In this document: positions 1 through 64,000 of the stretch, piece after piece
How the letters are laid out: each line of letters begins with the position of its first letter
Position numbering within the stretch: the first letter of the stretch is position 1
IMG/VR virus record: IMGVR_UViG_3300034072_002211
Location: 186,001 to 250,000 of that record
Length of the DNA stretch: 64,000 nucleotides
Reading direction: 5' to 3' (one strand)
The notes under the pieces: generated by a model
Database searches by the model: none
The model's input: the letters and a program-made list of their open reading frames with translations, nothing else
Told to the model about the DNA's origin: nothing
Translations under genes and position numbers: made by a program

Positions 1-34
1 TTTGTGCGGCGATTTTGATCTTGGTCATAGGTCC

Positions 35-316
35 TCAGTCGTTGAAGATGATGAGGCGAGGACCATCCGCCGCTCGGCCGAACCCATCGACAGGGCGGAA
101 CAACCACGCCTGGATGTCGCCGATCTCGTAGCGGGCTTTCTCCCGCTGGACATCATAGAAGCAATACCGCTTGGTCTCGCGATCGCCCACGATTTCGAAG
201 GTTTCATAGCGCAGGGCTCGATCCATATCGAACACACCACGCAGGTCACTTTCACAGGCGGAAAGATTCTGCGTTTCCTTATTGTAAGTGAAGGTGCGAA
301 CTGGGACCTGCTGCAT
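35..316 (-). CDS. hypothetical phage protein
   Basis: ORF with AAGGAGG RBS, downstream of the repeated promoter element at 341-375. Confidence 0.8.
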   Translation of the reverse strand: MQQVPVRTFTYNKETQNLSACESDLRGVFDMDRALRYETFEIVGDRETKRYCFYDVQREKARYEIGDIQAWLFRPVDGFGRAADGPRLIIFND

Positions 317-340
317 GAATGCCTCCTTGCTGCCTATGTC

Positions 341-375
341 CCAGTTCTAACAGAAACTGGTTAGCAGTCAACCAG
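341..375 (-). promoter_or_regulatory. repeated early-promoter/hairpin element
   Basis: CCAGTTCTAACAGAAACTGG..GTCAACCAG; on the minus strand TTGAC(-35) and TGTTAG(-10 region) within an inverted repeat. Confidence 0.75.
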
Positions 376-727
376 AATTCTTCAACCTGTCGAGGAAGCT
401 GGCGCCTTTGATGACCTGGATCGGTCGAGCCACCGGTGGCGTCACCTGCAGTCCCTCGATCCAGGCGTCGGTGCCATCGCATTCCAGCGTATCACCATGG
501 GTCTGCTTGACATTTGCGATGATCTGTTGGTGCCAGTCGTCCAGTTGCTTCTTGTTGAACTTCTTCATATAGCCGTCATCCATCTTGCGATGGCCGAGGC
601 ATACGACGTCGTCATTCTCGATGCGGATGCGGAACATCACGCCTTCGAGCAACCGCTCCGCAACCCCATATCCGTCATAGAGGGCTTCTTCCACGGGCCC
701 GTTGTCAGTCATGATCTGTAGGGTCAT
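368..727 (-). CDS. hypothetical phage protein
   Basis: 119 aa ORF, co-oriented, overlapping neighbour. Confidence 0.75.
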   Translation of the reverse strand: MTLQIMTDNGPVEEALYDGYGVAERLLEGVMFRIRIENDDVVCLGHRKMDDGYMKKFNKKQLDDWHQQIIANVKQTHGDTLECDGTDAWIEGLQVTPPVARPIQVIKGASFLDRLKNSG

Positions 728-1083
728 CCCACTACTCCAAAGACAAGTTTTCGCTTGCCATCCAGAGCACTGAAACCCTCCACAGTCAAGTGAAAGGATT
801 CAGCATGTTGGGCCATCCAGCCGCGCTCTACGAGACGACCAACAATCTCGCGCTCAAACGGCGTTTCTGGAGTAAAAGAATTCTTAGAGACTTTGGCAGC
901 TAGGTCCAAGCCTAGGGTGCGCTCCAAGATGAATTGTTCAGGCTTATTGGGCTCCGCTGTCGAGGGTGAAGCCGATTTCCTCGGCTTCGAGAAGCCACAC
1001 GAGCGTGAGCTCTGCGTCTCCACCATGGGCATTGAGATGCTCATACAGCACGTCCTCGATCGGGTAGAAGCTGTCCCGCTCAT
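724..1083 (-). CDS. hypothetical protein (true start probably near 930)
   Basis: fills the gap between neighbours; 5' part overlaps ORF 944..1219. Confidence 0.4.
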   Translation of the reverse strand: MSGTASTRSRTCCMSISMPMVETQSSRSCGFSKPRKSASPSTAEPNKPEQFILERTLGLDLAAKVSKNSFTPETPFEREIVGRLVERGWMAQHAESFHLTVEGFSALDGKRKLVFGVVG

Positions 1084-1219
1084 TGATGAAGCTTCTTACT
1101 TCGCGCGGTAGCTGATCGAACGCTGCCATGTCAATCCGTCGCCCTTCCTCCCAGTGGATTGTGGGCTCGGACTGAGTAGGCTGAGCATCCAGGCTCATAA
1201 AGCGGAGAGGCTGAATCAT
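944..1219 (-). CDS. hypothetical phage protein
   Basis: ATGA overlap with upstream gene. Confidence 0.7.
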   Translation of the reverse strand: MIQPLRFMSLDAQPTQSEPTIHWEEGRRIDMAAFDQLPREVRSFINERDSFYPIEDVLYEHLNAHGGDAELTLVWLLEAEEIGFTLDSGAQ

Positions 1220-1452
1220 CGAAACGAAAACTCCCCGATCTGTTGCTTGAGCTGTTGGATGCCCTGGCTGGTCATCTTCCAGCCGTCACCCTGCGTCTCC
1301 ACGTGGCCCTTGTCCTGAAGGCTCAGGATGAGGGGACGGTCCTTGGCCATGCGGCGCTCCCAATAGTTCTTGGTCGCCTTCATCGACGTGCCGCGCAGGC
1401 CGATGATCCGCATGGCGAGTTTGACCTCGTCGTAGGACATGCCAAAGTCCAT
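1216..1452 (-). CDS. small hypothetical protein, possible winged-helix
   Basis: ORF in operon; LQDKGHVET..W.MT..G pattern. Confidence 0.7.
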   Translation of the reverse strand: MDFGMSYDEVKLAMRIIGLRGTSMKATKNYWERRMAKDRPLILSLQDKGHVETQGDGWKMTSQGIQQLKQQIGEFSFR

Positions 1453-1455
1453 GGC

Positions 1456-1824
1456 TCAGGCCACCGTCTTCAGCGTGAAGTGCCGGGTGTGCTGGCGGGT
1501 GCCCTTGACATCGACCATATCGCGCGGGAGGTCATAGTAGTGCGCGACCCAGCCGCTCTCGCGAACAACCTCGCGGGTCACCTCGACCTGGCCCTTGTTC
1601 TTGCCGCGCGTGATGATGCGCTTGGTCACCTTGACCTTGCGGTTGTGCTTCTCCAGGCTGTAGAAGCGCACCTTACCCGCGTTGGGGCCACCCGGACGAC
1701 CGATCAGACCGAAACCGTAGTGGGTGGAAAAGCCGGTGCGAAAATCACCCTCGAGCTTGCGGAGGATTTCGCCCTTGGTCTTCGCCGTCATCTTGCTCGG
1801 GCGAATCTTGACCACAATTGCCAT
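1456..1824 (-). CDS. basic hypothetical protein
   Basis: AGGAGATCG RBS and promoter element at about 1845-1890. Confidence 0.8.
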   Translation of the reverse strand: MAIVVKIRPSKMTAKTKGEILRKLEGDFRTGFSTHYGFGLIGRPGGPNAGKVRFYSLEKHNRKVKVTKRIITRGKNKGQVEVTREVVRESGWVAHYYDLPRDMVDVKGTRQHTRHFTLKTVA

Positions 1825-1904
1825 TTCCGATCTCCTGTTTTCGTTTCCGATAAACCAGGAATAGCAGAAATAGGTGAGTCGTCAACCAGAATTTCAGTCA
1901 CAGA

Positions 1905-1930
1905 AATGGGGAGGATTTCTCCTCCCCATT
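1905..1930 (-). terminator. intrinsic terminator
   Basis: AATGGGGAGGA-tttc-TCCTCCCCATT perfect 11-bp stem. Confidence 0.75.
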
Positions 1931-1935
1931 TGGCT

Positions 1936-2340
1936 TTACGAGCTCTTGGTCTCGTCGGTGCCGGTGGAATCCTCTCCGCCGGTATCGGTCTCTGTAGCCG
2001 TTTCGCCACCGGTGGTGTCCTCCGACGGAGTTTCCGTGGTTGGCGTTTCCGGCGCAGGCTCATCTGCCACCGGCGTATTGGCAGTCACCGCGCTTGCGAG
2101 CTGGTTGGTGCTTGCGTCGAGTTCATCGGCAAGAGCTGCGATTTCTGCCTCAGCGGCTTCGCCCGCTGCTACCTTTTCCGATAGTTCTCGAAGCTGACCG
2201 GAGATGCTCTGAACTAGCGTGAGAACAGACTGGGTCACAGTCTTATTCTCAGCGATCTCGGCTTTCAGTCGATCTAGTGCGGCACTCATGAGATACCCTC
2301 CAATGATAATGGCGACAATGGTGATGGCTACCGCCCACAT
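1936..2340 (-). CDS. coiled-coil protein with acidic T/E-rich tail (start may be 2288)
   Basis: heptad pattern then low-complexity tail; followed by terminator. Confidence 0.75.
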   Translation of the reverse strand: MWAVAITIVAIIIGGYLMSAALDRLKAEIAENKTVTQSVLTLVQSISGQLRELSEKVAAGEAAEAEIAALADELDASTNQLASAVTANTPVADEPAPETPTTETPSEDTTGGETATETDTGGEDSTGTDETKSS

Positions 2341-2438
2341 AGACTTTCCTTCTGGTTGGCGGTGGGGTTTATCCCCAAGCCAGCTATAAGCTAAGTCTAT
2401 GTGCCTATCAAATGGATCCGTTAACTATACTGAAGATT

Positions 2439-2624
2439 TCAAACAAATAGCGCAAAACCAACACAAATTGTCGCGGCTATCATTAGCCCCAACGAGACTC
2501 TGCCCCATAGCCGCTCTTCAGCATAGCCAGAGAATGGCATGTGGCCACTGGCATGATCAGCCGCCAGAAAGCTTCCCAGGAGCAGCAGTACAGCTACGAT
2601 GAACAGGATGAAGTTGATATTCAT
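2439..2624 (-). CDS. small two-TM membrane protein
   Basis: two hydrophobic segments. Confidence 0.65.
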   Translation of the reverse strand: MNINFILFIVAVLLLLGSFLAADHASGHMPFSGYAEERLWGRVSLGLMIAATICVGFALFV

Positions 2625-3319
2625 CCGTTGGTCAACTTTGCCAAAGTGACTTTGTCCTTGATGTCAGTGCCGTCGATCACCACCAAATCGCTGGGGTAGA
2701 TCGTGGGCGAAATGTTCTCTTCGGTCTTGGCGTGACCCTGGCGCGTTTTGATGCTTTCCACCTTGATCGTGCCCTTGGGTGTGATGTTGGTGATGTAGCC
2801 GAAACGGGTGTGGACGTCACCCTTGCGACCCTCGGGGAAGATGACGAGCTGACCGACCTCGAGCAGCACGCCGAAATGGTCGTAGAGCTTCTTGGCCTCG
2901 ACCTCGGGCTTGGCCTTGGTGGTGTAGGCCCACGTGGTGCCCTCGAGGTCGAAGCGGAGAACCACCCCTTTGGGCCAGAAGCTCTGCCAGCCCTGATATT
3001 CGACCTTGATCACGTTGTCGCGATCGTCGAACACGATGTCCCAGACCTTTTTGGACATCTCGAGTTCTTCGCCGCGCCCGGTGCGAACCACTTGGTAGAA
3101 GTCAGTGACCTCCTCGGCCTTGATGTCGATTCGACCGATAGTGCCCTTGCGCGCACCTTGCGTGAACTCGACCCAGATCTTGTTGCCGGCCTCGAGGTAG
3201 GTCTTGAGGTGGCGCATCACATCCTTGATCTTGTAGGTATCGGACGTGCGGCTGGGGAACAGGTACGCGGGTGATTTGCCCTCGAACTTCAGGCTGTGGT
3301 AGGGGATTTCAAAGGCCAT
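2621..3319 (-). CDS. hypothetical protein, paralogue of 29799..30569
   Basis: shared D..G..l.vG.lV / ..v.vES / C-terminal ..L.KL pattern. Confidence 0.8.
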   Translation of the reverse strand: MAFEIPYHSLKFEGKSPAYLFPSRTSDTYKIKDVMRHLKTYLEAGNKIWVEFTQGARKGTIGRIDIKAEEVTDFYQVVRTGRGEELEMSKKVWDIVFDDRDNVIKVEYQGWQSFWPKGVVLRFDLEGTTWAYTTKAKPEVEAKKLYDHFGVLLEVGQLVIFPEGRKGDVHTRFGYITNITPKGTIKVESIKTRQGHAKTEENISPTIYPSDLVVIDGTDIKDKVTLAKLTNG

Positions 3320-3831
3320 CAGGCAGGTTCTCCCAGAACTTCTTCGATCTTGGCGAGGCGGTTCTTCAGCGCCTCATAGTCTGCGCGGGTGGGTTGCCAG
3401 CTGGTGTTCTCGAGCTTGCGACGGGCGAAGAACGCGCCGTCGGCTGCGAGGATCTGAGCGTCGCTCACGGGATGCTTTGCGATCAGTCGGACGACCAGTT
3501 CGCGCAGGTCGGACATTGTCCGCAGCTTGAGGGTCTTGCCCAGCCATGCGCGCGCCTTGGTTGATGCGGTCTCCCAGGCCTTGTTCTCCTCGTCCAACTG
3601 CTCGTCGTAGGGCAGCTGGGTGGGAAAGCCTTCGACCTCCCGGCTGACATAGAAGACCTCGGTGGAATGCCGTGTCGCGATAGCTTTGACCGCACCATGG
3701 CTGACATTCTCGAGAATCTTGGCCGACCGGCTATCGGCGTTGCGGACGTAGTCTGAGAGTGCGCCGATCCATGCGGAATCCTGATCGCCGAAGCTATCAT
3801 GGGAAACGCTGATCAGTGTGTGGTAGCCCAT
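3319..3831 (-). CDS. hypothetical phage protein
   Basis: GGAGATCG RBS and promoter element upstream. Confidence 0.8.
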   Translation of the reverse strand: MGYHTLISVSHDSFGDQDSAWIGALSDYVRNADSRSAKILENVSHGAVKAIATRHSTEVFYVSREVEGFPTQLPYDEQLDEENKAWETASTKARAWLGKTLKLRTMSDLRELVVRLIAKHPVSDAQILAADGAFFARRKLENTSWQPTRADYEALKNRLAKIEEVLGEPA

Positions 3832-3907
3832 GCCGATCTCCTTGTTGCCTAGCCTCTTGATAACACCAAAGTGGTATCAGTCAACCAGGAGGTGACTGAA
3901 CAGTTCC

Positions 3908-4414
3908 TTAGTCCGACCATTCCATGCGACGCTTGTGCGAACGCTCGAGGTCAAAGTCATAGTTGCGGTTGGCGAACGTTGCGAGGTCCAGCCGATGGTT
4001 GCGGCTACCATACTGCTCCTTGATCAGAACAGTCTTCTCAGTGATCGAGAGGATCTCGCCCAGGTAGTCGAAGTTGTAGGAGTCATAGATCGCGGTGTCA
4101 CCCTCGGTGAACTTGATGTCCACATCCTTCCAGTTGCCATAACGGCCGGTCAGATGGACAACGGTCTTGCCGTCCTCGTTCTTGCTGAACTGTGCGAACA
4201 TGCCGGTGTGATCACCACCGTAGATCGTGCCGCGATGCTTGCGAACCTTGCTGGTGATCGGAACGGGCGCGCTGCGCGGCATTGCCATGAGCTCGCGAGC
4301 GCGTTCAGCCGCAGCGGTGAGAAGAACCTGCTTGCGAGCTTCCAGTGCGGCGATCTGCGCGTCGATGCTCTCGACCGTCTCGACCTTGGTGCCAAACTGA
4401 ATGACTTCACCCAT
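3908..4414 (-). CDS. hypothetical phage protein
   Basis: start reassigned to MGEVI after AGGAGATCG RBS. Confidence 0.8.
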   Translation of the reverse strand: MGEVIQFGTKVETVESIDAQIAALEARKQVLLTAAAERARELMAMPRSAPVPITSKVRKHRGTIYGGDHTGMFAQFSKNEDGKTVVHLTGRYGNWKDVDIKFTEGDTAIYDSYNFDYLGEILSITEKTVLIKEQYGSRNHRLDLATFANRNYDFDLERSHKRRMEWSD

Positions 4415-4477
4415 TTCCGATCTCCTTGTTGCTATGTCACCAGTCCTACACGAAACTGGTGACACGTCAACCGCTTT

Positions 4478-4687
4478 TTAGCTCAACCAGACACCGATTG
4501 CCGTGATGATGATCGCGATGAACAGTGCGTCGATGACGTTGGTCGTATGGCTGACGACCAGATTGCGAGCCAGCTTGGCGCTCTCCGGCGTAGTCACGCG
4601 GAACTTCTTCAGCATCAGGAAATCCCTGACATACTGGTAGATCAGGCCACCCACAAAGGCGCCAATGAAAAGGTAAATGAAGTTCAC
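4478..4687 (-). CDS. small two-TM membrane protein
   Basis: GTGA overlap start, hydrophobic helices. Confidence 0.65.
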   Translation of the reverse strand: MNFIYLFIGAFVGGLIYQYVRDFLMLKKFRVTTPESAKLARNLVVSHTTNVIDALFIAIIITAIGVWLS

Positions 4688-5022
4688 TTGCGCTTTCCCT
4701 TCAGTTTGGAGACAAGGGCCTGCTTGGCCCTCTGGCTCTGGTTGCGACGCTTCTGCCACTCAGGCAGGCCCTCGTCAGGATCCAGGAGTTCGAGATCCGT
4801 ATAGCGGAACCGTTCCCGGAAGGAATAGCTCTTGCCCACACCTGGTCCACCGAGGCCAACGACCAGCGGAGTAGTTGCCGCGAGGGCCAACGCCGCGAGG
4901 TTCACGTGGCTCTTGTGGCCAAAGGGTCCTGTCGGAATAGCATAGTTGCCGACCTTGCGGTCTTCGAGAAGCTGACGGATGCTTTCGGTGAGCTCAGGGC
5001 TTGCGCTGGGGATATTGTCCAT
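4684..5022 (-). CDS. short protein with P-loop (possible truncated kinase)
   Basis: VVGLGGPGVGKS Walker A, LLDPD. Confidence 0.65.
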   Translation of the reverse strand: MDNIPSASPELTESIRQLLEDRKVGNYAIPTGPFGHKSHVNLAALALAATTPLVVGLGGPGVGKSYSFRERFRYTDLELLDPDEGLPEWQKRRNQSQRAKQALVSKLKGKRK

Positions 5023-5285
5023 TAGCGGCGCTCCTTCTGCTCGAATTGGATATAGTCGGCGGCGTCGTAGAGGCCAAGCCGGTTTGCTATTGCGCGGAGA
5101 TCAGCGAGCTGCTCGTCGAGCGCGCGCTGGGTCTGTGCGAAGGACGGAATGCTCTTCATGTCTTCGAAGATGTTGAACGCGCGATCATTCTTAGCGAAGA
5201 GTGCGCGGGCGACCATCCGGTCCTTGATTGCGGCTTGCGCCGCTTCCGGGGAACCTGCTTCGTAGCTCGATGGGGCAGTCTGCAT
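5022..5285 (-). CDS. hypothetical phage protein
   Basis: AGGAGAACG RBS and promoter element. Confidence 0.75.
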   Translation of the reverse strand: MQTAPSSYEAGSPEAAQAAIKDRMVARALFAKNDRAFNIFEDMKSIPSFAQTQRALDEQLADLRAIANRLGLYDAADYIQFEQKERR

Positions 5286-5348
5286 TTCCGTTCTCCTGTT
5301 CTGTTATCCTGGTTGTAACACCAGTTTGAACAGGGTCAACCAGAATTA

Positions 5349-5548
5349 TGGGGAGAGTGTTGCCACCCTCCCCAATGATCTTTTCCTAGCTTCGCGGCAA
5401 ACCCCGTCTTCAGCACCCTTATCCGGACCGCGTTAACCTCCAAGCAAGCATGATGTCCACGTAACGACGAGACTCACTTTTTGGCAGCTAAGACCTCCAA
5501 GCCCATGATCGGCGGACTCTTATGGAACCGGGGGCACCTATCTGTTAA
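5349..5548 (-). ncRNA. candidate ~200-nt small RNA
   Basis: own promoter (TTGACG 5580-5575, TACGTT 5558-5553), no convincing ORF, ends in a GC hairpin at 5349-5374. Confidence 0.5.
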
Positions 5549-5576
5549 CCGCAACGTAACACCAGCCAAGGGTGCG

Positions 5577-6026
5577 TCAAGCCGCAAGTTTGAGACAAAG
5601 GTCATCAAGTGACATTCTCTCCACGACCTTTGCGAAGTCCCTGTGGTAGATGACCTGCGTCTCACCCTTTCGGACTTTGTGATGGGGCACCTCAAGCACT
5701 ACCAGCATCATGGAATCATTGTGCTTCTCTGCGAGCATCTTCATGCGCGCTAGGCCCTCGAGGGGAAACCAAGCCTCCAGCTGCTCCAGAGACTCAAAGG
5801 CGCATTGCCAGGAACGGCGACCCGCGTCGGGCCAGCGACGCATCTCTTTGACAGTGAGGTGAAAGCCAGCCCAGAATCGAGCCAGCTTGTCATCACCGTC
5901 GGGACTGGGGTGGAGATCCTTCATCTGCGGATCGTTGTCGTTGAGGCTCTGCCGGGCGCACTTGAAACCAAAGCCCCGTGCGTAGCAGCCTTCGCCTTCT
6001 TCGTTCTCGAGCCGATAAATGAGCAA
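5577..6026 (-). CDS. hypothetical phage protein
   Basis: GGGAGG RBS, promoter element; C-terminus LKLAA. Confidence 0.75.
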   Translation of the reverse strand: MLIYRLENEEGEGCYARGFGFKCARQSLNDNDPQMKDLHPSPDGDDKLARFWAGFHLTVKEMRRWPDAGRRSWQCAFESLEQLEAWFPLEGLARMKMLAEKHNDSMMLVVLEVPHHKVRKGETQVIYHRDFAKVVERMSLDDLCLKLAA

Positions 6027-6040
6027 GCTGACCTCCCTCG

Positions 6041-6086
6041 TTACCAGTCCTGTTTAGCAGAACTGGTGAGGGAGTCAACCAGTTTT
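6041..6086 (-). promoter_or_regulatory. repeated early-promoter/hairpin element
   Basis: TTACCAGTCCTGTTTAGCAGAACTGGTGA (identical at 6745 and 7162) plus GTCAACCAGTTTT. Confidence 0.85.
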
Positions 6087-6489
6087 AGGCAGCCTGGAGG
6101 CGACCCGAGAGGTCGAGTCCGCGCCGATGCTCCTCGGAGATCAGGCCCTGCTCGACAGCCGCGTCCAGGATGATCTGATCCATGATCGGCTCGGTGACCT
6201 TGTGGATGCCGTTCCAGTCGGTGCGGCGAACACTGTGACGACCACGACCACCATACGTGAAAGCGCCGACGCTAATGCCGAAGATGCTCCGGATCAGCGG
6301 ACCGCGGTTACCGCCGCCATTGTTGTTGATGTCATAGTAGGCGTTCGAAGCCTGGCGGAACTTCTCGAGCTTCTTGTTGCGGCTGCGCGGCGACTCGACC
6401 GCACCTTCTGCGGGAATCAGCTTTTCCAGCTGGTCGGCGAGGGCCTGGTGGACGCCGTTGTTACCCCAGTAGGTCTTCATCTTTTCCAT
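6085..6489 (-). CDS. hypothetical phage protein
   Basis: AGGAGATCG RBS; C-terminus RLQAA. Confidence 0.8.
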   Translation of the reverse strand: MEKMKTYWGNNGVHQALADQLEKLIPAEGAVESPRSRNKKLEKFRQASNAYYDINNNGGGNRGPLIRSIFGISVGAFTYGGRGRHSVRRTDWNGIHKVTEPIMDQIILDAAVEQGLISEEHRRGLDLSGRLQAA

Positions 6490-6513
6490 TGCCGATCTCC
6501 TTGTTGCTTCCTA

Positions 6514-6556
6514 TTCACCAGTTCTAGCAGAACTGGTGAAGGTGTCAACCAGTTTT
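6514..6556 (-). promoter_or_regulatory. repeated early-promoter/hairpin element (perfect palindrome)
   Basis: TTCACCAGTTCT-AGC-AGAACTGGTGAA 12-bp perfect stem, then GTCAACCAGTTTT. Confidence 0.85.
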
Positions 6557-6726
6557 TAGTAGCTTTCCCGACGCGCGTTGCGAGCACCGGCCAGATAGGC
6601 TTCCTCCAGAGCTTTCTTGATCTGCCAGACCGACAGTTCGTGGAAGTCGAGCGAGTCGCTGTTGCGCGTCTCCAGCGTATCGAGTTCCAGGTGCTTCTGC
6701 GCGATCTCTGCCAGCGTCTCGTCCAT
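6556..6726 (-). CDS. DUF6900-like small protein (56 aa, not in ORF track)
   Basis: MDETLAEIAQKHLELDTLETRNSDSLDFHELSVWQIKKALEEAYLAG; GGAGATCG RBS. Confidence 0.75.
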   Translation of the reverse strand: MDETLAEIAQKHLELDTLETRNSDSLDFHELSVWQIKKALEEAYLAGARNARRESY

Positions 6727-6744
6727 GTTCCGATCTCCTCTTGC

Positions 6745-6790
6745 TTACCAGTCCTGTTTAGCAGAACTGGTGAAGCTGTCAACCAGTTTT
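6745..6790 (-). promoter_or_regulatory. repeated early-promoter/hairpin element
   Basis: 29-bp exact copy of the 6041 element plus GTCAACCAGTTTT. Confidence 0.85.
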
Positions 6791-7145
6791 AGAAAGGCAC
6801 CTTGTCGCAGTTTGCGATCGGCGCGCAAAGCGGCTCGCCGTCCTCAGCCGTGCCATAGACCAGCCCGTCGTCGATCTCTTCGACCTTGACCGTCTCGACC
6901 ACGCCCTTGGCATATTCCATGAGGACCATGTCGCCGACCTTGATCCGGCGACCTTCTGCGAGGATCAGCTGATCCTCGGCGATACGCTGCTCCACAATCC
7001 CGTCGATCACCTCGTTGGGCAGGCCGCGCATGTCGTTGGGTTCCACAGTGGCCATCTTGATGTCGATGACGGAGAGACCCAGCTTCTTTGCGAACTGCTG
7101 AACCAGCTTCGACTTAGCTGCCTTGAGGCGCGTTTCCAGGTCCAT
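6789..7145 (-). CDS. hypothetical phage protein
   Basis: start reassigned to MDLETR after AGGAGATCG. Confidence 0.8.
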   Translation of the reverse strand: MDLETRLKAAKSKLVQQFAKKLGLSVIDIKMATVEPNDMRGLPNEVIDGIVEQRIAEDQLILAEGRRIKVGDMVLMEYAKGVVETVKVEEIDDGLVYGTAEDGEPLCAPIANCDKVPF

Positions 7146-7161
7146 GTCGATCTCCTCGTTG

Positions 7162-7206
7162 TTACCAGTCCTGTTTAGCAGAACTGGTGAACACGTCAAC
7201 CAGTTT
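7162..7206 (-). promoter_or_regulatory. repeated early-promoter/hairpin element
   Basis: 29-bp exact copy plus GTCAACCAGTTT. Confidence 0.85.
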
Positions 7207-7456
7207 ATCGCTCGAAAATGTTACCACCGTTGCGATAGTAGGTCATCGTGCGGCTGCGCCGTCGCTTGTAGACATAGCAGGCTTCATAGAGCACGAGCAA
7301 GTCGCGCTGATGTTCCTTGATGCCCTTGCCCCTGGGGTAGCGGGCCATGAAGTCGTTGACCGCATGGTCGGTGCCATAGCCCGGACCCATATAGCCGGAG
7401 AAGCCCCGACGGCGTAGCACCGTCAAGGCTTCCTCCATGGTCATGTTGGTCTTCAC
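7205..7456 (-). CDS. hypothetical phage protein
   Basis: GTGA/ATGA-type overlap with upstream gene. Confidence 0.7.
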   Translation of the reverse strand: MKTNMTMEEALTVLRRRGFSGYMGPGYGTDHAVNDFMARYPRGKGIKEHQRDLLVLYEACYVYKRRRSRTMTYYRNGGNIFER

Positions 7457-7896
7457 CGGCGACGCTTTCCGGCGCCGAGGAAGCTGCCCAGCTCGCTCAT
7501 AAACACCTTGCTGGCATTCTGAGGGTCGTTCTTGATGGCGTCCTTGACCCGCCGCTCCATGGCGTCGGCCTCAGCCTGAATGTCGTCCCGATACATCTTC
7601 GCGTAGAAGTCCTTGTCCTCCTGGGACATTGCTTCTGCGGGGATGGGCTTTGCGCCGACCTCGACGTAACGGGTGCGCTTGCCGTGCGGGATGATCTTGA
7701 GGAAGCCGAACGCCGCAGTGGCTTCGATCAGCCGGACCGCGTTGGGGTTGCCGGTGCCGCTCGTGCCCCAGATCGCCGTGGTCGCTTCGGTCATCGTGAG
7801 CTGCTTCTTGCCGCGAATCTCCATGTAGTTCTCGACATGGGCTGCGGTGGAGGCCGCCTTCTGCGCTGCCTTGCTCATCTCGTTCCAGTTAGCCAT
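7453..7896 (-). CDS. hypothetical protein, possible winged-helix
   Basis: GGAGATCG RBS and promoter element. Confidence 0.8.
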   Translation of the reverse strand: MANWNEMSKAAQKAASTAAHVENYMEIRGKKQLTMTEATTAIWGTSGTGNPNAVRLIEATAAFGFLKIIPHGKRTRYVEVGAKPIPAEAMSQEDKDFYAKMYRDDIQAEADAMERRVKDAIKNDPQNASKVFMSELGSFLGAGKRRR

Positions 7897-7963
7897 CTGT
7901 CGATCTCCGTCTTCGTTTCCGATAAACTGGTGATAGCATCACACCAGAGTTCGTCAACCAGAA

Positions 7964-8059
7964 TTATGAACAAAAGATCAGAACATAGAGCATGATCGCC
8001 AGGGTGCCCAGGGAGAGCACCAGTCCCACGCAACCTGAGAATTCATCCTTGCGTTTCAC
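7964..8059 (-). CDS. 31-aa single-TM peptide (not in ORF track)
   Basis: VKRKDEFSGCVGLVLSLGTLAIMLYVLIFCS; GTGA-coupled to the upstream gene. Confidence 0.45.
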   Translation of the reverse strand: MKRKDEFSGCVGLVLSLGTLAIMLYVLIFCS

Positions 8060-8217
8060 AGGTTGGGCGCGTTGGGATCTTCGATGACGCAGATGGTCTT
8101 CTGCGCCCACGCGCATTCAGTCTTGGTCATCATCTTGGAAATGGAGGAGCCGATGGCACTGATACCCAGCACCGCCATCAGGGCCACACAAGCGAGCAGT
8201 AAAGCCTTCTCAATCAT
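8056..8217 (-). CDS. Flp/type IVb pilin-like protein (53 aa)
   Basis: MIEKALLLACVALMAVLGISAIGSSISKMM resembles the mature Flp (IEY.L..ALIAV....LG..I) pattern; GAGGAGG RBS. Confidence 0.55.
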   Translation of the reverse strand: MIEKALLLACVALMAVLGISAIGSSISKMMTKTECAWAQKTICVIEDPNAPNL

Positions 8218-8275
8218 GGGTTCCTCCTCTTCCGTTAATAGAAAGGTAACACCAGAAAAGGCTGAGTCAACCAGT

Positions 8276-8536
8276 TTATTCCTTGGGTTCTTCGCCCGGC
8301 TCAGGAGGAGTATTGATGTCCTTGAGGAGTTCGTCATAATCCTCAATGCCCAGAAACTTGTTTAGCGCGATGAGGTTCTCCACAAACTTGTGGAGATCAA
8401 CGTCTGTCGGGGAAGATTCCCTTGCCCACTCTAGGCAGCGAAGAAATAGAGGAATGGTCATCTCAACACGATCAGGCCCTTTGTTAGGCTGATCGGCCTC
8501 GAAGAGTTTCTTAATCGCGTCGATATGCTGTCTCAT
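8276..8536 (-). CDS. hypothetical protein
   Basis: ORF directly after TAAATAGG motif. Confidence 0.7.
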   Translation of the reverse strand: MRQHIDAIKKLFEADQPNKGPDRVEMTIPLFLRCLEWARESSPTDVDLHKFVENLIALNKFLGIEDYDELLKDINTPPEPGEEPKE

Positions 8537-8539
8537 GCC

Positions 8540-8547
8540 CCTATTTA
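8540..8547 (-). promoter_or_regulatory. putative late promoter TAAATAGG
   Basis: same intergenic 8-mer at 35675(-), 49649(+), 63309(-); resembles T4 late TATAAATA. Confidence 0.5.
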
Positions 8548-8868
8548 GTGGGCAATGTATTCAGTTTCTGGTTTGCCGTCGATGCGACGCCGTCCACTCT
8601 TGGGATGACGATGCCAATGATCGGGCTCGCCCTCAAAGCCCCTCTCCTTCCACTCAAGGAAGGCGTGCTCCACGAGTAGCTTGTCGTCCACGAAGCGCTC
8701 GTCGAAGCACCAGCGATCATCATAGCCCCAGGGACAATCCATGTGGCCCCTGATCATCGTCCAGTGGAACATGAGCCGATAGTAGGCGACATATTCCTCA
8801 CCGTCACAGATGAGCTCAACGTGCTTGTAATCACGCTTCAGCATCTCAAGGTGTTCTTGGCGGTTCAT
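8545..8868 (-). CDS. hypothetical phage protein
   Basis: 107 aa ORF, co-oriented. Confidence 0.7.
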   Translation of the reverse strand: MNRQEHLEMLKRDYKHVELICDGEEYVAYYRLMFHWTMIRGHMDCPWGYDDRWCFDERFVDDKLLVEHAFLEWKERGFEGEPDHWHRHPKSGRRRIDGKPETEYIAH

Positions 8869-8907
8869 GCCCGTCCACTTAAATCCAAAGTGGACGGGCG
8901 TCTAGCG

Positions 8908-9459
8908 TTACTTCTTACCCTGAGCTTTACGGACCGTGCCAATGCTCACATCGAATTCTCTGGCGATCTTTTCATCGCTGAGACCGCTTTCCAGCTTGCG
9001 CTTGCGAATTCGCCGGTAACGCTCTTCCTTCGCATATTGCTTAGGAGTGAGCTTCTTAGCTTTGGGTGAAGTAGAAGGCGTAGGGGCTGGAGTCGCTCGA
9101 CTGTCGATATCTGCCTGCGTGATCTCCCCTCCCGCGAACAAAGTGTCGAGAAGCTTTTGACCAGAAGTTTTGGAGGTCTTGGTGGGGATTGGCTTTGCGA
9201 TCACCGCTTGACTGGTCTTTGGGGCATGAGCGGCTTTGCTCAACATCCAGGGAGTCGTCCCTTCGGCTTTGTGCTGAACCCAGCGGGCCTTCAGGTAAGA
9301 CCCTTTGCCTCGCAAAGGGCGGTTGTGTTCCTTTACGATCTTGTAGATTCGAGAGCTGTTGAGACCAGTTGCGTCAGTAATTTCGCGGACAGGCTTATTT
9401 TCGTCCCACAGCTTAAGAACAAGAGTCTCAATTGAATTGTTCACAGTTGGTCTCCTCAA
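8908..9459 (-). CDS. double-HTH DNA-binding protein
   Basis: VREITDATGLNSSRIYKIV and SDEKIAREFDVSIGTVRK helix-turn-helix patterns; Lys-rich linker. Confidence 0.65.
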   Translation of the reverse strand: MRRPTVNNSIETLVLKLWDENKPVREITDATGLNSSRIYKIVKEHNRPLRGKGSYLKARWVQHKAEGTTPWMLSKAAHAPKTSQAVIAKPIPTKTSKTSGQKLLDTLFAGGEITQADIDSRATPAPTPSTSPKAKKLTPKQYAKEERYRRIRKRKLESGLSDEKIAREFDVSIGTVRKAQGKK

Positions 9460-9569
9460 AAAGCGCGCTGTTTAGCGCATTGTGCATGTTTAAGGGATGC
9501 TTGGTCGGGCGCCCCTGTGACACCTTTCTGCGCTCAGGTTTTACCCTCGTCAACCGAAAAAATCACAGG

Positions 9570-9601
9570 AAAGGCGGGACCGCAAAAGCAATCCCGCCTT
9601 T
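9570..9601. terminator. hairpin terminator (possibly bidirectional)
   Basis: AAAGGCGGGA...TCCCGCCTTT. Confidence 0.6.
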
Positions 9602-9721
9602 TGTTTGGTATCGGCGCCCGACCAAGGACAATACCAACTGTCCTTTCTAACTAACTCCAATTGGTAGTTTGTCAACAAGTTTGTGTGCGTTACTTTGTGG
9701 TTCTAACTATGCCTAGAACTG

Positions 9722-9793
9722 TGGTTAGAAGTATGGTTAGAAGTATGGTTAGAAGTATGGTTAGAAGTATGGTTAGAAGTATGGTTAGAAGTG
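9722..9793. repeat. 6 x 12-bp tandem repeat TGGTTAGAAGTA in an AT-rich non-coding region
   Basis: five exact copies plus a sixth ending in G. Confidence 0.95.
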
Positions 9794-10091
9794 TGTTTCT
9801 ACCTACTAGTCTATGGAGTGTAATAGGTAGGACAAGTTAGTAGTCTGCAACAGTGTGCCCACTACAGGCCCATGAAAGGCTTGGATTTTTCGGTGACTAG
9901 TTGTTCTCTAACTACCAAAGGTAGGGGCAGTCTTGTAGTGTTTTCTACCTAGTACACTTGTGTATTAGTTTGATAACACACAACTTCAATCTACAATGCT
10001 TTTTTGTGAAGTAGCAGTTGGACTCTTACCAAAGAAATCTCGAAGTCAGACTGCTAAGGTAGTCTGACTTGATGTAGTGTCTGAAGTGTAG

Positions 10092-10802
10092 TTAGAACCG
10101 CTTGGTAACTCCAAGAACAAGTTCAAGAGTAGGCGTGTCGCGAGTCAGACCCACGTTGGCATTGAGGTCGATTTCTACGTTTCGCGAGGCAGTCCACACG
10201 GTTGTGAAGTCTAGGCTGGCTTGTGTTTGCCCCGCGCTATGCTGCGCGAACACTTCAATGGTCCCGCCTATGGGTCCGTAGAGGGTCTGATTCACACCCA
10301 CAGCGCCACTGATCAAGGGAGTGGGCAACACGAATACCGTTGGGCTTGCGTAGAGCTGTGTAGAGGGCGACACATCATAGGTTGCGCCCAGCGCAACGCC
10401 TGCGCCCAAGCGGCCCTGAGAAGCGTTCTGAGAACCCGTAGGCAGCACAAGCATGGGCTGAACTGCTAGGCTCAGCTGATCATCCTTGATGTTGCGACGC
10501 AGGGCCAAACGCAGGTCGCCTTGCCCCACACGCGAACCCTTGCGGACCCAAGGGCTCAAGCCAACTTGGACTTCGGTGTTCTCGTTGAGACCAAGGCGAA
10601 CCACTGTGTCGCCAAGTAAGAGAGTGGAATCAGCATCGTCGAACCAATCAGTCAGGCTGACTTCAACTTGGACATGACCGGGATCAACAACACACGGTTG
10701 GATCGCACCACGATCAGGACAGAGCGGCTTGAGGTCCTGAGCCACGGCAGGACTGGAAAGCATCAAGGCAAGAAGGGCGAGCCTACTTACCAAAACGCTC
10801 AC
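10092..10802 (-). CDS. outer-membrane beta-barrel 'transporter' (MetA-pathway/phenol-degradation family-like)
   Basis: signal peptide, LCPDR...PCVVDPGHVQVE motif, alternating beta-strands, C-terminal Phe. Confidence 0.7.
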   Translation of the reverse strand: MSVLVSRLALLALMLSSPAVAQDLKPLCPDRGAIQPCVVDPGHVQVEVSLTDWFDDADSTLLLGDTVVRLGLNENTEVQVGLSPWVRKGSRVGQGDLRLALRRNIKDDQLSLAVQPMLVLPTGSQNASQGRLGAGVALGATYDVSPSTQLYASPTVFVLPTPLISGAVGVNQTLYGPIGGTIEVFAQHSAGQTQASLDFTTVWTASRNVEIDLNANVGLTRDTPTLELVLGVTKRF

Positions 10803-10903
10803 GCTTGGTAGGAGGCCTCGGTTTCTTCATAGCCATGATCAGAGTATCACTGGGAAACTCAAAGGTCATGACTACCTCAAGCCAGATGCCGAAGTCGCTT
10901 AAA

Positions 10904-11395
10904 TTATCGGTTTGGGTGGTTGTTTTCACGATCTACCAGTCCACGGAGCCTCTCGATGATTCGATCTGTCTCCGGATGCGGCTGGGCCTTGTTGTCCCGC
11001 TTGCCGCTGCCGAGATCGTAAAGCTCTCCCTCGGGAGCCAGACGTCTGAACTCGTATTGCATCCTGCGGCCCAGATTGTCATCTAAAATGAACACCAGGA
11101 TCTTGACATAGCCCCAGCGGTTCTCCTCCAGATAGCGGAGGTCGCTGCGGGGTAGGTAACCTTCCGGCGCATCAGCGAACGCGCTCGCGACATACTGATC
11201 GCGGGAATAGAACCGGTCGTCGAATTGGATGTGGGTGAGTTCTCGGTCTGGCGTAGCTGGAAGGGAAACCTTACCCGTCAGCCAGTTGCGCTTTTCCTTC
11301 CGCCCGGGAATGGTCTTGGTGAAGACCATTATCCCTTGGTTGATCGGCTCGCAATACGCTACGCCGCGGAAGTCCTTGAAGACTGCCCAACACAT
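10904..11395 (-). CDS. hypothetical phage protein
   Basis: GGAGG RBS, 163 aa. Confidence 0.75.
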   Translation of the reverse strand: MCWAVFKDFRGVAYCEPINQGIMVFTKTIPGRKEKRNWLTGKVSLPATPDRELTHIQFDDRFYSRDQYVASAFADAPEGYLPRSDLRYLEENRWGYVKILVFILDDNLGRRMQYEFRRLAPEGELYDLGSGKRDNKAQPHPETDRIIERLRGLVDRENNHPNR

Positions 11396-11455
11396 CGTTC
11401 AACCTCCCGAATTGTTGATACTATTGCCTAACACCAGAACCGTGTTAGTCTACCA

Positions 11456-12202
11456 TTATGCGGGGTAAACATAAAAGGAAAATCGCCCGCTGCCGCCACC
11501 GACCGTCCAAGTCTCGCCGAGGATTGCTTGCACCTGGTCGAGGATTGCCGTCTTTTCCTCGAAGAACTTAATCAAAGCATGGCGAGATTCCTCCAGCAAA
11601 GCCGGCGGAATATGGCGCGAGCTGTCGAAACCATTTGACTTGAGGAATTCATCCATTTCCTCGCAAGCTTCCTTATACTTGTCCAGAAACTTGAACCCAG
11701 GAACTCCGAGTACCTCAATTGCCAAGCGCTTAGTACCCGACTTGGCATTATGGACATCAAACGTCCAGCCCTGCTTCGCCGCGATCACCTCGAATTCCGA
11801 AAGCTTTTCCTCATTGCGGAGGCGCTTTGCAACGCGGGCGCGCTTGAAATAATTGGGGTCGGTAAGGACCGCATCCTGCTTCTCCTCGGGCCAGGCGAGG
11901 AAATCGGTGAGCTTGTGCTTGACACCGTGCAGCATCACCCAGTTCTGACCAGCACCATGGGAGCCGCTCTCATACTTGTGCCAGACCAGACCTTCCGCAT
12001 ACGCCTTAAAGGTCACGAACTTGCGACCACGGGCGCGGCCGATACCGTCCAGGGTGGTCAGTTCCATCTTCTGGAAAAAGAGCTTATTGCGCTTCAGGAT
12101 CTTGTAGAGCGCGCGGTGGTTGTCGGTCTGGCGTTCGAACTCGTGGTGAAGGATGTCACCAGCGCTGAGGATCTGCCCGTCGAACTTGCTGAACTTGCCC
12201 AT
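11456..12202 (-). CDS. hypothetical phage protein
   Basis: start reassigned to MGKFS after AGGAGATCG. Confidence 0.8.
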   Translation of the reverse strand: MGKFSKFDGQILSAGDILHHEFERQTDNHRALYKILKRNKLFFQKMELTTLDGIGRARGRKFVTFKAYAEGLVWHKYESGSHGAGQNWVMLHGVKHKLTDFLAWPEEKQDAVLTDPNYFKRARVAKRLRNEEKLSEFEVIAAKQGWTFDVHNAKSGTKRLAIEVLGVPGFKFLDKYKEACEEMDEFLKSNGFDSSRHIPPALLEESRHALIKFFEEKTAILDQVQAILGETWTVGGGSGRFSFYVYPA

Positions 12203-12324
12203 TACGATCTCCTTTGCTGTTATGAACAACATAGCAGAACAGGTGAGGTAGTCAACCAGTTTCAAAAGGATAACACCAGAATCCTTTCGGACCCTGGTGT
12301 TATATTTCCATCGAGGATGAGCGC

Positions 12325-12486
12325 TTATTCTTCGATGCGCCAGTTGACCACTCGCCCCGCGATGCCGGCCGACTTCGCCGAGATAGCAGCCGCTCGCTTC
12401 ACGGGATCATGGGCGGTCATGGCGTCGATCTCGAAGCTGGTCTCCTTGCGGTGGCGACCATTCTTGTGGGCGATGATGAGCTTCAT
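12325..12486 (-). CDS. small basic protein
   Basis: AGGAGATC RBS before MKLII. Confidence 0.65.
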   Translation of the reverse strand: MKLIIAHKNGRHRKETSFEIDAMTAHDPVKRAAAISAKSAGIAGRVVNWRIEE

Positions 12487-12505
12487 GCTGATCTCCTGAA
12501 GCAGC

Positions 12506-12528
12506 ATACGGGGGCAGAGCCCCCGTAT
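12506..12528 (-). terminator. hairpin terminator
   Basis: ATACGGGGG...CCCCCGTAT. Confidence 0.6.
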
Positions 12529-12532
12529 CTTG

Positions 12533-12853
12533 TTACGCCGAAACCGAAGCCGCCTTGGTCGCGCCGTCGGTCAGAGCCGCCAGGGTGAACCAGCCATACT
12601 TGCCGGGGACCAGCGCCAGCGCCGTGCCGGCTTCCGGCAGGTTCGAAGCGATCTCCGACGGGAGGCCGAGCCGACGACCCGAACCCTTGACGCCGAGGTT
12701 GCGAAGCTGCTCGGTCTTCGGCATGTTGACGGTCGAGGTCCGATCCGTGAAGCGCACCTGCACCGAGCCGTCCTGGACGCGGACGCGCGCCTTGGTCGCC
12801 GAACCGATCACCGAAGCGGCAGTCGCCGCGAGAAAGTTGACGTTCTTATACAT
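12533..12853 (-). CDS. AbrB/MazE-like beta-barrel protein, paralogue family 'KYGWF'
   Basis: RVRVQDGSVQVRFTDR and GKYGWFTL shared with 47478 and 50838. Confidence 0.7.
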   Translation of the reverse strand: MYKNVNFLAATAASVIGSATKARVRVQDGSVQVRFTDRTSTVNMPKTEQLRNLGVKGSGRRLGLPSEIASNLPEAGTALALVPGKYGWFTLAALTDGATKAASVSA

Positions 12854-13040
12854 GCCGATCTCCTTTGTTGCCTCTGGGCACCATTGCCCTTCGTCATATC
12901 CTGGTTCTATACTCTGGTTGCTAGTCGTCAACCGCTTTTTCTACTTTTCTACCAATCTTTTTGATTAAGAGAGTTAAACAAACCAGGTGCGTCAGAGACA
13001 GATGAAGCGGGCCAAGGTCCGCTTCATTGGTGTTGATCTT

Positions 13041-13418
13041 TTAGGCTGCGAAATCGTAGGCTTCGCGGTCTTCGCGCGAATCCGGAATCATCAGCTTGCT
13101 GAGCGCGTGGAGGTAACCGTGGCGTGCTGCCTCACGCCACGCATCGCCAACGCAGGTCTTGACCTTGAATACCTTGGCCGCCTCGCTGATGTCGAGGTCA
13201 TTGTCGTCCTCGTCCAGGCCGGTGCCGTTGAACACGACGAACTGATTGGGAATCGAAGGACCGGCCGGCGCGCACACCGTAACCAGGATCTCATCGCCGC
13301 ACGAAATCTGAAGGAAGTTTTCCACATCGAAAGTGTTCACCGTCAGCGCATAGTTGCGGCGGGCGATCTCGGTATCGATGGTCACTGTGTTGGTCTCCTG
13401 TTTGTGTTGTGCCCTCAC
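13041..13418 (-). CDS. hypothetical protein (start may be GTG near 13385)
   Basis: promoter element upstream; C-terminus YDFAA. Confidence 0.75.
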   Translation of the reverse strand: MRAQHKQETNTVTIDTEIARRNYALTVNTFDVENFLQISCGDEILVTVCAPAGPSIPNQFVVFNGTGLDEDDNDLDISEAAKVFKVKTCVGDAWREAARHGYLHALSKLMIPDSREDREAYDFAA

Positions 13419-13453
13419 CTATAATAGAAAACAGGTGAGGGTCAACATCAGAA

Positions 13454-13687
13454 TCAGAACTTTTTCAGAATCTGATCCATTTCAGTGATCTTGGCTCGGA
13501 GATCATCGAGTAGCGCCTGGTTGCGCCGATCGATCTCTTCACAGGCTTTGCCGAACGCCGGTGCCTGAGTGAAGATAGTCAGCTCAGCCTTGGTCAGCAT
13601 CTGCGCGAACTCATTACGGAGGGTGAGCGCCATCTTCTCATTGAGTTGATGGCGGTTCTCCCACCACTTCTGAACCGGAACGGTCAT
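13454..13687 (-). CDS. small coiled-coil protein
   Basis: ATGA overlap start. Confidence 0.65.
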   Translation of the reverse strand: MTVPVQKWWENRHQLNEKMALTLRNEFAQMLTKAELTIFTQAPAFGKACEEIDRRNQALLDDLRAKITEMDQILKKF

Positions 13688-14028
13688 GCTGCTCGCGCGG
13701 CTCCCTGCTTCGCCCAATCCAGATACTGCTCGTAGACGCGCTCCACGAGCCGCCGCGCCGCCTGCTGCGGAGTGTAGGTGTCACCTTCGAAGCCCAGCAC
13801 GTCCATGACGAACTGTTCCTGGCAGGCCTTGCTCAGCGCCTGGAAGTCGCCGTCGGTGCGCGACGTCTTGTCGCCGTATAAGATCTTTGCGTTCTCGTTG
13901 GCGTCGCTGGCGACCGCCATGACGAGGGTGCGAGCCGACGGCCCGAGGCCGCGAAAGTCCTTGCCCGAGATGAGGTCGTTGACGATATATTCCTGCGCCA
14001 TGAGGACGCTGTCTTCCATACCGGCCAT
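13684..14028 (-). CDS. hypothetical phage protein
   Basis: AGGAGATCG RBS; C-terminus ARAA. Confidence 0.8.
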   Translation of the reverse strand: MAGMEDSVLMAQEYIVNDLISGKDFRGLGPSARTLVMAVASDANENAKILYGDKTSRTDGDFQALSKACQEQFVMDVLGFEGDTYTPQQAARRLVERVYEQYLDWAKQGAARAA

Positions 14029-14089
14029 CTTCGATCTCCTTGTTGCCTATGTTCTGGTGATAACACCAGAATTAGTCGTGTCAACCAGT

Positions 14090-15637
14090 TCAGCGATACT
14101 GCTTCATCCGCATCATCTTTTCGGCGAATCGCTTCTGCGATTCCATTTCCTGAACCATCGTCTTGCGGTGTTCCAGCTCACGCTGCTCATGTTCCTTTTT
14201 GATCTGGGCTTCCGTGGCTTTGCGCTGGCTCTCAAGCCGCTGCTCATAGAGCCACTGCTCTGCTTCTTCCTTGGTCGGGAAACCCCGCACGGTGTTGCCG
14301 TGCTCGACCATGAAGAAGTCACCCTGTTGTGAAGGACTGCGGCGGCACTTTACGCCGACTTTGGGTTTGCTACGCGGTGCTGGGACGCCCTTCTTCTGCT
14401 GGTAGGTTTCATAGTCGTCGGCGCTGTTGCTGAACTCCTCGAGCTCTGCGAGGATCTCATCCAGGATCATCTCCTTGGTCTTCTCGATATACTTGCGCCC
14501 AACCTCCTCAGGAAGCGCCGGGACGATCTCACCCTGCGTCACGTAGGCCGTGTAGAGCTCCTCATAAGCGGAGGAATCTCGTCGTGCCACAGTATAGCCC
14601 TGATTGCTATACTTGCGAGCACCGATGAACGAGTCCACCTCCTGCTGGGTGTGGAGGCCATAGACCACGCCGGTGTCCTTGAACAGTGCCAACCATTCGG
14701 GACGATTGCCACCCGGAGGACCCTGGAGTCCTTTGGTCGGCGGCGCCAGCAGGCTCTTGCCCACAACGTCTTCGTCCTGAATGCGCTGAAGCTGCGCCAT
14801 GATCTTGGGCTGGTAGTCTGCGGGCGGCGACCACCATTCCGGAGCCGGAGTGGGATCAGCAGTTGCGCCCATGGGGTTGAGCCAGAATGCTGTCCCGCCG
14901 CTCATCCAGTAGAGGTCGTTCTGTGCCCGCTGCATCTCCTCGGTCCAGAAGCTCTTAAGAGGAGCCGGCGGACCCTGCTCGATCAGCATCCGCGACACGC
15001 GCTGCTCCGAGGAGAGGATCATCTGAAGGGCGTTGTCGATTTCCTCTTCGCCCTTGCGGAACTCTTCGACGAACTTGGCCATTTTGTAGGACTTGATGGT
15101 GTCACCGTTGGTCCACGTCCAGACCAGCTTGCTCACAGTGGTCATCAGACCATCACGACCCAAGTTGATGTCCAGTTTCTCTTCGACAGTGGGCCGCATA
15201 TTATAGGCCGGGCTGGCCAGCTTCAGAGCAACGAGTTTCTCGCCTGCTCCCTTACAAGCCCTCAACTGCTCCAGCAGCTTCATTCCATTTTCGGTCAGCC
15301 AGTAGGTCCCACCGCCGTCAATATCGATGAGCTTGAGCTTGTGGCGAAGGTTCTTGATGGCCTCAATCTCATGGTTGGGCCAGTGAGAATCGCCCTCATA
15401 GTTGAGTTCCTGACGCGTCCGATGATCATTGTTGAGACGTGTCATCCTCGAGTCGAGGATCAGGTGGATCTGATACTGCGTCATGCCGCGCCCTTCAAGG
15501 GCCTTGACAGCCTTGTCCCAGCGTAGTCCACGAATCAGTTCGTGAAGGGGGCGGATGGTGTCAAGCTCACGCTTCAGTGAATCGGCGACTCCGAACAAAC
15601 CTTCCTCCTGGACCTGCTTGAGGTATTTGATTGCCAT
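14090..15637 (-). CDS. 515-aa hypothetical protein with C-terminal coiled coil
   Basis: long ORF after promoter element at 15640-15675. Confidence 0.85.
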   Translation of the reverse strand: MAIKYLKQVQEEGLFGVADSLKRELDTIRPLHELIRGLRWDKAVKALEGRGMTQYQIHLILDSRMTRLNNDHRTRQELNYEGDSHWPNHEIEAIKNLRHKLKLIDIDGGGTYWLTENGMKLLEQLRACKGAGEKLVALKLASPAYNMRPTVEEKLDINLGRDGLMTTVSKLVWTWTNGDTIKSYKMAKFVEEFRKGEEEIDNALQMILSSEQRVSRMLIEQGPPAPLKSFWTEEMQRAQNDLYWMSGGTAFWLNPMGATADPTPAPEWWSPPADYQPKIMAQLQRIQDEDVVGKSLLAPPTKGLQGPPGGNRPEWLALFKDTGVVYGLHTQQEVDSFIGARKYSNQGYTVARRDSSAYEELYTAYVTQGEIVPALPEEVGRKYIEKTKEMILDEILAELEEFSNSADDYETYQQKKGVPAPRSKPKVGVKCRRSPSQQGDFFMVEHGNTVRGFPTKEEAEQWLYEQRLESQRKATEAQIKKEHEQRELEHRKTMVQEMESQKRFAEKMMRMKQYR

Positions 15638-15667
15638 TCACCAGTCCTAGCAGAAACTGGTGTTACG

Positions 15668-16330
15668 TCAACCGAAAAACACCAGATCCAATCGGGGAAC
15701 CAAATCTTCATGCCCAATCGCGCGAATGAGCTCGATGACCTTGGCTTCAACGCCCTCATACTTGCTATGGAGGACGCTTACAACTTTTTCGCCGGTCACT
15801 GGTGCTTCTGTGAGACGCACAATGGCTTCTTCGGGAAACTCACAGACACCCGCTCGGCAGAGACTCCACGCTGCGCTGAGTAGCGCGCAGGTATGCTCCT
15901 CGCGGTCCTCGTAGACGTTCTTAAGCCCGATACGCTGTCCCTGTGGGGTCACATAGCTGAGAACTCGCTTGCCAGCCTTGCGAAAGGTATCCCAGGTCAG
16001 ACTGTCAGCGGGAAGACTGTGGATGATTGTTTCGGCTACTGGACCCAGCTTGCCTTCGAAGACCACATGATCGGGAGCCAGACCTCGCCGCAGAATACAG
16101 CGGATGAACTCTGTGACGTCGAGGGTGTTGGCCTCTACGTGGAGGTCGTCGATCAGAATAGCAGCCACGACCAATGAGTCGGCGGTGCTCCCACGATCCA
16201 GATACTCCTTCATGACGTTCAGGCTCTCGTCCTGTTCGTCACCGAAGATGCTATCAGCGTAGATGTGCGCGAATTCCACGAACATCGCGGGCCGAGGCAA
16301 GTTGGCGTTATCTGGTAGGTGACTTCCCAT
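15668..16330 (-). CDS. hypothetical protein, possible HUP/nucleotidyltransferase-fold (SCO2522-like)
   Basis: FVEFAHIY, ILIDDL, CALLSAAW..CRAG motifs; family match is from memory only. Confidence 0.6.
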   Translation of the reverse strand: MGSHLPDNANLPRPAMFVEFAHIYADSIFGDEQDESLNVMKEYLDRGSTADSLVVAAILIDDLHVEANTLDVTEFIRCILRRGLAPDHVVFEGKLGPVAETIIHSLPADSLTWDTFRKAGKRVLSYVTPQGQRIGLKNVYEDREEHTCALLSAAWSLCRAGVCEFPEEAIVRLTEAPVTGEKVVSVLHSKYEGVEAKVIELIRAIGHEDLVPRLDLVFFG

Positions 16331-16360
16331 ACGCTCTAGATAGCAAGATCTTGGTGAGCG

Positions 16361-16627
16361 TCAACCAGTTTGTGCGCCGCCCCAGGCAAGCTTGAACAAC
16401 ATGGCGTCATTGTCATCCTTGATGTAGAAGATCACGTTGCCAAAGTCAGGCTGAAACGTCCAGCTTCCTTTGATCATCTCGTTACACCAACGACCCGCAA
16501 GTCCACCATTGGGACTCTTGACACGGAAGGTGTGCCAGTCCTTGAAGCCAAGGGTGCTCTTGTTGCTGACTGGAAGGTTGCGCTTCAGCAACGTCTCCAG
16601 AGGACCAATGGGATCAGGTTGACTCAT
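16361..16627 (-). CDS. small phage protein, DAMLFKL family
   Basis: WCNEMIKGSW...FYIKDDNDAMLFKLAW; tandem paralogue. Confidence 0.75.
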   Translation of the reverse strand: MSQPDPIGPLETLLKRNLPVSNKSTLGFKDWHTFRVKSPNGGLAGRWCNEMIKGSWTFQPDFGNVIFYIKDDNDAMLFKLAWGGAQTG

Positions 16628-16872
16628 CGGAACTCCGGCTTGTCGGTGAACCATGTCAGCTTGAACAGCATGGCATCGTTCTTGTCCTCGATGTAGAAGG
16701 AGTGAAAGGTCATTGAGAGTGGTGGCTGATGTGCCCAACGACCCTTTATCATCTCCTCACACCAATCCAAGACATCCTGTCTGATGGGCACCTTGTGACC
16801 AGTACCCATGGTCTTGAAGCGGAAGATGTGCCACCCGATGACCTTCCCATCGGGATTAACCTTTGTGCCCAT
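16624..16872 (-). CDS. small phage protein, DAMLFKL family
   Basis: WCEEMIKGRW...FYIEDKNDAMLFKLTW. Confidence 0.75.
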   Translation of the reverse strand: MGTKVNPDGKVIGWHIFRFKTMGTGHKVPIRQDVLDWCEEMIKGRWAHQPPLSMTFHSFYIEDKNDAMLFKLTWFTDKPEFR

Positions 16873-17282
16873 CAGATTGCGCCATGCTCCCAGGCTTCGA
16901 TGGTGGGGAGGGGCGAACCCCGGCGATTGAACTCGGCCACGTGGGCGGCGGCTTCCTGCCGCTTGGCCTCTTCGGCCTGCCACTCCGCGTAGTCGCGCTT
17001 TTCTTTCTCGTCATAGTAGTGCATCCAGTTGCGATACTGGATACCGTCACGCTCCGAAACGCGGGCGAGAGCAGCGGCTTCCTCAGCTTCATTTTCCTCG
17101 AACGCTGCCTCGTAGGTGTCGAAGAAGCGGAGCATGTCCTCGGGCGAAGTGTTGAGGCTCGGACGGAAGCCGTGAAGCCCCTTGAAGAGGTCGCTGTAGG
17201 CGGACTGGAAGTCCTGCGTCAGCATGTCCGCGACAGTGAGGGTGCGCTCAGTGCCGGTTCCATCCACATACTGCAGGCCCAT
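16872..17282 (-). CDS. hypothetical phage protein
   Basis: start reassigned to MGLQYV after AGGAGATCG. Confidence 0.8.
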   Translation of the reverse strand: MGLQYVDGTGTERTLTVADMLTQDFQSAYSDLFKGLHGFRPSLNTSPEDMLRFFDTYEAAFEENEAEEAAALARVSERDGIQYRNWMHYYDEKEKRDYAEWQAEEAKRQEAAAHVAEFNRRGSPLPTIEAWEHGAI

Positions 17283-17307
17283 CTTCGATCTCCTCGTTGC
17301 GTTACTT

Positions 17308-17347
17308 GTCCTGTTTAGCAGAACTGGTGAGGGTGTCAACCAGTTTT
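17308..17347 (-). promoter_or_regulatory. repeated early-promoter/hairpin element
   Basis: GTCCTGTTTAGCAGAACTGGTGA..GTCAACCAGTTTT. Confidence 0.8.
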
Positions 17348-19070
17348 AGGAGAAAAGATGCGGCTCCAAGAGGCATCCAACATGCCAGTGGCAGAACTCC
17401 TCCATGAGGGTGTCCTTCTCAAATCCCAGGTAGCTTGCGAACTCCTGGAAGCCCAGGTCGCAATGCCGGATCTTGATGTCAGTGTTCTTGAAGAAGCGCA
17501 CGTTGGCTTGCCAGATGATCCGGCTGATCTCAAGCTCTGCGGCCGCTGGGATCTTTGCGCGAGCGCGCAGGCTCACGTAGGGCGCAGCATAGGGAACGCG
17601 GGCCTTGGCTCCACTACCCAGGATAACGCTGAGCCCGCCATAGTCGGAGCCAACAATGAAGTCCCGGAGGTCCACCACGTCATAGTATTCAGTGCCCGCA
17701 TAGTCACCGAAGTCGCTGAGGATGACCTGATCGACGATCTTCACGCCTTGGGGCAAGAGATCCAAAGCTGAACGGATAGTACCGCCGGTCACCGTGTCAT
17801 CTTCGACCAGCACATATTCACCATCAGGAATGTTCTGCGCCTGCTCCTCGAGAAAAGGAAAACCCACGCGCTCAGCACGGAACTGTGGCTTCCGTTGGGC
17901 TTCACTGACTGCGAAGTAACGGGTGCTCTGAAACATCTCATCACCGGGGAAGAACGGATCCAGGCTGAGAGTTAGGCGGTCACCAACGACCTTCTCAGCT
18001 TGTGCGAGCTGTTCGCTCACTGGAATGAGGTGGACCTTGTTCTGATGGCCGAGACTTTTGAACACCTGTGCGATACCAAGTCGAACCGTGCTCTGGAGTT
18101 GGATCCTGCGCTTCTCGAGTTCGCTTTCATCAATGATGCTGTGCCAGCGACGAATCGCGAGGTTCTCTTCATTGCGGATCAGGTAGGGCAGTTCGCCCGT
18201 GTCCTGCTTGTCCCAGGTCAACAGGTAGTCGCGGACCTTGGTGTTCAGATGGTCATGATTGCCTTCGCGCGCCAACTTGCTCGAGATGTCGCTCCGCGGG
18301 ATCATGATCGACTGGCCGGGAAGAGCCTCACCAAAGCCTTCGTTATCGGAACCGTAGACGTAGAAGACCCGCAGATATTGACCAACATGGAACTTGAGGT
18401 ATTCCTGGAGCCGCATGACCACATCGGTGAAGTTGATCTCGGCGGGCATGTAACGGGCCGCCCAGGGGTCACAGTCCAGCCAGTTGCTCTCTTGCGTGGC
18501 CAGCTCAACCATCGAGCAACGATGCTCTGCGGGGATGGCAGCGGTGCCACCATACTTCTGCCCCACATAGCTGTCGTGACCGGGCGCAAAGTATCCACCC
18601 AGAACGCTGTAACCCTGATCTTCTGCGATCTTGCGCGCCTCGTCCATCATTGCGATGTGGCCGTTGTGGATGGGAGCCATGCCGCCCGTGGTCACTAGCA
18701 CAATGGGCTCACGGCTGCGATCGGACTTCAGCCATGCGATGAAATGCTTGCGGACCTTCTCCAGTGGAGTGGTCATGAAGACAGGATCCCAAGCCTTGTG
18801 CGACATCGCGAGCTGGGGCAAGCCGTCGTCGAAGAAGCCCGCGCGGTAGAGATCCTTGCTGTCCTGAGTCTTCTCATAAACCCGACGGTAGCAGGGATCC
18901 GCGAGAGCTTTCCAGGCATACCGCTGGGCGGTGCTCATGCCCTCCTCCAAAAGCCTACGGCCTGCGAGGTGGATGTCATTGTGTCCACTCAACGGTTCAA
19001 GCCCGAGGAGCTCATAGAGATTCTCCTTGGGACGATCCATTGTGATACCGCAGGCGTAGGTGTCTGTCAT
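17346..19070 (-). CDS. J-domain-like + NMN/NaMN adenylyltransferase + type I phosphoribosyltransferase fusion
   Basis: NLYELLGL...ALADPCYRRVYE; TGGMAPIHNGH (HxGH), FYVYGSD; VLVEDDTVTGGT PRPP-binding loop. Confidence 0.8.
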   Translation of the reverse strand: MTDTYACGITMDRPKENLYELLGLEPLSGHNDIHLAGRRLLEEGMSTAQRYAWKALADPCYRRVYEKTQDSKDLYRAGFFDDGLPQLAMSHKAWDPVFMTTPLEKVRKHFIAWLKSDRSREPIVLVTTGGMAPIHNGHIAMMDEARKIAEDQGYSVLGGYFAPGHDSYVGQKYGGTAAIPAEHRCSMVELATQESNWLDCDPWAARYMPAEINFTDVVMRLQEYLKFHVGQYLRVFYVYGSDNEGFGEALPGQSIMIPRSDISSKLAREGNHDHLNTKVRDYLLTWDKQDTGELPYLIRNEENLAIRRWHSIIDESELEKRRIQLQSTVRLGIAQVFKSLGHQNKVHLIPVSEQLAQAEKVVGDRLTLSLDPFFPGDEMFQSTRYFAVSEAQRKPQFRAERVGFPFLEEQAQNIPDGEYVLVEDDTVTGGTIRSALDLLPQGVKIVDQVILSDFGDYAGTEYYDVVDLRDFIVGSDYGGLSVILGSGAKARVPYAAPYVSLRARAKIPAAAELEISRIIWQANVRFFKNTDIKIRHCDLGFQEFASYLGFEKDTLMEEFCHWHVGCLLEPHLFS

Positions 19071-19108
19071 GTCACCTCTTTGCTACCAAATTGGTGACGC
19101 GTCAACCG

Positions 19109-19507
19109 TTAAAGGTCGAACAGACTCCTGCCGTAGGGGCACTCGATCATGGGTTCTGTGGGACGGACGCCGGCGCTCTGGAGCGCAGCATTCTTGTTCC
19201 TCGCGGCCTCTGCTCGTTCGGCGAGTTCATACGCCTTGCTGTTGAGCTCATGGACCTCACGCGCCGTCAGCCGCCCGTCATTGAGCGCCTTAGCCACGTC
19301 CATTTTGAGGGCCGGACACTTGCCCGAGTCGTAGTCGCTCGTTGGACCGACCTTGGCAGCATCCTCGTATTGGTTGGGGGTAGCTTCTGCGTTTGGACGC
19401 ACGATCCAGTTGGGCAGCGCATACCAGACGCAATAGAGGATGCCGAGGATCAGCACGAGCGTGGTCAGCCACTTGATGGCGTGCCAGCGATTGTAGGGCT
19501 TGCTCAT
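19109..19507 (-). CDS. membrane-anchored periplasmic protein
   Basis: N-terminal TM helix; start MSKPYN. Confidence 0.7.
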   Translation of the reverse strand: MSKPYNRWHAIKWLTTLVLILGILYCVWYALPNWIVRPNAEATPNQYEDAAKVGPTSDYDSGKCPALKMDVAKALNDGRLTAREVHELNSKAYELAERAEAARNKNAALQSAGVRPTEPMIECPYGRSLFDL

Positions 19508-19743
19508 TGGATCGCCTTGATCATCAGCTCGTAGATGCGAGCCTGTGGAGTGTTGGGATACTGGCCGGGAACGAACAGACCGCAGCGACCAGTGGTATGG
19601 CACATCGCAGCCCAGAGAGCTTCATTGAGGCGCTCATTGGATTCCTGCCGCTCCTCGGCCGTTGGGTTCCAGCCTGCCCCACCGGCGCGCATCTGAGCGT
19701 AGATGGTCGCGAGTTCTTCGCGCTCTTGTGGGGTCAGGCTCAT
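19504..19743 (-). CDS. hypothetical protein
   Basis: ATGA overlaps. Confidence 0.7.
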   Translation of the reverse strand: MSLTPQEREELATIYAQMRAGGAGWNPTAEERQESNERLNEALWAAMCHTTGRCGLFVPGQYPNTPQARIYELMIKAIQ

Positions 19744-19937
19744 CGTTTACCTTTCAGACGACCGATCTCGCGACGAATACGCCGCTTGCTGGGCCGCGCG
19801 CCATAGTTGAAATCACGCTGGGCCCAATAGAGGATCCAGCCCATAGTCTCGCGACGACTGGGCCGACGAACGAGGACAACCCGTGGTTTGTTTCGCACAC
19901 CCTTGGGTCTACGATATTGCCACCACCAGATATTCAC
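19740..19937 (-). CDS. small Arg-rich protein
   Basis: GTGA overlap start. Confidence 0.55.
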   Translation of the reverse strand: MNIWWWQYRRPKGVRNKPRVVLVRRPSRRETMGWILYWAQRDFNYGARPSKRRIRREIGRLKGKR

Positions 19938-20233
19938 GCCTTGCTCCTCACGATCTTGCCCTTGGGGGTGAGAGTCAGGCGAAGGCCCATGTGCCGCTGG
20001 ACGCATTGTGTGATGCCGATGTCGTCCAACATGCGAATCTTGCTCCGACCAGGATAGTTGCTATCCGTGCCCCAATGGATGAGGCCCGCACGATATAGCC
20101 TGTCGATCCTGTTCGCAAGATCAGGACCCCAGCGACGGATGTGGAGACCCTTCCGGAGAGAAACCCTCCGGAAGAGCGCCATGTCACGCGGGCTGATCAC
20201 CCGATCACCTTGCGGCCATCGTTGTAGGTCCAC
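19934..20233 (-). CDS. basic hypothetical protein, possible winged-helix
   Basis: IDRLYRAGLI...LTLTPKG pattern. Confidence 0.6.
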   Translation of the reverse strand: MDLQRWPQGDRVISPRDMALFRRVSLRKGLHIRRWGPDLANRIDRLYRAGLIHWGTDSNYPGRSKIRMLDDIGITQCVQRHMGLRLTLTPKGKIVRSKA

Positions 20234-20487
20234 AGCGGCGCGACCGCCTTGCGGATCTCCATGATGCGATCGGCGAACTCGATCGGGAGGCCGGTGTTGC
20301 CCACGATGTCGTGGACATCACAGCCGTCGGTCAGATCGCAGAGAGCGTTGATGAGTTCCTGGACGGACACGCCGGTGCCGCCGGCTGCGAGCGTGTCAGC
20401 GGTCATGACTTCGTGACGGTTGGCCAGGCTGGCAGCAACCTTGATATCGAGACCGTATGTCTCGTTGCGCGCGTCGAGCGTCAGCAT
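20197..20487 (-). CDS. hypothetical phage protein
   Basis: AGGAGA RBS before MLTL; promoter element. Confidence 0.75.
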   Translation of the reverse strand: MLTLDARNETYGLDIKVAASLANRHEVMTADTLAAGGTGVSVQELINALCDLTDGCDVHDIVGNTGLPIEFADRIMEIRKAVAPLWTYNDGRKVIG

Positions 20488-20550
20488 TTTCTGTCTCCTT
20501 TTCCTGTTTACCAACTCTGGATAACAGAAAATAGGATAGCGTCAACCAGT

Positions 20551-20793
20551 TTATAGGCCCACAGGTATCACCGCGTGGCTGCGACACTTGCGGCAGAGAC
20601 GGCCTTCCCTCGGCTTGTTGAGCCAGCCTTCAGGAGGCGGCTTCCACTCGGGAACCCAGCCACATTCCTGACACTTCCACGACGGTGGGACCGTGTCAAA
20701 TTCCCAGTCGTCATCCTCGGGCGTCGATGATCTCACAGGCTTTCTCGTTATACATATGGACGTCTCCCCATATCTCAACGCTTCGCCAGCCAA
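20551..20793 (-). CDS. small Zn-ribbon protein (start uncertain)
   Basis: CQECG and CRKCRS pairs. Confidence 0.55.
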   Translation of the reverse strand: MAGEALRYGETSICITRKPVRSSTPEDDDWEFDTVPPSWKCQECGWVPEWKPPPEGWLNKPREGRLCRKCRSHAVIPVGL

Positions 20794-21058
20794 GACGTTG
20801 CAGGAACGCCTTAAGGTGCGGGTTGTGGGGATGCTCGACCTCGAGCGGAAGCTTGGGCGACCACTCTTTGAGGAAGCGAGTCAGATAACCTTTGCGCTCA
20901 GTTGACGCCTTGATATTGGCGAGCACAATGACGCCCGGATAGCGCACGGAGCGCCTACAGTAGATCACGAGCCCGTAGGCGCGCACATACTCGGACCGCA
21001 TACGAGCGGCGCCCTCAGGGCTTTCGAGGGCATATTCCTCAAACTTCCGATAGCACAT
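20711..21058 (-). CDS. hypothetical protein, possible GNAT-like fold
   Basis: LANIKASTERKGYLTRFL resembles acetyl-CoA motif A. Confidence 0.6.
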   Translation of the reverse strand: MCYRKFEEYALESPEGAARMRSEYVRAYGLVIYCRRSVRYPGVIVLANIKASTERKGYLTRFLKEWSPKLPLEVEHPHNPHLKAFLQRLGWRSVEIWGDVHMYNEKACEIIDARG

Positions 21059-21443
21059 CTCGTTCCTTACGCCAGATCAGTTCCTTGGGGTTCCAGTAGG
21101 CGGGTTCAAAGAACCCTTCCTCTGGGCCGAGACCGTAGAAGCCGCGCGCATGAAGCGTGGCGAGCTCGAGGTCTGCGATGCTCGTGCGATAGTCGGGTGC
21201 CTCGTTCATGGTGAACACGAACTCATGGGCTGTGACGAAAAGACCCTCGGGAATATCGACACCGCCGATGGAGATGCGCTGACCCAGCTCGTTGCGGGCA
21301 TTGAGGGAGAAGCCGGTCCCGCCCATTTCCACACGATCAGCGATCATGCGAAGCATACGGACGATGTGACCCAGCTGATCCCCGCCAACCGCGTCCACGA
21401 GCTCGCTGCGGACCGTGAAGTCGATCCTGACTTGTTCAACCAT
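21039..21443 (-). CDS. hypothetical phage protein
   Basis: operonic ORF. Confidence 0.7.
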   Translation of the reverse strand: MVEQVRIDFTVRSELVDAVGGDQLGHIVRMLRMIADRVEMGGTGFSLNARNELGQRISIGGVDIPEGLFVTAHEFVFTMNEAPDYRTSIADLELATLHARGFYGLGPEEGFFEPAYWNPKELIWRKERDVLSEV

Positions 21444-21886
21444 CAGCCGATCTCCACGATCACTTCGAAGCGTTCACGACCGTCAGGAACCTCGCCGACC
21501 TTGGCCGCGTCCCACCAGTCCTCGGTATCACTAAAGCAATACTTTTTGGACGCATGGGTGTCAACGTCTTTGGCACCAGGATCCTGCATACGCCGCCGGA
21601 GGACCCGCTCCAGCAGACCGTCAACGTAGTTGAGTTCCCAGCCGTTGATCTTGTCGAGGAGCTCAGTGTCAAGCAGGATGTGGAAGTCGCGCAGGACAAC
21701 GGGTTTGTCAAAGTCCTCGTCCATGTACTCCCACTTCTCGCTGATATCAAGGATGGGATAGTGGCCGAAGACTTCGAGGAACTTGGCCTTGATCGCGGCG
21801 CCCAGAACCTCGTCCTCAACATCCTCGAACATGGGCTTCTTGCCGATGACCATGAAGCCACCCTTGCTACGATACGTTGCGAACAT
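21443..21886 (-). CDS. hypothetical phage protein
   Basis: operonic ORF. Confidence 0.7.
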   Translation of the reverse strand: MFATYRSKGGFMVIGKKPMFEDVEDEVLGAAIKAKFLEVFGHYPILDISEKWEYMDEDFDKPVVLRDFHILLDTELLDKINGWELNYVDGLLERVLRRRMQDPGAKDVDTHASKKYCFSDTEDWWDAAKVGEVPDGRERFEVIVEIG

Positions 21887-22068
21887 TAGCCAAACACCAG
21901 TTCGCGAATACTGACAATACCGTCGAGTTCCTCGTCGGTTTCGTTGCCCGTCAGGTCATCCGAGGAGAGGATCACGCGCTTGCTCGCATATTCAGGCTTC
22001 GAGAGCTGATTGATCAGCCATTGCTTGTTGGTGTTCTCCAACAGTTCGAGGACCTTTTCGACCTGCAT
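21886..22068 (-). CDS. small acidic protein
   Basis: AGGAGATCG RBS and promoter element. Confidence 0.7.
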   Translation of the reverse strand: MQVEKVLELLENTNKQWLINQLSKPEYASKRVILSSDDLTGNETDEELDGIVSIRELVFG

Positions 22069-22150
22069 CTCGATCTCCTTTGTTGCCTACTAATCAGGTG
22101 TAGCAGAGACAGGAAAGGCGTCAACCAGTTTCTGGTCAACGCCCTTGCTG

Positions 22151-22339
22151 TTAGTGGTTGCTGACGTCGTCGACTGCCACGTAGCTGGGATTGCTCAGCA
22201 TCGCTTGGCACTGGTATGCCTTGTGGCCGTCGGCCCGACATTCCTGGTAGAGCGTGTAGTTCCAGATCGCGCCGGCGATCATGAGGAGCGGAACGATGAT
22301 GAACATGCCGCCGACGAAATACTTGATGAGCTTGTGCAT
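22151..22339 (-). CDS. small single-TM protein
   Basis: AAGGAGG RBS, N-terminal TM, C-x(8)-C. Confidence 0.7.
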   Translation of the reverse strand: MHKLIKYFVGGMFIIVPLLMIAGAIWNYTLYQECRADGHKAYQCQAMLSNPSYVAVDDVSNH

Positions 22340-22348
22340 GGGGCCTCC

Positions 22349-22684
22349 TTAGTGGCGGGTGTTGAGCTTGCCGCGCGACATTGCGCTGTAATAGTGCGAA
22401 GAGAGGTCCGACATCAGCGTCGGGCAGAGCTCTGCGGTCGTGCGCGGGCCCATCTCGTCATAGCCCTTCGCGGTCTTCTCGCTCAGGGTGTTGAGCAGCG
22501 GGCGGAGACCGCCGATCTCGGTCTTGAACTTCAGGCCACCGTTGCGCCGGCCCCAGAAGCGAACCAGGGTTCCCTGAACGCGGGCGATGCCCCAGATCTT
22601 GTCGTTCTGCGCTGCGCCACCGCGCATGCCGCGCGAACCTTCGTTGAAAAAGCGGGCTGCTGCGATGAGTTCGATCTGTGCCAT
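22349..22684 (-). CDS. WGR-domain-like protein
   Basis: VRFWGRR...EKTAKGY. Confidence 0.65.
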   Translation of the reverse strand: MAQIELIAAARFFNEGSRGMRGGAAQNDKIWGIARVQGTLVRFWGRRNGGLKFKTEIGGLRPLLNTLSEKTAKGYDEMGPRTTAELCPTLMSDLSSHYYSAMSRGKLNTRH

Positions 22685-22771
22685 GTTTCCGATCTCCTGT
22701 TTGCGTTTCCGATAACCTGTTTCTACACTCTGGTGAGAAAGCGTCAACCACTTTCTCACCAGAATTTCGCC

Positions 22772-22900
22772 TTAGACACCGCAGTAGCGTCCCTGGGCGC
22801 AGTCGATTTCGTGCTGCTTCTTCATACCCGTGTCGAAGGCCCAGAGGACCACCGCAGCGAGAACAATCCAGAACGCATACTTGAGGACTTTGTCGCGCAT
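22772..22900 (-). CDS. 42-aa single-TM protein (not in ORF track)
   Basis: MRDKVLKYAFWIVLAAVVLWAFDTGMKKQHEIDCAQGRYCGV; AGGAG RBS. Confidence 0.6.
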   Translation of the reverse strand: MRDKVLKYAFWIVLAAVVLWAFDTGMKKQHEIDCAQGRYCGV

Positions 22901-22943
22901 TGCGCTTCTCCTGTTGGGGGAGGGGTTTCCCCCTCCCTGTTCC

Positions 22944-23255
22944 TTACATCGACCAGTAGGTCTCGCTGTCCACGCGGCAGCAATGCGGGGTGTCGATCGC
23001 CTGCTCGACGGGCTTGCCGCTCATCAGGTTCATCACGATCTCGTGACCCTCGCGGGCAACCGGCATCTTCTGCGCCGACTTGATGAACTGGTGTGCGCCC
23101 TTCGCGGTGCGGAAAGTGCCGCGACCGCCGCGGTTGCCTTCGACGTAGAAGCCGTCCGCCAGGATGATCGTGACCTGCTCGTTGTCCGAGGTCAGGTTCA
23201 GCTGGGCAACGCGCTTGTCGTTTGCGAGCTTTGCGAGGACCTTACCGTTCTTCAT
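22944..23255 (-). CDS. hypothetical phage protein
   Basis: AGGAGATCG RBS and promoter element. Confidence 0.8.
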   Translation of the reverse strand: MKNGKVLAKLANDKRVAQLNLTSDNEQVTIILADGFYVEGNRGGRGTFRTAKGAHQFIKSAQKMPVAREGHEIVMNLMSGKPVEQAIDTPHCCRVDSETYWSM

Positions 23256-23403
23256 TTCCGATCTCCTGTGTGCGTTTCCGATGTCACAGAGATAGCAGAA
23301 ACTGGTGACGCGTCAACCAGAAATCTCACCAGAGTTCAGAAAAAGGTGAGCTGGGAATTCACCTAAACCTTCAGCCTAACATCACCTGAATTGGTGTCAA
23401 GTC

Positions 23404-23769
23404 CTAGAGTTCGCCTGCTTCTTCGGCTCGCACATACTCTGCCCAGGGATCTTCGAAGAGAGCAGCAGGGCAGATATCGTCCTCGCCATACTTACAGGCA
23501 TACCGCTCGGTGGGCTTTCCCGGACCATCGTGGAAGTCATAGTTGAGACCATAACAATGGCGCATGTGGGCGCCATAGGACTGGTCGCCAGGCTTGAGTC
23601 GATTGTCCTTGGTCGCCTGCGCGTTCTCGACCCGAAGCTTGTTCGAGAGCTCGTCTTTACGCCCCTTGAGATAGCTTCTCAGGGTCATGACAGCTTCCAG
23701 CTGATCGCTAGTGCTGCCCACTGCCCCGAAGGCTTTCAGGGCAATGTGGAAGAGTTCGCGGTCGTTCAA
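23404..23769 (-). CDS. hypothetical phage protein
   Basis: overlap-coupled ORF. Confidence 0.7.
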   Translation of the reverse strand: MNDRELFHIALKAFGAVGSTSDQLEAVMTLRSYLKGRKDELSNKLRVENAQATKDNRLKPGDQSYGAHMRHCYGLNYDFHDGPGKPTERYACKYGEDDICPAALFEDPWAEYVRAEEAGEL

Positions 23770-24311
23770 CGTAGGCGCTCCTCGTGGTATTCCTTGTAGC
23801 GGCGCTCGAACTCATCCATATCATCCCGATGGATGCGGACACTGTGATAGTCGCTGGTGTCGAGTTCTCGGGTTTCGCCCCGATAGCCTTTGCCGTTGTT
23901 GAACCGCAGGCCCTCGCCCAGATTGGGATAGCCCTCGAGCCGCCCGTCGATGTAGCGTGAGCCGTATTGGCACTGTTGGCCGAGCCGCGACCGGCAGAAG
24001 TCCCCGAAGGGGCTGAAGCCGTCGTCGTTGAACTCGGGATGGACGATGTCACAGAGTGTGGCGTAGCCGACCTCACTCTCGTCGGTGTTCCAGCCCTCGC
24101 TGGTGACTTCGACGATCTCCGCGCCGGTGAAGATGTCCAGGAACTCGTTGAGGATCCAGACCTTATTGGGGCCCATGTCGGGTGCGCGGCGTGCCGAGCA
24201 ATACGCCTCGATCTCACCCTCGCGGTGCTTCCGTGTGGATTCGAGAGTGAACATATTGCCGTTCTCGTTGAAGCCGACAGTGACCGTCTCGCCGTCGTAT
24301 TGGACTTTCAT
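23766..24311 (-). CDS. hypothetical phage protein
   Basis: AGGAGATCG RBS and promoter element. Confidence 0.8.
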   Translation of the reverse strand: MKVQYDGETVTVGFNENGNMFTLESTRKHREGEIEAYCSARRAPDMGPNKVWILNEFLDIFTGAEIVEVTSEGWNTDESEVGYATLCDIVHPEFNDDGFSPFGDFCRSRLGQQCQYGSRYIDGRLEGYPNLGEGLRFNNGKGYRGETRELDTSDYHSVRIHRDDMDEFERRYKEYHEERLR

Positions 24312-24363
24312 TGTCGATCTCCTCGTTGCCTATACACCAGTCCTAGCATGAACTGGTGACCTG

Positions 24364-24525
24364 TCAACCAGATTCACGCTCCAGTTCACGGATCTCTTCC
24401 TCGAGCGCGTGGATGTCGCTTTCATAGTTGGCGATCGTCTCGTCGTCGAGATCTTCGTAATTGATCGCGTTCTGTTTCTCGTCGATCTCCTGCCGCATCT
24501 CGCGGATTTGCTCCTCGACGCTCAC
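24364..24525 (-). CDS. 53-aa acidic coiled-coil protein (not in ORF track)
   Basis: GTGA-coupled; VSVEEQIREMRQEIDEKQ... Confidence 0.6.
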   Translation of the reverse strand: MSVEEQIREMRQEIDEKQNAINYEDLDDETIANYESDIHALEEEIRELERESG

Positions 24526-24764
24526 GAACAGATCTCCATCTTGCGCTCGTAGAGCCAGCCCATGATGAGCTCAATGTCGGCGCCGCGGAAGCCCTCCATC
24601 TCAAGGCAGTTCTTGAGGTAAGCGAGGAAGCGGACTTCGTCGTCGAAGATCCCGGAATCCTTGCTCAGCTGCCAGAGGATGCTGTTGGCCTTCCAGGACT
24701 TGAGGTAGCCCTGGCCAAAGGAGTTGCTGTAGTTCTGAAAGTCCTGAACCAGCTGACCGTTCAT
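24522..24764 (-). CDS. hypothetical protein
   Basis: AAGGAGG RBS. Confidence 0.7.
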   Translation of the reverse strand: MNGQLVQDFQNYSNSFGQGYLKSWKANSILWQLSKDSGIFDDEVRFLAYLKNCLEMEGFRGADIELIMGWLYERKMEICS

Positions 24765-24910
24765 CGGTTGTCCTCCTTCAAAAGGTTTTCGTAGAATGCC
24801 GCAGTCTTAGGCATGCCGCGCTCACGGGCTGACTCTGCTGCTTGACGCCATCCCTTACGCTGTCGTGAGCGTCTGAGGGCGCTACAGAAGCCTTGATAGT
24901 AGGCGCTCAT
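24761..24910 (-). CDS. small basic protein
   Basis: ATGA overlap start MSAYY. Confidence 0.55.
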   Translation of the reverse strand: MSAYYQGFCSALRRSRQRKGWRQAAESARERGMPKTAAFYENLLKEDNR

Positions 24911-25212
24911 GCGAGCACCTCTGCGACCGGGCAGGGGTTGGTCCAAATGCCGCGGGCGAGATGCTTCACGCGCTCATCGTCGCCCAGTAGGTAGCAGGCG
25001 ATCAGACGCACCATTGCGTGGTAGTTGGAGTGATGGAAAGCCGTGCGGTTGAAGTCGCTCCAGGCTTCATTGCGATTGCGGATGATCTGGACATTCCAGC
25101 GCCGATCTGCTCCCTTGCTGAACGTGCCGACCTTCACACCATCCCGCAGGATGTCATAGTGCCGGTAAGCCGAAACCGGGGAGTCCTTGGTGACCTTGAG
25201 CGCAATGTCCAT
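24907..25212 (-). CDS. hypothetical phage protein
   Basis: AGGAGATCG RBS. Confidence 0.75.
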   Translation of the reverse strand: MDIALKVTKDSPVSAYRHYDILRDGVKVGTFSKGADRRWNVQIIRNRNEAWSDFNRTAFHHSNYHAMVRLIACYLLGDDERVKHLARGIWTNPCPVAEVLA

Positions 25213-25353
25213 CGACCGATCTCCTCTAAAAGCTCTAACAAGACCACGCCGCCCTCTTCCAGTTTCGGGCTCTTTATGCCGGGCTTCAAACCATCACCGA
25301 GCGTCTTGTTATCACCTGTTTAGCGGATTCTGGTGAGGCGTCAACCAGAAATT

Positions 25354-25710
25354 TCAGTCTTCCGAATGTTCACCAAAATAGCGGTCCTCAATGGACTCGT
25401 TAGTGTCCTTGCAGTAGAGCCTGCGAGCCTTGACCATCTCTTCCCAAGCGGGCCAGGTCAGGCTGAGCTCGAGGTAATCCCCGAGCCCGTCTTTGTCTGT
25501 GGTGCTGCGGGTCATGATGTGATCGTCGTCACACTCTATGACCTTCATGTCGTGATTGGGTCCGCTGAACCCTGCCTCGCGCCATAGCTGACCCACTGCG
25601 GGCTCAACTTCCTTAGCCTTGCGCCATTCGTAGAGGCGCACTGGGACCCGCCAGAATTTCCAGACGAGTCCGCCGATTGTCGCAATAGCGCCAGAGGTGA
25701 TTAGAGCCAT
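25354..25710 (-). CDS. membrane-anchored hypothetical protein
   Basis: N-terminal hydrophobic segment. Confidence 0.65.
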   Translation of the reverse strand: MALITSGAIATIGGLVWKFWRVPVRLYEWRKAKEVEPAVGQLWREAGFSGPNHDMKVIECDDDHIMTRSTTDKDGLGDYLELSLTWPAWEEMVKARRLYCKDTNESIEDRYFGEHSED

Positions 25711-25757
25711 TCCCGTGGCCTAACGTGGAATGGCTATCTAATCAATCACTTTACGGA

Positions 25758-26456
25758 TCAGTTGTTAGCTGAACCCTCGGCTACCGGCTGACCATTGTGG
25801 GTCTGCTGGATTGTGGGCTTTGGCTGCGCTGCCGCGAGAGTCTGAGACTGTTGCGCGGGAGCCATAGCCGTTGGCCGCTGGGGCGGCTGGGGAGGTTGCT
25901 GCGGACGATACTGCGGGAGAGAAGCGCCAGCAGGGCCGCTGTTGTAGAGCACGGCCTCGGGAGCAAGCTCGCCGCTTGCGAGCTTGTAGCGACCCGTTCC
26001 GCGCGTTCCAGGGCAGGCAAAGCCGGTGGATGAGAAGAAGGCATCTGCGTTCTTCTGATCCTGGCACATACGCGCCACTGCGATGTTGCTGAAGCCAAGG
26101 GCATGCCATGCCGCTGCGTCACTGCGACGTGTGCAGGCCTCGTCGGATCGGCCAAGGTTGAGTGAGAAGCCAATTGGACCGCCCGCTGCGCCGCCGCCCG
26201 TGCCCACAAGGCAAGGGTTGGTGCCGCCAAAGTAGCTGCCGCCCACAGATGGTGTGGTCCACGTGTGGCCACTGTAGTCGACATCATTCCGTTGCGGGCC
26301 TGTGGGTCCTTGTGCGACTGCCGTGACATTCACAGTATTGGCCGCTTGGGCTTCCGAGGACTGTGTGCCAGTGGCACCAGTCGTATCCTGCGCGAAAACA
26401 GGATGAGCCAAGACCAAGCACAAAACCGAAGCCGAAGCGATTGCGATCTTTTTCAT
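25758..26456 (-). CDS. secreted protein with conserved-looking C..G..G....G.S.....D..C...C domain
   Basis: signal peptide (AHPVFA), three Cys, Gln/Pro-rich tail. Confidence 0.75.
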   Translation of the reverse strand: MKKIAIASASVLCLVLAHPVFAQDTTGATGTQSSEAQAANTVNVTAVAQGPTGPQRNDVDYSGHTWTTPSVGGSYFGGTNPCLVGTGGGAAGGPIGFSLNLGRSDEACTRRSDAAAWHALGFSNIAVARMCQDQKNADAFFSSTGFACPGTRGTGRYKLASGELAPEAVLYNSGPAGASLPQYRPQQPPQPPQRPTAMAPAQQSQTLAAAQPKPTIQQTHNGQPVAEGSANN

Positions 26457-26518
26457 TATTTCCCCCTTTTGGTTTTCGTTATGAACTGGGAGGGCTGTTC
26501 ACCCTCCCAGTCATTGGA

Positions 26519-27040
26519 TCACCAGCTGAAGGCGCCGAAAATCGCCTGGGCGTTGAAGTTGATGTTCGAGCTCTGGAACGACGCAGCGTCGAAGTTGACC
26601 TCCGAGTCTGCCTCATAGTCGAGCGTGAACGAGTTGGTGAACTGGCTCTGGCCGAAGTTGACCACCTGCCCGGTCAGCGATCCGTTGCCCTGGACCGCCG
26701 CGTTCAGATCGGCGGTGTTGCCGCTGAGGCTGTAGGCGTTGCCTGCGATCTGGCCGGCCACCGAACCGGCGAGGCCGTCCATGTGGAACTGAGCCGCCGA
26801 CGCGCCGTTGCCGAGCGTCAGGTTGCCAACGAAGCCGCTGCCGGATTCTGCCGAAAGCGTGTTGTCGATGTTGATATCGATGCTCTGCGACTGCGACGTG
26901 TCGAAGGACGTGCTGGCACCCGACTGCAGATTGCCGTTGACATTGCCAGCGCCAATCACGCCACCGGCGCTCTGAGCTGAAGCCTGTCCCGCGACTGCAA
27001 GCGTCAGAGCCGCAGCGGCCCCCATCAACAGTTTCTTCAT
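26519..27040 (-). CDS. secreted Gly/Ser/Asn/Gln-rich beta-repeat protein
   Basis: signal peptide (AGQASA), curlin-like composition, followed by a hairpin at about 26487-26510. Confidence 0.75.
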   Translation of the reverse strand: MKKLLMGAAAALTLAVAGQASAQSAGGVIGAGNVNGNLQSGASTSFDTSQSQSIDINIDNTLSAESGSGFVGNLTLGNGASAAQFHMDGLAGSVAGQIAGNAYSLSGNTADLNAAVQGNGSLTGQVVNFGQSQFTNSFTLDYEADSEVNFDAASFQSSNINFNAQAIFGAFSW

Positions 27041-27070
27041 TGTCGATCTCCTCTATTGCCTAACAAGTCG

Positions 27071-27085
27071 TTAAGCAAGCGTTAA
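27071..27085 (-). promoter_or_regulatory. CtrA-binding box TTAA-N7-TTAAC
   Basis: minus strand TTAAcgcttgcTTAAC, just downstream of a TTGACA promoter of gene 26519..27040. Confidence 0.65.
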
Positions 27086-27251
27086 GCTGTAACGCCTTTG
27101 GGAGGATGTCAACAGGATTCGCAACTAAAACTTGAATTAATCGTTACATTATCTTTGCGGTCGCAGCAAAGGTGTAATAAAGTTGCTTTATCGCTCTTGC
27201 GTAATGGCTACCCTGTTAAGGAAGGTTAACAGTTCCTAATTTCACCAGCAT

Positions 27252-27530
27252 TTACGGCTTGGTGAGGAACTGGAGTATGATTTCGGCCTTTTCTTGCTCC
27301 TCAGGCTCAACATAGATAACGAATTCCGCCGATTCATCCGTTAGCAGGGCCTCGTCCCCCAGCAGAATTTCGAACATACCAGTCAGCCGTTCGTTGAACA
27401 CTTGAAGCAGCTGATAACGCAAAGCCTGCCAGCCGTCCGTGAACTTCAGCACGAACGTGAGCCGCTTGGCCGTAGCCATGAACTCGATAGGCGCGAGAGG
27501 ATCACGGCCGGGATAGAGAAGGTGGTCCAT
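27252..27530 (-). CDS. hypothetical protein
   Basis: operonic ORF. Confidence 0.65.
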   Translation of the reverse strand: MDHLLYPGRDPLAPIEFMATAKRLTFVLKFTDGWQALRYQLLQVFNERLTGMFEILLGDEALLTDESAEFVIYVEPEEQEKAEIILQFLTKP

Positions 27531-27724
27531 CAGTCGAATAGACAGCAGAAATCAAGGTCTCCGCCGGTCCAGACCAGTAGGCCGAGAACCACGCCGATGA
27601 TGGCCGGAAGCCAATACCAGAAGCTGGCAGTTCCAAGCGTGACGCTGGCGCTGATGCCGATAGCAATCAGCGAGATCATGATACCGACTACCATACAGAA
27701 TAGTCCGCCGAGAAACTGTCCCAT
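27530..27724 (-). CDS. two-TM membrane protein
   Basis: start MGQFLGG; hydrophobic. Confidence 0.65.
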   Translation of the reverse strand: MGQFLGGLFCMVVGIMISLIAIGISASVTLGTASFWYWLPAIIGVVLGLLVWTGGDLDFCCLFD

Positions 27725-27725
27725 G

Positions 27726-28505
27726 TTATGCCCTCTCGAATACGATATCAGTGCGGATGATGATCTTCTCCTTGTCCCACTCCTGAGAGCCCTGCTGGAA
27801 GGGCTCCCCATCGTGAAGCAGCCGATGGTCGAACAATAGCGCATGACCAGCGCGTGGCTTGTTGGCGAAGATGACTTCGTCATCGTGACCTGCTCGGTCC
27901 CAATCACTGAAGTCCATTTCGTCCATACGCTTGCCGACTTGTGGATCCCTGAGGAAGCGTGTGGCCCCATACTCGTTGGTCGTCAGGTAGATGACCAGGC
28001 TCATGAGGGTCCGCTGGGTCTCTGTCTTGGCATAGGTGCCATCATAGTGGGCGACCAGCTGTCCGCCATCCTCATAGCGGATAAAGCGCATCAGCGGATT
28101 GACGCCAATAGGCCGCCAGAGGCTGTGGTTGTCGTGGTCCGTGGGCGTGAATGGGTCACAGACTCGCACGTCGGGAAGGAAGGGCTTGAGGCGCCGCCAG
28201 AGGACGTCTGCGAAGGCTTCGTTGAAATTGCTCAGACGGAAGTTGCCGATCTGCTCATAGGGCTTGTTCGCGTAACCGTCCAGTCCTACCGCCTGCCATG
28301 CGTTGCGACGGAGCCCGTCGAGCAGAACGCTGACGATGCTCGGTGGGAGCAAGTTGCTCGCTGTGAAAGCCTTGGCACCATTCTCGAGGTCATGAGCCTT
28401 GTACGACCACACGGGATCGCAGAGGTAGTCGCCGCCGAAATACCCAGCAGAGATAATCTTGTTGGCGTAGTCCGAATAGTCGAAAGAGTTGACGAATCCG
28501 CTCAT
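27726..28505 (-). CDS. 2OG-Fe(II) oxygenase (prolyl-4-hydroxylase-like)
   Basis: RFIRY..G...AHYDG (HxD), distal LLHDG His, IIRTD Arg. Confidence 0.85.
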   Translation of the reverse strand: MSGFVNSFDYSDYANKIISAGYFGGDYLCDPVWSYKAHDLENGAKAFTASNLLPPSIVSVLLDGLRRNAWQAVGLDGYANKPYEQIGNFRLSNFNEAFADVLWRRLKPFLPDVRVCDPFTPTDHDNHSLWRPIGVNPLMRFIRYEDGGQLVAHYDGTYAKTETQRTLMSLVIYLTTNEYGATRFLRDPQVGKRMDEMDFSDWDRAGHDDEVIFANKPRAGHALLFDHRLLHDGEPFQQGSQEWDKEKIIIRTDIVFERA

Positions 28506-29500
28506 GCTGCCCTCCAGGCCGGGTTATCCCAACCACCCTTAACACCAGCTTGCATGACGTCAAGATGGACAGCGGGCGACCGCCCCAGATACTTGTGCGC
28601 GTTGTAGCGATGCATCCGCTCCAAGTTGCCCACGTATTCGTCATATTGACGATAGTCATCCTCGCTGCCCTTTTCGTCGAGGATTTGATCGACCATGATG
28701 CGGGCATTGGTATGCCACTTCATGTGCGTGAACAACTCCACGAAATCGTAGGGCGCACCGAAGACGACCTCATCCGTGGTCGCGTCGAACATATCACCCG
28801 TGGGCGCACGTTCCAGCACCTCGCGCGGCACGCCGAGGAACTCGCCGATCGCATAGACCTCGGACTTGAACATATCGCTGATCAGCTGGAGATCGACCAT
28901 ACCGTCGCTGGCCTTGCCGAAATAACCCAGGTAACCACCCTCGCTGAGGTTGGTCGTGCCGATGACCAGGCCGGGCTGACCCTGACCGGCCAGGACGCTG
29001 GTGATGTAATAATAGGTCGGAGTGCGGGCGTAGCTGGTGACCTGTCCGCGGCACCAGTAATACTTCTCCTCGACCGCCGATCCCAGCACGGCCTCCACGC
29101 TGTTGATGATTGCCTCGCTGATCGGGGAGATGTCGATCTCCAGCGGGTTGACTGCGAATGCCTCGCAGACTTGCTTGGCCAGATTGGCCGCCTTGGTCTG
29201 CCCCGTTACGCCGAGGTTGGTGTGATCAGGCATGGTGACTGCCACGATACGCTCGATAGGCGAACCCGGTTCCTGCTGAGCCCGTGCGACCAGACCGAGA
29301 ACCACAGCACTGTCGATGCCGCCGGAAACCGCGACCACTGCGCTCTTGAGCCCGCTCTGTCTGTAATAGTCGTTGAGCAGCTTGACCTTGGCCTCAACGA
29401 CTCGCTCTACGTTGAAGCCTCGCTGAAGCCGACACATCTCAAGGGCCTCCTTGAGTGGCTGAGACATCTGCATGTTCGTTGCGTGATTACGAATTTCCAT
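28502..29500 (-). CDS. nadE: NH3-dependent NAD+ synthetase
   Basis: VAVSGGIDSAVV PP-loop, GTTNLSEG..GYFGK.SDG, DMFKSEVY..GEFLGVP...L.RAPT. Confidence 0.9.
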   Translation of the reverse strand: MEIRNHATNMQMSQPLKEALEMCRLQRGFNVERVVEAKVKLLNDYYRQSGLKSAVVAVSGGIDSAVVLGLVARAQQEPGSPIERIVAVTMPDHTNLGVTGQTKAANLAKQVCEAFAVNPLEIDISPISEAIINSVEAVLGSAVEEKYYWCRGQVTSYARTPTYYYITSVLAGQGQPGLVIGTTNLSEGGYLGYFGKASDGMVDLQLISDMFKSEVYAIGEFLGVPREVLERAPTGDMFDATTDEVVFGAPYDFVELFTHMKWHTNARIMVDQILDEKGSEDDYRQYDEYVGNLERMHRYNAHKYLGRSPAVHLDVMQAGVKGGWDNPAWRAA

Positions 29501-29511
29501 GTTGCTATTCC

Positions 29512-29718
29512 TTAGCAGGTGGACTGGAGGACGACCGAACCATCTGCCCGTTCGCAAAGGACGACGCTGACCATGTGAGCCTGGCTCTTGCGCGGCTTGA
29601 AATGCTCGGTAGCCTTGACCTTGGCCTGGTAAAGCGATGAAGCGTAGAGCTCAATCTGCTTGCCGTTGAAAAAACCCATGTAACCGCAGTCGCCGGGGGT
29701 CTTTTCGTTAATTGTCAT
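29512..29718 (-). CDS. small phage protein
   Basis: AGGAGATCG RBS and promoter element. Confidence 0.75.
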   Translation of the reverse strand: MTINEKTPGDCGYMGFFNGKQIELYASSLYQAKVKATEHFKPRKSQAHMVSVVLCERADGSVVLQSTC

Positions 29719-29798
29719 GTCCGATCTCCTTTGTGCCTATGTCCTGGTTGTAACACCTAACTTGTGGGCGTCAACCAGTTTGGAACACAGGATTCAGA

Positions 29799-30569
29799 TT
29801 AGCGGCTCAGCTTCATGAGCATTGCGGTGTCTCGGAGGCTGTTGGGCATCCGCATGATCTTCTTGGTTGCGTTGTTCTCAAGCGGGATGCGGTCCCGCTC
29901 ACCGGTGTCCACGCTCTCGATGACCACGCGGCGTTCGTCCGCAAAGCCCTTGACCATACAGATGTCCAGCCCTGCCCCATAGTTCAGGGCCACCACGACC
30001 AGATCACCGATTGTGACTTCCTGATCCAAACGGTCGGTGAAAGTCAGCGGACGCTTCGCTTCATTGATCTGGAAGACACGATCGCCCTGATAGTCGAGCA
30101 GAACGCTCAGATTGTTGTCCACCTCATTGCCGAAGAACTCAGGGTAGATGGTGGCTTCCTTAAACACGATCGGCTTGGTCCCGCTCAGGGTATAAATCCA
30201 TGCTGCTCGTTTGGACCATGCCCAGCCCTTGTTCTTGTCAAAGTCCTTGACGAAGAAGCTCAGGGGAGTGCCACCGCCCTTGGTCAGACGCACATCGTTC
30301 TTGGGCTCGACCGTTGCCGCGAAGCTTGGACCATAGTCACCAAAGTTGGAACGCGGACCCTCTACCATTGCGGGAAAGATGCTGCCGCGGAAGATGCCGT
30401 TGTTGATCTTGATCCAGACCTCGCCCTTGAGAGTAGCCAGGCGATCCAGCAAAGCATCACGCTCTGCGATCTGCTTGACTTCCTTGGCTGTGAGGTTCTG
30501 AGTGGGCACGAAGTTAGAACTCACATGCCACCAGTGATCCATGTTGGTCTGGCGACGAAGCTCAATCAT
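29799..30569 (-). CDS. hypothetical protein, paralogue of 2621..3319
   Basis: DRLDQEVTIGDLVVV...VIESVD...AMLMKL. Confidence 0.8.
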   Translation of the reverse strand: MIELRRQTNMDHWWHVSSNFVPTQNLTAKEVKQIAERDALLDRLATLKGEVWIKINNGIFRGSIFPAMVEGPRSNFGDYGPSFAATVEPKNDVRLTKGGGTPLSFFVKDFDKNKGWAWSKRAAWIYTLSGTKPIVFKEATIYPEFFGNEVDNNLSVLLDYQGDRVFQINEAKRPLTFTDRLDQEVTIGDLVVVALNYGAGLDICMVKGFADERRVVIESVDTGERDRIPLENNATKKIMRMPNSLRDTAMLMKLSR

Positions 30570-30874
30570 ACAAAGAACTCCACATTGGGATACATAGCCC
30601 GACGATACGCGATTGCCTCGCCGTTGAGCCAGGGTGCGTGACTGGTCAACGCGGGAGCCAAATCAGGTCTCCTAAACGCCCGAGCCCAGCTGTATTGGAC
30701 GTGGGGTTGATCTTCATAGAAGGCGATAAAGCGGCGATCACGCACCTGCTTCGAAAACGATTTGGACCAGCTCTTCCTCGCATGGAGGATCACCAGCGGG
30801 TGAACGTGTGGACTGGCATTCCGGCGCATCGCTGCGACCAGTCCCAAGCTTTGCCCTCTTAGCTGTTTCCTCAT
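30566..30874 (-). CDS. basic hypothetical protein
   Basis: ATGA-coupled to downstream gene; overlaps 30738. Confidence 0.55.
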   Translation of the reverse strand: MRKQLRGQSLGLVAAMRRNASPHVHPLVILHARKSWSKSFSKQVRDRRFIAFYEDQPHVQYSWARAFRRPDLAPALTSHAPWLNGEAIAYRRAMYPNVEFFV

Positions 30875-31214
30875 TGAACTTCCGTAGCATCACTGAGTCC
30901 TGTGTCAAACCCAGATAGTTGCGAATTGATTGGTTCCCGGCCAGAGCCTTCTCCAACTTGCTTGTGGGAAGACAGCTCAGGAACCCGTTGACTTTGGAGC
31001 AATATAGGGCGAGGATCTTTGCGTTCTTCCAGCGCACGATCCACCATGTCTTGGTATTGGATTTGCGGCCCACATAGTTGCTCTTGTGGCCGTTCTTTAT
31101 CTGATCACGCAGGGCTAGCCACTCATGGTGTTCCATATTGTGGATGCCATATCGTTCACCCAAGCGAGCGCGGAAGTGTCTCCAAGCGCCGCGCTGGGTT
31201 TTCTGAAAGTTCAT
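30738..31214 (-). CDS. hypothetical protein
   Basis: 158 aa, lower GC. Confidence 0.6.
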   Translation of the reverse strand: MNFQKTQRGAWRHFRARLGERYGIHNMEHHEWLALRDQIKNGHKSNYVGRKSNTKTWWIVRWKNAKILALYCSKVNGFLSCLPTSKLEKALAGNQSIRNYLGLTQDSVMLRKFNEETAKRAKLGTGRSDAPECQSTRSPAGDPPCEEELVQIVFEAGA

Positions 31215-31339
31215 TCCTTAGCTCTGGTATAACGATATCGCGGATCGCTATAAAGCCAAATGCCAAAGTGAGCAATGTGCCGACCATGTTTCACCCCAGA
31301 AAAGTGACAGAACAGGTGTCTTTCCAGTAAACTGACATC

Positions 31340-31900
31340 ATGGCCAACTGGGAATATATTCTGTTCGATCTGGAGTGTAATGGGTTCAAACCTGACAAGA
31401 TCTGGGTGATCTCGATGGTTGATCTCATTTCACGCGAGAAGGCAAGCTTCGTCGGTGCTGAGGCCATAGCAGAAGCCATCCTGCGACTGCAAGACGCAAA
31501 GCTGCTCGTGGGTCACAATATCAAGACCTTTGATATCAGGGTGATTGAGAAGATCATGGAGGGTGCCGTGACGTTCGATCGCAATCGTGTCCTTGATACT
31601 CTCCACATGAGCAAGGCGCTTGTGAAGATGGACAATCACAAGCTTGAGGGCTGGGGTGAACTGCTGGGCAAACCCAAGCTGGACACACCATTCAGCTTCT
31701 ACAGGTATGACCCCAGGATGGTTCCCTACTGTGAGCGGGACGTGGAACTCAACTTGGATGTGTTCTTGGCTCTCTGGAGCATCATGGAGCAACGCCACGG
31801 AGAGAAGATTCCTCCCAAGTGGCAGATGCTCACTGAGTATAGGCAAAGCCTGCCTAGCGCGACACCAAGCCCAGACCTCCCTGGATCCGGCCATCTTTGA
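31340..31900 (+). CDS. stand-alone PolA/T7-type 3'-5' exonuclease (DEDD)
   Basis: FDLECNG (ExoI), VGHNIKTFD (ExoII), DTL, YCERDV (ExoIII). Confidence 0.85.
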   Translation: MANWEYILFDLECNGFKPDKIWVISMVDLISREKASFVGAEAIAEAILRLQDAKLLVGHNIKTFDIRVIEKIMEGAVTFDRNRVLDTLHMSKALVKMDNHKLEGWGELLGKPKLDTPFSFYRYDPRMVPYCERDVELNLDVFLALWSIMEQRHGEKIPPKWQMLTEYRQSLPSATPSPDLPGSGHL

Positions 31901-32252
31901 TGTTGAGGTCCTGGAGGCGCGCATTGCGCCATTTGTTCGCCTGGTAAGCGCCATCGCATACTTGTAGAACCAGACACCAACCAAATAGTTTACGGCGGGG
32001 TTTGAAGCAAGTCGGCAGGGCATCACTGTCACGAGGACTGATAAGGCTCTGAAGACTCATATTGGTCAGATCCTGTAGTGTGACATCACACCATTCAGAG
32101 CCTTTGAACACCCACCGAGGACTCACGTATCCTTTTACTACTTCAATCCGCATTTCCATTTGCAGGACGATCAACGGATCTCGGAACAGACGACCCTGCA
32201 GTCTGAAACGAAACTGATCCGTTCGAATACGGCGGATATCGCCCTCTTGCAT
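31854..32252 (-). CDS. hypothetical protein
   Basis: TAATG coupling with upstream gene. Confidence 0.55.
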   Translation of the reverse strand: MQEGDIRRIRTDQFRFRLQGRLFRDPLIVLQMEMRIEVVKGYVSPRWVFKGSEWCDVTLQDLTNMSLQSLISPRDSDALPTCFKPRRKLFGWCLVLQVCDGAYQANKWRNARLQDLNIKDGRIQGGLGLVSR

Positions 32253-32797
32253 TAGGGAATAATCTCCACAAAGGCCCGCTTCTTCTTGGGACCCAGTTCG
32301 TGACGGCCGAGCTCAAGAGGCTTGTCCCAGCCGTTCTTACGTGCTTGGCTCACGCTGGGGAAGAAGCCCAGATCCACCATCAGGTGGGCCATGAGGGGCT
32401 TGTTCTCGGCTTCCATTTCAGACTTGCTGATCTTCTGCGCGGGCTTTTGTGGATTGCCGTCGGGACCAATGTCCCACCAGCCCATAGCAGCGCCACGCTG
32501 GATACCTTCCTCATTGCGCCGCTTCAGATCCTCGAGGAACTCTGCCTTGGTCTGTCCACCCCAGAACTCCAGGTCATCGTCACGAACAATCGTGAACTCA
32601 TGATCACCGAAGAAGAATGTGCCACGAAAGCCTTCGCCGGGCATGGGAACGTCCACCCCATGAGTTTCGTGGATCTGATGGATCTTGGTCTCGATGAGGT
32701 TGCCCATCCACCAGATCTCTTCCTCTTCCTCGCGAACCGTCTGAATGGTCTGGAAGCCGGGGCCTATGAAACGGCCAGTTGGGAAAAGAACTTTCAT
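32252..32797 (-). CDS. hypothetical protein with S4-like C-terminus
   Basis: LMVDLGFFPSVSQARKNG resembles the TyrRS/S4 motif. Confidence 0.65.
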   Translation of the reverse strand: MKVLFPTGRFIGPGFQTIQTVREEEEEIWWMGNLIETKIHQIHETHGVDVPMPGEGFRGTFFFGDHEFTIVRDDDLEFWGGQTKAEFLEDLKRRNEEGIQRGAAMGWWDIGPDGNPQKPAQKISKSEMEAENKPLMAHLMVDLGFFPSVSQARKNGWDKPLELGRHELGPKKKRAFVEIIP

Positions 32798-32829
32798 GTC
32801 ACCGCTCCTAAGCGAGGACTGGTGAGTTG

Positions 32830-33222
32830 TCAACCAGAAACTTCATCGCTCACCATAAGTTCCATCAGCTTGGTGCGCTCCTCGGCGGACATCGTGTTGT
32901 CACGGACCAACTTGGTCATCCGATCCCAGATGTCGCGCTGGACTGCCGAGACGCCGTTGACGAACCGACCCTTGTCATCGTGGATGATGGTCTTCCACCA
33001 CAGGTAGTCGGTCACGGTGAGCTCAAGCCGATAACCGTCGGCGAGCTTGCCCTTGATCAGCGTGGGCACCTCGATGGAACCAAACTCTTTGGCCGTCTCA
33101 TCGTCGATGATCTTGACAAGAGCCTGGTAGAACTGAAGGAAGACATCATGCTCCCGTGCTTCGCGTTCACGCGAGCCGGTGATGATGGAAGTAAGCGTCT
33201 CGAATGCGCGGAAAGAAATCAT
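32830..33222 (-). CDS. hypothetical phage protein
   Basis: AAGGAG RBS. Confidence 0.75.
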   Translation of the reverse strand: MISFRAFETLTSIITGSREREAREHDVFLQFYQALVKIIDDETAKEFGSIEVPTLIKGKLADGYRLELTVTDYLWWKTIIHDDKGRFVNGVSAVQRDIWDRMTKLVRDNTMSAEERTKLMELMVSDEVSG

Positions 33223-33267
33223 GGTTTGCTCCTTTGAGCCACCATATATGCGGTGATTGGTGAGAGA

Positions 33268-33561
33268 TCAACTCTCCAGGCTGCGGCGAATGATGTTCTT
33301 GCCGGCCTGGCGCTGCTTGCGCTGGGGTTCCTTGACCTGGCTCTTGCGGTAGATATAATCGTGACCGTTGAGCTTGAAGCCGCCCTCGTTGTCGATGGTC
33401 GCAGTCTGGCACTTGTCCATCTGGATGGCACCGTCCTGACCGCGGAGGATCGCGTCGTCCTTGCGACCGCGCCAGGCCCAAAGACCGGCCGCATCGCGCT
33501 GACGGTTGCGGTGAATGGCCTTGATGAGACCAGCGTCACGGTTGCGGTAGGTGCGAGCCAT
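33268..33561 (-). CDS. basic hypothetical protein
   Basis: AGGAGATCG RBS. Confidence 0.75.
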   Translation of the reverse strand: MARTYRNRDAGLIKAIHRNRQRDAAGLWAWRGRKDDAILRGQDGAIQMDKCQTATIDNEGGFKLNGHDYIYRKSQVKEPQRKQRQAGKNIIRRSLES

Positions 33562-33678
33562 CGTCGATCTCCTAAAAGAGGTTGGGGAATGGCGGATGCT
33601 TAACTCAGCTCTTCGAGCCTATTTCAACACCCGGGCTCCACGCCCCGTATCACCTAATTAGCAGAACTGGTGACTCTG

Positions 33679-34185
33679 TCAACCAGAAAGTTTGTCCAGT
33701 TTGTCACAAAGTGTCTGGAAACGTTCTGAGGTCAATTCCCACTCTTCCCCGGTGGGCTTCAGAGATAGAACGGTGCGGACCGCGTGTTCGCGTTCTTCAT
33801 CCACGATAGCGCCGCGCTTCTCTTGGATGATGCGCGATGTCTCGTTCTTCTTGTTATAACCGCTGCGAAGCTCGTCATAGAGCCCCTCGCCTCGCCAGAG
33901 GTTGATCATCTCGCGCATCAGCGTCTGATAGATTCCAAGGCGCCGCCAAGACGGAAGCGTATAGGCTCCTGTGATGTAGACTTTTCGATGGGCTTCGATA
34001 GGTGCGAAGATCACCATAGAAATCGGTTGGCCATTATAATAGATGGCTGCGAAATGGTATAGTTCGGTGTTGGGCCAGTTGCTGGCCATTCCCCGCCGTG
34101 CCATTTCATTCTTATACCAGAGGTTCATCTCCGCGATCTCGGGAGCATTGCCTATCTGGCTCATTCGGAACATGATTTCACCCAT
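33679..34185 (-). CDS. GNAT-family acetyltransferase
   Basis: GAYTLPSWRRLGIYQTL motif A; N..S. Confidence 0.8.
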   Translation of the reverse strand: MGEIMFRMSQIGNAPEIAEMNLWYKNEMARRGMASNWPNTELYHFAAIYYNGQPISMVIFAPIEAHRKVYITGAYTLPSWRRLGIYQTLMREMINLWRGEGLYDELRSGYNKKNETSRIIQEKRGAIVDEEREHAVRTVLSLKPTGEEWELTSERFQTLCDKLDKLSG

Positions 34186-34223
34186 GTGCCTACTCTAACA
34201 TAGACACATGGGAGGTCAACACC

Positions 34224-34316
34224 TTACTTGAGTTTGCTGAGTAGGTCCAGCATGTCCGAGGGGATGGTTTCCTGGACCCGGAAGCGAGACTGAAGGGTTT
34301 CACCGATCATGGCCAT
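34224..34316 (-). CDS. NepR-like anti-sigma factor mimic (30 aa, not in ORF track)
   Basis: MAMIGETLQSRFRVQETIPSDMLDLLSKLK; GAGGAG RBS; matches IG..L...Y/F...E.IP..M.DLL.KL. Confidence 0.7.
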   Translation of the reverse strand: MAMIGETLQSRFRVQETIPSDMLDLLSKLK

Positions 34317-34357
34317 TTGCTGCTCCTCTTTTGTCTTTGGAGCCAGTTTAACGCACC

Positions 34358-34735
34358 TCATATGGAATCGTTGCGAGTTTTCACCACAAACCTCTCCGGC
34401 TCTGAATCTCCCAACTTGACCAGCGCCGCTATGTCAGATGGGACGATCACATAAAACTCAACACGTCGGAGCGAATCATCGTCCGATCCTGCCACCCTCA
34501 TCATAGGACCAACCGGTCTCCATTCAAAGCCCAGAATGGCATTGTGCTTAAGGAATTCTCCTAACCTAAGTAAGGCAATTCCCGTGGCTCCTCCCTCAAC
34601 GAGCCAGCGCAAATGCCGGTGCTCTGTCTCCCAGTCGCTCGTGTCCGTGTAGATGCCGCTGTAACACACTGTAGTCGCACACAAGTGGACCCGCGTGTGA
34701 CCCTCTGAGAGCTCTGCCAGGGTGCTCATATCCAC
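34358..34735 (-). CDS. hypothetical protein
   Basis: operonic ORF. Confidence 0.6.
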   Translation of the reverse strand: MDMSTLAELSEGHTRVHLCATTVCYSGIYTDTSDWETEHRHLRWLVEGGATGIALLRLGEFLKHNAILGFEWRPVGPMMRVAGSDDDSLRRVEFYVIVPSDIAALVKLGDSEPERFVVKTRNDSI

Positions 34736-35094
34736 GGACGCAGACCCTTGAGGATCTCTTCGCGTTCGTTGACGTCAATGGGCCCAATGCCAAGAGCCGT
34801 GATCATAGGACGCGGGAACACGGTCTTGCCTGCATCCTTGATCAGAGCCGTGCCGCACTTTCCCTTGTAGAGACGGCTCAGCTGATGGAGCGTCTCCTCG
34901 CTGGCGTGTAGGCAAACCTTGCCCACGATACCAGTGTCGCGATAGGCTTTGACCTGCTCTGGATGGTTGTCCATTGCGTCGAAGATAGCCTCGGTGAATG
35001 CGTGACCGATCTGGGCACCCATCTTTCCGCGGTTACCGCCTGCGGCTTTCACTGCTTCGTCGCTCACGATACAGTAGAGTTTGATATCAGGCAC
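34726..35094 (-). CDS. pth2: peptidyl-tRNA hydrolase type 2
   Basis: GKMGAQIGHA, KVCL, IKDAGKTVF, TALGIGP. Confidence 0.9.
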   Translation of the reverse strand: MPDIKLYCIVSDEAVKAAGGNRGKMGAQIGHAFTEAIFDAMDNHPEQVKAYRDTGIVGKVCLHASEETLHQLSRLYKGKCGTALIKDAGKTVFPRPMITALGIGPIDVNEREEILKGLRPWI

Positions 35095-35467
35095 TGTTCA
35101 GTCTTTCCCACATGAGTTCTTGTTTAATACGAGGATTCTTTGCTCCATAGTAGGCAACGCCTGCCCTAAAGAGCTTGATTTCCAATGCATGCCTGGGTTC
35201 TGGATCAAAAGGCCTCATGCCTTTGTCGCAGGCTTGCTTGTAGATCTTTGCTAAGTTCCAGAGTTGTCGCATATTGATTCTCTGGTAGATTTTGAGGACT
35301 TCAAGCGAAGAGGATAATCGCACCACATCACCCAACTGTAGGGCGGTGTTCACCGCAAGCTTTTGCTTGGTGACTAGATGATTCTTAAGGGCGAGGAAAT
35401 GGACCGCTGCTTCGGCTCGCAGGTCCTTGATCTTTTTAGATCGCTGGTGGGTTTCCTCGAATGTCAC
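35087..35467 (-). CDS. hypothetical protein
   Basis: 126 aa, lower GC, GAGGAG RBS. Confidence 0.6.
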   Translation of the reverse strand: MTFEETHQRSKKIKDLRAEAAVHFLALKNHLVTKQKLAVNTALQLGDVVRLSSSLEVLKIYQRINMRQLWNLAKIYKQACDKGMRPFDPEPRHALEIKLFRAGVAYYGAKNPRIKQELMWERLNSA

Positions 35468-35497
35468 TCCTCAGAGTAACAGGAGGTTGATCCTAGA

Positions 35498-35653
35498 TCA
35501 ACCCTTTAGGATGACGCAAGCTTCCTTGCAGCAGGTGCCGCACTTGACCGCGCAGCCTAGGAACTGGTAAGCTTGGTGGGGAGATTTCGCGCCGGCCTGC
35601 TTGGCCTTAAGGATCTTTCCCTCGTTCAGGTTGTTACAAACACAGATGACCAT
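35498..35653 (-). CDS. Bfd-like [2Fe-2S] ferredoxin (51 aa, not in ORF track)
   Basis: MVICVCNNL...GCAVKCGTCC: CxC...CGxC; GGAGG RBS. Confidence 0.8.
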   Translation of the reverse strand: MVICVCNNLNEGKILKAKQAGAKSPHQAYQFLGCAVKCGTCCKEACVILKG

Positions 35654-35674
35654 AAACCCTCCACCAGTATCGCA

Positions 35675-35682
35675 CCTATTTA
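35675..35682 (-). promoter_or_regulatory. putative late promoter TAAATAGG
   Basis: intergenic, upstream of the Bfd-like gene. Confidence 0.5.
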
Positions 35683-35701
35683 AGCGATCAGGTGAGAGTT
35701 G

Positions 35702-35980
35702 TCAAATGCGTTGTAGCTTGAGCATCATGGCGCTCGCCATGCCGTGCTTCTTGGCGTGATAGTAGATCTCGCCTTCTCGATAGAACTGGAGGAGAGGGCT
35801 GGGGATAACCTTTGTGGCATCAGCGCCAGCTACGATAAAGGCTTCAAGAGTTGAAGCCGTTTCCTCCCATGCTTGTCGCATGTTGAGACCTTCGAACCGC
35901 CGCTTCCCAGGGCTGATATAGACTTGGCGGGCCTCGTGACAGGCCCGCTTTGTCCGTTCCCTGAGGTCTTTGAGAGTCAC
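35702..35980 (-). CDS. hypothetical protein
   Basis: GTGA coupling; ends AMMLKL. Confidence 0.65.
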   Translation of the reverse strand: MTLKDLRERTKRACHEARQVYISPGKRRFEGLNMRQAWEETASTLEAFIVAGADATKVIPSPLLQFYREGEIYYHAKKHGMASAMMLKLQRI

Positions 35981-36258
35981 GCCTTGCCGAAGGTCTTGTC
36001 GAGCAGGCCGGTCAGCACCGCGCGCGGCTCATCGTCGGTCGCGCCGGTGTCGCTGAACTGGACCATCACATCGACCACAGCCGTTTCCACGGTGTCCCGG
36101 TCCATGCCGGCGTTGACGCAGTCGGTGAACTTCTCGTTCAGGCGGAATGCCGCACGAGCGAGCCGCGTTTCGGATTTGCGGTCGGCAGCAACGAGCTCCC
36201 AGTCATCCGCCGAGAGGTTCGGGTTCTCGATTTTCGTGCTTGCGGTCAGTGCGGGCAT
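35977..36258 (-). CDS. hypothetical phage protein
   Basis: GGGGAG RBS. Confidence 0.75.
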   Translation of the reverse strand: MPALTASTKIENPNLSADDWELVAADRKSETRLARAAFRLNEKFTDCVNAGMDRDTVETAVVDVMVQFSDTGATDDEPRAVLTGLLDKTFGKA

Positions 36259-36276
36259 TTTGTGTCTCCCCTCGGG

Positions 36277-36570
36277 TTATGCGGTTTGGTTAGCAGGTTG
36301 TGACTTTGCGTCAACCGCTTCGTTGAGAACAGCGCGGAACTTCATGAAGTCCTCGCCGATGTTGTCACCGAGCAACCCCTTAGCGATCTCCGCCAAGTTG
36401 CTGCCCTGAACGTTGGGAGCAAGAGTGAGCACCTTGCTCATGCGGCCCCACTGGATCGGCGCAACGCTGGCAAAGTGACCCCGATATTTGAGGTAGCCGA
36501 GGACGCTGGGGTCCAGTTGCTCCCTGAGGGCCCACTCGAACCACTCGTTGAAGTCTGCTTCGATACGCAT
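36277..36570 (-). CDS. hypothetical protein
   Basis: GGGAGG RBS before MRIEAD. Confidence 0.65.
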   Translation of the reverse strand: MRIEADFNEWFEWALREQLDPSVLGYLKYRGHFASVAPIQWGRMSKVLTLAPNVQGSNLAEIAKGLLGDNIGEDFMKFRAVLNEAVDAKSQPANQTA

Positions 36571-36580
36571 GGAGCCTCCC

Positions 36581-37042
36581 TTATTCCGAAACCCAGCCGC
36601 CGGCCACAAAGCGCGTCTTCGTTGCCTTTGCTGCCTGGGCGGCCTCGATCTTCTTGACCTTCTCGGCTGCGCGGTCACGGCGCGCCGTCAGGGTGCGGAT
36701 AACGCTGGGAGCCTTCTTCTCGCGCTGCGCTGCCCAGAGGATGTTACCGGCCTCACGGACCTTCTCGCGCGCTGCGAGCAGTGGCTTCGTTTCGCGAATG
36801 ACCTTGACCTGGGCCAAGTAGCCGTCATTCTTTTCCTTGTTCTCGAGGAACTTCTCGAAATCTTCGACCGAGTTGAACACGGTGTTGACGAAACGCAGGC
36901 TACCCAGCATCCCGTAGGAGCCGCTGTAGGAGTGGCCGTTCTCATAACGGTCCTGCTCGGCGCGCTTGTCGAAGTCCTTGCGGGCCTGCTCGACCGTCTT
37001 GATCGAGTCCTTGAAGCCGATGATCTGGAGGTTAGCGCCCAT
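36581..37042 (-). CDS. hypothetical phage protein
   Basis: AGGAGATCG RBS and promoter element. Confidence 0.8.
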   Translation of the reverse strand: MGANLQIIGFKDSIKTVEQARKDFDKRAEQDRYENGHSYSGSYGMLGSLRFVNTVFNSVEDFEKFLENKEKNDGYLAQVKVIRETKPLLAAREKVREAGNILWAAQREKKAPSVIRTLTARRDRAAEKVKKIEAAQAAKATKTRFVAGGWVSE

Positions 37043-37114
37043 TTCCGATCTCCTGTCTGCGTTTCCGTATCACCAGTTCTATAGCAAACTGGTGAGCAGT
37101 CAACCAGAATCTGG

Positions 37115-37399
37115 TTAGGCGGCCAACTTTTCTGGGGCGAAGATCATCCATTCAGGGGATCTGACCATTTCACCCTTGATGGGCTCGAACACGATTTCCC
37201 GCAGCACGTCGTCGAAGCGCACATTGAAGCGCCGATCCTTGCTGTCGCTGTCCCTGATGATCTCGAGGGTTTTGCGGGCGCGTTCGATGTTGGCGAGGTT
37301 GCGCGCATTGAGACGCAATTCGATCCCACAGGAGCCGTAGACGAGAGCCAGATTGGACTCGAGAAAATAGATGTCACCTGCGGCGGTGCTAACGTCCAT
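37115..37399 (-). CDS. hypothetical protein
   Basis: AGGAGATCG RBS; ends EKLAA. Confidence 0.75.
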   Translation of the reverse strand: MDVSTAAGDIYFLESNLALVYGSCGIELRLNARNLANIERARKTLEIIRDSDSKDRRFNVRFDDVLREIVFEPIKGEMVRSPEWMIFAPEKLAA

Positions 37400-37460
37400 T
37401 GCCGATCTCCTAGTTATTGCCCACCAATTTAATACAAAGAGGTGAGGTGTCAACCAGAAA

Positions 37461-37700
37461 TCAATCCTCTATGGGACGAAGCGCGTTGGCTTGTTCGGCG
37501 AGGTTCTCAGCGCCCCGCTGGGTCCAGAGAGCAAGCTTGAGCAGCTTGTCGAACGGTTCCCCGCCCATGCTGTCTATGACGCCGGGCGGCATGTCTCGCA
37601 AGCGCGCAAGCACCGAGCCATCAGGCTCAAGGAACAGGTCGATTGATGCCGCGAACTTACCCTGCGGTTGAGGAAATTGAATGATTTTTGCCACGCTCAC
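37461..37700 (-). CDS. hypothetical protein
   Basis: GTGA coupling. Confidence 0.7.
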   Translation of the reverse strand: MSVAKIIQFPQPQGKFAASIDLFLEPDGSVLARLRDMPPGVIDSMGGEPFDKLLKLALWTQRGAENLAEQANALRPIED

Positions 37701-37950
37701 GTGCCTTCTGATCTTCTTCGACTGCGATCACGATAGCGTGGTAGAGAAACTTCTCCAAGCCCTCGCGTGGAGCATCTTGGAAGCCAGTGCTGATCGCGTC
37801 TTTGACTTCCTGCGGGATACCATCCTCGCCGAACTTGGCGCCCTTTGCGACCCAAGCCCCATAGTCGATCTGAGCGATAGCAGCTTCGATCAGCTCACTG
37901 TCAGGCTTGTCTCGGAAGCCCTCGAGGAGAGGATGGTCTCGGTAGTTCAC
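37657..37950 (-). CDS. hypothetical protein
   Basis: operonic ORF. Confidence 0.65.
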   Translation of the reverse strand: MNYRDHPLLEGFRDKPDSELIEAAIAQIDYGAWVAKGAKFGEDGIPQEVKDAISTGFQDAPREGLEKFLYHAIVIAVEEDQKARERGKNHSISSTAG

Positions 37951-38219
37951 TCTTCTTCCTCGTCCTCGTCGTCAGCATCGACGCTGAACTCGATATCGCG
38001 GTTGAGGTCCTCGAGCTGCTGGTGGATGTCGCCCGCTGCCGAGAACTCCCGATCATGCTCCGAGGATTCACCCTCAAACTCAAGGTCGCGCATTTCACCC
38101 GAGACGCCGCCGCTGCCGCACATATCGTAGCCGGCCTCGTTCATGATCTTCTCGATCGCGTCTTCCAGGACTTCGTCGGGTTCCTGTCCTTCGGTGAGCG
38201 GATACTGGATCAGAATCAT
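37947..38219 (-). CDS. acidic small protein
   Basis: AGGAGG RBS; D/E-rich tail. Confidence 0.75.
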   Translation of the reverse strand: MILIQYPLTEGQEPDEVLEDAIEKIMNEAGYDMCGSGGVSGEMRDLEFEGESSEHDREFSAAGDIHQQLEDLNRDIEFSVDADDEDEEEE

Positions 38220-38275
38220 TGGTGCCTCCTTTGTTAAACTCTGGATAGCACCAATGTTCTAAGCGTCAACCGCTA

Positions 38276-38908
38276 TCAGACTAGATCCCAGTCGGGATCC
38301 TTGACGTCCTGACGGGCATCGAAACGTGCGAACATGGCGCGCATGTCCTCGTAGAGCTTGGGATCGCCCTTGGTGAAGCCGACCCACTGCTCCTTCTTCT
38401 CCTGGACCCACTTGACCGCGAAGCCAGGATCCTGCGCGACGATGCTGGGCATGTTGGACTTCATATCCGCCAGCTTGACCGTCTGCTGCTCAGGTTCAGC
38501 GAGCCAGGAATGCTCCTTGTCCATGTTCTTTCGGAACTTGCGGTTGCCATCCTCGGGCTTCGAGACGTCAGTGACCTGATAGACGCCGGCGACGACCTTC
38601 TGGGCCACTTCGCTGCCGAATTCTGCGAATGCCGCACCCACATCGCTGAGCGTCTTGTGAGTGTCCTCGACCACATCGTGGCAGATGGCGACTGCCACCG
38701 TGATCGCATCACCGTGGATCGACCGTGCGACCATCTTGGCCACCTGGATCGGGTGAACCATGTAGGGCGCCTTGCTATACTTGCGGCGCTGCCCACCCAG
38801 CACAGGGTCAGGCTTCAGCGCATGGTTCTCATGCGCGTCTGTGGCGAACTCGATTGCCCGCAGGACAATCGGATCCTTCATCACGTCATAGGTTGCTTCT
38901 TCTGTCAT
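38276..38908 (-). CDS. HD-domain (p)ppGpp hydrolase-like protein (SpoT-HD/Mesh1-like)
   Basis: AIEFA..AH...QRRK....PY..HP..VA, CHDVVEDT, VKLAD..SN. Confidence 0.85.
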   Translation of the reverse strand: MTEEATYDVMKDPIVLRAIEFATDAHENHALKPDPVLGGQRRKYSKAPYMVHPIQVAKMVARSIHGDAITVAVAICHDVVEDTHKTLSDVGAAFAEFGSEVAQKVVAGVYQVTDVSKPEDGNRKFRKNMDKEHSWLAEPEQQTVKLADMKSNMPSIVAQDPGFAVKWVQEKKEQWVGFTKGDPKLYEDMRAMFARFDARQDVKDPDWDLV

Positions 38909-38948
38909 ACCCGTGCTCTAACACAGGCAAACCAGAAGTCAACACCAA

Positions 38949-39611
38949 TTAGATTGTGACGAGGATACGCTCGGGATCAGTCTCGAGGATGGTGCGTTCC
39001 AGATCCAAGTTCGCACGGGCATGATGAACCAGCGCCTTGGCCTGGTGCGTGTAGAACATCGTGTCCGGGTCTACCGTGCTCAGGAAGTGTAGACGACCCG
39101 TCAAGTAGGCGTCACGTCCAAAGCTATGGTATTCACGCCAGATGTTGCGCGCATACTCAAGATAATGTTCGTCCGGACAAAGGAAGATGCTCATGTCCGC
39201 GTCGCTCATGATCCTGAAGCTGAGCGTAGCATTCTCCTCGACCTTGTGCTTGGCCGTCATGCGGATCAGCTCTGCGACTTCTTTGACCTTGAGGCTCTTG
39301 TGTCGGTGGAGACTGCGGGTCATCGCGTAGGTTTCCCACACGATTGCGCTCTCTTCCTCGTTGAGCTTGCTCTTCACATTGTAGATGACGTCATGGTAGA
39401 TCAGCGCCAGAATAACAAGCGGCTGAAATCCATAATGTCGGCGCACGAACAGGCACGTTTCGTAGATGTGCTGCCACGTATGATAGTGGCGATCGGGACC
39501 CTTGTAGATGGTCCTGATACGCTTGAATTCACGCCAGTCAGGCCAAAGGCCTAGCGCACGGTGCGCTAGGAACCATTCCTTGGCAAGAAAGATGTCGTGT
39601 TTCAGGCTCAT
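38949..39611 (-). CDS. HD-superfamily metal-dependent phosphohydrolase
   Basis: RHYHTWQHI, YHDVIY...NEEESA, T..H, DADMSI. Confidence 0.8.
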   Translation of the reverse strand: MSLKHDIFLAKEWFLAHRALGLWPDWREFKRIRTIYKGPDRHYHTWQHIYETCLFVRRHYGFQPLVILALIYHDVIYNVKSKLNEEESAIVWETYAMTRSLHRHKSLKVKEVAELIRMTAKHKVEENATLSFRIMSDADMSIFLCPDEHYLEYARNIWREYHSFGRDAYLTGRLHFLSTVDPDTMFYTHQAKALVHHARANLDLERTILETDPERILVTI

Positions 39612-39634
39612 TACATCATCGTAAAGCTTTTTGT

Positions 39635-41329
39635 CTAAGCGTCAACCTGTTCGTATTGACGTAACAGCGCAATGGTGTTTCTGAGCCCGTAAGCCACTGT
39701 GAAAGCACCGAAACGTGGCCCATCGCTTGAACCCAAGAGACATTCGTAGAGAGCTTGGAACCATGACCGCAACGGCTCAAACTCATGCTTCTTGCCGACC
39801 TCATAGACCTGATACTGATAATGCTCGGCGGTCATGTTTTCGAGCATCAGAGAGAAACGGGTCGCAAGCTCACTGAATGCTGCCCGCTCCTTCTCGGTGG
39901 GTTCTCGGCGAGAACGCTCAAACAGCCCCTTGTCGGTTGCGTAGGCGATGACCTTGGGAGCCATTTCCCGCGCATAAGCCGCGGTCGCGTCGGCGAACTC
40001 ACGACCCTGCATCAAGTAAGCGAGCAGGTTCTCTGGCTGCTTGGCCTGAGCCACAACAGCCAAGTTGAGCATGAGTCCATGGGAGATGTCAGAGCTCAGT
40101 GGCTCAGGCAATTCCACGCGGAAGTGCCACGTGGCGTCATCGGGCGTCGTCTCAGCCTTCTGCCGCAACTTGACATACTGGTCTTCCAGCTGGGGCACGA
40201 TCTCTCTGTAGAGCTTCTTTGCCGCGCGTGGGTTCTGAAACATGAACAGCATCAGGGAGCCAGTCGACCCATAGGTCAACCACTGCTCGACCGTAAAGCC
40301 GTTGCCCTTGCTCTTGCTGATCTTTGCGCCGTTTTCGTCCAGGAACAGTTCATAGGTCAGGTTGAGCGGAGGGGTTCCGCCGAGGATCCGACAGATCTGG
40401 TTGGAAGCCTTGACGCTGTCAATGAGGTCCTTGCCAGACATCTCATAGTCCACGTCAAAGTAGACCCAGCGCATCGCCCAGTCGACCTTCCACTGAAGCT
40501 TGGCATTGCCGTTGTGGCTCATCTGGCCACAGTGCTCACCGTCGTCCGTGACCCAGCCGATGTATCCACGTGCGCCAGTTGCCTCGGCCTTGACCTGCAG
40601 AACAGGGCCCTTGCCACACCAACGCGGCATAAACGGACTGTAGGTCGCCTTGCGATCATCCCCCAGCGTGGCGAGCATGATCTCCTGAATCTTGTCGAAG
40701 TTGTCCCAGACGCGGTTCAGCATCTCGTTGAACTTGCCGGACTTGTAATAGCGCGAGGAGCTCACAAAGCTCACAGTGCTGCGGTCGGGCGATGCTCCCA
40801 CTTGGCCGCCATTGTAGTCCTTGAGGATGCGATCCACAAACTCGCAGAGCTTGTCGTTGTTGGCTTCGGCAAAGGTCATGGGATCAACCATGACTTGCGT
40901 GACACCCGGATCGTTGGAATAGGGCGAAGGAACCTCACTGAGCGGCAGGCCCAGATACTCGTTCATCCACTCGGGCATGTCGTCAGGGACCTTACGCATT
41001 GCGTCATAGTCATCCGAGAACATGATCAGACGGGTCTTGTAGGCGTTCTGCGTGAGCTCATTGAAAGCGCGCATCACCCAGAGGGTGCGGACCACCTCAC
41101 CAAAGGTGCCGATATGCGGAGCGCCCGAGGGACCATAGCCGGTCTCAAAGGTCACCACATCACCAGGCTTCTTGCCCTTCTTCTCGATATGAGCGAGAAG
41201 GCTGCGGGCCTCCTGGAAGGGCCAAGACTTTGCCTGGTCGAAAATGGTAGCCTCCTTTGCCTGCTCTGCTTTGATGGCACGGATCCGCTCGATGAGGGCT
41301 TCCTCTTCCCAGCGGTTCATCATAGCCAT
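39635..41329 (-). CDS. lysS: class I lysyl-tRNA synthetase
   Basis: TGYGPSG.PHIGT, KLQWKVDWAMRW, EMSGKDL, KISKSKGN, GPRFG. Confidence 0.95.
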   Translation of the reverse strand: MAMMNRWEEEALIERIRAIKAEQAKEATIFDQAKSWPFQEARSLLAHIEKKGKKPGDVVTFETGYGPSGAPHIGTFGEVVRTLWVMRAFNELTQNAYKTRLIMFSDDYDAMRKVPDDMPEWMNEYLGLPLSEVPSPYSNDPGVTQVMVDPMTFAEANNDKLCEFVDRILKDYNGGQVGASPDRSTVSFVSSSRYYKSGKFNEMLNRVWDNFDKIQEIMLATLGDDRKATYSPFMPRWCGKGPVLQVKAEATGARGYIGWVTDDGEHCGQMSHNGNAKLQWKVDWAMRWVYFDVDYEMSGKDLIDSVKASNQICRILGGTPPLNLTYELFLDENGAKISKSKGNGFTVEQWLTYGSTGSLMLFMFQNPRAAKKLYREIVPQLEDQYVKLRQKAETTPDDATWHFRVELPEPLSSDISHGLMLNLAVVAQAKQPENLLAYLMQGREFADATAAYAREMAPKVIAYATDKGLFERSRREPTEKERAAFSELATRFSLMLENMTAEHYQYQVYEVGKKHEFEPLRSWFQALYECLLGSSDGPRFGAFTVAYGLRNTIALLRQYEQVDA

Positions 41330-41375
41330 CCTCCTTTGGGGCTAGACTACAGCCTAGCCCCACGGAGTCAACCAA

Positions 41376-41801
41376 TTAGAAGATCTCGCCGGCGAAGATG
41401 CTGCGCGGGTTCGTGGGGTTGGGCTTGGGCTCTTCCCACTTCGTGAAGGGAAGGTGGACTCCGCGCTCCTTGAGGTAAACGCAGAAGTCGAAATCACAGT
41501 ATTGCGGATAGAGCCGCTTGTTGGGAACCAGCTCGTCGAGCGACTCGATACCGTCGCCTGAAACGTCCGCCTTGCGGATGCTCGTTTCCGGCTTGTCCAG
41601 GTTGTTCCGGTAGACGTAGATGTAGATGTGACCGTAGTGGTCCTGGAAGACGTGGTGCGTCTCACGGTCGCAGGTGTAACCGTAAAGGAGCGTCTTGGGA
41701 TCGCGAGTCGCGTTCGATGTGTAGTCCTTGGCCTGGAGATAGATGGCCGTGCGGACCGTTTCCTCATGCCGCGTCAGCGCCTCGAGCTGCTTCTGATCCA
41801 T
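41376..41801 (-). CDS. hypothetical phage protein
   Basis: AGGAGATCG RBS and promoter element. Confidence 0.8.
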   Translation of the reverse strand: MDQKQLEALTRHEETVRTAIYLQAKDYTSNATRDPKTLLYGYTCDRETHHVFQDHYGHIYIYVYRNNLDKPETSIRKADVSGDGIESLDELVPNKRLYPQYCDFDFCVYLKERGVHLPFTKWEEPKPNPTNPRSIFAGEIF

Positions 41802-41858
41802 TTTCGATCTCCTGTTTTCGTTTCCGATAACCAGGTGATAGCAGAAACTGGTGAGGCG

Positions 41859-42314
41859 TCAACCTAAAACCTGAACTCTTTTCTTGCCCCGCTTCATGCG
41901 CTTCTTGAGCACCTTGTTGACCAGCTCATGGTCAGGCTTTTGGCGCAGCGCCTTGGGGTCGAGGTTCAGGTCAGGCCACTTGTCCACCTTGCGCTCCATC
42001 TGTCGAGCGGTGCGCTTCAAATAGCCACGAGCCACGATGATGGTGCGATTATATTCCGCAATGCTCTTATAGTTGCGGCGAACATTCTCGGGATCGGGCT
42101 TTGCGTTGGGGAAACGAAGCCGCCTTTCCTCTGACTGATGAGTGTAGGTGCGATCCTTCTCCAAGCGGTCAAAATACCGCTTCATGGAAAAGTGCTCAGC
42201 AAGCTTCTGCATCATGGCCATGACCTTGGCCTGAGCATTCTCAACGCCAGCTTCGTTTAGCGCCTCGATGATCAGAAGTGGATTGCAGTAAATCTGGTGT
42301 AGCGTGGGGCGCAT
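41859..42314 (-). CDS. basic hypothetical protein
   Basis: TAATG coupling. Confidence 0.65.
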   Translation of the reverse strand: MRPTLHQIYCNPLLIIEALNEAGVENAQAKVMAMMQKLAEHFSMKRYFDRLEKDRTYTHQSEERRLRFPNAKPDPENVRRNYKSIAEYNRTIIVARGYLKRTARQMERKVDKWPDLNLDPKALRQKPDHELVNKVLKKRMKRGKKRVQVLG

Positions 42315-42610
42315 TACTCAACTCGGGTCAGGATGCCAAAGACATTCTTTCGAGGAGTCCACCCATTCACATGACCATGGTTGTTGGAGATCTGATATTG
42401 ATCAGGCCTCACACCGGTCACGAGATGTAGGTATTGAGCACCGCGCACCTTACAGAGCACGATGTCACCCTTCTGTGGATCTCGATCTAGTGGTGCGATA
42501 GTGCAGAGTTGGCCTGACGAGATCCTTCCCGTCATGCTATTGCCCTTGGGCCGACACTGGACCGTCTTGCCTTCTTGAAGTTCTTTGATAAGATGTGTGG
42601 CCCAACTCAT
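42314..42610 (-). CDS. S24/S26 peptidase-like single domain
   Basis: GNSM...I..G, GDIVL, YLHLV. Confidence 0.7.
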   Translation of the reverse strand: MSWATHLIKELQEGKTVQCRPKGNSMTGRISSGQLCTIAPLDRDPQKGDIVLCKVRGAQYLHLVTGVRPDQYQISNNHGHVNGWTPRKNVFGILTRVE

Positions 42611-42750
42611 AGATCCACGTTACAGATCCTTGTCTGTCTTGTCAACTTTGGATCGGGAGACATCTTTGGCTCTCACCTGTAATCCTTTTTATTGAGGAAC
42701 CGTAACCAGATTCTGTATAAAGGTGGTTAGATATCACAGACGGAAACCAT

Positions 42751-43683
42751 ATGCTCGTTGCACCAAAGCAACTCGACACTAGCAAAGACATAAAGATGAA
42801 AGGAGGAAAGATCCTCCTGGTTTCTGGTGATGTCTTGACCCCTAGTCTAAGCTTCACGGATGATCCGTCGACTGGCTTCTACAAAACGTCGTCTGTTGCT
42901 TTGGGATATGCTTATCAAGGGAACAGCATTCTAAGCATTGGAACCAACGGGGTCACCAGTGGTTCGTTCAGCGGCTCACTGAGTGGTAATGCTTCCACTT
43001 CAACCAAGTTGGCCACTCCTCGGACCCTAACTTGGTCTGGTGATGCGAGTGGATCACTGACCTTCGATGGTTCAGCAAATGCTACCGCTACCCTTACTTT
43101 GGCTAATTCTGGCGTGGCCGCTGGCACATATTCTACCGTCACTGTAGATGCTAAGGGACGGGTCACTGGCGGCTCAAAGTCTGCCTATCGTTCCTCAATT
43201 TTATTTGCTGGTAACTTCTTCTCTCCCAACAATACAGATTGGGTTTGTCCCAATCTGGCTCCTGCTAGTGCGGATCCGGCCTCTCCTTCTTTGAACGTGA
43301 GAGCATTTGATGACACCATGGAGACAGGTGTTGGATTCTACCAATATATCCCACCACTGGCTACCACGCTGACGTTGGTCATCAAGGCTCGTCCTACAAC
43401 CAATCCTAGTAGTTCTACCAAGTCAGTTATGCGCCTCTATCATAGAGCAATTCCGGATGGCACGGCCATGCCAGCGTGGTCTGCTCCTATTCAGCTAACT
43501 GACTTGAGCTTCCCGTCTGGCGTGAATTATTATAAGACCTTCACCCAGACAATATCATTGGCTTCAGGCGGATGGGCCCCAGGGAACACCTATTTGTTTG
43601 AACTAACTCGTTTTGGCAGTTCAACAGCTGATACTTTGCTGGGAGATCTTTTGATCATTGAAGTTCAGGCTATTTGGTCATGA
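42751..43683 (+). CDS. tail fibre / receptor-binding protein
   Basis: LSGNASTSTKLATPRT..SGDASGS..FDGSAN and SGVAAGTYSTVTVDAKGRVT fibre motifs; low GC. Confidence 0.8.
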   Translation: MLVAPKQLDTSKDIKMKGGKILLVSGDVLTPSLSFTDDPSTGFYKTSSVALGYAYQGNSILSIGTNGVTSGSFSGSLSGNASTSTKLATPRTLTWSGDASGSLTFDGSANATATLTLANSGVAAGTYSTVTVDAKGRVTGGSKSAYRSSILFAGNFFSPNNTDWVCPNLAPASADPASPSLNVRAFDDTMETGVGFYQYIPPLATTLTLVIKARPTTNPSSSTKSVMRLYHRAIPDGTAMPAWSAPIQLTDLSFPSGVNYYKTFTQTISLASGGWAPGNTYLFELTRFGSSTADTLLGDLLIIEVQAIWS

Positions 43684-44384
43684 CGGTTCTTTTCAATGGC
43701 AGCAATCAATATCTAACTCTGGATACCTCTAGTATTCTAGACTTGAGAGATTTCACGCTGACTTGTTGGATTAATCAAGCCACTGTCACATCGAGCACTA
43801 GGGTTGTTTTTGCCAGCAATTCAGCAGAAAACAACTATCAAGCGCCAATAGCTTTTTACATCCAGAACGGTCGACTAGGCCTCCAGATTACCAGGACTAG
43901 AACTATCCTTTGGTTTTGGACTATTACAGAAACGGATACTCTTCTGGGTAATGCTACGATCCCTGTGAATCACTGGACCCATGTTGCTGCGTCATATGAC
44001 GGTAATACGATGAGAGTTTTCGTAGATGGTGTGCCTGACGGAAGTCTGGTATCTGGTTACCAGCCAATAACAGGCAACATCAATGCTACCGTGGGGGCAG
44101 ACTTGACAGGGTCTTCTTCGGCGCAGGGTTTTTGGAGTGGCCAGCTGGCTGACTTCCGTCTTTATAATCGAGAGCTACATCCTGGGGAGATCAAGACCAT
44201 TGCCACTTTGGGTGGGGCTGATGAGATCCTCTATGGACTCCGGGGACGCTGGGGAATGAATGAAGGGGTAGCTAACTCTACGGTGTCTTCTGGCGTTCTA
44301 GATTACAGTATCAACAGAAACAAGGCAAACGCAAGAAACAATCCCAAGTTTCTTCCTGGTGTCTACGCGAATGGTGAGGACTAA
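43680..44384 (+). CDS. LamG/concanavalin-A-like lectin domain protein
   Basis: FNGSNQYL, FTLTCWI, WTHVAASYDG...FVDG, F.G.LADFRLYNR.L. Confidence 0.85.
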   Translation: MTVLFNGSNQYLTLDTSSILDLRDFTLTCWINQATVTSSTRVVFASNSAENNYQAPIAFYIQNGRLGLQITRTRTILWFWTITETDTLLGNATIPVNHWTHVAASYDGNTMRVFVDGVPDGSLVSGYQPITGNINATVGADLTGSSSAQGFWSGQLADFRLYNRELHPGEIKTIATLGGADEILYGLRGRWGMNEGVANSTVSSGVLDYSINRNKANARNNPKFLPGVYANGED

Positions 44385-44962
44385 TGGCTGCAGTATTCAA
44401 CCGAACGACAAAACAATACCTGATATCAGTTAACACTCCAGATTATAGCCCAAGTGAGTGGTTGATTAACCCTGACATCACTCCAGTTCGAGGCCATGAT
44501 CCTCGAGTCTGGGTCATCAATCCGGATGACACTTTGCGGCTCATGACCGATGCTGAAATGGATGCTGAGTTCCTAGAGGGATATAAGCTCACATGGTCTA
44601 ACAAGGTCAATGAACACCGGGAACGAGTTATTGGTAATGGTATGTGGTATATGGGTTATCTCTTTGATACTGATAATACTGCTCGAGACAATATCGTGGC
44701 AACAGTGAGCGCAATCAATGCGGGCATGGTGTTGCCTCCTGATTTTGTGTGGCGTGATGGATCAAATCACAACGTGCCTATGACTGCCCAGCAGGTAACA
44801 ACTATGGGTATTATGATGCTAGGTTACATCAATCAGATTTATGCTCATTCCTGGACTCTGAAGGCTCAGATCTCTGCTTGCGCTACTCGTGCGGAAGTCA
44901 GGGCTATTGACGTCACACTGGGCTGGCCTTCCAACAACGTAGACGGTTCGCAACCTACTTGA
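44384..44962 (+). CDS. tail fibre assembly protein (DUF4376-like)
   Basis: FDTD...RDNI, WRDGSNHNVPMT, H...LKAQI, IDVTLGWP. Confidence 0.7.
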   Translation: MAAVFNRTTKQYLISVNTPDYSPSEWLINPDITPVRGHDPRVWVINPDDTLRLMTDAEMDAEFLEGYKLTWSNKVNEHRERVIGNGMWYMGYLFDTDNTARDNIVATVSAINAGMVLPPDFVWRDGSNHNVPMTAQQVTTMGIMMLGYINQIYAHSWTLKAQISACATRAEVRAIDVTLGWPSNNVDGSQPT

Positions 44963-45001
44963 CTGTCAATAAATATGGCTGGATCCTAATGGAGAACAGC
45001 C

Positions 45002-45538
45002 ATGGCGTATGTCGTTTTTCGTTTTGTAAAACCAAACAGCTTGACTGGAAAGTTGATCTGCTGGAGACTGGGAGAACCATGGAGTCATGTTGTGGTCCTC
45101 TTCGATGAAGCCGCGTTTAGCTCTGAAATTCCAAAGGTTGTAGAAAGGCCACTGATCCATAAATCAGTAGCAATGCCACCCCGCGAAGGGAGAGATGTTA
45201 TCCTTGAAGTCACTACTTCCGATTATGAAAAGATGAAAGATTGGTGTGAGTCCCAGCTTGGAAAGACCTACGACTTTGCAAGCATTCTCGGATGGCTTTT
45301 TGGATGGTCTTGGCTACAATGTCGCAAGAACACCTATTGTTTTGAATATGTGAGAGAATGTCTAGAGCACATGGGTTGGCTCAAGCCCAATGACGCTTTG
45401 ATCAAAGGCAATCGTCTAATTCAAGACATTGAAGCTCTTATTGAAACCCATGTGACCTCACAGGCCCAATCTCAGATTATGGGCATTGGCTCAACTGTTG
45501 ATACCCGTGACGATGATCAGACAGACAAGGCAGGATAA
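45002..45538 (+). CDS. permuted papain-like amidase (YiiX/YaeF-like)
   Basis: WSHV (His) N-terminal to GKTYD...YCFEYV (Cys). Confidence 0.75.
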   Translation: MAYVVFRFVKPNSLTGKLICWRLGEPWSHVVVLFDEAAFSSEIPKVVERPLIHKSVAMPPREGRDVILEVTTSDYEKMKDWCESQLGKTYDFASILGWLFGWSWLQCRKNTYCFEYVRECLEHMGWLKPNDALIKGNRLIQDIEALIETHVTSQAQSQIMGIGSTVDTRDDDQTDKAG

Positions 45539-45626
45539 GAGAAACAGCTTCTCCCATCCCGCCAGTTTTTCTATGGGCTCAGGAAGTCTCATGCTGCGAA
45601 GTTTTGCGACGCAGCATGAGGTCCAG

Positions 45627-45899
45627 TCAAATGGTTATTGTGATGTCCCGCTTGATGGGATCTTTGACCATGTATGAGACGGAGTGAATCTCGATCTCCC
45701 GATGGAAGTTCTCTTCCAAGCGGTGGAGATTCTCTTGCGCCATCTCACATGCCAGCGACGTGGTAACGCCGCCGCGGGTGCGAATGCCCTTGTAGCTGGA
45801 TCCCTTGGTCACAGTCTTGGTCCAGCGACCCAGCCGAAAGTTCCAGACTTCGTTGTTCCTGACGTCAATGACGACGTAGCGGGGAATAGGCTGGGTCAT
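45627..45899 (-). CDS. hypothetical phage protein
   Basis: operonic ORF. Confidence 0.7.
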   Translation of the reverse strand: MTQPIPRYVVIDVRNNEVWNFRLGRWTKTVTKGSSYKGIRTRGGVTTSLACEMAQENLHRLEENFHREIEIHSVSYMVKDPIKRDITITI

Positions 45900-46313
45900 T
45901 CAGGCCTCCGCGCTCTCAGATGCGCTCTCAGGGAGCATGGGCTTGTGGACGAGTGCGACATACACGAACTTGATATAGGGACTCTCGAGGGCCCGCAGGG
46001 CTTCAGCGAGTCCTTCGAAGCGGTCCAGCTGATCTGCTTCGTCGACGATCACGATGCCGCCATTGTTGAGCTCGATCTGGACCGCTTCCTTGCCGCTGTC
46101 CAGGCAGGCCAGTCGAATATCCGTCACGGGGAAGGGATACTTGGCTTCCTTGCTGGTTTCTTCGAGGCGCGCGGTGGTATAGGTGACCACGCCGTTACCG
46201 ACCGAACGATTGATGAACACCGAGGTCTCGTCGCCGTAGAGTAGCGCCAAGAGAGCCTGGTCGATAGCTTCGAAGCGCGAGTCCTGATATCCGGTTGCGT
46301 CAACGAGCAGCAT
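45900..46313 (-). CDS. hypothetical phage protein
   Basis: AGGAGATCG RBS and promoter element. Confidence 0.75.
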   Translation of the reverse strand: MLLVDATGYQDSRFEAIDQALLALLYGDETSVFINRSVGNGVVTYTTARLEETSKEAKYPFPVTDIRLACLDSGKEAVQIELNNGGIVIVDEADQLDRFEGLAEALRALESPYIKFVYVALVHKPMLPESASESAEA

Positions 46314-46376
46314 ATTTCCGATCTCCTGTTGTTGTGCCACCAGTCCTAGCAGAAACTGGTGGCATGTCAACACCAA

Positions 46377-46895
46377 TTAATATTCGCGGTCGCTGTCTGC
46401 GATCACATCCGAGGCCCAAATGCGAGCACGGTAGATGCCGGCCTTGCGGGTGGGGTTCGTGAACGTGATCCGGTCGGCCGCAGAGTAGCGACGGCCCGCG
46501 GGCAAGCTGATTACCACGCGATGGTTGAAACGGCTCACGTAGTCGCACGAGCTGAGCGGCTGGCCCAGCGTGTCGCAGCGGTAGAGCTCGCCGTTGAGCT
46601 GGAAGGTTTGGATAAATTCACGGCTCTTGTTCTCGAACGTCCAGTTCATGTCGAACATAGGGCTGAACTCTGCGGGGCGATCGCCGCTCATTTCGTTGAG
46701 GATCGGTTCATCGACCGAGAACTCGTATTGGCTCTCAGGAAGAGTCGATTGGCTGATTACCTTGTCCCAGAGGAACATGGCCAGGCTCACGCCGATAATG
46801 AGAACCATGAGGAGCCGGAAAGTCCGGAACATCGACAGGATTCCAACAATAGCGCCGACCGCGATGGGCGTCGCCCAATCCGACTTGTGTGCCAT
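46377..46895 (-). CDS. membrane-anchored periplasmic protein
   Basis: two N-terminal hydrophobic segments; AGGAGATCG RBS. Confidence 0.75.
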   Translation of the reverse strand: MAHKSDWATPIAVGAIVGILSMFRTFRLLMVLIIGVSLAMFLWDKVISQSTLPESQYEFSVDEPILNEMSGDRPAEFSPMFDMNWTFENKSREFIQTFQLNGELYRCDTLGQPLSSCDYVSRFNHRVVISLPAGRRYSAADRITFTNPTRKAGIYRARIWASDVIADSDREY

Positions 46896-46971
46896 GACCG
46901 ATCTCCTCTGTTGTCACCTCCAATAAACTGACCTTAACACCAGTTTGGGAGACGTCAACCAGGATTTCGAC

Positions 46972-47346
46972 TTAGAGGAGTTTGAAGGAAACTGTGATAA
47001 AGAGATCAGCAGATCCCTGGATCTGTAGATCTGAGCCGATGCTGTTCTTCGCAAGAGCATTCGCAAAGTGTAGGAGGTGCGACAGTGGCATACCCGAACC
47101 CGTGTCGATCTTGACCTCACAATCATCCCCGTCGATGTAGACAGGATAATTGTCCCAAAGCTCAACGCCAGTCTGGCGAGCAATGAGCTGAATGTTCTTT
47201 TCAATGCCACGCTCACGAGTCCAGCGGGCTTCCTCTTCGGCATCACGAGCATCATCGGCATCCTGCTGTTCACGCTCAGCCACGATCTGTTCGATCATTT
47301 CCTCTGCGATTCCTGCGAGCTTTAGCATCCTGCGATAATCCGTCAT
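46972..47346 (-). CDS. hypothetical protein
   Basis: MTDYRRMLKLAGI; promoter element. Confidence 0.7.
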   Translation of the reverse strand: MTDYRRMLKLAGIAEEMIEQIVAEREQQDADDARDAEEEARWTRERGIEKNIQLIARQTGVELWDNYPVYIDGDDCEVKIDTGSGMPLSHLLHFANALAKNSIGSDLQIQGSADLFITVSFKLL

Positions 47347-47423
47347 AGTGTTGTCCTTGTCACCAGTTTCTTCTACTTATCTGGCTACTAGAGTCAACAC
47401 CAGTTTTGGATTTTAGTCAAAAA

Positions 47424-47451
47424 GAAAGCGGGCCGTTTCCAGCCCGCTTTC
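47424..47451 (-). terminator. intrinsic terminator
   Basis: GAAAGCGGG...CCCGCTTTC plus T-tract on the minus strand. Confidence 0.75.
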
Positions 47452-47477
47452 CCTTACCCCTCTAGGGTATGTAGCGA

Positions 47478-47831
47478 TTACTCGCTCTTTTCGGCGACCG
47501 TGACCTCGGCACCTTCGACGGCCAGCTTGTCGTCGGCCGACGCTTCACCGGTGGTCAGGGCGAACCAGCCATACTTGTCGGCGCGCAGGCCGAACTGAGC
47601 GGTCGCGCCGAGGATGCCGGCCGCGCCCAGCTTCTCGAGCTGCTTGTCGGTGATCTCGACCTGGACGCCATTCTTGCCCTTGGTCTGGAGCTCGCTCAGG
47701 ACGTGAGGGCCGGCCTTGCGGTCGGTCGGACGAACCATCAGGGTCCCGTCCTTGACGTCCATACGAAGCTTGGCGCCGTTGCGCCCGTGAATTGCCGAAG
47801 TTGCCTGGGTGTTGAAAGTCAGAATACGCAT
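47478..47831 (-). CDS. AbrB/MazE-like beta-barrel protein, 'KYGWF' paralogue
   Basis: GAKLRMDVKDGTLMVRPTDRK; GLRADKYGWFAL. Confidence 0.75.
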   Translation of the reverse strand: MRILTFNTQATSAIHGRNGAKLRMDVKDGTLMVRPTDRKAGPHVLSELQTKGKNGVQVEITDKQLEKLGAAGILGATAQFGLRADKYGWFALTTGEASADDKLAVEGAEVTVAEKSE

Positions 47832-48087
47832 TTCGATCTCCGTGTTACACAACATAGCCGCCGCCGTGCTGTTGTGGACACATTTAGCGGTCCTGTCCTA
47901 AACGTCAACACCTCTGGAAAGGATTTATCGAAGTTTTTCAAACAGGTGTCACCAAAGTCAAGCAAAAATTGCTGTTTCCTGCGGCAAATGTGCTACTTCA
48001 TAGGTAGCAAGAAAGGACCAAAAAGTTGGCTCTGGTGGACAGCCTATTGAACCAAAGGTAAGTGGATTATGTAGCCAGGACCTAAGT

Positions 48088-48528
48088 TTAGGCGGGCTGG
48101 AGGGCGCAGTGCTCTGGCCACGGTAGAACGCGGTAGCCTTCCTCGAAGTCACCGACGCGGAAGATGTTGCTGTTGGGAAACGGTCCGCGGGAATTGCCGT
48201 AGACATCCACGAACTCCGTGCGATAGAACGAATCCTCGCTGGGAATCTGGCACTCGAAATCACTGTAGATGATCAGAGTGTCGTGATGCGAAATGAAGCG
48301 ATTGTCCATCCACCGGAACACCTCCATGAGGTCGGTGCCGCCGAAGACATTCTGAAACAGAGCTTCATGGCCCGCCGCCTTGACATCACGCCAGCGCCGT
48401 GGCTTGCTGACTTCTGTGCCAAACATGATGATCATATCATCATCCTTGGCGTAGGTCCTGAGCGCGCAAAAGACCTTCTGCCTGACCACGTAGAAGCTGC
48501 CACTGTTGTCGATCGCATGGATTCTCAT
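48088..48528 (-). CDS. VWA-like domain protein
   Basis: AIDNSGS (MIDAS DxSxS), GGTD, IIYSD. Confidence 0.75.
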   Translation of the reverse strand: MRIHAIDNSGSFYVVRQKVFCALRTYAKDDDMIIMFGTEVSKPRRWRDVKAAGHEALFQNVFGGTDLMEVFRWMDNRFISHHDTLIIYSDFECQIPSEDSFYRTEFVDVYGNSRGPFPNSNIFRVGDFEEGYRVLPWPEHCALQPA

Positions 48529-48755
48529 CGACTATACTCCAGTGACTTGTCGGCTATCCACAGGACCAATCGGTCCCATTCAAAGGACTTGTTCGGGCGA
48601 TAGCGATCCACCCATGTCTTGTCGATGGTCACTTGGTCCACTGCCCTGCTGAGCAGCTGGTTGTCCGTGGGATCTATGACAGAACCCCAAGGAACCATAA
48701 AGCTGTAGACTTTCTCTTCGCCAAGAAAGACCTCTACTGGAAAGCGGACGCTCAC
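48525..48755 (-). CDS. hypothetical protein
   Basis: AGGAGATCG RBS. Confidence 0.7.
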   Translation of the reverse strand: MSVRFPVEVFLGEEKVYSFMVPWGSVIDPTDNQLLSRAVDQVTIDKTWVDRYRPNKSFEWDRLVLWIADKSLEYSR

Positions 48756-48804
48756 ATCGATCTCCTTCTAATACTACCCAGAGTTAGCACTAGAAGGAAA
48801 TCTG

Positions 48805-49290
48805 TCAACTAGGATGTGCTTCAGCTTCTCCATTACCCTGCGCCTTGGGTTCGAGGTCAGGGCGAGTCACACCCTCGTCGAAACGCTTCTTGACCAGATA
48901 GGCATGGACCCCGGCGGCCATGATGTGCTGTTCACCCGGAGCGAGATTCACGGCGCCTTCCCTGAGCTGTTCCTGGCAGCGTGGATCATAGTAAGGAAGC
49001 GGAATGTCGTCGGAGGTCCCACGACCCTCTTCCTGCATATCGAACCCGTCATCGAGTATCACGTAGGTAGCATTGACTTCATCATCGCCCGGATGGGCGA
49101 GAGCCATCCCTACCTTACACCCCATATTGGCGGGATTCCAGTCGCCGTTGAGGGCTTCGTCAATCGCAGCGCGCAGAGCCAGAAGACCCTTGCGCCCGCC
49201 GATGATATAGGCATTGTGGTGGTAACGCTGCTGGGGAAAGACCGCCAGGAGACGATCTTCAGCACCCTCGTAGAATTCTTCCTTGTCCAT
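48805..49290 (-). CDS. hypothetical phage protein
   Basis: start MDKEEF after GAGG. Confidence 0.7.
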   Translation of the reverse strand: MDKEEFYEGAEDRLLAVFPQQRYHHNAYIIGGRKGLLALRAAIDEALNGDWNPANMGCKVGMALAHPGDDEVNATYVILDDGFDMQEEGRGTSDDIPLPYYDPRCQEQLREGAVNLAPGEQHIMAAGVHAYLVKKRFDEGVTRPDLEPKAQGNGEAEAHPS

Positions 49291-49303
49291 AATGCCTCGA
49301 ATA

Positions 49304-49332
49304 TTGATCTGGTATCCAAGTCCGTATATAAC
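49304..49332 (+). promoter_or_regulatory. sigma70-type promoter
   Basis: TTGATC-N17-TATAAC. Confidence 0.65.
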
Positions 49333-49338
49333 GAGAAC

Positions 49339-49637
49339 AGTTGGGCAGCAATGCCTAACTTGACTAGCTTCCCTGCTCAGTGGGTCCCTCACTTCCTGGG
49401 GTTACGCGGAAGAGCTGGGTGCCGGGAATGACGGAGGCGCAGTAGGGTTGGCCGACTACACTGGAGCCAAGGGACTGCGGGGAACCTGACAGAACCGTGG
49501 GAATACGAGAGCCCGCCCGATAGGGGCTTCTGTGGTTGCTGGACCACGTAAAACTTGGAACCAGCGCGGGGTAATCCGCCGAGGGCAACGCACCCTCAAG
49601 AGCCGGGCAATGGTCTAGTCAACCGTGCGCCCGGCTC
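49339..49637 (+). ncRNA. structured ncRNA with long-range pseudoknot, unknown class
   Basis: 5' hairpin with GCAA loop, several internal hairpins, 3' hairpin whose loop CTAGTCA complements TGACTAG at 49361-49367. Confidence 0.7.
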
Positions 49638-49659
49638 AATACCCTCGCTAAATAGGAAT

Positions 49660-49751
49660 GGAGGAGACGCCTAATGGGTATGGGCATTCTCGCATATGGG
49701 CAGGCGTAACCAGCGAGAAATGGGAAGCGGGTTCAAATCCCCGCCCCTCCA
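49660..49751 (+). tRNA. tRNA-like element with enlarged 23-nt anticodon loop (pseudo-tRNA)
   Basis: acceptor GGAGGAG/CCCCTCC-A, D-stem GCCT/GGGC, TTCTCGC/GCGAGAA stem, GGGTTCAAATCC T-loop; no canonical anticodon. Confidence 0.55.
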
Positions 49752-50090
49752 CTATACCGAGAAGTCCTCGGTCGGCACATAGCCACTGCCAGGCGATTCC
49801 TGTGCCACAGTAATCATCACCAGCGGATCACGATCCACGGGCTGACCCATGCGCTCAGGCAGCGCAAGGGACCACGTGATGTCCTTGATCCGATACTGCG
49901 AACCGTTGAGGAACACATAGGATCCCTCGGCAGGCAGGGTGACCAGCATTGTGTCGCCCATGATGTGCCAGCGATCCACGTCCTTGGGATCGAGACGCTC
50001 GCCCTTCTCCATGGCCTTCTCGACTTCCTGCTGGACTTCGAGATAGTTCTTTTCGCGCCGGAAGATGACTCCCGTGAAAGCCTCGATCAC
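49752..50090 (-). CDS. hypothetical phage protein
   Basis: GTGA coupling. Confidence 0.7.
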   Translation of the reverse strand: MIEAFTGVIFRREKNYLEVQQEVEKAMEKGERLDPKDVDRWHIMGDTMLVTLPAEGSYVFLNGSQYRIKDITWSLALPERMGQPVDRDPLVMITVAQESPGSGYVPTEDFSV

Positions 50091-50287
50091 GACGCGAAGT
50101 CCGGATCCAGAACGCTCGGAGCCTCGCGACTGGCATCGAACCCCATGCGGTAGTCCGCTGTGCCAGTTTCATATTTGGTATAGAGTTCCATGTGACCCTG
50201 ACCGTAAAAGCGCGTTCCATCGCGCAGTCCGGTCTGGTATTCAGCCTGATTGGTAGGCTGGGCGATCTGGGCGAGAAGCTGTGTCAT
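50087..50287 (-). CDS. small hypothetical protein
   Basis: operonic ORF. Confidence 0.65.
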   Translation of the reverse strand: MTQLLAQIAQPTNQAEYQTGLRDGTRFYGQGHMELYTKYETGTADYRMGFDASREAPSVLDPDFAS

Positions 50288-50318
50288 ACGCTTATGATGT
50301 TTCCTTTATTGGAGTTCG

Positions 50319-50648
50319 TCAAGCGACCAAGCGAATGTCCGCTCGGTTCTCGGTAATGCGCTCGCCGCGGACATTGCCGCGCCAGAGGGAAGCGCAACCC
50401 CAGATCTCGAAAGTGTCCCAGTGGCCTTCCTTGGGATCGCTGTTGCGGCGGTTCAGGCCAGAATTCTGCATCTGCTGGATCTTGGCAAAAGCAATCCGGA
50501 AAAGATCGTCGTCCTTGACGAAGCGCGGATCAGCAGCAGGAAAGGAGAAGTGGCCTACCTGCTCACCCTTGAGGAAGAGTCGGACCACGTGCGGTGGGAG
50601 ACTGGGCCCACGACCGATGTTGCGAAAAACGGGATAATCATGTGCCAT
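50319..50648 (-). CDS. hypothetical protein
   Basis: AGGAGG RBS. Confidence 0.7.
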   Translation of the reverse strand: MAHDYPVFRNIGRGPSLPPHVVRLFLKGEQVGHFSFPAADPRFVKDDDLFRIAFAKIQQMQNSGLNRRNSDPKEGHWDTFEIWGCASLWRGNVRGERITENRADIRLVA

Positions 50649-50784
50649 ATTGTCCTCCTACCGGGCACCAGCGCATTGTGCTTCTGGTTTCTGCCCCGCT
50701 GTCTACTTCACCTGGTTCTATATTCAGGCTGTTAACAGTCAATCGCTGAGTAGGGTTAATGTAATTCTTTTCTTCCAGAGACTG

Positions 50785-50810
50785 GAACGGCGCCCCGCAG
50801 GGCGCCGTTC
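50785..50810 (-). terminator. hairpin terminator
   Basis: GAACGGCGCCC...GGGCGCCGTTC. Confidence 0.7.
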
Positions 50811-50837
50811 TCTATCGGCCTAGCCGACGATCGAGCG

Positions 50838-51131
50838 TTACGCGCTGATCTTGACCGAGGCGCCGCGGCCCTTGTGGTCGGGGGTCAGGGCGAACCAGCC
50901 ATACTTGTCGGCGCGCAGGCCGTAGTTGCCGGCCGGATGCTCCATGCCCTCGATCGAGACCTTGCCGCCGACGACGTCGACGAGCTGCTCGTCCTTCTTG
51001 AGGTTGACGCGCGCCTTGCGCTCGGTCGGGCGGATGAACATGATGCCGTCGCGAACCTGGGCACGAATCTTGGAAGCACCCGAGAAACGGTCGAGACCAC
51101 GGGCTGCGGTATTCAGCGTGAGAGTTGCCAT
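50838..51131 (-). CDS. AbrB/MazE-like beta-barrel protein, 'KYGWF' paralogue
   Basis: IRAQVRDGIMFIRPTERK; GLRADKYGWFAL. Confidence 0.75.
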   Translation of the reverse strand: MATLTLNTAARGLDRFSGASKIRAQVRDGIMFIRPTERKARVNLKKDEQLVDVVGGKVSIEGMEHPAGNYGLRADKYGWFALTPDHKGRGASVKISA

Positions 51132-51420
51132 TGTCGATCTACCTTCTATTGCTGTTCACTTCGAAGGACGTTAGTTGCCTACCGCCCTGGGTTGTGAACA
51201 GCGGGATTGCCGTCCACAGCTCAGAACATAAGTATGCGAAACCAAACGTCAACCGTAAAAACACGCTTTTCTGCGGTTTTCTCCTTGGAATTGGGTGTGT
51301 CAAGCACTTTTTCCGCAGATTTGCGTGGTTTATGACACCAAAAAAATTCACATTTTTCTTGTCCTATACAACAGATGTAGTACGCTGTCCTTTGTATTTG
51401 AGCTGGTTGAAAGCAGGTTA

Positions 51421-51939
51421 ATGACCAAAGATCGATCCGAATCGGACAGCACTTCTCCAGTGAAACCAACCCTTCCGGGTCTCATGGGGAATTACTCAGA
51501 CGAGGAACTCAACGCTCATGTGGTAAAGCACGCCAAGTATTTTACGGTGGTGCAGGTTACCCGAGGTGGGTTCGTGGGTGGCGGTAAGAACTATGATCGC
51601 CATCAAGTCGACACGCTCGAGGATGCCCGAGCAAAGGCCAAAGAGCTCTATGATACAGATCCCTCAAAGCGCGGCATTCTGATCTATGCGGTCGCCGACT
51701 TCGCAGGAGCGAATGGTTTCAGCCGACCGGTGGAGAACTATCCACCGACCACGTATATGACAAAGGGCGACAAGGCCAAGCTTGAGAAGAAGCAGAAAGC
51801 CGAAGCTCGTCAGCGACTGCGCGATGCGCGAATGAACCTCGGGGAAGGACGCATCAACAAGCGCCCAGCGAAGCCCGCTGAGATGTCAGACGATGAGTTT
51901 ATGAACAACCCCGAGCCCATGGTGCGGGTGGAGCCTTAG
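51421..51939 (+). CDS. hypothetical phage protein
   Basis: divergent plus-strand ORF; ATG at 51421. Confidence 0.7.
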   Translation: MTKDRSESDSTSPVKPTLPGLMGNYSDEELNAHVVKHAKYFTVVQVTRGGFVGGGKNYDRHQVDTLEDARAKAKELYDTDPSKRGILIYAVADFAGANGFSRPVENYPPTTYMTKGDKAKLEKKQKAEARQRLRDARMNLGEGRINKRPAKPAEMSDDEFMNNPEPMVRVEP

Positions 51940-52310
51940 GGCTTAGAGAGCTTCTTAGCCGTGTCGTAATCGCGCTTCAGCTTGAGCATTGCCTGCGTAT
52001 CCTCCGCCGTGAGCTTACCCTCGCGGTCGAGTTCCATACACTGGTGCTCAGCATCCTGCCAACGAGTGTGGAGAGCATGGAGGAGAGTTTCTTCCTCCGT
52101 GGGCTGAGCTTCAAGCTTGAGCCCAGAGCTACAAATAACTTCATACCAAGGAACGCCTTTGAGCTCCTCGCCCAAGAGTCCCTGGTCGATGATGTGCTGG
52201 AAACCCTTGTCCAAGCGCATATCTGCAGCCGCTCCAAGCTGCTTGAGCGTGAACGCCTTGTCACCAATGTAGATGAACAGATGATCCAACAGTGGGTCGC
52301 GCTTTGCCAT
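51936..52310 (-). CDS. hypothetical protein
   Basis: 124 aa ORF. Confidence 0.65.
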   Translation of the reverse strand: MAKRDPLLDHLFIYIGDKAFTLKQLGAAADMRLDKGFQHIIDQGLLGEELKGVPWYEVICSSGLKLEAQPTEEETLLHALHTRWQDAEHQCMELDREGKLTAEDTQAMLKLKRDYDTAKKLSKP

Positions 52311-52358
52311 GATTCACCTAAATTGACTGATAAGCCATATTGAGCATACCGTTCTGGT

Positions 52359-52691
52359 ATGTCAAATGAGAACAGCCTCACCAGTATTTACGTCATTGGA
52401 CCTGAGGGTGGTCCCTACAAGATTGGTTATGCCCAGGACCCCAAGGCTCGTCTGAGCAATCTACAGGTGGGGCAGGCTGTTGAGCTCAAGCTTCACTATG
52501 AGGAAGCCACGGAGACAGCGACCGCCAAGGTTATTGAAAAGCTGATCCACAAGCAGATAGCCCATAAGCGAGTGCGTGGCGAATGGTTTGATGTTTCGCT
52601 TGAGGAAGCCATAGGTGAGGTCAGGTTCGCATTCATCCGTTGGGAGGACGAACCGAACCTGACCTTTAGGTATAAGAGGAAGTTGCTTTAG
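52359..52691 (+). CDS. GIY-YIG-like (T5orf172/MUG113) protein
   Basis: IYVI...YKIGY...P..RL..LQ, EKLIH, RVRGEWF. Confidence 0.85.
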   Translation: MSNENSLTSIYVIGPEGGPYKIGYAQDPKARLSNLQVGQAVELKLHYEEATETATAKVIEKLIHKQIAHKRVRGEWFDVSLEEAIGEVRFAFIRWEDEPNLTFRYKRKLL

Positions 52692-53140
52692 GCGCTGAGC
52701 AGCGCCTTCACAACACCGCTGGCCTTGCCCTTGTCGAGCGAGGTGCCGAACGTCGCAGCCAGGTGCGCCATGACGCCGCCCATCTGCTTCATGTTGCGCT
52801 CCGGCAGAGTTGCGATGAAGCTCTCGGCCTCGCCGCGAATCTCATCCTCGCTGGCCATCTGCGGCAGCAGACCCTCGAGGATCTCGAGCTCGCGCAGGCT
52901 GTCGGCGTGGTCGGGCTTGTGGCTCAGGGTGTCCTGGACCTGCTTGATGCCCTTCTGGATGGCGCGCAGAGCGTCCTCGTCGTCGGCCTTGACCGTCGAC
53001 AGATCCTGCTTGGCCTTGACCGCGCGCTCCTTGGCGTTTGCGGTCGCTGCGCTCTGAACACTCAGGAGGGCACCGGCCAGCGGGTCACGCGACTTCCGCA
53101 GTTCGAGGGTTTTCGCGTTCAACTCGGCGAGCACACTCAC
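52688..53140 (-). CDS. GatB/YqeY domain protein
   Basis: ELEILEGLLPQMASEDEI...KQMGGVMAHL...LDKG. Confidence 0.85.
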   Translation of the reverse strand: MSVLAELNAKTLELRKSRDPLAGALLSVQSAATANAKERAVKAKQDLSTVKADDEDALRAIQKGIKQVQDTLSHKPDHADSLRELEILEGLLPQMASEDEIRGEAESFIATLPERNMKQMGGVMAHLAATFGTSLDKGKASGVVKALLSA

Positions 53141-53616
53141 AAGGATTCTCCCTTCACATATCCGACGCTAACCTTGACGTCCAGTCCCTCATAGCAGGTT
53201 CTGAGTCGTTCGCAAGCGGAGTCTACCCTATCTCGACGCCTGAATTGCTTGGCCAGTTTGAGCTCATCCACAAGCTTGGGCGACTTGCGTCCGGTGAGCT
53301 CGTTCTTGATCGTCTTCTCAGGGCGCGGCCTTGGCTTCATATAGGTGGGAACCGTGCCTTTGCGATGATCTCGCGCTGAACGATTACCACGGCGCCAAGA
53401 ATTTGAAAAGTATCCATCCCGGTAGAGCCGGGCATTGTAGCCCGGCTTCTTGGAACCGTCCTTGTTGAAGAAACCCAGGAAGGGCTCTTCATTGGAGACC
53501 TCGACCTCTATGGTTTCGGCGACTTCGCCCGCATAAAAGCGATGCCCTACCTGGATGTAGAAGTAGGAACCCCTTGGTAGCTTTTCATCGCTGCGAAGGA
53601 CTGGTAATTGTGACAT
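53137..53616 (-). CDS. basic hypothetical protein
   Basis: GTGA coupling. Confidence 0.65.
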   Translation of the reverse strand: MSQLPVLRSDEKLPRGSYFYIQVGHRFYAGEVAETIEVEVSNEEPFLGFFNKDGSKKPGYNARLYRDGYFSNSWRRGNRSARDHRKGTVPTYMKPRPRPEKTIKNELTGRKSPKLVDELKLAKQFRRRDRVDSACERLRTCYEGLDVKVSVGYVKGESL

Positions 53617-53647
53617 GGCGCCAGCTTAGAACACTGGCGCCAATATG

Positions 53648-53902
53648 TCAAATCAGGGCCCAGGGCGTTCCGTTCTCATCACGGATGCGGGGAAGAGATC
53701 GGTCCCAGATCTTTTCCGCATAGACCGTTGCGTAGGGGTCGCCGAGGTCGATCAGTAATTCGAGGTGCTGGGTTTCAGGATCTTTGCTGGCCTGCCACTG
53801 ATAACCAGCGACGATGACCCAAGCAATGAACGTGAGCCAGATACCAAACGCTATCAACATAGACTTCCCCTTTTTACCTTCGATAAAATCTAGATATAGC
53901 AC
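53648..53902 (-). CDS. small membrane protein (start probably MLIAFG)
   Basis: TM segment. Confidence 0.55.
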   Translation of the reverse strand: MLYLDFIEGKKGKSMLIAFGIWLTFIAWVIVAGYQWQASKDPETQHLELLIDLGDPYATVYAEKIWDRSLPRIRDENGTPWALI

Positions 53903-53915
53903 AACGCCTTGCTAA

Positions 53916-54224
53916 TCAAGACTCCAGATTATCGACATAAGTGAGCTTTGTCAACAACATATCCCGGCCACAATCCAACCAGCATTGAAGCATAGCCATG
54001 AAATCCTTAGAGAGAAGGATCTTCACGACCTCATCTCCTACGACGTCCTCGTTGTCGTTGGCCGCTTTGCGCGCGAAGAGTATGTCCTCGAACAGCTCGT
54101 TATAGCTCTTGCCCGCTAATCTCAGGGCCGCAAGCTCACGAGCCTCATCGCTGAGTGCTTGAAAATCCTTGAAGCTGTCGCGGGCTCTCTGGGGTTCTCC
54201 CGCGGACCAACCAAAGGGAAACAT
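53916..54224 (-). CDS. hypothetical protein, tandem paralogue
   Basis: GEP...SFK.FQ.L; CWLDCG.DMLLTKL. Confidence 0.65.
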   Translation of the reverse strand: MFPFGWSAGEPQRARDSFKDFQALSDEARELAALRLAGKSYNELFEDILFARKAANDNEDVVGDEVVKILLSKDFMAMLQCWLDCGRDMLLTKLTYVDNLES

Positions 54225-54616
54225 CAGTAATCCTCATGCCATGCAAGCTTTGCGGCCAGCATATTACACCCGTGATCCACATAGCAGCGAACCATCTGAC
54301 AACGCACAGGACTATCAATGAAGCGCGATAGTCTCAATGAGAGCTCACCAATGCTAAGAGTCTGGTCCACATCGTAGCGATTGACCATGAATTGGGTGGC
54401 GGTAGTCTCGTCGGGCCAACGGCCGCCCTCCACCCAAGCATCCTGTTGCTTGGTCACATAGACCAGAGCCCTCCGAACTAGGTCCGGAAGGTCCTGGAAT
54501 ACTTTGAAGGACTCACCACGCGGTTCACCCACTTGTGAGATGAAGCCGCTGACGCAAGGCATTACTTGCCATACCAGTGAGGGGTGCGGAGCCGCGGGTC
54601 GAACTGGCCAACCCAA
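54224..54616 (-). CDS. hypothetical protein, tandem paralogue (start probably near 54562)
   Basis: GEP..ESFKVFQDL; CYVDHG.NMLAAKLAW. Confidence 0.65.
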   Translation of the reverse strand: MGWPVRPAAPHPSLVWQVMPCVSGFISQVGEPRGESFKVFQDLPDLVRRALVYVTKQQDAWVEGGRWPDETTATQFMVNRYDVDQTLSIGELSLRLSRFIDSPVRCQMVRCYVDHGCNMLAAKLAWHEDY

Positions 54617-55113
54617 TGGTCCCTGAACTTTGCCACCGTCAAGTGGAGACCAAAGTTGTAGGGCAGGTTGAACTCTTCGGCGCGGAGATCAAGAAGCCAG
54701 GGGCACTTGACGTCCACAAAGAAGAACTCACCCTTGGCGCACTGAACATGCGGGCTGTAGAGGAAATCAACCTCACGGCCCTGATACTTGCCCCACAGGG
54801 CCTGCCGGTGGTGCTTGGGCACATTGCGGAGATCACCCTCGCCGCGCAAGATGCTGATGTGCGCGTCGTAGCTGGGCTGAAGAACACCGTGGCCCTCAAC
54901 GCCAGTCATGTTGATGAGCTCACGGTCGATGAACCAGCGGAACAGCCGCGTGATCTCGCGGTCCACTTCCAGAACCAACCAACCTGTGGTGTTGCTCTTG
55001 TTGGCCCGCTTGGGATCATAGACCAAGCGACCCCGTGACTTGAGCCAGCCGGGCTCGCTCATCATGAGCTTGGGGCGCTGAATCTCGCGCCGAGCGGGAG
55101 AAAGAATCGTCAT
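54562..55113 (-). CDS. 2H phosphoesterase
   Basis: two HxS/T motifs: AHISI and LHLTV. Confidence 0.75.
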   Translation of the reverse strand: MTILSPARREIQRPKLMMSEPGWLKSRGRLVYDPKRANKSNTTGWLVLEVDREITRLFRWFIDRELINMTGVEGHGVLQPSYDAHISILRGEGDLRNVPKHHRQALWGKYQGREVDFLYSPHVQCAKGEFFFVDVKCPWLLDLRAEEFNLPYNFGLHLTVAKFRDHWVGQFDPRLRTPHWYGK

Positions 55114-55158
55114 GTCACCTGTTTAGCACAGGACTGGTGTGAGTCAACCAAAGAAAAA

Positions 55159-55183
55159 GGAGAGCGGGACAAGCCCGCTCTCC
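55159..55183 (-). terminator. intrinsic terminator
   Basis: GGAGAGCGGG/CCCGCTCTCC plus T-tract. Confidence 0.8.
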
Positions 55184-55208
55184 ACCCTGGTGCGACCCTC
55201 AGGGTAAC

Positions 55209-55583
55209 TTATGCGGCTTCGACAAACTTGCGCTTGCCATGATCCCAGTCGTAGGACTTGCCGCCCATACGGAGCGCCACGAGCGCCTCGAGGTTGATGT
55301 TGCGGAACGCGCCCTTCTCGAGCTCATCCTCGCTCTTGCCGGCGTTGTGAGGCGCCTTGGGATCCAGCTTCTGCATATCGAACACAGTGAGCAGGTTGTG
55401 CTTCGCGGGATCGTAGCTCTGACCGACTCCCTTGACACCCTTCTTCACGCCCCGGCGGCAGTTCATCGTGCGGAGGCTGGGCTCACCGGGCTTTGCGGTG
55501 CGCTTGACGAAGTCCACGGTGAAGAGCTGACCGCCCTTGGTGTTCTCGAGGAACTGATCCAGCGTCATTTCGGCGCGTGCCAT
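55209..55583 (-). CDS. SH3/Sm-like (WYL_2-like) protein
   Basis: FTVDFVKR...RTMNC...VFDMQK...FRNINL; ends FVEAA. Confidence 0.65.
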   Translation of the reverse strand: MARAEMTLDQFLENTKGGQLFTVDFVKRTAKPGEPSLRTMNCRRGVKKGVKGVGQSYDPAKHNLLTVFDMQKLDPKAPHNAGKSEDELEKGAFRNINLEALVALRMGGKSYDWDHGKRKFVEAA

Positions 55584-55650
55584 TGTGCGATCTCCCTAAA
55601 GTTGATACAGATCAAATAACAGGGAAATCGCACCTTGTCAACCGCGCATC

Positions 55651-56109
55651 TTACTTCGATCTGCGAGCAGCCTTGCGAGCCGCTGCTCTTGCCCCTGCTC
55701 CCTTGATCATCGCTGCGGGCCGCTGAGCCCTCAAGAGGCGGGAAATGCGAGGAGTTGTGCCTGACGTGCTTGTTTCCTTGGGAGGCATTGAGACGTGCTC
55801 TGCGCCCTCGGGATTGATCCGCTTGATGCGGTCGGAACCCTTGGGAGCAATGGTGAGCTCATGGTCACAAGCCTTCAGCATAGCTCGCACGGTAGCAAGC
55901 TGCGGGAACATCGTTTCCCTGTAGAGCCACTTGCTGATCGTCTGTGGGGTTGGACCCCCGCGTTCATGAACCCGCTTGAAGGAGTGGCCCGAGTTGAGGA
56001 CCACCGCCACACAGTCGTCCCTCAGATCCTCGAGGTCCGTCAAAGGTTCACGCTTCATTGGTACTTTTCGTGCCACCGGTCGATCTCCTAGAGTTGCGGC
56101 AATTCCCAC
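55651..56109 (-). CDS. XRE-type HTH regulator
   Basis: TPQTISKWL...PQLATVRAMLKA. Confidence 0.65.
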   Translation of the reverse strand: MGIAATLGDRPVARKVPMKREPLTDLEDLRDDCVAVVLNSGHSFKRVHERGGPTPQTISKWLYRETMFPQLATVRAMLKACDHELTIAPKGSDRIKRINPEGAEHVSMPPKETSTSGTTPRISRLLRAQRPAAMIKGAGARAAARKAARRSK

Positions 56110-57422
56110 TTGACCTTGATCGTGCCGCCCTTTGTGGGCTTACGCTTGCGGAAAGCAAGGAAGCCCCTAAAGAGCAATTCGATCTTCTGTTCCCTCACAA
56201 TACCACTGAGGTCCATCAGCTTCTCGCGAGTAATGTAGGCCGCGCTGTCAGCTGCGATGTTCACGCCAGTGATGACCTGCTCCAGGAATTCCTTGGCGTC
56301 CTTCTCGTCCACCTTCATGAATTCATAATAGCAGAATCCCACCACACTCGGCGGAGCGAGACGCTTGGCCTTGTTTCCAAACTTGTAGGGAAACTGAGCG
56401 GCTTCGTCGATCAACCGATCGTCTTTGGCCCGCTCATAAACATCTGGTCCCGAGATGCGATTGAGGTTCGCAAATCCTCGTCCCTCGTTGCGCTCATAAG
56501 AGAGCACAAAGCGGCTGATAGCTGCCATCGTGGTGGGCTGAGTGAATCCATCTGCGCTCAACTGATCGTGTGGACCACGGTTGGCACCAGTGTCCACGGT
56601 CTTGCGCGTTTGCCGCTCAACACCAAAGACGAACAGCACGGGAATGCCAATGCCAGTTTCGAGGACCGCATAGCTGCGATGCTGGCCATTGTTCATCAGC
56701 CCTTCCTTGCTGATGATGATCGTCTCGCCGTTGAACTCCCAGCGGTTGTTCGCAATGTCGTCCACATATTGAGCCAACTTTGCGATGCGGATCGGCCGGT
56801 TGCCCTCATTGTTGTCGATGAGCACCTGAGCCAGAGCCGGCGTGAGAATTGCCTGCTCAGTGTGGACTTGCCGATTGCCCATCTTGACGCGAGTGTTGAA
56901 CCACGCCGTTGCGACCTCGGGATCGTTGAGGTCTCCTGCGTCAGCAGTCTGTTCCTCGAGAATGTCTTCCTGGAAGTGGGTGGCGGGGAAGTGATGCTCA
57001 GGATCAGCTTCTCGCTTCAACGCTTCCACATCCATGAACGCGTCGGTCACATTGTCGGGAAGATCTCCCTTGAATGCGATCCGATTGTGCTCAGGATCAT
57101 ATTCACCCATGAGCTTTTGCGCCGTCATCTCTGTCTCTGGCGTCTTGATGCCAGAGAGATGATGCTCGCCCAGGCTTGATGCCCAGGCAAAATTACCCCG
57201 CACCGCATGGCTAAGCTTGACGCCCTCTTGCCCCAGCTGAGCGGTCAGGACACCCGACTGCTGACTGAGCCGGACCTTCTGGTAATCCTCAGGAACGTGC
57301 TCGAGGAACTCTTTGCTAACGCCCAGGCTCCAGACCAGTCGGGGCGTTGCTTTGCTGCCCATTCGCAATGCGCTCAAGCGCATGTCAACTGGGATTGTTC
57401 GTTCTGCCGTGATGCTAGTCAC
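56088..57422 (-). CDS. ParB/Srx-like N-terminal domain protein
   Basis: ILTPALAQVLIDNNEGNRPI...W.FNGETI...NGQHRSYAV. Confidence 0.7.
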   Translation of the reverse strand: MTSITAERTIPVDMRLSALRMGSKATPRLVWSLGVSKEFLEHVPEDYQKVRLSQQSGVLTAQLGQEGVKLSHAVRGNFAWASSLGEHHLSGIKTPETEMTAQKLMGEYDPEHNRIAFKGDLPDNVTDAFMDVEALKREADPEHHFPATHFQEDILEEQTADAGDLNDPEVATAWFNTRVKMGNRQVHTEQAILTPALAQVLIDNNEGNRPIRIAKLAQYVDDIANNRWEFNGETIIISKEGLMNNGQHRSYAVLETGIGIPVLFVFGVERQTRKTVDTGANRGPHDQLSADGFTQPTTMAAISRFVLSYERNEGRGFANLNRISGPDVYERAKDDRLIDEAAQFPYKFGNKAKRLAPPSVVGFCYYEFMKVDEKDAKEFLEQVITGVNIAADSAAYITREKLMDLSGIVREQKIELLFRGFLAFRKRKPTKGGTIKVKWELPQL

Positions 57423-57663
57423 GAGTCTTCTCCGATCTCACAAATGCGACCATGCGGTCGGTAAAAGACTTCTCCACGGATTCACGCTCCGTGGTGAAGT
57501 GTTCAAGGGCTTCAGCGAGGTTGGGGTTCAGTTCTGGGTCAAAGAAAAGCAGAATTGCTCGACTTGCCAGAACTTGCTTCGTCATCCCCGTTCGCTTGCT
57601 CACCACATCGAGGGCACTACTGGCCTCTCTGGTGATGGCTACACTGGTATGGGTTGACGTCAT
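57415..57663 (-). CDS. ribbon-helix-helix-like protein
   Basis: TSVAITREASSALDVVSKRTGMTKQVLASRAI. Confidence 0.6.
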   Translation of the reverse strand: MTSTHTSVAITREASSALDVVSKRTGMTKQVLASRAILLFFDPELNPNLAEALEHFTTERESVEKSFTDRMVAFVRSEKTRD

Positions 57664-57718
57664 GTGGGCCTCTCGTTTGGCCCACAGAACTTATAGAGCT
57701 GCTATAACGTGTCAATAG

Positions 57719-58156
57719 TCAAGCTATAGACGAAATCTCGCGCTCCAAAATGTCATCAGCAACTGAGAAAAGTTGTGCTTTTTGAACGAGTTGTAGAGCT
57801 ATCGGTGTGGAACGGGTAGGATGATTGAGTTCAAGACTGATGAGGCAGGTCCTATAACTGAACAAGTCAGTAGCCTCAACATTACCGAGGTTTATCAGCA
57901 AATGAAAGTGCCTGAACTCGGCTTTGCGAGCCTCAAGAACATCCTTGAACCGCTGTATAAACCACGGTCCACCAGCCCTCGCGATCATGCCTTTGTCAGC
58001 AAAGAAGCGACCCTTGGGCTCATGCTTCATGAGTTCAAAACCCAACATGGGTGTGGTGAGGCAGATGCTTGTGTGATTGTTGGAGAACCTGCCCAGGAAC
58101 TCCTGTCCCCTGAATATGCGGGCAGTATCAACGACGTTAGGAACTAGCTTGCTCAT
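57719..58156 (-). CDS. hypothetical protein
   Basis: 145 aa, lower GC. Confidence 0.55.
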   Translation of the reverse strand: MSKLVPNVVDTARIFRGQEFLGRFSNNHTSICLTTPMLGFELMKHEPKGRFFADKGMIARAGGPWFIQRFKDVLEARKAEFRHFHLLINLGNVEATDLFSYRTCLISLELNHPTRSTPIALQLVQKAQLFSVADDILEREISSIA

Positions 58157-58424
58157 GCGCCTAAGCTACAGATAATGACGGGGAGGACAAGCCTGAGCCT
58201 CTCCTCCCCGTCACCGTTAGCCTGTTTACCTAGCACGTCTATGTCGGGTCGCAAGTCAACATAGACGCTACTATCCCGCACTCCTCTGCGCCAGGCCAAG
58301 AAACTCTAGAGCCCCCGACGCTGGCCTGTTCGTTCACTGTGGCAAACGACACCCTCAACAGGCCACAAGGACACCGTAGAGCAAGATCCACAGATTTCAA
58401 GCGGTAATTGGCGAAATGCTTTGG

Positions 58425-58919
58425 TTATTGCGACGAGTCGTGCACTTTGGCAGATGAGTGTGTGATAATTGCGACACACGTGAGCACAAAGCCCAGGGGC
58501 AAAAACGACCACAATCCGACTCGGACAGCAAGGCTTCCTACCGCCTCGAGGTCTCGGAAAGTCAGATAGCCGGCCATGTGGAACACGAACGCGACAATGA
58601 ATGCCACGAACACTAGCGCCACTGGAATCAGCAGAGCACCCAGCCAGGCTTCGCCGATCTTGCCCATGAGAGTCGTGGGAGCCGGCGGTGCCTGTTCGAG
58701 CACCTTCCAGCCCAACTTCGACGCGGCTTCATCGGCGTAGCGGTCAGCTGATACCTTGTTGCTTGTGAAATATGTGAGGCGCACGTGGACCCCTTCAGGG
58801 GTCTCTAAGTGGCTTTCATAGGACTCTGGCTGCTCCGGCGCGCTGGGCGTCGGAATGAACATCGTGGTCATCTGAGGCCCGTTGGGCCCTTGCGTCACGC
58901 CGAAAGCAATCTGTGTCAT
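58425..58919 (-). CDS. membrane protein
   Basis: two C-terminal TM segments; promoter element upstream. Confidence 0.7.
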   Translation of the reverse strand: MTQIAFGVTQGPNGPQMTTMFIPTPSAPEQPESYESHLETPEGVHVRLTYFTSNKVSADRYADEAASKLGWKVLEQAPPAPTTLMGKIGEAWLGALLIPVALVFVAFIVAFVFHMAGYLTFRDLEAVGSLAVRVGLWSFLPLGFVLTCVAIITHSSAKVHDSSQ

Positions 58920-58954
58920 GTGCCCAAAGATAAACCCTGGGCTCAGAATGTCAA

Positions 58955-59254
58955 CTACATGAAGGTGACACGGAGGTAGGTTGTTTCTTCGGCACGTCTC
59001 GGACCCTGATCTACCACGGGACCCGTGATAGTCTCGAGGTAAGCGAACTCATAGGTGCCGTCCTTGTCCTTGACGGTAGAGAAGAGAAGCTCACGCATCT
59101 GCTTCTTGTTGAGTTCGTTGTCGATGATCATGCGGAAGATTCGCCTACCGTCGTGATCCACAAAGTGGGCGACATTGACATAGATGCCTAGCTTCTCAGC
59201 CACGGCTTCAGTGAGGAGGTGACCAACGGGATAGTCACGCGCGTCTAGGTGCAT
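58955..59254 (-). CDS. hypothetical phage protein
   Basis: GAGG RBS. Confidence 0.7.
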   Translation of the reverse strand: MHLDARDYPVGHLLTEAVAEKLGIYVNVAHFVDHDGRRIFRMIIDNELNKKQMRELLFSTVKDKDGTYEFAYLETITGPVVDQGPRRAEETTYLRVTFM

Positions 59255-59294
59255 AGAGACCTCGTAGGAGAGGGGTTGCTCTCCTACTTAGTCC

Positions 59295-60827
59295 TCATGC
59301 GGCGTAACTGACCTGCCCTTCCCAGTTGCCAACATACTTGTTACCAACCCGCTTCTTGCTGGTCTCGTAAACTGCCAGGACGTCCGGAAGGATGCTGTAG
59401 AGGACATTGATCTGTCCGTCCTGGAAGATCTGCTTACCCGTCTGCCGGTTGACCATTGCGTGAAGGCTGGGGTTGTCAATGGCCATGCGAATCTTGGGAG
59501 CCATGACCTCGAACTCCTTAGCGCCCATCCCGAACCATTCAAAGACCATAGTGGAGATCGTAGCGTTGACCATCACGCCGTGGCCCTTACGGCAAAGTGG
59601 GCAGGTGCTGTTCTGCTTGATGTTGTAAACGTGACCGCAAGGATCGGAGCAGCGAGTCCAGACGTTGTCCTGCTTTGCGTAGGTCTTTGCGCTGATCTCA
59701 CGGTCCTCGCCCTCGAGGACCAAGCCCTTGGCCGCGCGGGGCCACTCGATGGCTTCCACGTAGCCATGCTCCTTGAGGTTGCCCTCGAAGTCGTAGATAA
59801 AGCCTTCGGGCTTGCCCTCACACTTGCGAAGCACTCGGCCGCACATTTGCTGGTAGAACGCAATGTTGCCGACCTTGCGAGTGAGGAAGCAGAACTTGGC
59901 CAGCTTCTCGTCAAAGCCCTCGCAAAGAGCGTCAACGCTGATCAGCACCTCAGTCTCGCCCCGGTGGAAGCGCGCGAAGATTTCCTCACGGACCTTAGCA
60001 GCCTGACGGGGCACATAGTCGACATCACCAACCACACCCTTGCCTGCCGTGACCACCTCGCACTTGATGCCCTCACCCAGGAACTGCGCTTCCAGCATCT
60101 TGCTATGGTTGGTGTCGTCGGTGAAAACAATCGTGCGCTTGTTGGAATGACCAGCAGTGGCGAGCAGCCAGGTCTTCGCCACGTGGGCACCGGGGGTTTC
60201 AAAGTAGCGGGGACGGGCAAGATCACCGCGCGCGATCAGCTCGCTCATTGTGGCCGCGATCACAATGCGATCACCATACCATTCCTCGAGGCTCTCACCC
60301 GGATCGTTCTTCTCACGGTAAGGAGTTGCGGTGAAGCCGACCACCTTTGCGTTGGGCCAGTTCTTGCGAATCTTCTGGAACTCAGCAGCCGTTGCCTTGT
60401 GGGCTTCGTCGAAGAGGATCATTGTGGGAACAAACGAGGGGTCAAAATAGAGATCGTTCGTGACGTTGATGTCCAGGGTGTTGGTCATCGTCTTGGGGAG
60501 AGTCACAAGCAGGTTGCGCTTATAATCACACACAAGCGGATGGCTTTCTGCGCCAACGAGGTAGCTCTCAATTTTGTCGTGGAGGGCGGAGGTCTCAACT
60601 CCAAAGCCATGCTCCATGGTTGCGACCGTCTGGCCCAGGAGGACCTGAAGGTTCACAATAACCAGCACCCGGCCGCCGCGCTGAATTTCCTCATGCGCGA
60701 CATCGCCCATGACCACAGTCTTGCCATAGCCCGTTGGAGCCACCACCAGAGCAGACGGATTTTTCTCTAGCAAGCTAAACACTTGCTTAGTTACGTTGCG
60801 CTGTTCCTCGCGGGGCTTGATTCGCAT
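59295..60827 (-). CDS. SF2 DEAH helicase (RadD/ResIII-like) with C-terminal Zn finger
   Basis: APTGYGKT, DEAH, TATP, EGFD, QMCGRVLR, C..PC..C..C. Confidence 0.9.
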   Translation of the reverse strand: MRIKPREEQRNVTKQVFSLLEKNPSALVVAPTGYGKTVVMGDVAHEEIQRGGRVLVIVNLQVLLGQTVATMEHGFGVETSALHDKIESYLVGAESHPLVCDYKRNLLVTLPKTMTNTLDINVTNDLYFDPSFVPTMILFDEAHKATAAEFQKIRKNWPNAKVVGFTATPYREKNDPGESLEEWYGDRIVIAATMSELIARGDLARPRYFETPGAHVAKTWLLATAGHSNKRTIVFTDDTNHSKMLEAQFLGEGIKCEVVTAGKGVVGDVDYVPRQAAKVREEIFARFHRGETEVLISVDALCEGFDEKLAKFCFLTRKVGNIAFYQQMCGRVLRKCEGKPEGFIYDFEGNLKEHGYVEAIEWPRAAKGLVLEGEDREISAKTYAKQDNVWTRCSDPCGHVYNIKQNSTCPLCRKGHGVMVNATISTMVFEWFGMGAKEFEVMAPKIRMAIDNPSLHAMVNRQTGKQIFQDGQINVLYSILPDVLAVYETSKKRVGNKYVGNWEGQVSYAA

Positions 60828-60911
60828 TTGTTGACTCCGGTTATATCCGATCTCTTGCCACCTGTATAAAGAGGTGAGGCAAGCGAGTCAACTCTGGTTT
60901 TCACCTTTTTT

Positions 60912-61196
60912 TGCTCGATCTAGATTCACCGGTGACTCTATCCCAGCCGAGCCACACCATCCTCCACGAGATCCCGAACCAACCGGGGTACCGCTTCATC
61001 GGACCTCACCGCGCCAGACTACTTTGCTTGGGTCTCGAGCCCCGCCCGTTTCATCTCAGTGAATCGATCTCTGCTGGAGGGGGTCCTCATTCCCTCACCG
61101 AACGGAAGCACCCATGAAAGCAGGATAGGCCGTAGCTAAAGCCGCCGTTCAAAGCACCAAGAACCTGCGGGCTTTCCCCACCTGTTCCTCAGCAGT
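60912..61196 (-). ncRNA. candidate structured ncRNA (~285 nt)
   Basis: promoter TTGACA-N17-TTAACA (61233-61205); long-range helices; GAAA tetraloop. Confidence 0.55.
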
Positions 61197-61248
61197 TATG
61201 GTGATGTTAAGGTGAAACTGCGGTGCTTGTCAAGCTGCCAAACAGAAA

Positions 61249-61694
61249 AGTTTTGGGTTGCAAGACCGGTTTCCCCTCAATCCCGGCACCGCCCCGTCCC
61301 AGGGCCTCACTGATGCGTCCTTGTTGTCGGGCTCAGGCTTTGTCATCATCCCATTTGGCCTAACACGGAAAGCCCTAAGGCTATACCGATGCCGCTGGGC
61401 GTCTTCCTTCCATCTCGCCAGACCACTCATTAGAAAAACACCTGAGCAGTCCCAACGGGGTACGATCCCGTTGCACAACTTGCAACCCAAAACTCCCGAT
61501 TCAATGTCTGGCGTCCACACTACCAGCACCGGCTTGACAGGGCTATTCAAGAACCCCTGGGGACTCCATCCCCTTGCCTAAAGCACCATAGGTGAGCACA
61601 CACTCAACAGGGAATTGAACCCCGCGCCGCTTGAGGATCTGCTTCCACGTCCGGCCGGACCGCTTCCACAGGGCCACGGCCCCATCATCGAATC
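61249..61694 (-). ncRNA. candidate structured ncRNA (~450 nt)
   Basis: promoter TTGACT-N17-TAGAAA (61729-61701); perfect 16-bp inverted repeat 61249-61264/61479-61494; T-arm-like hairpin near 61601-61635. Confidence 0.55.
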
Positions 61695-61725
61695 GTCCTC
61701 TTTCTAAAAGAAAGCCGCGTTCAAG

Positions 61726-61758
61726 TCAAGAAGGGTGGCTAGAAGCCACCCTTCTTGA
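61726..61758 (-). terminator. hairpin terminator overlapping the next -35 box
   Basis: TCAAGAAGGGTGGC/GCCACCCTTCTTGA 14-bp stem. Confidence 0.75.
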
Positions 61759-61760
61759 TA

Positions 61761-62357
61761 TCAGCCGACCTTGACGGTGAGCTGGGCTTCGAGGTAAATC
61801 TTCTCGCTATGGCCGAGCGAGACGCCATCGGAACCACCGCCCTTGGACGTGCTCTCCAGCATCATTGCGGATGCTGCATAGCTGGCACCACGCGCGTTGC
61901 TCATGATGTCGCGAGCGATTGCCTCACCGAACTCGATGCGCGTCACAGTGCCGCTCAGCTTCTCGGCTTCGGCCTTGGCCTTCTCGATGAGTGCAACACG
62001 GAGATCGCTCTCGGCCTTGCGCTTCTCATGGAGCGGGATGCTGGCGTCGATGTTGTTGATTGCGATGGTCAGCTTGCCCTGCTCGCTCAGCTGGTCGCAC
62101 TTCAGTGCCAGCTGGTCGTTCTGCGTGGCGTCGATGCGGGTCGAAGCCTGAACACGGAACGTGAAGCCATCGGGCTGGTAGGTGAAGTTGCTGAAAGCCC
62201 AGCTGACTTCCGGGAAGAGCTTCTTGGCCAGTTCGAGGGCCGCAGCTTCGAGGGCCGGACGATCCTGGCCATTGACGACGCCCTGGATCCAGGCGCTGAT
62301 CTTCACGGTGGTATTGGTGATCGTGACCTCGTCGGTCATGTTGAATTTGATCTTCAT
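61761..62357 (-). CDS. SIMPL (DUF541)-like protein
   Basis: LRVALIEKAKAEAEKL...I.F.E...A..M.....L..V. Confidence 0.6.
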   Translation of the reverse strand: MKIKFNMTDEVTITNTTVKISAWIQGVVNGQDRPALEAAALELAKKLFPEVSWAFSNFTYQPDGFTFRVQASTRIDATQNDQLALKCDQLSEQGKLTIAINNIDASIPLHEKRKAESDLRVALIEKAKAEAEKLSGTVTRIEFGEAIARDIMSNARGASYAASAMMLESTSKGGGSDGVSLGHSEKIYLEAQLTVKVG

Positions 62358-62450
62358 GGATTGCTCCCGCGCGTGATTGCGACTTCGTCTATGCGCGAGC
62401 TCATGCCGAAAAGTCAAGGAAATGGCGGCGTTTCCGCCGCCATTACCGTC

Positions 62451-62762
62451 TTACTTTTTGATCTTGCCGCCGCAACCAATGATGCCAGCTTCCAGGGCAA
62501 TGATGTATGCCTGTTGCTGAGCAATGGTTTCCCTCATAGCAGCCGTCTGTTCTTCCAAGGGCTTACCCTGCTCCATGGAATCCAGTTTGACCTTTGCGCG
62601 TTCGATTTCGACCGTGCAGAGAACTGGGACGGGAATGTTCTGAGTTACGACTTCGGTGTTCTTTGGTGGATTAGGGAGCCTTATGTCTTCCTTCTGACCA
62701 CAAGCTGCCAAGGACATCAGGACAGCGATAGCTAGAATCTTCTTCACTTTGCTTTCCTCCAA
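62451..62762 (-). CDS. o-spanin (Rz1-like lipoprotein)
   Basis: lipobox LAAC, Pro-rich segment, overlaps the 3' end of the i-spanin. Confidence 0.75.
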   Translation of the reverse strand: MEESKVKKILAIAVLMSLAACGQKEDIRLPNPPKNTEVVTQNIPVPVLCTVEIERAKVKLDSMEQGKPLEEQTAAMRETIAQQQAYIIALEAGIIGCGGKIKK

Positions 62763-63274
62763 TCCTTGATGAACTCGTCGTTCGTAGCCTGCTCACGATC
62801 AATACGTTCCTGTGCGGGCTTTGTGTGATCGTTGGCGCGACCATAATCGCGACCCAGCTGCTCGAACTTTGCTTTGTCCTTCTCAGCCCTGCGACCCGCA
62901 GCTTGTGCGTTTGCGAGGGCACGATCAGCGGCCTTCTTCAGATCTGCCACTGCTTCGTTGGACCTCTTGATTGAGGTCTGGTGGTTCTTCTTCTCGGTGT
63001 CAAGGGCCTGAACGTATTCCTTGAGGATCTTATCCTGGCCCTTGATGAAGAGGATCTTCTCTTCAACAATCTTGCGCGTTTCTACGAGCTCCTGGTTTGT
63101 GCCGTAAGCATACCAACCAGCGTAGATGAGAGCGAGGGACAGGACGATCGTCAGAAACTGGAATGGCTTAGCAACGGCAAACTTGAAGATGCCCTTGATA
63201 ACGTCCCAGGCAAAGCCCAGAAGCATCTTACCAAATCCCAGACCCTTGAGCAGAATGCTTAGAGCAATGCCCAT
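62744..63274 (-). CDS. i-spanin (Rz-like)
   Basis: N-terminal TM plus periplasmic coiled coil; followed by a lipoprotein. Confidence 0.7.
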   Translation of the reverse strand: MGIALSILLKGLGFGKMLLGFAWDVIKGIFKFAVAKPFQFLTIVLSLALIYAGWYAYGTNQELVETRKIVEEKILFIKGQDKILKEYVQALDTEKKNHQTSIKRSNEAVADLKKAADRALANAQAAGRRAEKDKAKFEQLGRDYGRANDHTKPAQERIDREQATNDEFIKDWRKAK

Positions 63275-63308
63275 GGTGATCTCCTAAATAGAGGTGTGTA
63301 GTGTGTCC

Positions 63309-63316
63309 CCTATTTA
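63309..63316 (-). promoter_or_regulatory. putative late promoter TAAATAGG
   Basis: directly upstream of the spanin pair. Confidence 0.55.
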
Positions 63317-63333
63317 CCGAGAAGTCATGGAAA

Positions 63334-63357
63334 TGGGGAGAGGTTTCCCTCTCCCCA
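63334..63357 (-). terminator. intrinsic terminator
   Basis: TGGGGAGAGG/CCTCTCCCCA. Confidence 0.7.
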
Positions 63358-63367
63358 CCTTTAACGA

Positions 63368-64000
63368 TTAGCGGCCAGTGTCGCCGGCCTGCTCCTCGTT
63401 CGTGAAGTTGCTCGTGCGAGCAATCACGTTGTCGACCAGCGCGTTGTCGACCTGGTTGCCCTTGGCGCGGGCCAGCTTGATCGCCAGCTTGATCACGTTC
63501 TTGATCTGGCGACCGTTGAGGTCGTGCTCTGCGAGCTTGTCCAGATCCAGGCCAGTGACGCCAGCCGCCGAGGTCAGGTTGGTCCAGATCGCACGGCGTT
63601 TGTCCACCGTCGCGTCGCCGAAGCGCAGACCAATGCTGATACGCGAGTAGAACGCCTTGTCGATGTTCTTCACGCGGTTGGTGGTCAGGAACAGAACACC
63701 CTGGTGGTATTCCAGCAAGCGCAGGAACACGCCGACCATTGCGTTGCGGACGATGTCCTTCTCGTCGCGCTCCTCGAGGAAGATGTCTGCCTCGTCGAGC
63801 AGCAGAACCGCATTCCAGACCGTAGCAACGTCCAGGATCTCGCGCAGAGTATCCTCGAGCGAGTCTGGCGAAGTGCCCAGCTCACCGACCGAGATGCTGT
63901 AGAGCGGACGCTGAAGCTCTTCCGCGATTGCTTCCGCGGTCAGCGTCTTACCCTGACCCGGCGGGCCATGGAGCAGGAAGATCGAGCCGCCGCCCTTGCC
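63368..64000 (-). CDS. AAA+ ATPase (partial; begins beyond the window)
   Basis: in-frame extension: LLHGPPGQGKTLTAE, VLLLDEAD, FLTTNR, DKAFYSRI. Confidence 0.9.
   Translation of the reverse strand, partial: GKGGGSIFLLHGPPGQGKTLTAEAIAEELQRPLYSISVGELGTSPDSLEDTLREILDVATVWNAVLLLDEADIFLEERDEKDIVRNAMVGVFLRLLEYHQGVLFLTTNRVKNIDKAFYSRISIGLRFGDATVDKRRAIWTNLTSAAGVTGLDLDKLAEHDLNGRQIKNVIKLAIKLARAKGNQVDNALVDNVIARTSNFTNEEQAGDTGR

Follow-up and report, generated by a model that had tools for sequence, protein, structure and literature searches.

A clade of huge bacteriophages carries a conserved gene, with its own sigma-70-type promoter, for a ~300-nt RNA whose covariation-supported fold is held together by several pseudoknots and which is followed by a tRNA-shaped module that cannot decode. 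The unit matches no family in Rfam 15. It was examined in a 64-kb stretch of phage DNA (the window: 64,000 nt, positions 186,001 to 250,000 of IMG/VR record IMGVR_UViG_3300034072_002211), where it occupies the largest gap between ORFs, at 49291-49754, on the plus strand between two minus-strand genes. Eleven distinct versions were recovered at a syntenic locus from related huge-phage contigs (24-481 kb), in phages whose flanking proteins are only 33-72% identical. They share a promoter, an RNA of ~220-330 nt (RNA1) and a tRNA-like module (TLS) of ~92 nt, in the same order. In Table 1 and below, labels such as L004 denote the related phage loci; L118 and L120, the two most divergent members, form group C, and the other nine are the main family.

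Table 1. Features of the RNA gene, with positions in the window and their conservation among the 11 members.
Feature	Position	Strand	Sequence or structure	Conservation and support
Promoter, sigma-70 type	49304-49332	+	-35 TTGATC (49304-09), 17-nt spacer, -10 TATAAC (49327-32)	TTGNNN-N17-TATAAN with exactly 17 nt of variable spacer in all of the first 8 members and in L124 and L118; L120 has TTGACG, a 19-nt spacer and TATGAG
P1	49339-49360	+	9-bp hairpin AGTTGGGCA-GCAA-TGCCTAACT at or next to the predicted 5' end	Hairpin of variable length and sequence in 9 members; group C has the pseudoknot strand at the 5' end instead
K-a	49361-49367	+	(U)GACUAG, 5' strand of the long-range loop-to-5' pseudoknot; TTGACTAG at 49360-67	GACUAG invariant in 9 members, AGACCA(A) in L118/L120; pairs with the P-c loop in 11/11
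P2	49372-49384	+	Small hairpin CCUGC-UCA-GUGGG	Conserved block; only one-sided or wobble changes and one mismatch in L006, so support is weak
P3 and candidate pseudoknot PK-A	49386-49412	+	P3 CUUCC/GGAAG (49392-96 / 49408-12) with conserved loop UGGGGUUAC; candidate H-type PK-A, CCCU 49386-89 with GGGG 49398-401	P3 strands differ in 7-8 of 8 members and stay complementary; PK-A gives 4-6 bp at a homologous position in 7 of the 8 members tested but is not resolved against alternatives
P4 and P5	49419-49459	+	P4 49419-23 / 49436-40; P5 49442-45 / 49456-59	Covarying stems, e.g. CCAG/CUGG, CUGG/CCAG, CCUG/CAGG; cognate strands pair, non-cognate strands do not
Variable central region	49460-49531	+	40-72 nt among members; structure in the window unresolved	Lengths differ by non-multiples of 3; in L006, L014, L011 and L101 it forms two further H-type pseudoknots with compensatory changes
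PK-D	49532-49565	+	P8 GUGGU/ACCAC (49532-36 / 49543-47); loop GCUGG (49538-42) pairs with CCAGC (49561-65) immediately 5' of P-a	Same order and position in 11/11; the pseudoknot helix differs in each of the first 8 members (10 variants among the 11), all pairs canonical
P-a	49566-49579	+	GCGGG-GUAA-UCCGC, GNRA-tetraloop hairpin	Loop GUAA, GAAA or GCAA in all 11; stem compensated in L065, L124, L118 and L120
P-b	49581-49597	+	GAGGG/CCCUC (49581-85 / 49593-97), 7-nt loop	97% of cells paired, compensatory changes; different stems in L124, L118 and L120
P-c and K-b	49600-49637	+	Long hairpin GAGCCGGGC (49600-08) / GCCCGGCTC (49629-37; GCCCGGCUC as RNA) plus inner AUGGU/ACCGU; apical loop CTAGTCAA (49615-22) carries K-b CUAGUC(A), 49615-49621	11 of 14 pairs changed on both sides; the loop is YUAGUC in nine members and UGGUCU in the two most divergent
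Linker / TLS leader	49638-49659	+	UAAAUAG (49649-55); U at -1 (49659)	UAAAUA(G/C/U) in 7 of 11, absent in L077, L124 and group C; U at -1 in 8 of the 9 main-family members (C in L004; A in both group-C members); length 6-22 nt in most, 61 nt in group C, about 200 nt in L011
TLS	49660-49751	+	Acceptor 49660-66 / 49744-50 with A49665·C49745 mismatch; D arm 49668-86; long closed 'anticodon' arm 49687-49720 with apical GCAGGCG 49700-06; T arm 49727-43; discriminator A49751; C49752 follows	A6·C67 and GCAGGCG invariant in 11
GTCCCT/AGGGAC	49384-89 / 49470-75	+	Helix present in the window	No positionally conserved counterpart in relatives
ACAGAACC	49493-49500	+	Resembles RNase P CR-V	Shared only with L124 and partly with L004

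A preliminary description made from the window sequence alone had proposed a promoter, a 5' hairpin, a series of helices and a 3' hairpin whose loop is exactly complementary to a stretch near the 5' end, directly upstream of a tRNA-like element. This observation is confirmed, as every listed element lies where it was placed. In the window alone, however, the evidence is only moderate. The fold z-score is -3.0, and an 8-bp Watson-Crick match of the P-c loop is reached by 3.7% of shuffled loops, or by 22% if G·U is allowed. The comparative evidence is decisive, because the 11 homologues keep nearly all of these elements with compensatory changes. Two corrections are needed. The GTCCCT/AGGGAC helix is not conserved, and the local alternative PK-A sits at a homologous position. 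Additionally, the feature does not end at 49637, since the tRNA-like module belongs to the same conserved unit. The second pseudoknot, the universally conserved H-type PK-D, had also been missed.

Covariation is strong in both modules. In the TLS cloverleaf, 93.9% of cells pair and 12 pairs show double changes (0/500 shuffles; slid controls 5 cells or fewer); with 11 sequences the values are 93.0%, 15 of 25 pairs and 46 cells. In the three 3' hairpins, 95.3% of cells pair and 14 of 24 pairs show double changes (0/500 shuffles). RNAalifold counts 25 of 50 pairs as compensated. In MAFFT alignments the covarying helices of the 5' and central parts fall into different registers, and these helices were instead picked by eye and then checked by script, so their support is partly by construction. 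The loop-to-5' pairing, for which absence of covariation had been named beforehand as a refutation, shows a compensatory U-A to C-G change in the most divergent pair of members, although this rests on one divergent lineage. In group C, the only Watson-Crick site of 5 bp or more for the P-c loop is the 5'-terminal AGACCA. The strand is fixed by many invariant G·U pairs, which would be A·C on the other strand, and by a canonical T loop. The window's own T arm is irregular, with 3 bp and a 7-nt loop or 5 bp and an 8-nt loop. Indels in non-multiples of 3 show that the region is not coding. A simple promoter scan missed the promoter because it requires T at hexamer position 6, and no intrinsic terminator was found.

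Searches for known families returned only weak tRNA-type hits on the TLS. Rfam models gave no hit at the gathering score over the whole window, and searches at E up to 10 on the locus in four members yielded only sub-threshold tmRNA, tRNA-Sec and mascRNA hits. No RNase P (bacterial A/B, archaeal or type T), SRP, GOLLD, ROOL or raiA model matched. The only hit in the window is tmRNA at 12.7 bits (E = 0.006; gathering score 47), covering only 49698-49754, on the T arm and acceptor 3' strand. ARAGORN found no tRNA or tmRNA at the locus in 9 sources. BLAST of the locus against 50,697 phage records found no match. A pattern scan of metagenomes returned 33 loci, among which the family members were already in hand; a genome scan gave 3 unrelated hits; and a viral scan with a pattern that also missed the known members found only real tRNAs. 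As far as these searches reached, the unit is confined to a clade of 250-480-kb phages that also carry their own translation genes. Class I LysRS (39638-41329), PTH2 and YqeY genes lie in the window. No SmpB domain was detected among the 84 ORFs of the window, which covers only part of the 277-468-kb genome.

The TLS has the top half of a canonical tRNA, with a 7-bp acceptor, a D arm with GG and a T arm with a UUCRANY loop. A covariance model built from it also detects genuine phage tRNAs at 21-36 bits. However, it lacks the 5-bp anticodon stem with a 7-nt loop (U33, anticodon), and position 8 is A or C instead of U. The closed arm is 7-8 bp plus an irregular 19-20-nt apical part that carries the invariant motif. 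A tRNA with a small BHB-type intron was ruled out, because removing any apical segment does not leave a Y32-U33 seven-nucleotide loop.

The best explanation, which we hold at a probability of roughly 0.55, is a stand-alone non-coding RNA gene of this phage clade, read from its own promoter on the strand opposite to its neighbours. The sequence comparison establishes the two conserved modules, namely RNA1 (about 49339-49637), a compact fold of hairpins and H-type pseudoknots in which the 3' hairpin loop pairs with a single-stranded stretch near the 5' end, and a tRNA-shaped element in which a long closed arm replaces the anticodon stem-loop. Transcription itself, the joining of the modules in one primary transcript of about 420 nt, and processing are inferred. 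In this view, host RNase P would cut at 49659/49660, and 3' trimming and CCA addition would follow after A49751, releasing a stable RNA1 with a defined 3' end and a tRNA-like RNA of about 92-95 nt, as MALAT1 and mascRNA are separated in animals. Indirect signs of processing are the U at -1, C at position 74 in 11/11 (CCA is encoded in only 2), and an AU-rich leader similar to that of a genuine tRNA-Lys gene in the related phage locus L013. No transcript data support these steps: among the sequencing runs found, none of the RNA runs holds this phage, the two labelled RNA look like DNA, and only relatives' DNA is present. Furthermore, in L011 a stretch of about 180 nt carrying a 58-codon opposite-strand ORF separates the modules, which together with the longer group-C linker suggests that co-transcription or RNase-P-defined ends may not be essential. 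The invariant apical motif shows that the TLS is more than a processing handle. It is speculative that both products act in the phage's takeover of host translation or tRNA metabolism, and that the tRNA-like RNA engages a specific partner through its apical GCAGGCG and its invariant G5-A6·C67-G7 acceptor base.

The preliminary interpretation, a new ncRNA class that is possibly catalytic or involved in tRNA processing, is thus partly supported. A real, structured and conserved non-coding RNA gene with its own promoter and no Rfam match is borne out, and the long-range pseudoknot survives comparison. Catalysis and a role in tRNA processing have no evidence beyond structural complexity and position next to the TLS.

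Among the alternatives, which are all unlikely, two independent genes lying side by side survive best, as a structured sRNA and a degenerate tRNA gene or phage attachment-site remnant. The L011 insertion and the group-C linker show that the junction is not constrained, and phage tRNA genes are common in relatives (8 in L013). However, the pair co-occurs in the same order in 11/11 members spanning deep divergence, and relatives that lack RNA1 at this locus (L013, L115 and L117) also lack the TLS there. The TLS is under strong purifying and compensatory selection with an invariant non-tRNA apical motif, and is therefore neither a decaying pseudogene nor an att fragment.

A self-assembling 'ornate' RNA is slightly less likely. 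Like ROOL and GOLLD, the RNA is phage-borne, large and highly structured (bioRxiv 10.1101/2024.12.08.627333). ROOL and GOLLD are RNAs of unknown function from phages and prophages that are typically found beside tRNA genes, and this RNA too lies next to a tRNA-type element. The core of the K-a/K-b pairing, CUAG, is palindromic, and sequence analysis cannot distinguish intramolecular pairing from pairing between molecules that would build an RNA-only multimer. However, no ROOL or GOLLD model matches, the RNA is about 300 nt instead of about 580-800 nt, its partner is a non-decoding tRNA-like element instead of real tRNAs, and in group C AGACCA/UGGUCU is no longer palindromic.

That RNA1 is a ribozyme, for instance an RNase-P-like or self-cleaving RNA that matures or modifies the adjacent module, is doubtful. 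A multi-pseudoknot fold closed by a long-range pairing, with invariant GNRA loops, is typical of ribozymes, and a tRNA-shaped potential substrate is always adjacent (11/11). Bacterial RNase P RNA is of the same size class, also has a long-range pairing that closes the core and GNRA loops, and acts in relation to tRNA-shaped substrates. However, no Rfam ribozyme or RNase P model hits even at E up to 10 in the four members searched, the universally conserved RNase P regions are absent, the ACAGAACC string is restricted to the window's nearest relatives, and in L011 the module lies about 180 nt away from the TLS. A still more far-reaching and very unlikely possibility is that RNA1 is a natural ribozyme or RNA machine that matures its tRNA-like partner, charges it or presents it to the ribosome. 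This would make the pair a phage-borne, protein-independent tRNA-handling system, or a tag-less tmRNA-like ribosome effector built on a topology different from that of tmRNA.

A divergent tmRNA (ssrA; RF00023 and clan) or tmRNA mimic, whose charged tRNA-like part would enter stalled ribosomes while the pseudoknot string plays the role of PK1-PK4, is also improbable. A string of H-type pseudoknots next to a tRNA-like domain is the tmRNA hallmark, the setting is likewise bacterial or phage with translation genes nearby, and huge phages are reported to encode tmRNAs and SmpB (PMC7162821). At least one H-type pseudoknot is present in 11/11 members and three in four members, but this feature alone is not diagnostic. 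A stop codon sits in the P4 loop of all of the first 8 members, and in 5 of them it is in frame with the conserved (A/G)CGUUG. However, the alanine identity pair G3·U70 is absent, as pair 3:70 is C-G (8), A-U (2) or U-A (1), never G·U. The acceptor 5' strand is internal, preceded by about 320 nt of conserved RNA, and the TLS is a complete closed cloverleaf with a covarying D stem and a closed 7-8-bp arm at the 3' end of the unit, whereas in tmRNA the tRNA-like domain is formed from the two RNA termini and lacks a D stem and anticodon arm. No reading frame or stop lies at a constant phase relative to any conserved anchor. Frames following UAGUC in the P-c loop, ending at the linker UAA/UAG or running into the P4-loop stop are out of phase between members or give unrelated peptides of 4-6 residues, and the stems there covary at the nucleotide level. 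A cis-regulatory leader, or an antisense or divergent-promoter region of the flanking protein genes, fits only in that the RNA occupies an intergenic gap with its promoter 14 nt from the start codon of the upstream divergent gene, and is very unlikely: no conserved plus-strand ORF follows (the 51-codon ORF at 49658 is not conserved, and L004 has no ATG there), both neighbours lie on the other strand with the downstream one convergent, G·U pairs fix the strand, and L077 and L065 keep the RNA without the upstream gene.

Other systems offer analogies. In MALAT1/MEN-beta, a long structured RNA is directly followed by a non-decoding tRNA-like element (mascRNA/menRNA; RF01684) that RNase P can cut to make the long RNA's 3' end, and the equivalent arrangement is kept in 11/11 members. 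The TLS scores 17.2 and 22.0 bits with the mascRNA model, below the gathering value of 42.5, so that this is analogy and not homology. Those are animal nuclear lncRNAs, and here the invariant apical motif suggests a function of its own. Tobamovirus and tymovirus 3' UTRs likewise place consecutive pseudoknots immediately 5' of a tRNA-like structure that engages tRNA enzymes. Those, however, are the aminoacylatable, CCA-ending 3' ends of eukaryotic plus-strand RNA virus genomes, whereas this is a dedicated gene in a dsDNA phage with a cloverleaf-type TLS. Bacillus cereus tRNA-Other is a tRNA-shaped RNA that does not work in translation, is poorly lysylated in vitro and has regulatory effects (PMC3399842), but it keeps an anticodon loop and is chromosomal. 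B. cereus also has a class I LysRS (PMC2916919), as does this phage, although a link between the phage LysRS and the TLS would be conjecture on present evidence.

Large, pseudoknot-rich RNAs with strong covariation and no known function are rare, and several have turned out to be ribozymes, riboswitches or RNA-only assemblies. This unit couples a compact RNA to a tRNA mimic whose decoding arm has been replaced by an invariant motif, which points to a dedicated RNA tool for manipulating host tRNA or translation machinery. At about 300 + 92 nt it is small enough for probing, cryo-EM and RNase P or aminoacylation assays, and the 11 sequences give a covariation-supported model with two testable pseudoknots. 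A predicted fold of the neighbouring 161-aa protein had a pLDDT of 39.6 and was unusable. Pairings between the two modules were also examined. The only recurrent complement in RNA1 of the invariant GCAGGCG, CCUGC in P2, is lost in 5 of 11 members, and pairing of the TLS loop GUAACC with the P3 loop GGUUAC is perfect in the window (8 bp) but not kept in relatives.

The window is part of IMG/VR contig IMGVR_UViG_3300034072_002211 (277 kb), from a subsurface metagenome, and the neighbouring protein is also recorded on a 468-kb contig. Its ORFs are dense, short, and mostly on the minus strand. PHROG hits include a helicase and tail-fibre-type proteins, and Pfam hits include a class I lysyl-tRNA synthetase (LysRS). 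This ORF layout and gene content are the look of a huge phage. The structured RNA lies in the largest ORF-free gap of the window, between a minus-strand gene and a convergent minus-strand gene. Five other gaps of 400-450 nt lack an ORF of 70 or more codons, but none resembles the RNA family in an nhmmer search. An ORF with a weak HNH-endonuclease PHROG hit (phrog_1314, E = 5e-5) lies about 0.8 kb from the RNA gene, and relatives carry a T5orf172/GIY-YIG-type ORF a few kb away.

Coordinates of the RNA gene, its elements, and the surrounding features (window positions unless a locus is named)
Feature	Position	Strand
Largest ORF-free gap	49291-49754	
Minus-strand gene bordering the gap (start)	49290	-
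Convergent gene bordering the gap (stop codon)	49752-54	-
RNA1, structured RNA module	about 49339-49637	+
P3 loop, GGUUACGC	49398-49409	+
PK-D, loop of P8	49538-42	+
PK-D, strand immediately 5' of P-a	49561-65	+
tRNA-like module (TLS)	49660-49751	+
TLS acceptor A·C mismatch (6:67)	49665 / 49745	+
TLS apex, GCGUAACC	49698-49713	+
TLS T arm	49727-49743	+
Permissive tmRNA hit	49698-49754	
PTH2-type peptidyl-tRNA hydrolase	34729-35094	-
HD_4 domain protein	38279-38908	
Class I LysRS	39638-41329	-
Class I LysRS in a relative of the L006 lineage	L122 3974-5554	
Neighbour gene used to find divergent members	47481-47855	
ORF with weak HNH-endonuclease hit	48091-48528	-
YqeY-like (GatB C-terminal-like) protein	52691-53140	-
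Insertion between RNA1 and TLS in L011	L011 3467-3648	minus strand of locus (= RNA sense)
ORF called in the L011 insertion	L011 3474-3650	+
Related phage lacking the RNA at this locus, and tRNA-Lys genes scored by the TLS model	L013 99-197 and whole locus; L128	
Other gaps of 400-450 nt	2182-2623, 9648-10094, 26978-27401, 35468-35872, 60828-61257	

Every sequence element listed in the preliminary description is present at its reported position. On its own, however, the window gives only moderate support. The + strand folds with z = -3.0, against -2.3 for the other strand. The 8-bp complementarity between the loop of the 3' hairpin and the 5' region is reached by 3.7% of shuffled loops when only Watson-Crick pairs are counted, and by 22% when G·U is allowed. 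Rfam 15 finds nothing at gathering thresholds in the whole window, and ARAGORN finds no tRNA or tmRNA. In permissive mode, the only relevant Rfam hit is tmRNA, at 12.7 bits.

Comparative evidence came from three routes. Homologues of the upstream 161-aa protein led to syntenic loci that all keep a gap of about 450 nt, and the gap aligns. DNA patterns taken from invariant stretches recovered further huge-phage contigs in IMG/VR, and homologues of another neighbour gene gave three more members, two of them very divergent. In total, 11 distinct sequences are available: the window and loci L004, L006, L011, L014, L065, L077, L101, L124, L118, and L120, the last two forming the divergent group C. 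They lie on contigs of 8.5 to 481 kb, and their flanking proteins are 33-72% identical. The metagenome pattern hits added no family member beyond these, and the pattern hits in bacterial genomes were unrelated. Within what could be searched, the element is confined to this phage clade, with one copy per locus.

All of the first eight members, plus L124 and L118, have TTGNNN, exactly 17 variable nucleotides, and then TATAAN, whereas L120 has a weaker -10 (TATGAG) and a 19-nt spacer. Invariant G·U pairs, such as the closing pair of P-a and the U·G in the D stem, would be A·C on the other strand; together with a canonical T loop, they fix the + strand. The central region varies in length by non-multiples of three and no + strand ORF is conserved, so it is not coding. 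No intrinsic terminator was seen. No RNA-seq run holds this phage, and the two runs labelled as RNA appear to be DNA carrying a relative's tRNA-like element. Transcription is therefore inferred, not shown.

On the MAFFT alignment of eight members, the specified TLS cloverleaf has 93.9% of cells paired and 12 pairs with changes on both sides. No shuffle out of 500 reaches these values, and slid controls give 3 cells or fewer with a change on both sides. A covariance model built from the module finds the divergent L118 and L120 copies at 48.9 and 43.3 bits. On the 11-sequence alignment, which is fitted to the model, 93.0% of cells pair and 15 of 25 pairs have double changes. Acceptor pairs 2-4 covary freely, whereas the A6·C67 mismatch, flanked by invariant G5-C68 and G7-C/U66, is kept in all 11 modules and looks like a recognition element; G5, A6, and G7 are themselves invariant in all 11. 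The D stem and T arm are canonical in shape, although the T arm of the window and of L006 has lost one G relative to the other members. This one-nucleotide slip leaves either a 3-bp stem with a 7-nt loop or a 5-bp stem with an 8-nt loop and a 6-bp acceptor, and it arose in two separate lineages. In place of an anticodon stem-loop there is a 7-8-bp covarying stem capped by an irregular 19-20-nt apex, whose core GCAGGCG is invariant in all 11. The discriminator is A (G in group C), C follows it in 11/11, and CCA is encoded only in L065 and L124. The base at -1 is U in 8 of the 9 members of the main family. The covariance model also picks up genuine phage tRNAs at 21-36 bits. Among real tRNAs it scores tRNA-Lys genes best (36.1 and 29.9 bits), partly through a shared AU-rich leader (AAUAAAUA...) that resembles the TLS leader. 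L013, a related phage that lacks the RNA at this locus, carries eight ordinary tRNA genes within 8.4 kb. The TLS is thus a tRNA derivative that should be handled by tRNA-processing enzymes but cannot decode.

In RNA1, the three 3' hairpins are P-a (always a GNRA tetraloop), P-b, and the long P-c. They have 95.3% of cells paired and 14 of 24 pairs with double changes, with 0/500 shuffles reaching this. RNAalifold on the whole RNA finds compensatory changes in 25 of 50 predicted pairs. Because MAFFT puts covarying helices of the 5' and central parts in shifting registers, these helices were located by eye and verified by script. P1, P3, P4, P5, and P8 occur in the same order in all eight members; almost every member has different strand sequences, and all pairs but one are canonical. 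Cognate strands form longer runs than non-cognate ones (for example, 5.4 versus 2.6 for P3). However, this support is partly by construction and ranks below the counts made on the alignments. A pseudoknot absent from the preliminary description, PK-D, pairs the loop of P8 with the five nucleotides immediately 5' of P-a and is present in 11/11 with ten different sequences. Four members have two more H-type pseudoknots in the central region, with compensatory changes, the corresponding region of the window being unresolved. The proposed GTCCCT/AGGGAC helix is not conserved. A local CCCU/GGGG pairing is positionally conserved in 7 of 8 members but remains ambiguous.

In nine members, both strands of the loop-to-5' pseudoknot are invariant, with GACUAG on the 5' side and YUAGUC in the P-c loop. 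The only change is C/U at 49615, opposite the invariant G49367 (G-C or G·U), which is consistent with pairing but uninformative. The flanking U-A pair of the window is not conserved, so the core is 6 bp. In the two group-C members, the P-c loop is (A/U)UGGUCU, and its only Watson-Crick complement of 5 bp or more in the RNA is AGACCA(A) at the extreme 5' end. This gives 6 bp in L118 and 7 bp in L120, covering the whole loop. When the sequences are aligned on the shared GAC/GUC, window pair U49365-A49617 becomes C-G, and G49367-C49615 becomes A-U in L120. In group C, the 5' strand lies before, not after, the first hairpin, and it is therefore either a shifted homologous site or a re-invented one. 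Both cases argue that closing the fold by this contact is selected. The evidence rests on one divergent lineage, and the pairing is considered likely (about 0.75) rather than proven.

These results identify a genuine, previously undescribed structured RNA family with an attached tRNA mimic. The structure reported in the preliminary description is confirmed and extended. Its interpretation is supported in part: the claim of a new ncRNA class holds, while a catalytic or tRNA-processing role remains a hypothesis. Large phage ncRNAs linked to tRNA-type genes, and tRNA-like processing modules, are already known, and the family is placed beside them because no new principle has yet been shown.

The analysis establishes a conserved promoter, two conserved structured modules in fixed order, and their folds. 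How the RNA is made and matured is an inference from these features. In this view, there would be one primary transcript, RNase P would cut at 49659/49660, and 3' trimming plus CCA addition would follow after 49751, yielding a stable pseudoknotted RNA1 and a tRNA-like RNA on the pattern of MALAT1/mascRNA. However, the junction is flexible. In L011, about 180 nt carrying a 58-codon ORF on the opposite strand is inserted between RNA1 and the TLS, with the UAAAUAG leader staying with the TLS, and group C has a 61-nt linker. A function in host translation or tRNA metabolism is speculative and is suggested by the tRNA mimicry and by the phage's own class I LysRS (PF01921, E = 4.6e-94; archaeal-type), PTH2, and YqeY. 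The LysRS gene, which lies next to an HD_4 domain protein gene, is also present in a relative of the L006 lineage, and YqeY stays about 3-4 kb from the RNA locus in most relatives (L003/L004, L006, L115, L118, L120, and L124). A precedent for a non-translating pseudo-tRNA that is weakly lysylated exists in Bacillus cereus (PMC3399842).

Self-assembling, ribozyme, and tmRNA-like readings are not excluded but have no positive evidence. The RNA is not a tmRNA itself: there is no G3·U70 and no conserved tag frame, the acceptor 5' strand is internal, the cloverleaf is closed, the family models do not match, and no SmpB is found in the window. It is also not RNase P RNA, GOLLD, ROOL, raiA, SRP, or any other Rfam family, nor is the TLS a decoding tRNA. 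The invariant TLS apex has no conserved complement in RNA1, so it more likely meets a protein or another cellular RNA. In the window only, the apex GCGUAACC is perfectly complementary (8 bp) to the P3 loop GGUUACGC; L101 keeps 6 bp through a matching change, but the other members do not.

What the first reader, a model, noticed from the sequence alone, without database searches (positions are those of the whole stretch)
60912..61233. Second candidate structured RNA upstream of the helicase
Seen in sequence: promoter TTGACA-N17-TTAACA (61233-61205). A 5' domain is closed by CTGCTG-AGG/CCT-CAGCAG (61195-61187 with 61080-61071) and contains GAACGG/CCGTTC and a GAAA tetraloop. A 3' domain is closed by GATTCAC/GTGAATC (61065-61059 with 60929-60923). 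No credible ORF. The helicase has its own promoter at about 60865-60895, so this is not just its leader.
Basis: partly seen in the sequence, partly recalled or inferred. Interest (0 to 1): 0.62.

Follow-up and report, generated by a model that had tools for sequence, protein, structure and literature searches.

The report
Conserved structured RNA before phage helicase
The stretch holds a real non-coding RNA element with its own promoter and a kink-turn-like fold, kept just upstream of a helicase gene in a clade of about 465-kb phages and absent from the RNA family library, but only its 3' half is conserved and its function is unknown.

Summary
The window is part of a huge-phage record (277 kb held; the same phage also exists as a 468-kb contig).

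Folding energy alone does not beat shuffled sequence: z = +0.56 for the whole stretch, -0.9 for the 5' domain and -0.6 for the 3' domain.

Comparison with relatives decides the matter. It sits directly upstream of the helicase promoter in five further sequences from about three other lineages.
- A covariance model built from the window alone finds three of them. A second round finds two more.
- 96% of pair cells are paired, against 64% in shuffles.
- 19 of 27 pairs show changes on both sides.
- One arm carries an invariant kink-turn signature.

The upstream promoter (TTGACA-N18-TAACAT, 61233-61204) is conserved too. In four lineages its predicted start coincides with the first base of the closing helix.

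No terminator separates the element from the helicase gene. A long regulated helicase leader is therefore at least as likely as a free-standing small RNA. No Rfam family matches. No RNA data exist.

The parts
61204..61233 (-). Upstream promoter P2: TTGACA (61233-61228), 18-nt spacer, TAACAT (61209-61204). The predicted start is near 61197.
   Evidence: Consensus scan gives 10 of 12 matches, the only site in 1.2 kb. A homologous TTGACA-N17/18-TAnnCn lies upstream of the RNA domain in all lineages. It does not fit the phage's main promoter class (rank 213 of 405 TTGAC sites), so it is a plain sigma-70-like site.
61066..61197 (-).
   Evidence: The helices are present in the MFE, but z = -0.93. 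The extension is absent from L004, L006, L007, L035 and L039. Only block-wise similarity to lineage B was found (CTGCTGA at the start, a GGTTCG-like hairpin, GAGGA), with a weak consensus fold.
60923..61065 (-). It holds a closing helix, a variable 5' arm, a kink-turn-like arm and a terminal hairpin.
   Evidence: Covariance models R1-R3 find the syntenic site in L006, L035, L004, L007 and L039. 95.9% of cells are paired against 64.4% in shuffles (0 of 500), and 19 of 27 pairs change on both sides. It is a single copy in the record and in two complete relatives.
61059..61065 (-). Closing helix, 5' strand GATTCAC. It pairs with 60929-60923.
   Evidence: Own-lineage duplex energies are -8 to -15 kcal/mol, against about 0 to -7 for cross-lineage pairs. 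6 of 7 pairs change on both sides.
60923..60929 (-). Closing helix, 3' strand GTGAATC.
60959..61004 (-). Kink-turn-like arm: C-stem GTCC (61004-61001), bulge GAT, GAA (60997-60995), variable hairpin (60994-60966), GGA (60965-60963), C-stem GGAT (60962-60959).
   Evidence: A strict pattern search finds this signature at -161 to -182 from the ATG in W, L004, L007 and L035, and only 10 times in 555 kb of the genome on both strands. GAA and TGGA are invariant in the 6-sequence alignment. The C-stem covaries: GUCC/GGAU, GUCU/GGAU, GAGG/CCUC, GCGG/CCGU.
60932..60955 (-). Terminal hairpin (7 bp, 10-nt loop), preceded by the conserved GGT and followed by a conserved ACC-like junction.
   Evidence: A hairpin is present in every lineage with different sequence. 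5 of 7 pairs change on both sides and 100% of cells are paired.
60904..60922 (-). Conserved linker TAGATCGAGCAAAAAAAGG (GATC motif plus an A-rich stretch) between the RNA domain and the helicase promoter. It has no U-tract.
   Evidence: Alignments A1 and A6. The terminator scan finds nothing here.
60863..60891 (-). Proximal helicase promoter P1: TTGACT (60891-60886), 17 nt, TATACA (60868-60863). The -10 lies in the loop of hairpin 60883-60854.
   Evidence: TTGAC(T/G)CG is invariant in relatives. The hairpin around the -10 is present in all lineages. This architecture is common to the phage's many TTGAC-type promoter-like sites (130 listed), so it is a promoter feature and not special to this locus.
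60828..60853 (-). Helicase 5' leader: AGATCGG (60853-60847) and SD GGAG (60838-60835). GAGTCAAC (60837-60830) can pair with GTTGACTC (60892-60885).
   Evidence: SD-to-upstream pairing is seen in most lineages with different sequences. The SD is less accessible in long than in short transcripts. The statistics are weak.
59295..60827 (-). Helicase gene (510 aa, superfamily 2; ResIII + Helicase_C; four conserved C-terminal cysteines).
   Evidence: Pfam. Relatives at 56-71% identity lie on contigs of up to 468 kb. Alignment A3.

Best explanation
The finding is a transcribed, structured, non-coding RNA element of a huge phage.

A sigma-70-like promoter (P2, 61233-61204) starts an RNA on the minus strand. 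Its conserved core is the 143-nt domain 61065-60923. That domain has a closing helix, a variable arm, an arm with a kink-turn signature (4-bp stem, 3-nt bulge, GAA ... GGA) and a terminal hairpin. These are joined by conserved single-stranded CUGG, GGU and ACC.

In this phage, about 130 nt of lineage-specific sequence (61197-61066) lies between the start and the core.

No terminator follows, so the RNA most likely runs on through the helicase's own promoter (P1) into the helicase gene. That gives a second, long-leader mRNA form. In it, the conserved domain would act as a binding platform for a protein or small ligand, and the Shine-Dalgarno region can pair with the stretch around the -35 of P1. 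Transcripts that start at P1 lack that partner. Helicase synthesis would then depend on which promoter fires and on what binds the domain.

Shown: the promoter motifs, the conserved domain and its covariation, strict linkage to the helicase gene, single copy, and the absence of a terminator motif.

Inferred: transcription itself, read-through, formation of the kink, and any regulatory effect.
For: Structure
- A model built from the window alone ranks the syntenic sites of L006, L035 and L004 first in 85 kb (29.4, 23.7 and 23.6 bits; E 8e-6 to 3e-4).
- The second-round model finds L007 and L039 (E 6e-5 and 5e-4).
- In the six-sequence alignment, 95.9% of cells are paired against 64.4% +/- 3.3 in shuffles (0 of 500). 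43 cells change on both sides against 16.2 in shuffles. Slid controls give 35-44%.
- Independent MFE folds of five sequences give the same architecture.
- The closing helix pairs only within a lineage.
- By my tally, roughly 20 of 146 cells are G-U pairs. This favours RNA on the helicase strand.

Kink-turn signature
- It occurs at the same offset in four sequences, and about once per 55 kb elsewhere in the genome.

Promoter
-. In L004, L006, L007, L035 and L039 the predicted start falls on the first base of the closing helix.

Linkage to the helicase
- The element is always directly upstream of the helicase promoter, although the DNA further upstream differs: a peptidase gene in L004 and L006, another RNA-like element in the window and L039, and a 96-aa gene in L007 and L035.
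- It is single copy in two complete 462- and 465-kb genomes.

Read-through and SD masking
- No terminator-like site was found.
- The SD is paired with the -35 area in most MFE folds.
- SD unpaired probability is 0.01-0.41 in long transcripts against 0.33-0.64 in short ones.

Precedent
- T4 gene e and I-TevI: upstream-initiated transcripts mask the ribosome site, and a promoter inside the structure gives translatable mRNA (PMC3014915).
Against: - There is no RNA evidence at all. No listed run on record as RNA holds the stretch.
- Folding energy is not better than shuffles.
- Only six sequences from three to four lineages support the domain, and the alignment was fitted to the model.
- SD masking is statistically weak. 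Per-sequence p values run from 0.03 to 0.65, and shorter RNAs are expected to leave the SD freer in any case.
- A complete, conserved promoter (P1) lies between the domain and the gene. That is unusual for a cis-acting leader and fits an independent RNA gene. tRNA genes that appear to have their own TTGAC promoters lie within 30 kb.
- P2 does not resemble the phage's main promoter class.
- No L7Ae-type kink-turn binding protein is found in the 277 kb held.
Confidence: 0.45

Rival explanations
1. It is an independent small RNA gene. P2 makes a discrete stable RNA whose 3' end is set by processing or by an unrecognised stop just after the closing helix (near 60920). This RNA acts in trans or as a partner of a protein, perhaps the helicase. 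The helicase is made only from P1.
For: - It has its own conserved promoter, with the start at the first base of the closing helix in four lineages. This matches discrete RNAs whose two ends pair.
- A full promoter for the helicase follows it.
- The neighbourhood is rich in RNA genes. A second RNA-like element lies directly upstream, with a strong fold (z = -2.6) and a U-tract. 21 tRNA genes lie within 30 kb, and some appear to follow their own TTGAC promoters.
- The conserved unpaired junction nucleotides and a kink-turn signature suggest a protein-binding RNA.
Against: - No terminator motif follows the domain in any lineage. The tail is A-rich, not U-rich.
- The strict same-strand position next to one gene is more typical of cis elements.
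- No RNA data exist.
Confidence: 0.3
2. For the 5' domain only (61197-61066): the helices listed by the reader are chance complementarity in a fast-evolving spacer or insertion between the promoter and the conserved domain, and have no structural role of their own.
For: - z = -0.93 against shuffles.
- The domain is absent from four lineages, where the start abuts the conserved domain.
Against: - Lineage B also has an extension of about 190 nt after the same promoter. It starts with the same CTGCTGA(A/G)G, and its own hairpins show compensatory changes among three sequences.
- The 5' part may therefore be a second, older module kept in two lineages.
Confidence: 0.5
3. It is a DNA-level element rather than an RNA, for example a replication origin or an operator array next to the helicase gene, with inverted repeats bound by proteins.
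For: - It is next to a helicase gene.
- Conserved GATC-containing motifs and an A-rich stretch flank the promoter.
- Inverted repeats around the -10 are a genome-wide promoter feature that could be operators.
Against: - The helices keep pairing through G-U pairs, which would be A-C mismatches on the other strand.
- Helix sequences differ between lineages while unpaired junction bases are conserved. This is the signature of RNA, not of protein-binding palindromes.
- Cumulative GC skew shows no inflection near this site.
- No iterons or direct repeats were found.
Confidence: 0.07
4. It is a member of a described RNA family that scored below threshold, such as the drum RNA or a kink-turn-bearing riboswitch.
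For: There is a weak full-length match of 60908-61004 to drum (RF02958). It shares a stem, a 6-nt GA-rich internal loop, a hairpin, GGA, a second hairpin and an A-rich tail (16.4 bits).
Against: - The score is far below drum's gathering score of 43, with E = 2.7.
- The match does not recur in any relative even at E <= 10.
- No family matches at gathering score in the whole window.
- Drum RNAs end in Rho-independent terminators (PMC5737381). None is present here.
Confidence: 0.03

Closest known systems
Phage T4 gene e (lysozyme), I-TevI and similar cases: a promoter inside an RNA structure that masks the ribosome site of upstream-initiated transcripts (PMC3014915)
   Same: Two tandem promoters serve one gene. 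The proximal promoter lies within sequence that, in the longer transcript, can pair with the Shine-Dalgarno region. The short transcript lacks the masking strand.
   Different: Here the masking helix has only weak statistical support. The long leader also carries a large conserved multi-helix domain about 95 nt upstream of the start codon, which the T4 cases lack. Both promoters look sigma-70-like, not early versus late. Nothing has been tested experimentally.
Kink-turn (Kt-7 type) RNA motif, as found in ribosomal RNA, box C/D RNAs, and the SAM-I, lysine and T-box leaders (own knowledge of the consensus)
   Same: A canonical 4-bp stem, a 3-nt bulge, then G-A, A-G and A-G opposite G-G-A, leading into a second stem. 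This is invariant in six sequences, and the canonical stem covaries.
   Different: Only the sequence signature is shown. The kinked geometry and any binding protein are untested. No L7Ae-family gene is found in the 277 kb held. Lineage B lacks the 3' G-A in two of three sequences.
drum RNA motif (Rfam RF02958; Weinberg et al. 2017, PMC5737381)
   Same: A compact, highly structured RNA of unknown function with a GA-rich internal loop arm followed by a second hairpin. It shows a gene association rather than a typical riboswitch position.
   Different: The score is 16.4 bits against a threshold of 43, and it is not seen in relatives. Drum has a 3' Rho-independent terminator and this element has none. 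The taxa and associated genes differ.
Riboswitch or protein-binding 5' leader domains of bacterial and phage mRNAs
   Same: A multi-helix junction with conserved unpaired nucleotides and variable helices, on the sense strand upstream of one specific gene.
   Different: No recognisable expression platform (terminator or SD-sequestering hairpin) directly follows the closing helix. A whole promoter lies between the domain and the gene. No ligand or protein candidate is known.

Membership tests
Kink-turn motif | Canonical stem, 3-nt bulge, tandem sheared G-A/A-G pairs, second stem (sequence signature) | tested here: met
   The pattern N4-N3-GAA-hairpin-GGA-N4' is found at equivalent offsets in W, L004, L007 and L035. 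GAA and TGGA are invariant in all six aligned sequences. The stem covaries.
Kink-turn motif | Sharply kinked three-dimensional geometry, or binding by an L7Ae-type protein | not testable with these tools
   No RNA 3D or binding assay is available. No PF01248 gene is found in the 277-kb record, which covers about 60% of the genome.
drum RNA (RF02958) | Score at or above Rfam's gathering score (43 bits) | tested here: not met
   16.4 bits, E = 2.7, in the window only. No match in six relatives' loci at E <= 10.
drum RNA (RF02958) | Rho-independent terminator at the 3' end (PMC5737381) | tested here: not met
   No terminator-like site follows the domain, and the tail is A-rich.
Any Rfam 15 family | Match at gathering score | tested here: not met
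   There are 0 matches in the 64-kb window. Only chance-level matches appear at E <= 10.
Promoter-in-structure translational control (T4 gene e type) | Upstream-initiated transcript pairs the Shine-Dalgarno region with sequence 5' of the proximal start site | tested here: inconclusive
   The pairing is present in most MFE folds. Duplex energy against shuffles gives p = 0.03-0.65 per sequence. The SD is less accessible in long than in short transcripts in 10 of 10 cases, but that is expected to some degree from length alone.
Promoter-in-structure translational control (T4 gene e type) | Both transcripts exist and differ in translation | not testable with these tools
   No RNA run holds the stretch.
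Terminated small RNA gene | Own promoter | tested here: met
   TTGACA-N18-TAACAT, conserved in relatives with the start at the domain's first base.
Terminated small RNA gene | Intrinsic terminator or defined 3' end | tested here: not met
   No hairpin plus U-tract lies between 60923 and the helicase start codon. 3' processing cannot be tested.
Protein-coding gene or decayed pseudogene | Codon periodicity, conserved frame, or protein similarity | tested here: not met
   Codon-position GC is flat. tblastx finds no match. Domain lengths of 123-194 nt differ by non-multiples of three, and no frame is shared across all six sequences.

The most novel reading that the evidence does not exclude
The 120-145-nt core is a new class of phage RNA: a kink-turn-bearing junction RNA with its own promoter, kept as a single copy next to a superfamily-2 helicase gene in about 465-kb phages. 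It would work either as a sensor (a riboswitch-like or protein-titrating leader that sets helicase dosage) or as an RNA partner of the helicase itself.
Probability: 0.3. Interest if true: 0.7.

Novelty: new member of a known kind. Interest (0 to 1): 0.52.

Why it matters
Huge phages carry long non-coding stretches that are rarely examined. This one yields a covariation-supported RNA motif that is not in Rfam and is tied to a replication or repair helicase. It offers a concrete, testable case of RNA-based control, or of an RNA cofactor, in a phage group with no cultured member among these relatives. The practical reach is limited, because the motif is confined so far to one clade (six clear members and three divergent ones) and the host is unknown.

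Tried and rejected
- Rfam at gathering score and at E <= 10, on the window and on relatives, gave nothing usable.
- ARAGORN at default settings found no tRNA or tmRNA in the window. Relaxed settings give only a tRNA-like call in the neighbouring element, not in the finding.
- blastn against the phage collection found no match.
- blastn and tblastx against relatives' loci and the phage's own genome aligned only 60802-60923, so simple alignment misses the domain.
- An nhmmer profile of lineage B against the window found nothing.
- A pseudogene of the transglutaminase-like peptidase gene that fills this gap in L004 and L006 was rejected, because there is no protein-level similarity.
- MAFFT plus RNAalifold on unaligned hairpins mis-registered the helices. 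This was solved with a single-sequence covariance model and iteration.
- A pattern scan of viral contigs with the neighbour's T-arm found no match.
- Sequencing runs: no listed holder is on record as RNA. The four runs that were laid hold pieces only of 61326-61730, upstream of the finding.
- An origin of replication was tested by GC skew, and no inflection was seen.
- Searches for L7Ae, Ro60/TROVE and RtcB genes in the record found none.
- The hairpin around the helicase -10 was first taken as locus-specific RNA structure. It then turned out to be a feature of the phage's many TTGAC-type promoter-like sites (130 listed), so it is not counted as evidence.
- Model R3 against phage Phosso (469 kb, nearest named relative of the helicase at 34% identity) found no match.

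Full report
**Context.** The window is bases 186001-250000 of a 277-kb virus record. The same phage exists elsewhere as a 468-kb contig. Genes here run mainly on the minus strand. The helicase (59295-60827, minus; ResIII + Helicase_C) is preceded by 933 nt (60828-61760) with no codon periodicity, while both flanking genes show it clearly. The finding covers the half of this gap nearest the helicase.

**Observation.**
- The consensus scan reports one promoter-like site in 60700-61900: TTGACA-N18-TAACAT at 61233-61204, with 10 of 12 matches. Shuffles give 0.4 sites.
- The fold is no more stable than dinucleotide shuffles: z = +0.56 for 60905-61205, -0.93 for 61198-61066 and -0.64 for 61065-60923.
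- Rfam gives nothing at gathering score in the window. At E <= 10 there is only a 16.4-bit match to drum.
- On the sequence alone, the case was therefore open.

**Relatives.** The helicase has twelve relatives at 56-71% identity, several on contigs of 462-468 kb. I fetched their loci. Plain blastn aligns only about 100 nt upstream of the start codon, window 60802-60923. The rest of the gap varies.
- L004 and L006 carry an opposite-strand transglutaminase-like peptidase gene there.
- L007, L035 and L008 have short gaps.
- Many assemblies break 300-700 nt upstream of the helicase.

**Promoters.** The proximal promoter (TTGACT 60891-86, TATACA 60868-63) is conserved in all relatives. Further upstream, every lineage has a second TTGACA-N17/18-TAnnCn site, at -181 to -406 from the start codon.

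A scan of the whole record lists 130 TTGAC-type promoter-like sites. Many share a stereotyped form: A-rich stretch, CTGG, TTGAC, an inverted repeat around the -10, and AGGAGATCG before the start codon. The hairpin around the helicase -10 is therefore a general promoter feature, and I do not count it as evidence for a special RNA. The upstream promoter does not fit that class. Its support is its conservation across phages.

**The conserved domain.** Visual comparison of the alignments showed short shared blocks well upstream of the blastn match. A strict search for a kink-turn signature (4-bp stem, 3-nt bulge, GAA, closed hairpin, GGA, complementary 4 nt) hit W, L004, L007 and L035 at -161 to -182. 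It hit nowhere else in their 1.5-kb upstream regions, and only 10 times in both strands of the 277-kb record.

In each lineage the bases just after the terminal hairpin pair with bases about 120-140 nt upstream:
- AUCCGUUGG/CCAACGGAU in L004;
- UGCUAG/CUAGCA in L007;
- UUUGCUAG/CUAGCAAA in L035.

Own-lineage duplexes are -8 to -15 kcal/mol, and cross-lineage ones are about 0 to -7. Separate MFE folds of the five domains give the same layout.

**Covariance-model test.**
- A model built only from the window's 143 nt and this structure was run without filters over 85 kb of relatives' loci. It ranked the syntenic sites of L006, L035 and L004 first (29.4, 23.7 and 23.6 bits), and the next hit scored 12 bits.
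- A model from these four sequences found L007 (29.4 bits) and L039 (25.6 bits).
- On the six-sequence alignment, 95.9% of pair cells are standard pairs, against 64.4% in shuffles (0 of 500). 19 of 27 pairs change on both sides. Sliding the partners gives 35-44%.
- The alignment is fitted to the model, which inflates pairing somewhat. The slide control, the independent folds and the mix-and-match test argue that the signal is real.
- By my tally, roughly 20 cells are G-U pairs, which places the structure on the helicase-sense strand.
- GAA, UGGA, CUGG, GG(U/A)GU and ACC are conserved as unpaired or junction bases.
- The element is single copy in the record and in two complete relatives. It is absent from phage Phosso.
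- Lineage B (L005, L009, L011) gives only partial weak matches (16.7 bits). It has its own roughly 240-nt RNA-like stretch with compensatory changes.

**The 5' domain.** In L004, L006, L007, L035 and L039 the predicted start of the upstream promoter falls on the first base of the closing helix. It shares a few blocks with lineage B (CTGCTGA(A/G)G at the start, a GGTTCG-type hairpin, GAGGA). This half is unproven.

**Leader or separate RNA?** No terminator motif lies between the domain and the start codon. The tail is A-rich. The element keeps its place next to the helicase whatever lies upstream. In most folds the Shine-Dalgarno region pairs with the area of the proximal -35, using different sequences in different lineages. 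The statistics are modest: p = 0.03-0.65 per sequence. The greater SD accessibility in short transcripts is partly expected from length alone.

This resembles the T4 gene e and I-TevI arrangement (PMC3014915). On the other side, a full promoter sits between the domain and the gene, the start coincides with a closing helix, and RNA genes are common nearby. I rate the long regulated leader at about 0.45 and a free small RNA at about 0.3. That a conserved structured RNA domain exists at 61065-60923 I rate at about 0.85.

**Limits.**
- There are no RNA data. Of the four runs laid, each holds only a short piece of the neighbouring element at 61326-61730.
- Only six clear members exist, from three to four lineages.
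- The host is unknown. The promoter consensus suggests an alphaproteobacterium, on my own knowledge of Caulobacter-type promoters, and this was not tested.

Noticed in passing
window 61240-61729 (minus strand): The other half of the gap looks like a separate RNA gene.
- A promoter-like TTGACT-N16-TTAGAA lies at 61729-61702.
- A tRNA-like module with a good T-arm lies at 61693-61601. ARAGORN calls it only at a relaxed threshold.
- There are two large domains. The second is closed by a perfect 16-bp helix (61494-79 with 61264-49), followed by TTTTCTGTTT.
- The fold has z = -2.62, with 0 of 100 shuffles as stable.
- Pieces occur at about 90-96% identity in four other runs: 61577-61730 in two studies and 61326-61567 in two runs guessed to be RNA.
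- A T-stem difference in those runs (CCCTG to CCTCG) keeps the pairing.
- A 34-nt block (61294-61261) recurs at the start of L039.
- No Rfam match was found.
   Followed up: partly
whole record; e.g. window 7199, 6782, 6548, 24367 (minus strand): The phage has a stereotyped promoter-leader unit in front of dozens of genes: A-rich stretch, CTGG, TTGAC(G/A), CACCAG, TTCTGCTA(A/G)AAC, CTGGTG and then AGGAGATCG(A/G) 2-5 nt before the start codon. The -10 lies in the loop of an inverted repeat. 130 TTGAC-type sites were listed, almost all on the coding strand.
   Followed up: partly
G000:C1:253145-277317 (just beyond the window end; loci L042, L043): There is a cluster of 21 tRNA genes on the minus strand. 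It includes a tRNA with anticodon CUA (amber-reading, labelled Pyl by ARAGORN) and a 96-nt tRNA-Ile(UAU). Several TTGAC promoter-like sites in this stretch run straight into tRNA-like sequence. The amber-reading tRNA raises the question of stop-codon read-through late in infection. The genes in the window read normally under the standard code.
   Followed up: no
L004 2435-3124 and L006 2433-3182 (opposite strand to the helicase): In two relatives the variable gap upstream of the helicase holds a 229-249-aa secreted transglutaminase-like cysteine peptidase gene (Peptidase_C93, weak match). The same family is flagged next to the helicase in a third contig. Contigs from at least six assemblies end 300-900 nt upstream of the helicase, which suggests a hypervariable or hard-to-assemble spot.
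   Followed up: partly
window 60922-60904 and 60853-60847; the same places in all relatives: GATC-containing motifs (TAGATCGA ... AAAAAGATC upstream of the -35, AGATCGG downstream of the -10) bracket the helicase promoter in every lineage. A third copy lies at 61070 in the window. Their role (methylation, a regulator site or a processing site) is unknown.
   Followed up: no
window 61726-61758: A near-perfect 33-nt palindrome sits right after the 218-aa gene (61761-62417, minus). It is probably that gene's terminator hairpin, and it overlaps the -35 of the neighbouring RNA-like element.
   Followed up: no
window 59295-60827 (helicase protein, alignment A3): The helicase has four invariant cysteines near the C-terminus (C393, C397, C409, C412) followed by an invariant histidine. 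This suggests a zinc-binding module after the helicase core. One source names a relative RadD.
   Followed up: no

What the first reader, a model, noticed from the sequence alone, without database searches (positions are those of the whole stretch)
61249..61729. Third candidate RNA with a perfect 16-bp closing helix and a T-arm-like hairpin
Seen in sequence: AGTTTTGGGTTGCAAG (61249-61264) and CTTGCAACCCAAAACT (61479-61494) enclose 214 nt with nested GCTCAGG/CCTGAGC (61331/61441) and CAACGGG/CCCGTTG. Upstream are CTCAA-...CGGGG-TTCAATT-CCCTG-TTGAG and two GTGGAAGC repeats. The promoter overlaps the preceding terminator. Together with the neighbouring RNA this gives about 800 nt of non-coding sequence, the scale of GOLLD-type phage RNAs. 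The long helix could be an RNase III site.
Basis: partly seen in the sequence, partly recalled or inferred. Interest (0 to 1): 0.65.

Follow-up and report, generated by a model that had tools for sequence, protein, structure and literature searches.

The report
New structured RNA in jumbo phage
The 16-bp helix and the tRNA-like hairpin are real parts of a roughly 450-nt folded non-coding RNA, conserved in six related giant-phage sequences and matching no known RNA family; what it does is still unknown.

Summary
The window is part of a 277-kb jumbo-phage contig from a subsurface metagenome. The finding lies in a 933-nt non-coding gap between two minus-strand genes: a 198-aa SIMPL-like protein and an SF2 helicase.

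Five other independent metagenomic phage sequences carry a homologous element at the same position (64-77% identity). Across the six sequences, 88 predicted pairs are 92.9% canonical. Thirty-seven pairs show compensatory double changes, against a maximum of 27 in 1000 shuffles. G.U cells outnumber A.C cells 65 to 8, so the RNA is minus-sense.

The 16-bp closing helix covaries at 7 of its 16 pairs, and the T-loop hairpin also covaries. Conserved sigma-70-like promoters sit just before the RNA and just after the helix.

- The nested GCTCAGG/CCTGAGC helix is not conserved.
- TTGAG pairs downstream, not with the upstream CTCAA.
- There is no GOLLD, ROOL, tRNA, tmRNA or other Rfam match.
- The ORF and MITE refutations both fail.

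Most likely this is an independently transcribed RNA of a new, rare family. Its helix-closed 3' domain would be delimited or stabilised by the long stem. The function is inferred, not shown.

The parts
61726..61758 (-). Intrinsic terminator of the upstream 198-aa gene: a 15-bp perfect stem with a 3-nt loop. The GC-rich core is flanked by an A-rich and a U-rich arm.
   Evidence: (I3). It is absent at this spot in L025 and L037.
61701..61729 (-). Promoter-like site P1: TTGACT (61729-24), N17, TAGAAA (61706-01). The -35 overlaps the terminator's 3' arm. The predicted start is near 61694.
   Evidence: Equivalent sites lie at the same alignment position: L039 and L043 TTGACG-N17-TATAAA, L037 TTGACA-N17-TAAAAG, L041 TTGACA-N16-TAAACT, and L025 TTGACA-N17-AACAAT (read by eye). 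The window's -10 is weak and was not called by the scan.
61641..61683 (-). 5' leader elements: a GGGCC/GGCCC hairpin (61683-71), and two GTGGAAGC copies flanking the palindrome GTCCGGCCGGAC (61660-49).
   Evidence: (D15). They are conserved in L025, replaced by a larger hairpin in L039, L041 and L043, and absent in L037.
61608..61626 (-). T-loop hairpin: a 6-bp stem with the 7-nt loop UUCAAUU (61619-13), which fits the tRNA T-loop consensus.
   Evidence: Four of the 6 stem pairs show compensatory changes. Loops in relatives are UUCGAAU, UGCAAUC, UUCAAUU and UUCGAUU.
61593..61607 (-). 5-bp hairpin that abuts the T-stem with no spacer (UUGAG..CUCA).
   Evidence: columns 123-127/133-137; four of the five pairs show compensatory changes in at least one sequence.
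61539..61578 (-). Junction with two hairpins: GGGGA-UGGAG-UCCCC (61573-59) and AGGGG-loop-CCCU (61558-39).
   Evidence: covarying pairs occur in both hairpins and in the 3-bp outer stem.
61508..61538 (-). Invariant GUCAAGCCGGUGC followed by a hairpin CUGG-UAGUGUGGACG-CCAG, whose loop keeps GUGG in all six sequences (D-loop-like).
   Evidence: The stem is invariant, so it gives no covariation evidence either way.
61479..61494 (-). 5' arm of the closing helix (in RNA sense).
61453..61473 (-). Inner hairpin CAACGGG-AUCGUAC-CCCGUUG. In L025 and L037 the loop is T-loop-like (UUCGAAG, CUCGAAA).
   Evidence: columns 265-269/277-281, covarying. It is absent in L039 and L043.
61324..61452 (-). Variable interior of the domain. 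It includes the window-specific GCUCAGG/CCUGAGC pairing.
   Evidence: Substitutions and indels cluster here in an 89%-identical contig and break the window's minimum-energy pairs.
61265..61323 (-). Conserved 3' part of the domain: CAAGGNCGC, GGRCGGUGCC, and the hairpin GCCGG-[..AGGGGAAA]-CCGGY (61287-65).
   Evidence: The stem covaries G-C to A-U in L039, L041 and L043, and the loop AGGGGAAAC is invariant.
61249..61264 (-). 3' arm of the closing helix.
61204..61233 (-). Promoter-like site P2: TTGACA-N18-TAACAT, 15 nt after the helix.
   Evidence: TTGACA is conserved in all six, and the -10 varies as TAnnnT/A (TAAAGT, TATACT, TAATGA, TAGTAT).
60828..61203 (-). The neighbouring RNA, which is the long helicase leader. 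It holds a second helix-closed domain (CUGCUGAGG 61195-87 / CCUCCAGCAG 61080-71), a GAUGAAGC...GUGGAGGAUGG unit (about 60990-60910), a third promoter-like site (60891-60861) and the SD (60838-35).

Best explanation
This is a minus-strand, independently transcribed, structured non-coding RNA of about 450 nt (roughly 61694 to 61245). It belongs to a previously undescribed family found only in a small clade of jumbo phages.

The 5' third is a compact set of covarying hairpins. One is a canonical T-loop hairpin with a second hairpin stacked directly on it. Another has an invariant GUGG loop, and I infer that this loop docks on the T-loop as a D-loop does in the tRNA elbow.

The 3' half is a 246-nt domain closed by the 16-19-bp helix. 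The domain has conserved ends and a fast-evolving interior.

I infer that the long stem defines and stabilises the 3' end of the RNA. It would do so either as a double-strand-specific (RNase III-type) processing site that separates the RNA from the next transcription unit, or as a 3' protective stem. I also infer that the folded RNA acts in trans, as a protein-binding or scaffold RNA.

Shown: conservation, pairing, strand, position, and no homology to known families. Inferred: promoter use, transcript ends, processing and function.
For: Homologues:
- Homologues sit at the same position after the 198-aa gene in L025 (75.5% identity over 661 nt), L037, L038 and L039, and L041 and L043.
- The helicase next to them is only about 35% identical to the window's helicase in L025. 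The RNA therefore travels with the 198-aa gene rather than with the helicase.

Covariation:
- 88 pairs are 92.9% canonical, against 37-54% when the 3' partner is slid by 1-3 columns.
- 37 pairs show compensatory double changes (shuffle mean 17.7, maximum 27).
- The closing helix is 95.8% canonical, with 7 of 16 pairs covarying.
- G.U cells outnumber A.C cells 65 to 8, which fixes the RNA on the minus strand, the same strand as the flanking genes.

Other support:
- Promoter-like sites are conserved in position before the RNA and after the helix.
- An 89%-identical contig has no change in 61462-61567, while all its listed changes fall in 61369-61461.
- Indels of 1, 2, 4 and 8 nt against L025 rule out conserved coding. 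No ORF is shared between relatives.
- There is one copy per genome.
Against: - There is no expression data. No run on record as RNA holds the sequence.
- There are only six independent sequences, all from metagenomes, and the host is unknown.
- The window's own P1 -10 box (TAGAAA) is weak.
- No canonical terminator follows the helix. U-richness after it is clear only in the window, so transcription may read through into the helicase leader. The element could then be a cis-acting leader.
- The closest phages by helicase (L005, L006; 70% identity) lack the RNA entirely and carry a peptidase-like gene there. The RNA is therefore dispensable within the clade.
- L043 has two U.U mismatches in the helix.
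Confidence: 0.6

Rival explanations
1. The element is a cis-acting structured leader. Transcripts from P1 run through the helix-closed domain and the second domain into the helicase (or, in L039 and L041, the 99-aa gene). The structure would control mRNA stability or translation rather than act in trans.
For: - No canonical terminator follows the helix in L025, L037, L039, L041 or L043.
- The whole 933-nt gap is non-coding and contains further conserved helices.
- The helicase SD region (GGAGUCAAC, 60830-37) is complementary to an upstream GUUGACUC (60885-92). That upstream segment would be present only in transcripts that start further upstream (I17). The pairing is conserved, with a G.U variant in L043.
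Against: - Two further conserved promoter-like sites (P2, P3) lie between the RNA and the helicase, so the helicase does not need P1.
- The RNA is linked to the 198-aa gene, not to the helicase type.
- In L039 and L041 it precedes a different gene.
- The close helicase relatives L005 and L006 lack it.
Confidence: 0.25
2. The 16-bp inverted repeats are DNA-level recombination sites flanking an invertible 214-bp segment (a phase-variable inverton), or a cruciform or protein-binding palindrome. In that case the arm-to-arm 'covariation' would reflect homogenisation of the repeats.
For: A perfect 16-bp inverted repeat flanking about 200 bp next to a promoter is the classic look of an inverton. Arms kept identical by recombination would also appear to covary.
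Against: - Mismatches in the arms are mostly G.U on the minus sense, not A.C.
- The same G.U bias and covariation hold for many short hairpins that cannot be invertons.
- The interior is colinear in all six relatives.
- No recombinase was found among the neighbouring proteins tested.
Confidence: 0.04
3. The element is a miniature inverted-repeat transposable element (MITE) or another recent insertion.
For: It has terminal inverted repeats. The phages closest by helicase lack the element.
Against: - There is no target-site duplication: the flanks are AUCGGG and UUUCUG.
- There is no second copy in the window, in the 277-kb contig, in IMG/VR or in 185,579 bacterial and archaeal genomes.
- It sits at the same syntenic place, always joined to the 5' module, in six diverged sequences.
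Confidence: 0.02
4. The element is a small protein-coding gene, namely the 106-aa ORF at 61230-61550(-) or the 107-aa ORF on the plus strand.
For: ORFs of more than 100 codons exist on both strands.
Against: - Both ORFs start with TTG, and no 'GGAGATCG' ribosome site of the type used by this phage precedes the minus-strand one.
- Frame-breaking indels of 1, 2, 4 and 8 nt occur against L025.
- The longest ORFs in relatives lie in other frames and strands.
- Stop codons of all three kinds occur in every frame of the gap.
Confidence: 0.02

Closest known systems
GOLLD and ROOL RNAs (large ornate RNAs of phages and prophages)
   Same: All are several hundred nucleotides long, multi-domain, phage-borne, non-coding and of unknown function. 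Each has helix-closed domains and variable inserts.
   Different: There is no match to either covariance model even at E <= 10. The core RNA is smaller (about 450 nt). No tRNA genes lie nearby. Nothing is known about oligomerisation.
tRNA-like modules in non-tRNA RNAs (YrlA/bacterial Y RNA, mascRNA-type elements, the tmRNA tRNA-like domain)
   Same: It has a canonical T-loop hairpin (G-C closing pair, UUCRAWU loop) with a helix stacked directly on the T-stem. A second hairpin loop has invariant GG. A long stem is formed by distant sequences, as in Y RNAs.
   Different: ARAGORN finds no tRNA or tmRNA. Rfam gives only a noise-level mascRNA hit (16.8 bits against a gathering score of 42.5). The order of elements is not that of a cloverleaf. 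No open acceptor end or CCA is present. No Ro/TROVE protein was found among the proteins tested.
RNase III processing stems that flank stable RNAs (rRNA precursor stems, T7 inter-gene sites)
   Same: A 16-20-bp near-perfect duplex is formed by sequences that bracket a structured RNA, at the boundary between two transcription units.
   Different: Cleavage has not been tested. The helix is at the short end for RNase III, and it is imperfect in L043.
Candidate structured RNAs of viruses from IMG/VR (PMC10690425)
   Same: It is the same kind of object: a covarying intergenic phage RNA absent from Rfam.
   Different: The csRNAs reported there are represented by 3 or more unique sequences. This RNA occurs in a single IMG/VR contig, so it was probably out of that study's reach. 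I could not check their models.

Membership tests
GOLLD / ROOL | Match to the Rfam covariance model at the gathering score | tested here: not met
   Searches (gathering; E <= 10 on 60600-62000; relatives): no hit.
GOLLD / ROOL | Frequent adjacency to tRNA genes | tested here: not met
   ARAGORN finds no tRNA in the 64-kb window or in 11 related loci.
tRNA / tmRNA | Cloverleaf, or acceptor plus T-arm with a tag, detected by ARAGORN or Rfam | tested here: not met
tRNA-like structure (T-loop module) | 5-6-bp stem closed by G-C with a 7-nt loop U-N-C-R-A-N-N | tested here: met
   The hairpin at 61626-61608 has the loop UUCAAUU. The stem covaries in six sequences.
tRNA-like structure (T-loop module) | T-loop/D-loop tertiary contact forming an elbow | not testable with these tools
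   An invariant GG sits in the 61526-08 hairpin loop. That is suggestive only and needs 3D structure or probing.
Bacterial Y RNA (YrlA) | Rfam model match and a neighbouring Ro60/Rsr (TROVE) gene | tested here: not met
   There is no Rfam hit. There is no TROVE domain among 18 window proteins scanned. The rest of the 277-kb genome was not examined.
MITE | Terminal inverted repeats | tested here: met
   A 16-bp perfect inverted repeat.
MITE | Target-site duplication and multiple dispersed copies | tested here: not met
   The flanks differ. It is single-copy in the window, the contig, IMG/VR and the genome collection.
Inverton | Segment found in both orientations, with a recombinase nearby | tested here: inconclusive
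   All six relatives are colinear and no recombinase was found among the neighbours. Raw reads were not examined for inversion.
Intrinsic terminator | GC-rich hairpin with a short loop, immediately followed by a U-tract | tested here: not met
   The closing helix encloses 214 nt, and the U-run after it is present only in the window. The true terminator hairpin is at 61726-58.
RNase III substrate | About 20 bp of duplex cleaved by RNase III | not testable with these tools
   The duplex is 16 bp perfect and 19 bp with G.U pairs. Cleavage needs an assay.
Protein-coding gene | Reading frame conserved in relatives | tested here: not met

The most novel reading that the evidence does not exclude
This is the founding member of a new class of large, multi-domain jumbo-phage RNA. 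It would display a tRNA-elbow mimic (T-loop hairpin plus a GG-loop hairpin) and carry a helix-clamped domain whose interior diverges quickly between strains. On this reading the elbow recruits or titrates a tRNA-recognising factor, such as RNase P or Z, a modification enzyme, a host anticodon nuclease or a phage synthetase. The variable insert would then supply strain-specific recognition. This fits a phage clade that also carries aminoacyl-tRNA synthetases and a Tpt1 RNA 2'-phosphotransferase near this locus.
Probability: 0.15. Interest if true: 0.8.

Novelty: new variant of a known kind. Interest (0 to 1): 0.58.

Why it matters
Large, intricately folded non-coding RNAs are rare in bacteria and phages. 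Each new class (GOLLD, ROOL, OLE, raiA) has opened new biology.

This one is well supported by covariation despite being very rare. It is found only in giant phages from subsurface, wastewater and similar metagenomes. It also combines a textbook T-loop with a long clamped domain whose interior varies.

It gives a defined, testable RNA of 250-450 nt for probing, cryo-EM and RNase III assays. It also shows that the gap between the SIMPL-like gene and the helicase in this phage clade is a hotspot packed with structured RNAs and swapped cassettes.

Tried and rejected
Known RNA families:
- Rfam at the gathering score on the whole window, and at E <= 10 on the region and on four relatives, gave nothing above noise. 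The best hits were sX6 (E = 0.024, overlapping the upstream gene and terminator), mascRNA (16.8 bits) and drum (16.4 bits).
- ARAGORN on the window and 11 loci found no tRNA or tmRNA.

Searches for further copies:
- blastn of the gap against 50,697 GenBank phages found no match.
- Exact scans of IMG/VR with the 16-mer arm gave 13 other single hits that do not extend, so they are chance matches.
- A conserved 17-mer gave 4 chance hits.
- Two versions of the conserved 3' hairpin motif found only the window's own contig.
- The same motif in 185,579 bacterial and archaeal genomes gave 0 and then 6 hits. All six lie inside coding regions, with no similarity beyond the pattern.

Other rejected ideas:
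- Degraded copy of the 249-aa peptidase-like gene that fills this gap in L005, L006 and L009: no tblastn similarity.
- Stop-codon recoding: all three stop codons occur in every frame.
- Origin of replication: no GC-skew inflection, GATC is not enriched (6.4 against 8.1 per kb), and the AGATCG repeats are part of a genome-wide ribosome-site motif.
- Hammerhead or SRP resemblance of short motifs (CUGAUGA-like, GGUCCGG..GGAAGCAG): not conserved in relatives and no Rfam hit.
- Homology between the 5' module and the shorter T-loop region of L003-type loci: only 12-15 bits with the covariance model (E = 0.09-0.5) and nhmmer E = 0.16-0.65. This stays unproven.

Expression and method notes:
- No run on record as RNA holds the sequence. 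Two runs guessed to be RNA hold a 234-nt contig, which proves nothing about transcription.
- I did not use the count of structure pairs, because it needs a 536-character typed structure. A script computed the same measures instead.

Full report
**What is there**

The window matches IMGVR_UViG_3300034072_002211 at 100% identity. This is a 277-kb jumbo-phage contig. The run that holds the sequence completely is a subsurface metagenome.

The finding lies in a 933-nt gap (60828-61760) between two minus-strand genes.
- Upstream in the RNA sense is a 198-aa protein (61761-62357). Some homologues give a weak SIMPL/DUF541 signal.
- Downstream is a 510-aa SF2 helicase (59295-60827; ResIII plus Helicase_C, phrog_16).

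I estimate that a perfect 16-bp inverted repeat within 300 nt is expected about 0.005 times by chance in 64 kb.

**It is not coding and not a mobile element**

- Every frame of the gap carries several stop codons of all three kinds.
- The 106-aa ORF at 61230-61550(-) starts with TTG. It lacks the stereotyped GGAGATCG ribosome site that precedes dozens of genes in this phage.
- Against the closest homologue the region has indels of 1, 2, 4 and 8 nt.
- The longest ORFs in relatives lie in other frames and strands.
- The 16-mer arm occurs nowhere else in the window or in the 277-kb contig. The 13 other IMG/VR hits are bare 16-19-mers that do not extend.
- There is no target-site duplication. HMM and covariance-model searches find exactly one copy per genome.

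**Relatives**

DNA searches of GenBank phages found nothing. I therefore walked out from the 198-aa protein, which has 49 homologue clusters, and fetched their contigs.

Five independent sequences carry a homologue of the non-coding region at the same place:

| Locus | Identity to the window region |
|---|---|
| L025 (=L026) | 75.5% over 661 nt |
| L037 (nearly the same as L038) | 64-82% |
| L039 | 71% |
| L041 | 70% |
| L043 | 77% |

Short contigs that are 89-96% identical to parts of the region also occur in a wastewater metagenome and three other runs.

The region is about as well conserved as the neighbouring coding sequence. The helicase beside it in L025 is only about 35% identical to the window's.

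The phages closest by helicase (L005, L006; about 70%) have no such RNA. They carry an opposite-strand, secreted Peptidase_C93-like gene in the gap instead. The gap is thus a mosaic hotspot, and the RNA travels with the 198-aa gene.

**Structure and strand**

RNAalifold on the six independent sequences plus L038 predicts 89 pairs. A script on the six independent sequences alone gave the following for 88 pairs:

| Measure | Observed | Control |
|---|---|---|
| Canonical cells | 92.9% | 37-54% when the 3' partner is slid 1-3 columns |
| Pairs with compensatory double changes | 37 | mean 17.7, maximum 27 in 1000 column shuffles |
| G.U cells against A.C cells | 65 against 8 | not applicable |

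The G.U excess means the structure exists in RNA of the minus sense, the sense of the flanking genes.

The closing helix is 95.8% canonical, and 7 of its 16 pairs covary. The arms in each sequence are:
- window: AGUUUUGGGUUGCAAG / CUUGCAACCCAAAACU
- L025: UGUUUUGGAUUGCGAG / CUUGCAAUCCAAAACA
- L037: UAUUUUGGAUUGUGAG / CUCACAAUCCAAAAUA
- L039: ..UUUUGAGUUGCAAG / CUUGCAACUCAAAA..
- L041: AGUAUUGAAUUGCAAG / CUUGCAAUUCAAUAUU
- L043: two U.U mismatches

The T-loop hairpin (61626-61608) covaries at four of six stem pairs. It keeps a T-loop-type loop in every sequence: UUCAAUU, UUCGAAU, UGCAAUC or UUCGAUU.

Other covarying elements are:
- a 5-bp hairpin that abuts the T-stem (61607-593);
- two hairpins in a junction (61573-39);
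- an inner hairpin (61473-53), which has a T-loop-like loop in L025 and L037;
- a 3' hairpin whose loop AGGGGAAAC is invariant (61287-65).

The hairpin at 61526-08 has an invariant stem and a loop that always contains GUGG.

- TTGAG (61607-03) pairs with the downstream CUCA, not with the upstream CTCAA. There is therefore no open acceptor-like stem.
- The nested GCTCAGG/CCTGAGC helix is specific to the window. The interior of the domain (about 61324-61452) cannot be aligned well between relatives.
- In the 89%-identical contig all listed changes fall in 61369-61461, and six of them break pairs of the window's minimum-energy fold. There is no change in 61462-61567.
- The domain therefore has conserved ends and a fast-evolving interior.

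**Transcription signals**

- The 198-aa gene ends in a canonical terminator (61758-26).
- P1 is TTGACT-N17-TAGAAA, and its -35 overlaps the terminator's last arm (61729-01). Better versions sit at the same alignment position in relatives, for example TTGACG-N17-TATAAA in L039 and L043.
- P2 is TTGACA-N18-TAACAT (61233-04), 15 nt after the 3' arm. Its -35 is conserved in all six, and its -10 drifts as TAnnnT/A.
- This pattern is what promoters look like, and it argues for two units. The first is the roughly 450-nt RNA examined here. The second is the long helicase leader, which has its own helix-closed domain (61195-87 / 61080-71) and other conserved motifs.
- No canonical terminator separates the two units. 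The U-run after the helix is clear only in the window.

**Comparison with known families**

- Rfam 15 gives nothing at the gathering score. At E <= 10 there is only noise, in the window and in four relatives.
- ARAGORN finds no tRNA or tmRNA in the window or in 11 loci.
- The conserved 3' motif is absent from IMG/VR apart from this contig. In 185,579 bacterial and archaeal genomes it gives only six chance hits, all in coding regions.
- A published screen of IMG/VR reports candidates represented by three or more unique sequences, so it would probably have missed this RNA (PMC10690425).
- The shorter T-loop region in L003-type loci may be a distant, reduced relative in which a small hairpin replaces the large domain. 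The model scores are not significant.

**Mechanism**

Shown: a conserved, minus-sense, multi-hairpin RNA fold with a T-loop and a helix-clamped domain, present once per genome and next to promoter-like sites.

Inferred:
- The RNA is made from P1.
- The 16-19-bp stem fixes or protects its 3' end, most simply as an RNase III-type processing stem at the border with the next unit.
- The T-loop and the GG loop form a tRNA-elbow-like tertiary module.
- The RNA works in trans.

I put about 0.6 on the RNA being an independent structured ncRNA of a new family, and about 0.25 on it being the upstream part of a cis-acting helicase leader. Inverton, MITE and coding readings together get under 0.1.

**Context that may matter**

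The window encodes a class I lysyl-tRNA synthetase and a NAD synthase. Relatives have a Tpt1 RNA 2'-phosphotransferase, and in L041 a class II synthetase, a few genes upstream. A tRNA-related role is therefore conceivable, but it is not supported by any test here.

Noticed in passing
window, genome-wide (e.g. 3834-3839, 6493-6498, 24315-24320, 37046-37051, 41805-41810): AGATCG occurs 84 times on the minus strand and 18 times on the plus strand. About 40 copies are part of a stereotyped ..AACAAGGAGATCGGNAATG.. translation-start motif. That motif is often preceded by one of two or three conserved upstream boxes (e.g. TTATCGGAAACGNAAACAGGAGATCG). This is an extended, non-standard ribosome-site or 5'-UTR signature.
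   Followed up: partly
window 60828-60892: The helicase SD region (GGAGUCAAC, 60830-37) is perfectly complementary to GUUGACUC (60885-92). That upstream segment is also the -35 of a third promoter-like site (TTGACT-N17-TATACA). Long transcripts could therefore mask the ribosome site while transcripts from this promoter could not. The arrangement recurs in L005, L025, L037 and L043.
   Followed up: partly
window 61071-61195: A second helix-closed domain (CUGCUGAGG / CCUCCAGCAG) lies just after promoter P2. It is conserved and covaries in L025, L039 and L043 (AGG/CCU becomes AAGGG/CCCUU) and is deleted in L037 and L041.
   Followed up: partly
window ~60910-60990; L037 4150-4400; L025 4960-5060: A unit of about 95 nt (YYGAKGAAGC - hairpin - GUGGAGGAUGGUG - hairpin - AGAUCGR) is present in one or two tandem copies upstream of the helicase or the 99-aa gene in nearly all related loci. 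Its only Rfam echo is a noise-level 'drum' hit (16.4 bits, E = 3.9).
   Followed up: no
L003 4592-4880, L004 599-900, L009 1894-2190, L005 4604-4875, L039 1015-1385, L041 4110-4470, L043 2552-2920: A different conserved non-coding element of about 290-350 nt lies between the 198-aa gene's stop codon and a covarying tetraloop-capped terminator hairpin (GNRA in most loci) in many relatives. It is absent from the window. It is another candidate structured RNA with no Rfam match.
   Followed up: partly
L005 4875-5624, L006 4866-5615, L009 2348-2983, L027, L036, L039, L040: An opposite-strand gene for a 240-256-aa signal-peptide protein (YGDCDD motif, weak Peptidase_C93) occupies the gap in many relatives. 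It sits either instead of or alongside the RNA.
   Followed up: partly
window 39635-41329, 28502-29557, 17346-19070: The phage encodes a class I lysyl-tRNA synthetase, a NAD synthase and a cytidylyltransferase-like protein. No tRNA gene is found in the 64-kb window.
   Followed up: no
window 59295-60827 vs L025 5165-6700, L005 5941-7470: Mosaicism: the window's helicase is about 70% identical to those of L005 and L006, which lack the RNA. It is about 35% identical to that of L025, which has the RNA. L037 also has the RNA, but its helicase was not compared.
   Followed up: yes
window 61222-61236 and 61523-61538: The invariant GUCAAGCCGGUGCU before the domain is complementary, in two blocks, to GCUUGAC-A-AGCACCG right after it, which is the -35 region of P2. 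The block order rules out one continuous helix, but either block could extend the clamp in read-through transcripts. The complementarity recurs in most relatives.
   Followed up: partly
window 61577-61730 and 61326-61567: Short contigs 89-96% identical to parts of the RNA occur in a wastewater metagenome and in runs of two coded 'organisms'. One contig diverges exactly at the terminator (61730).
   Followed up: partly
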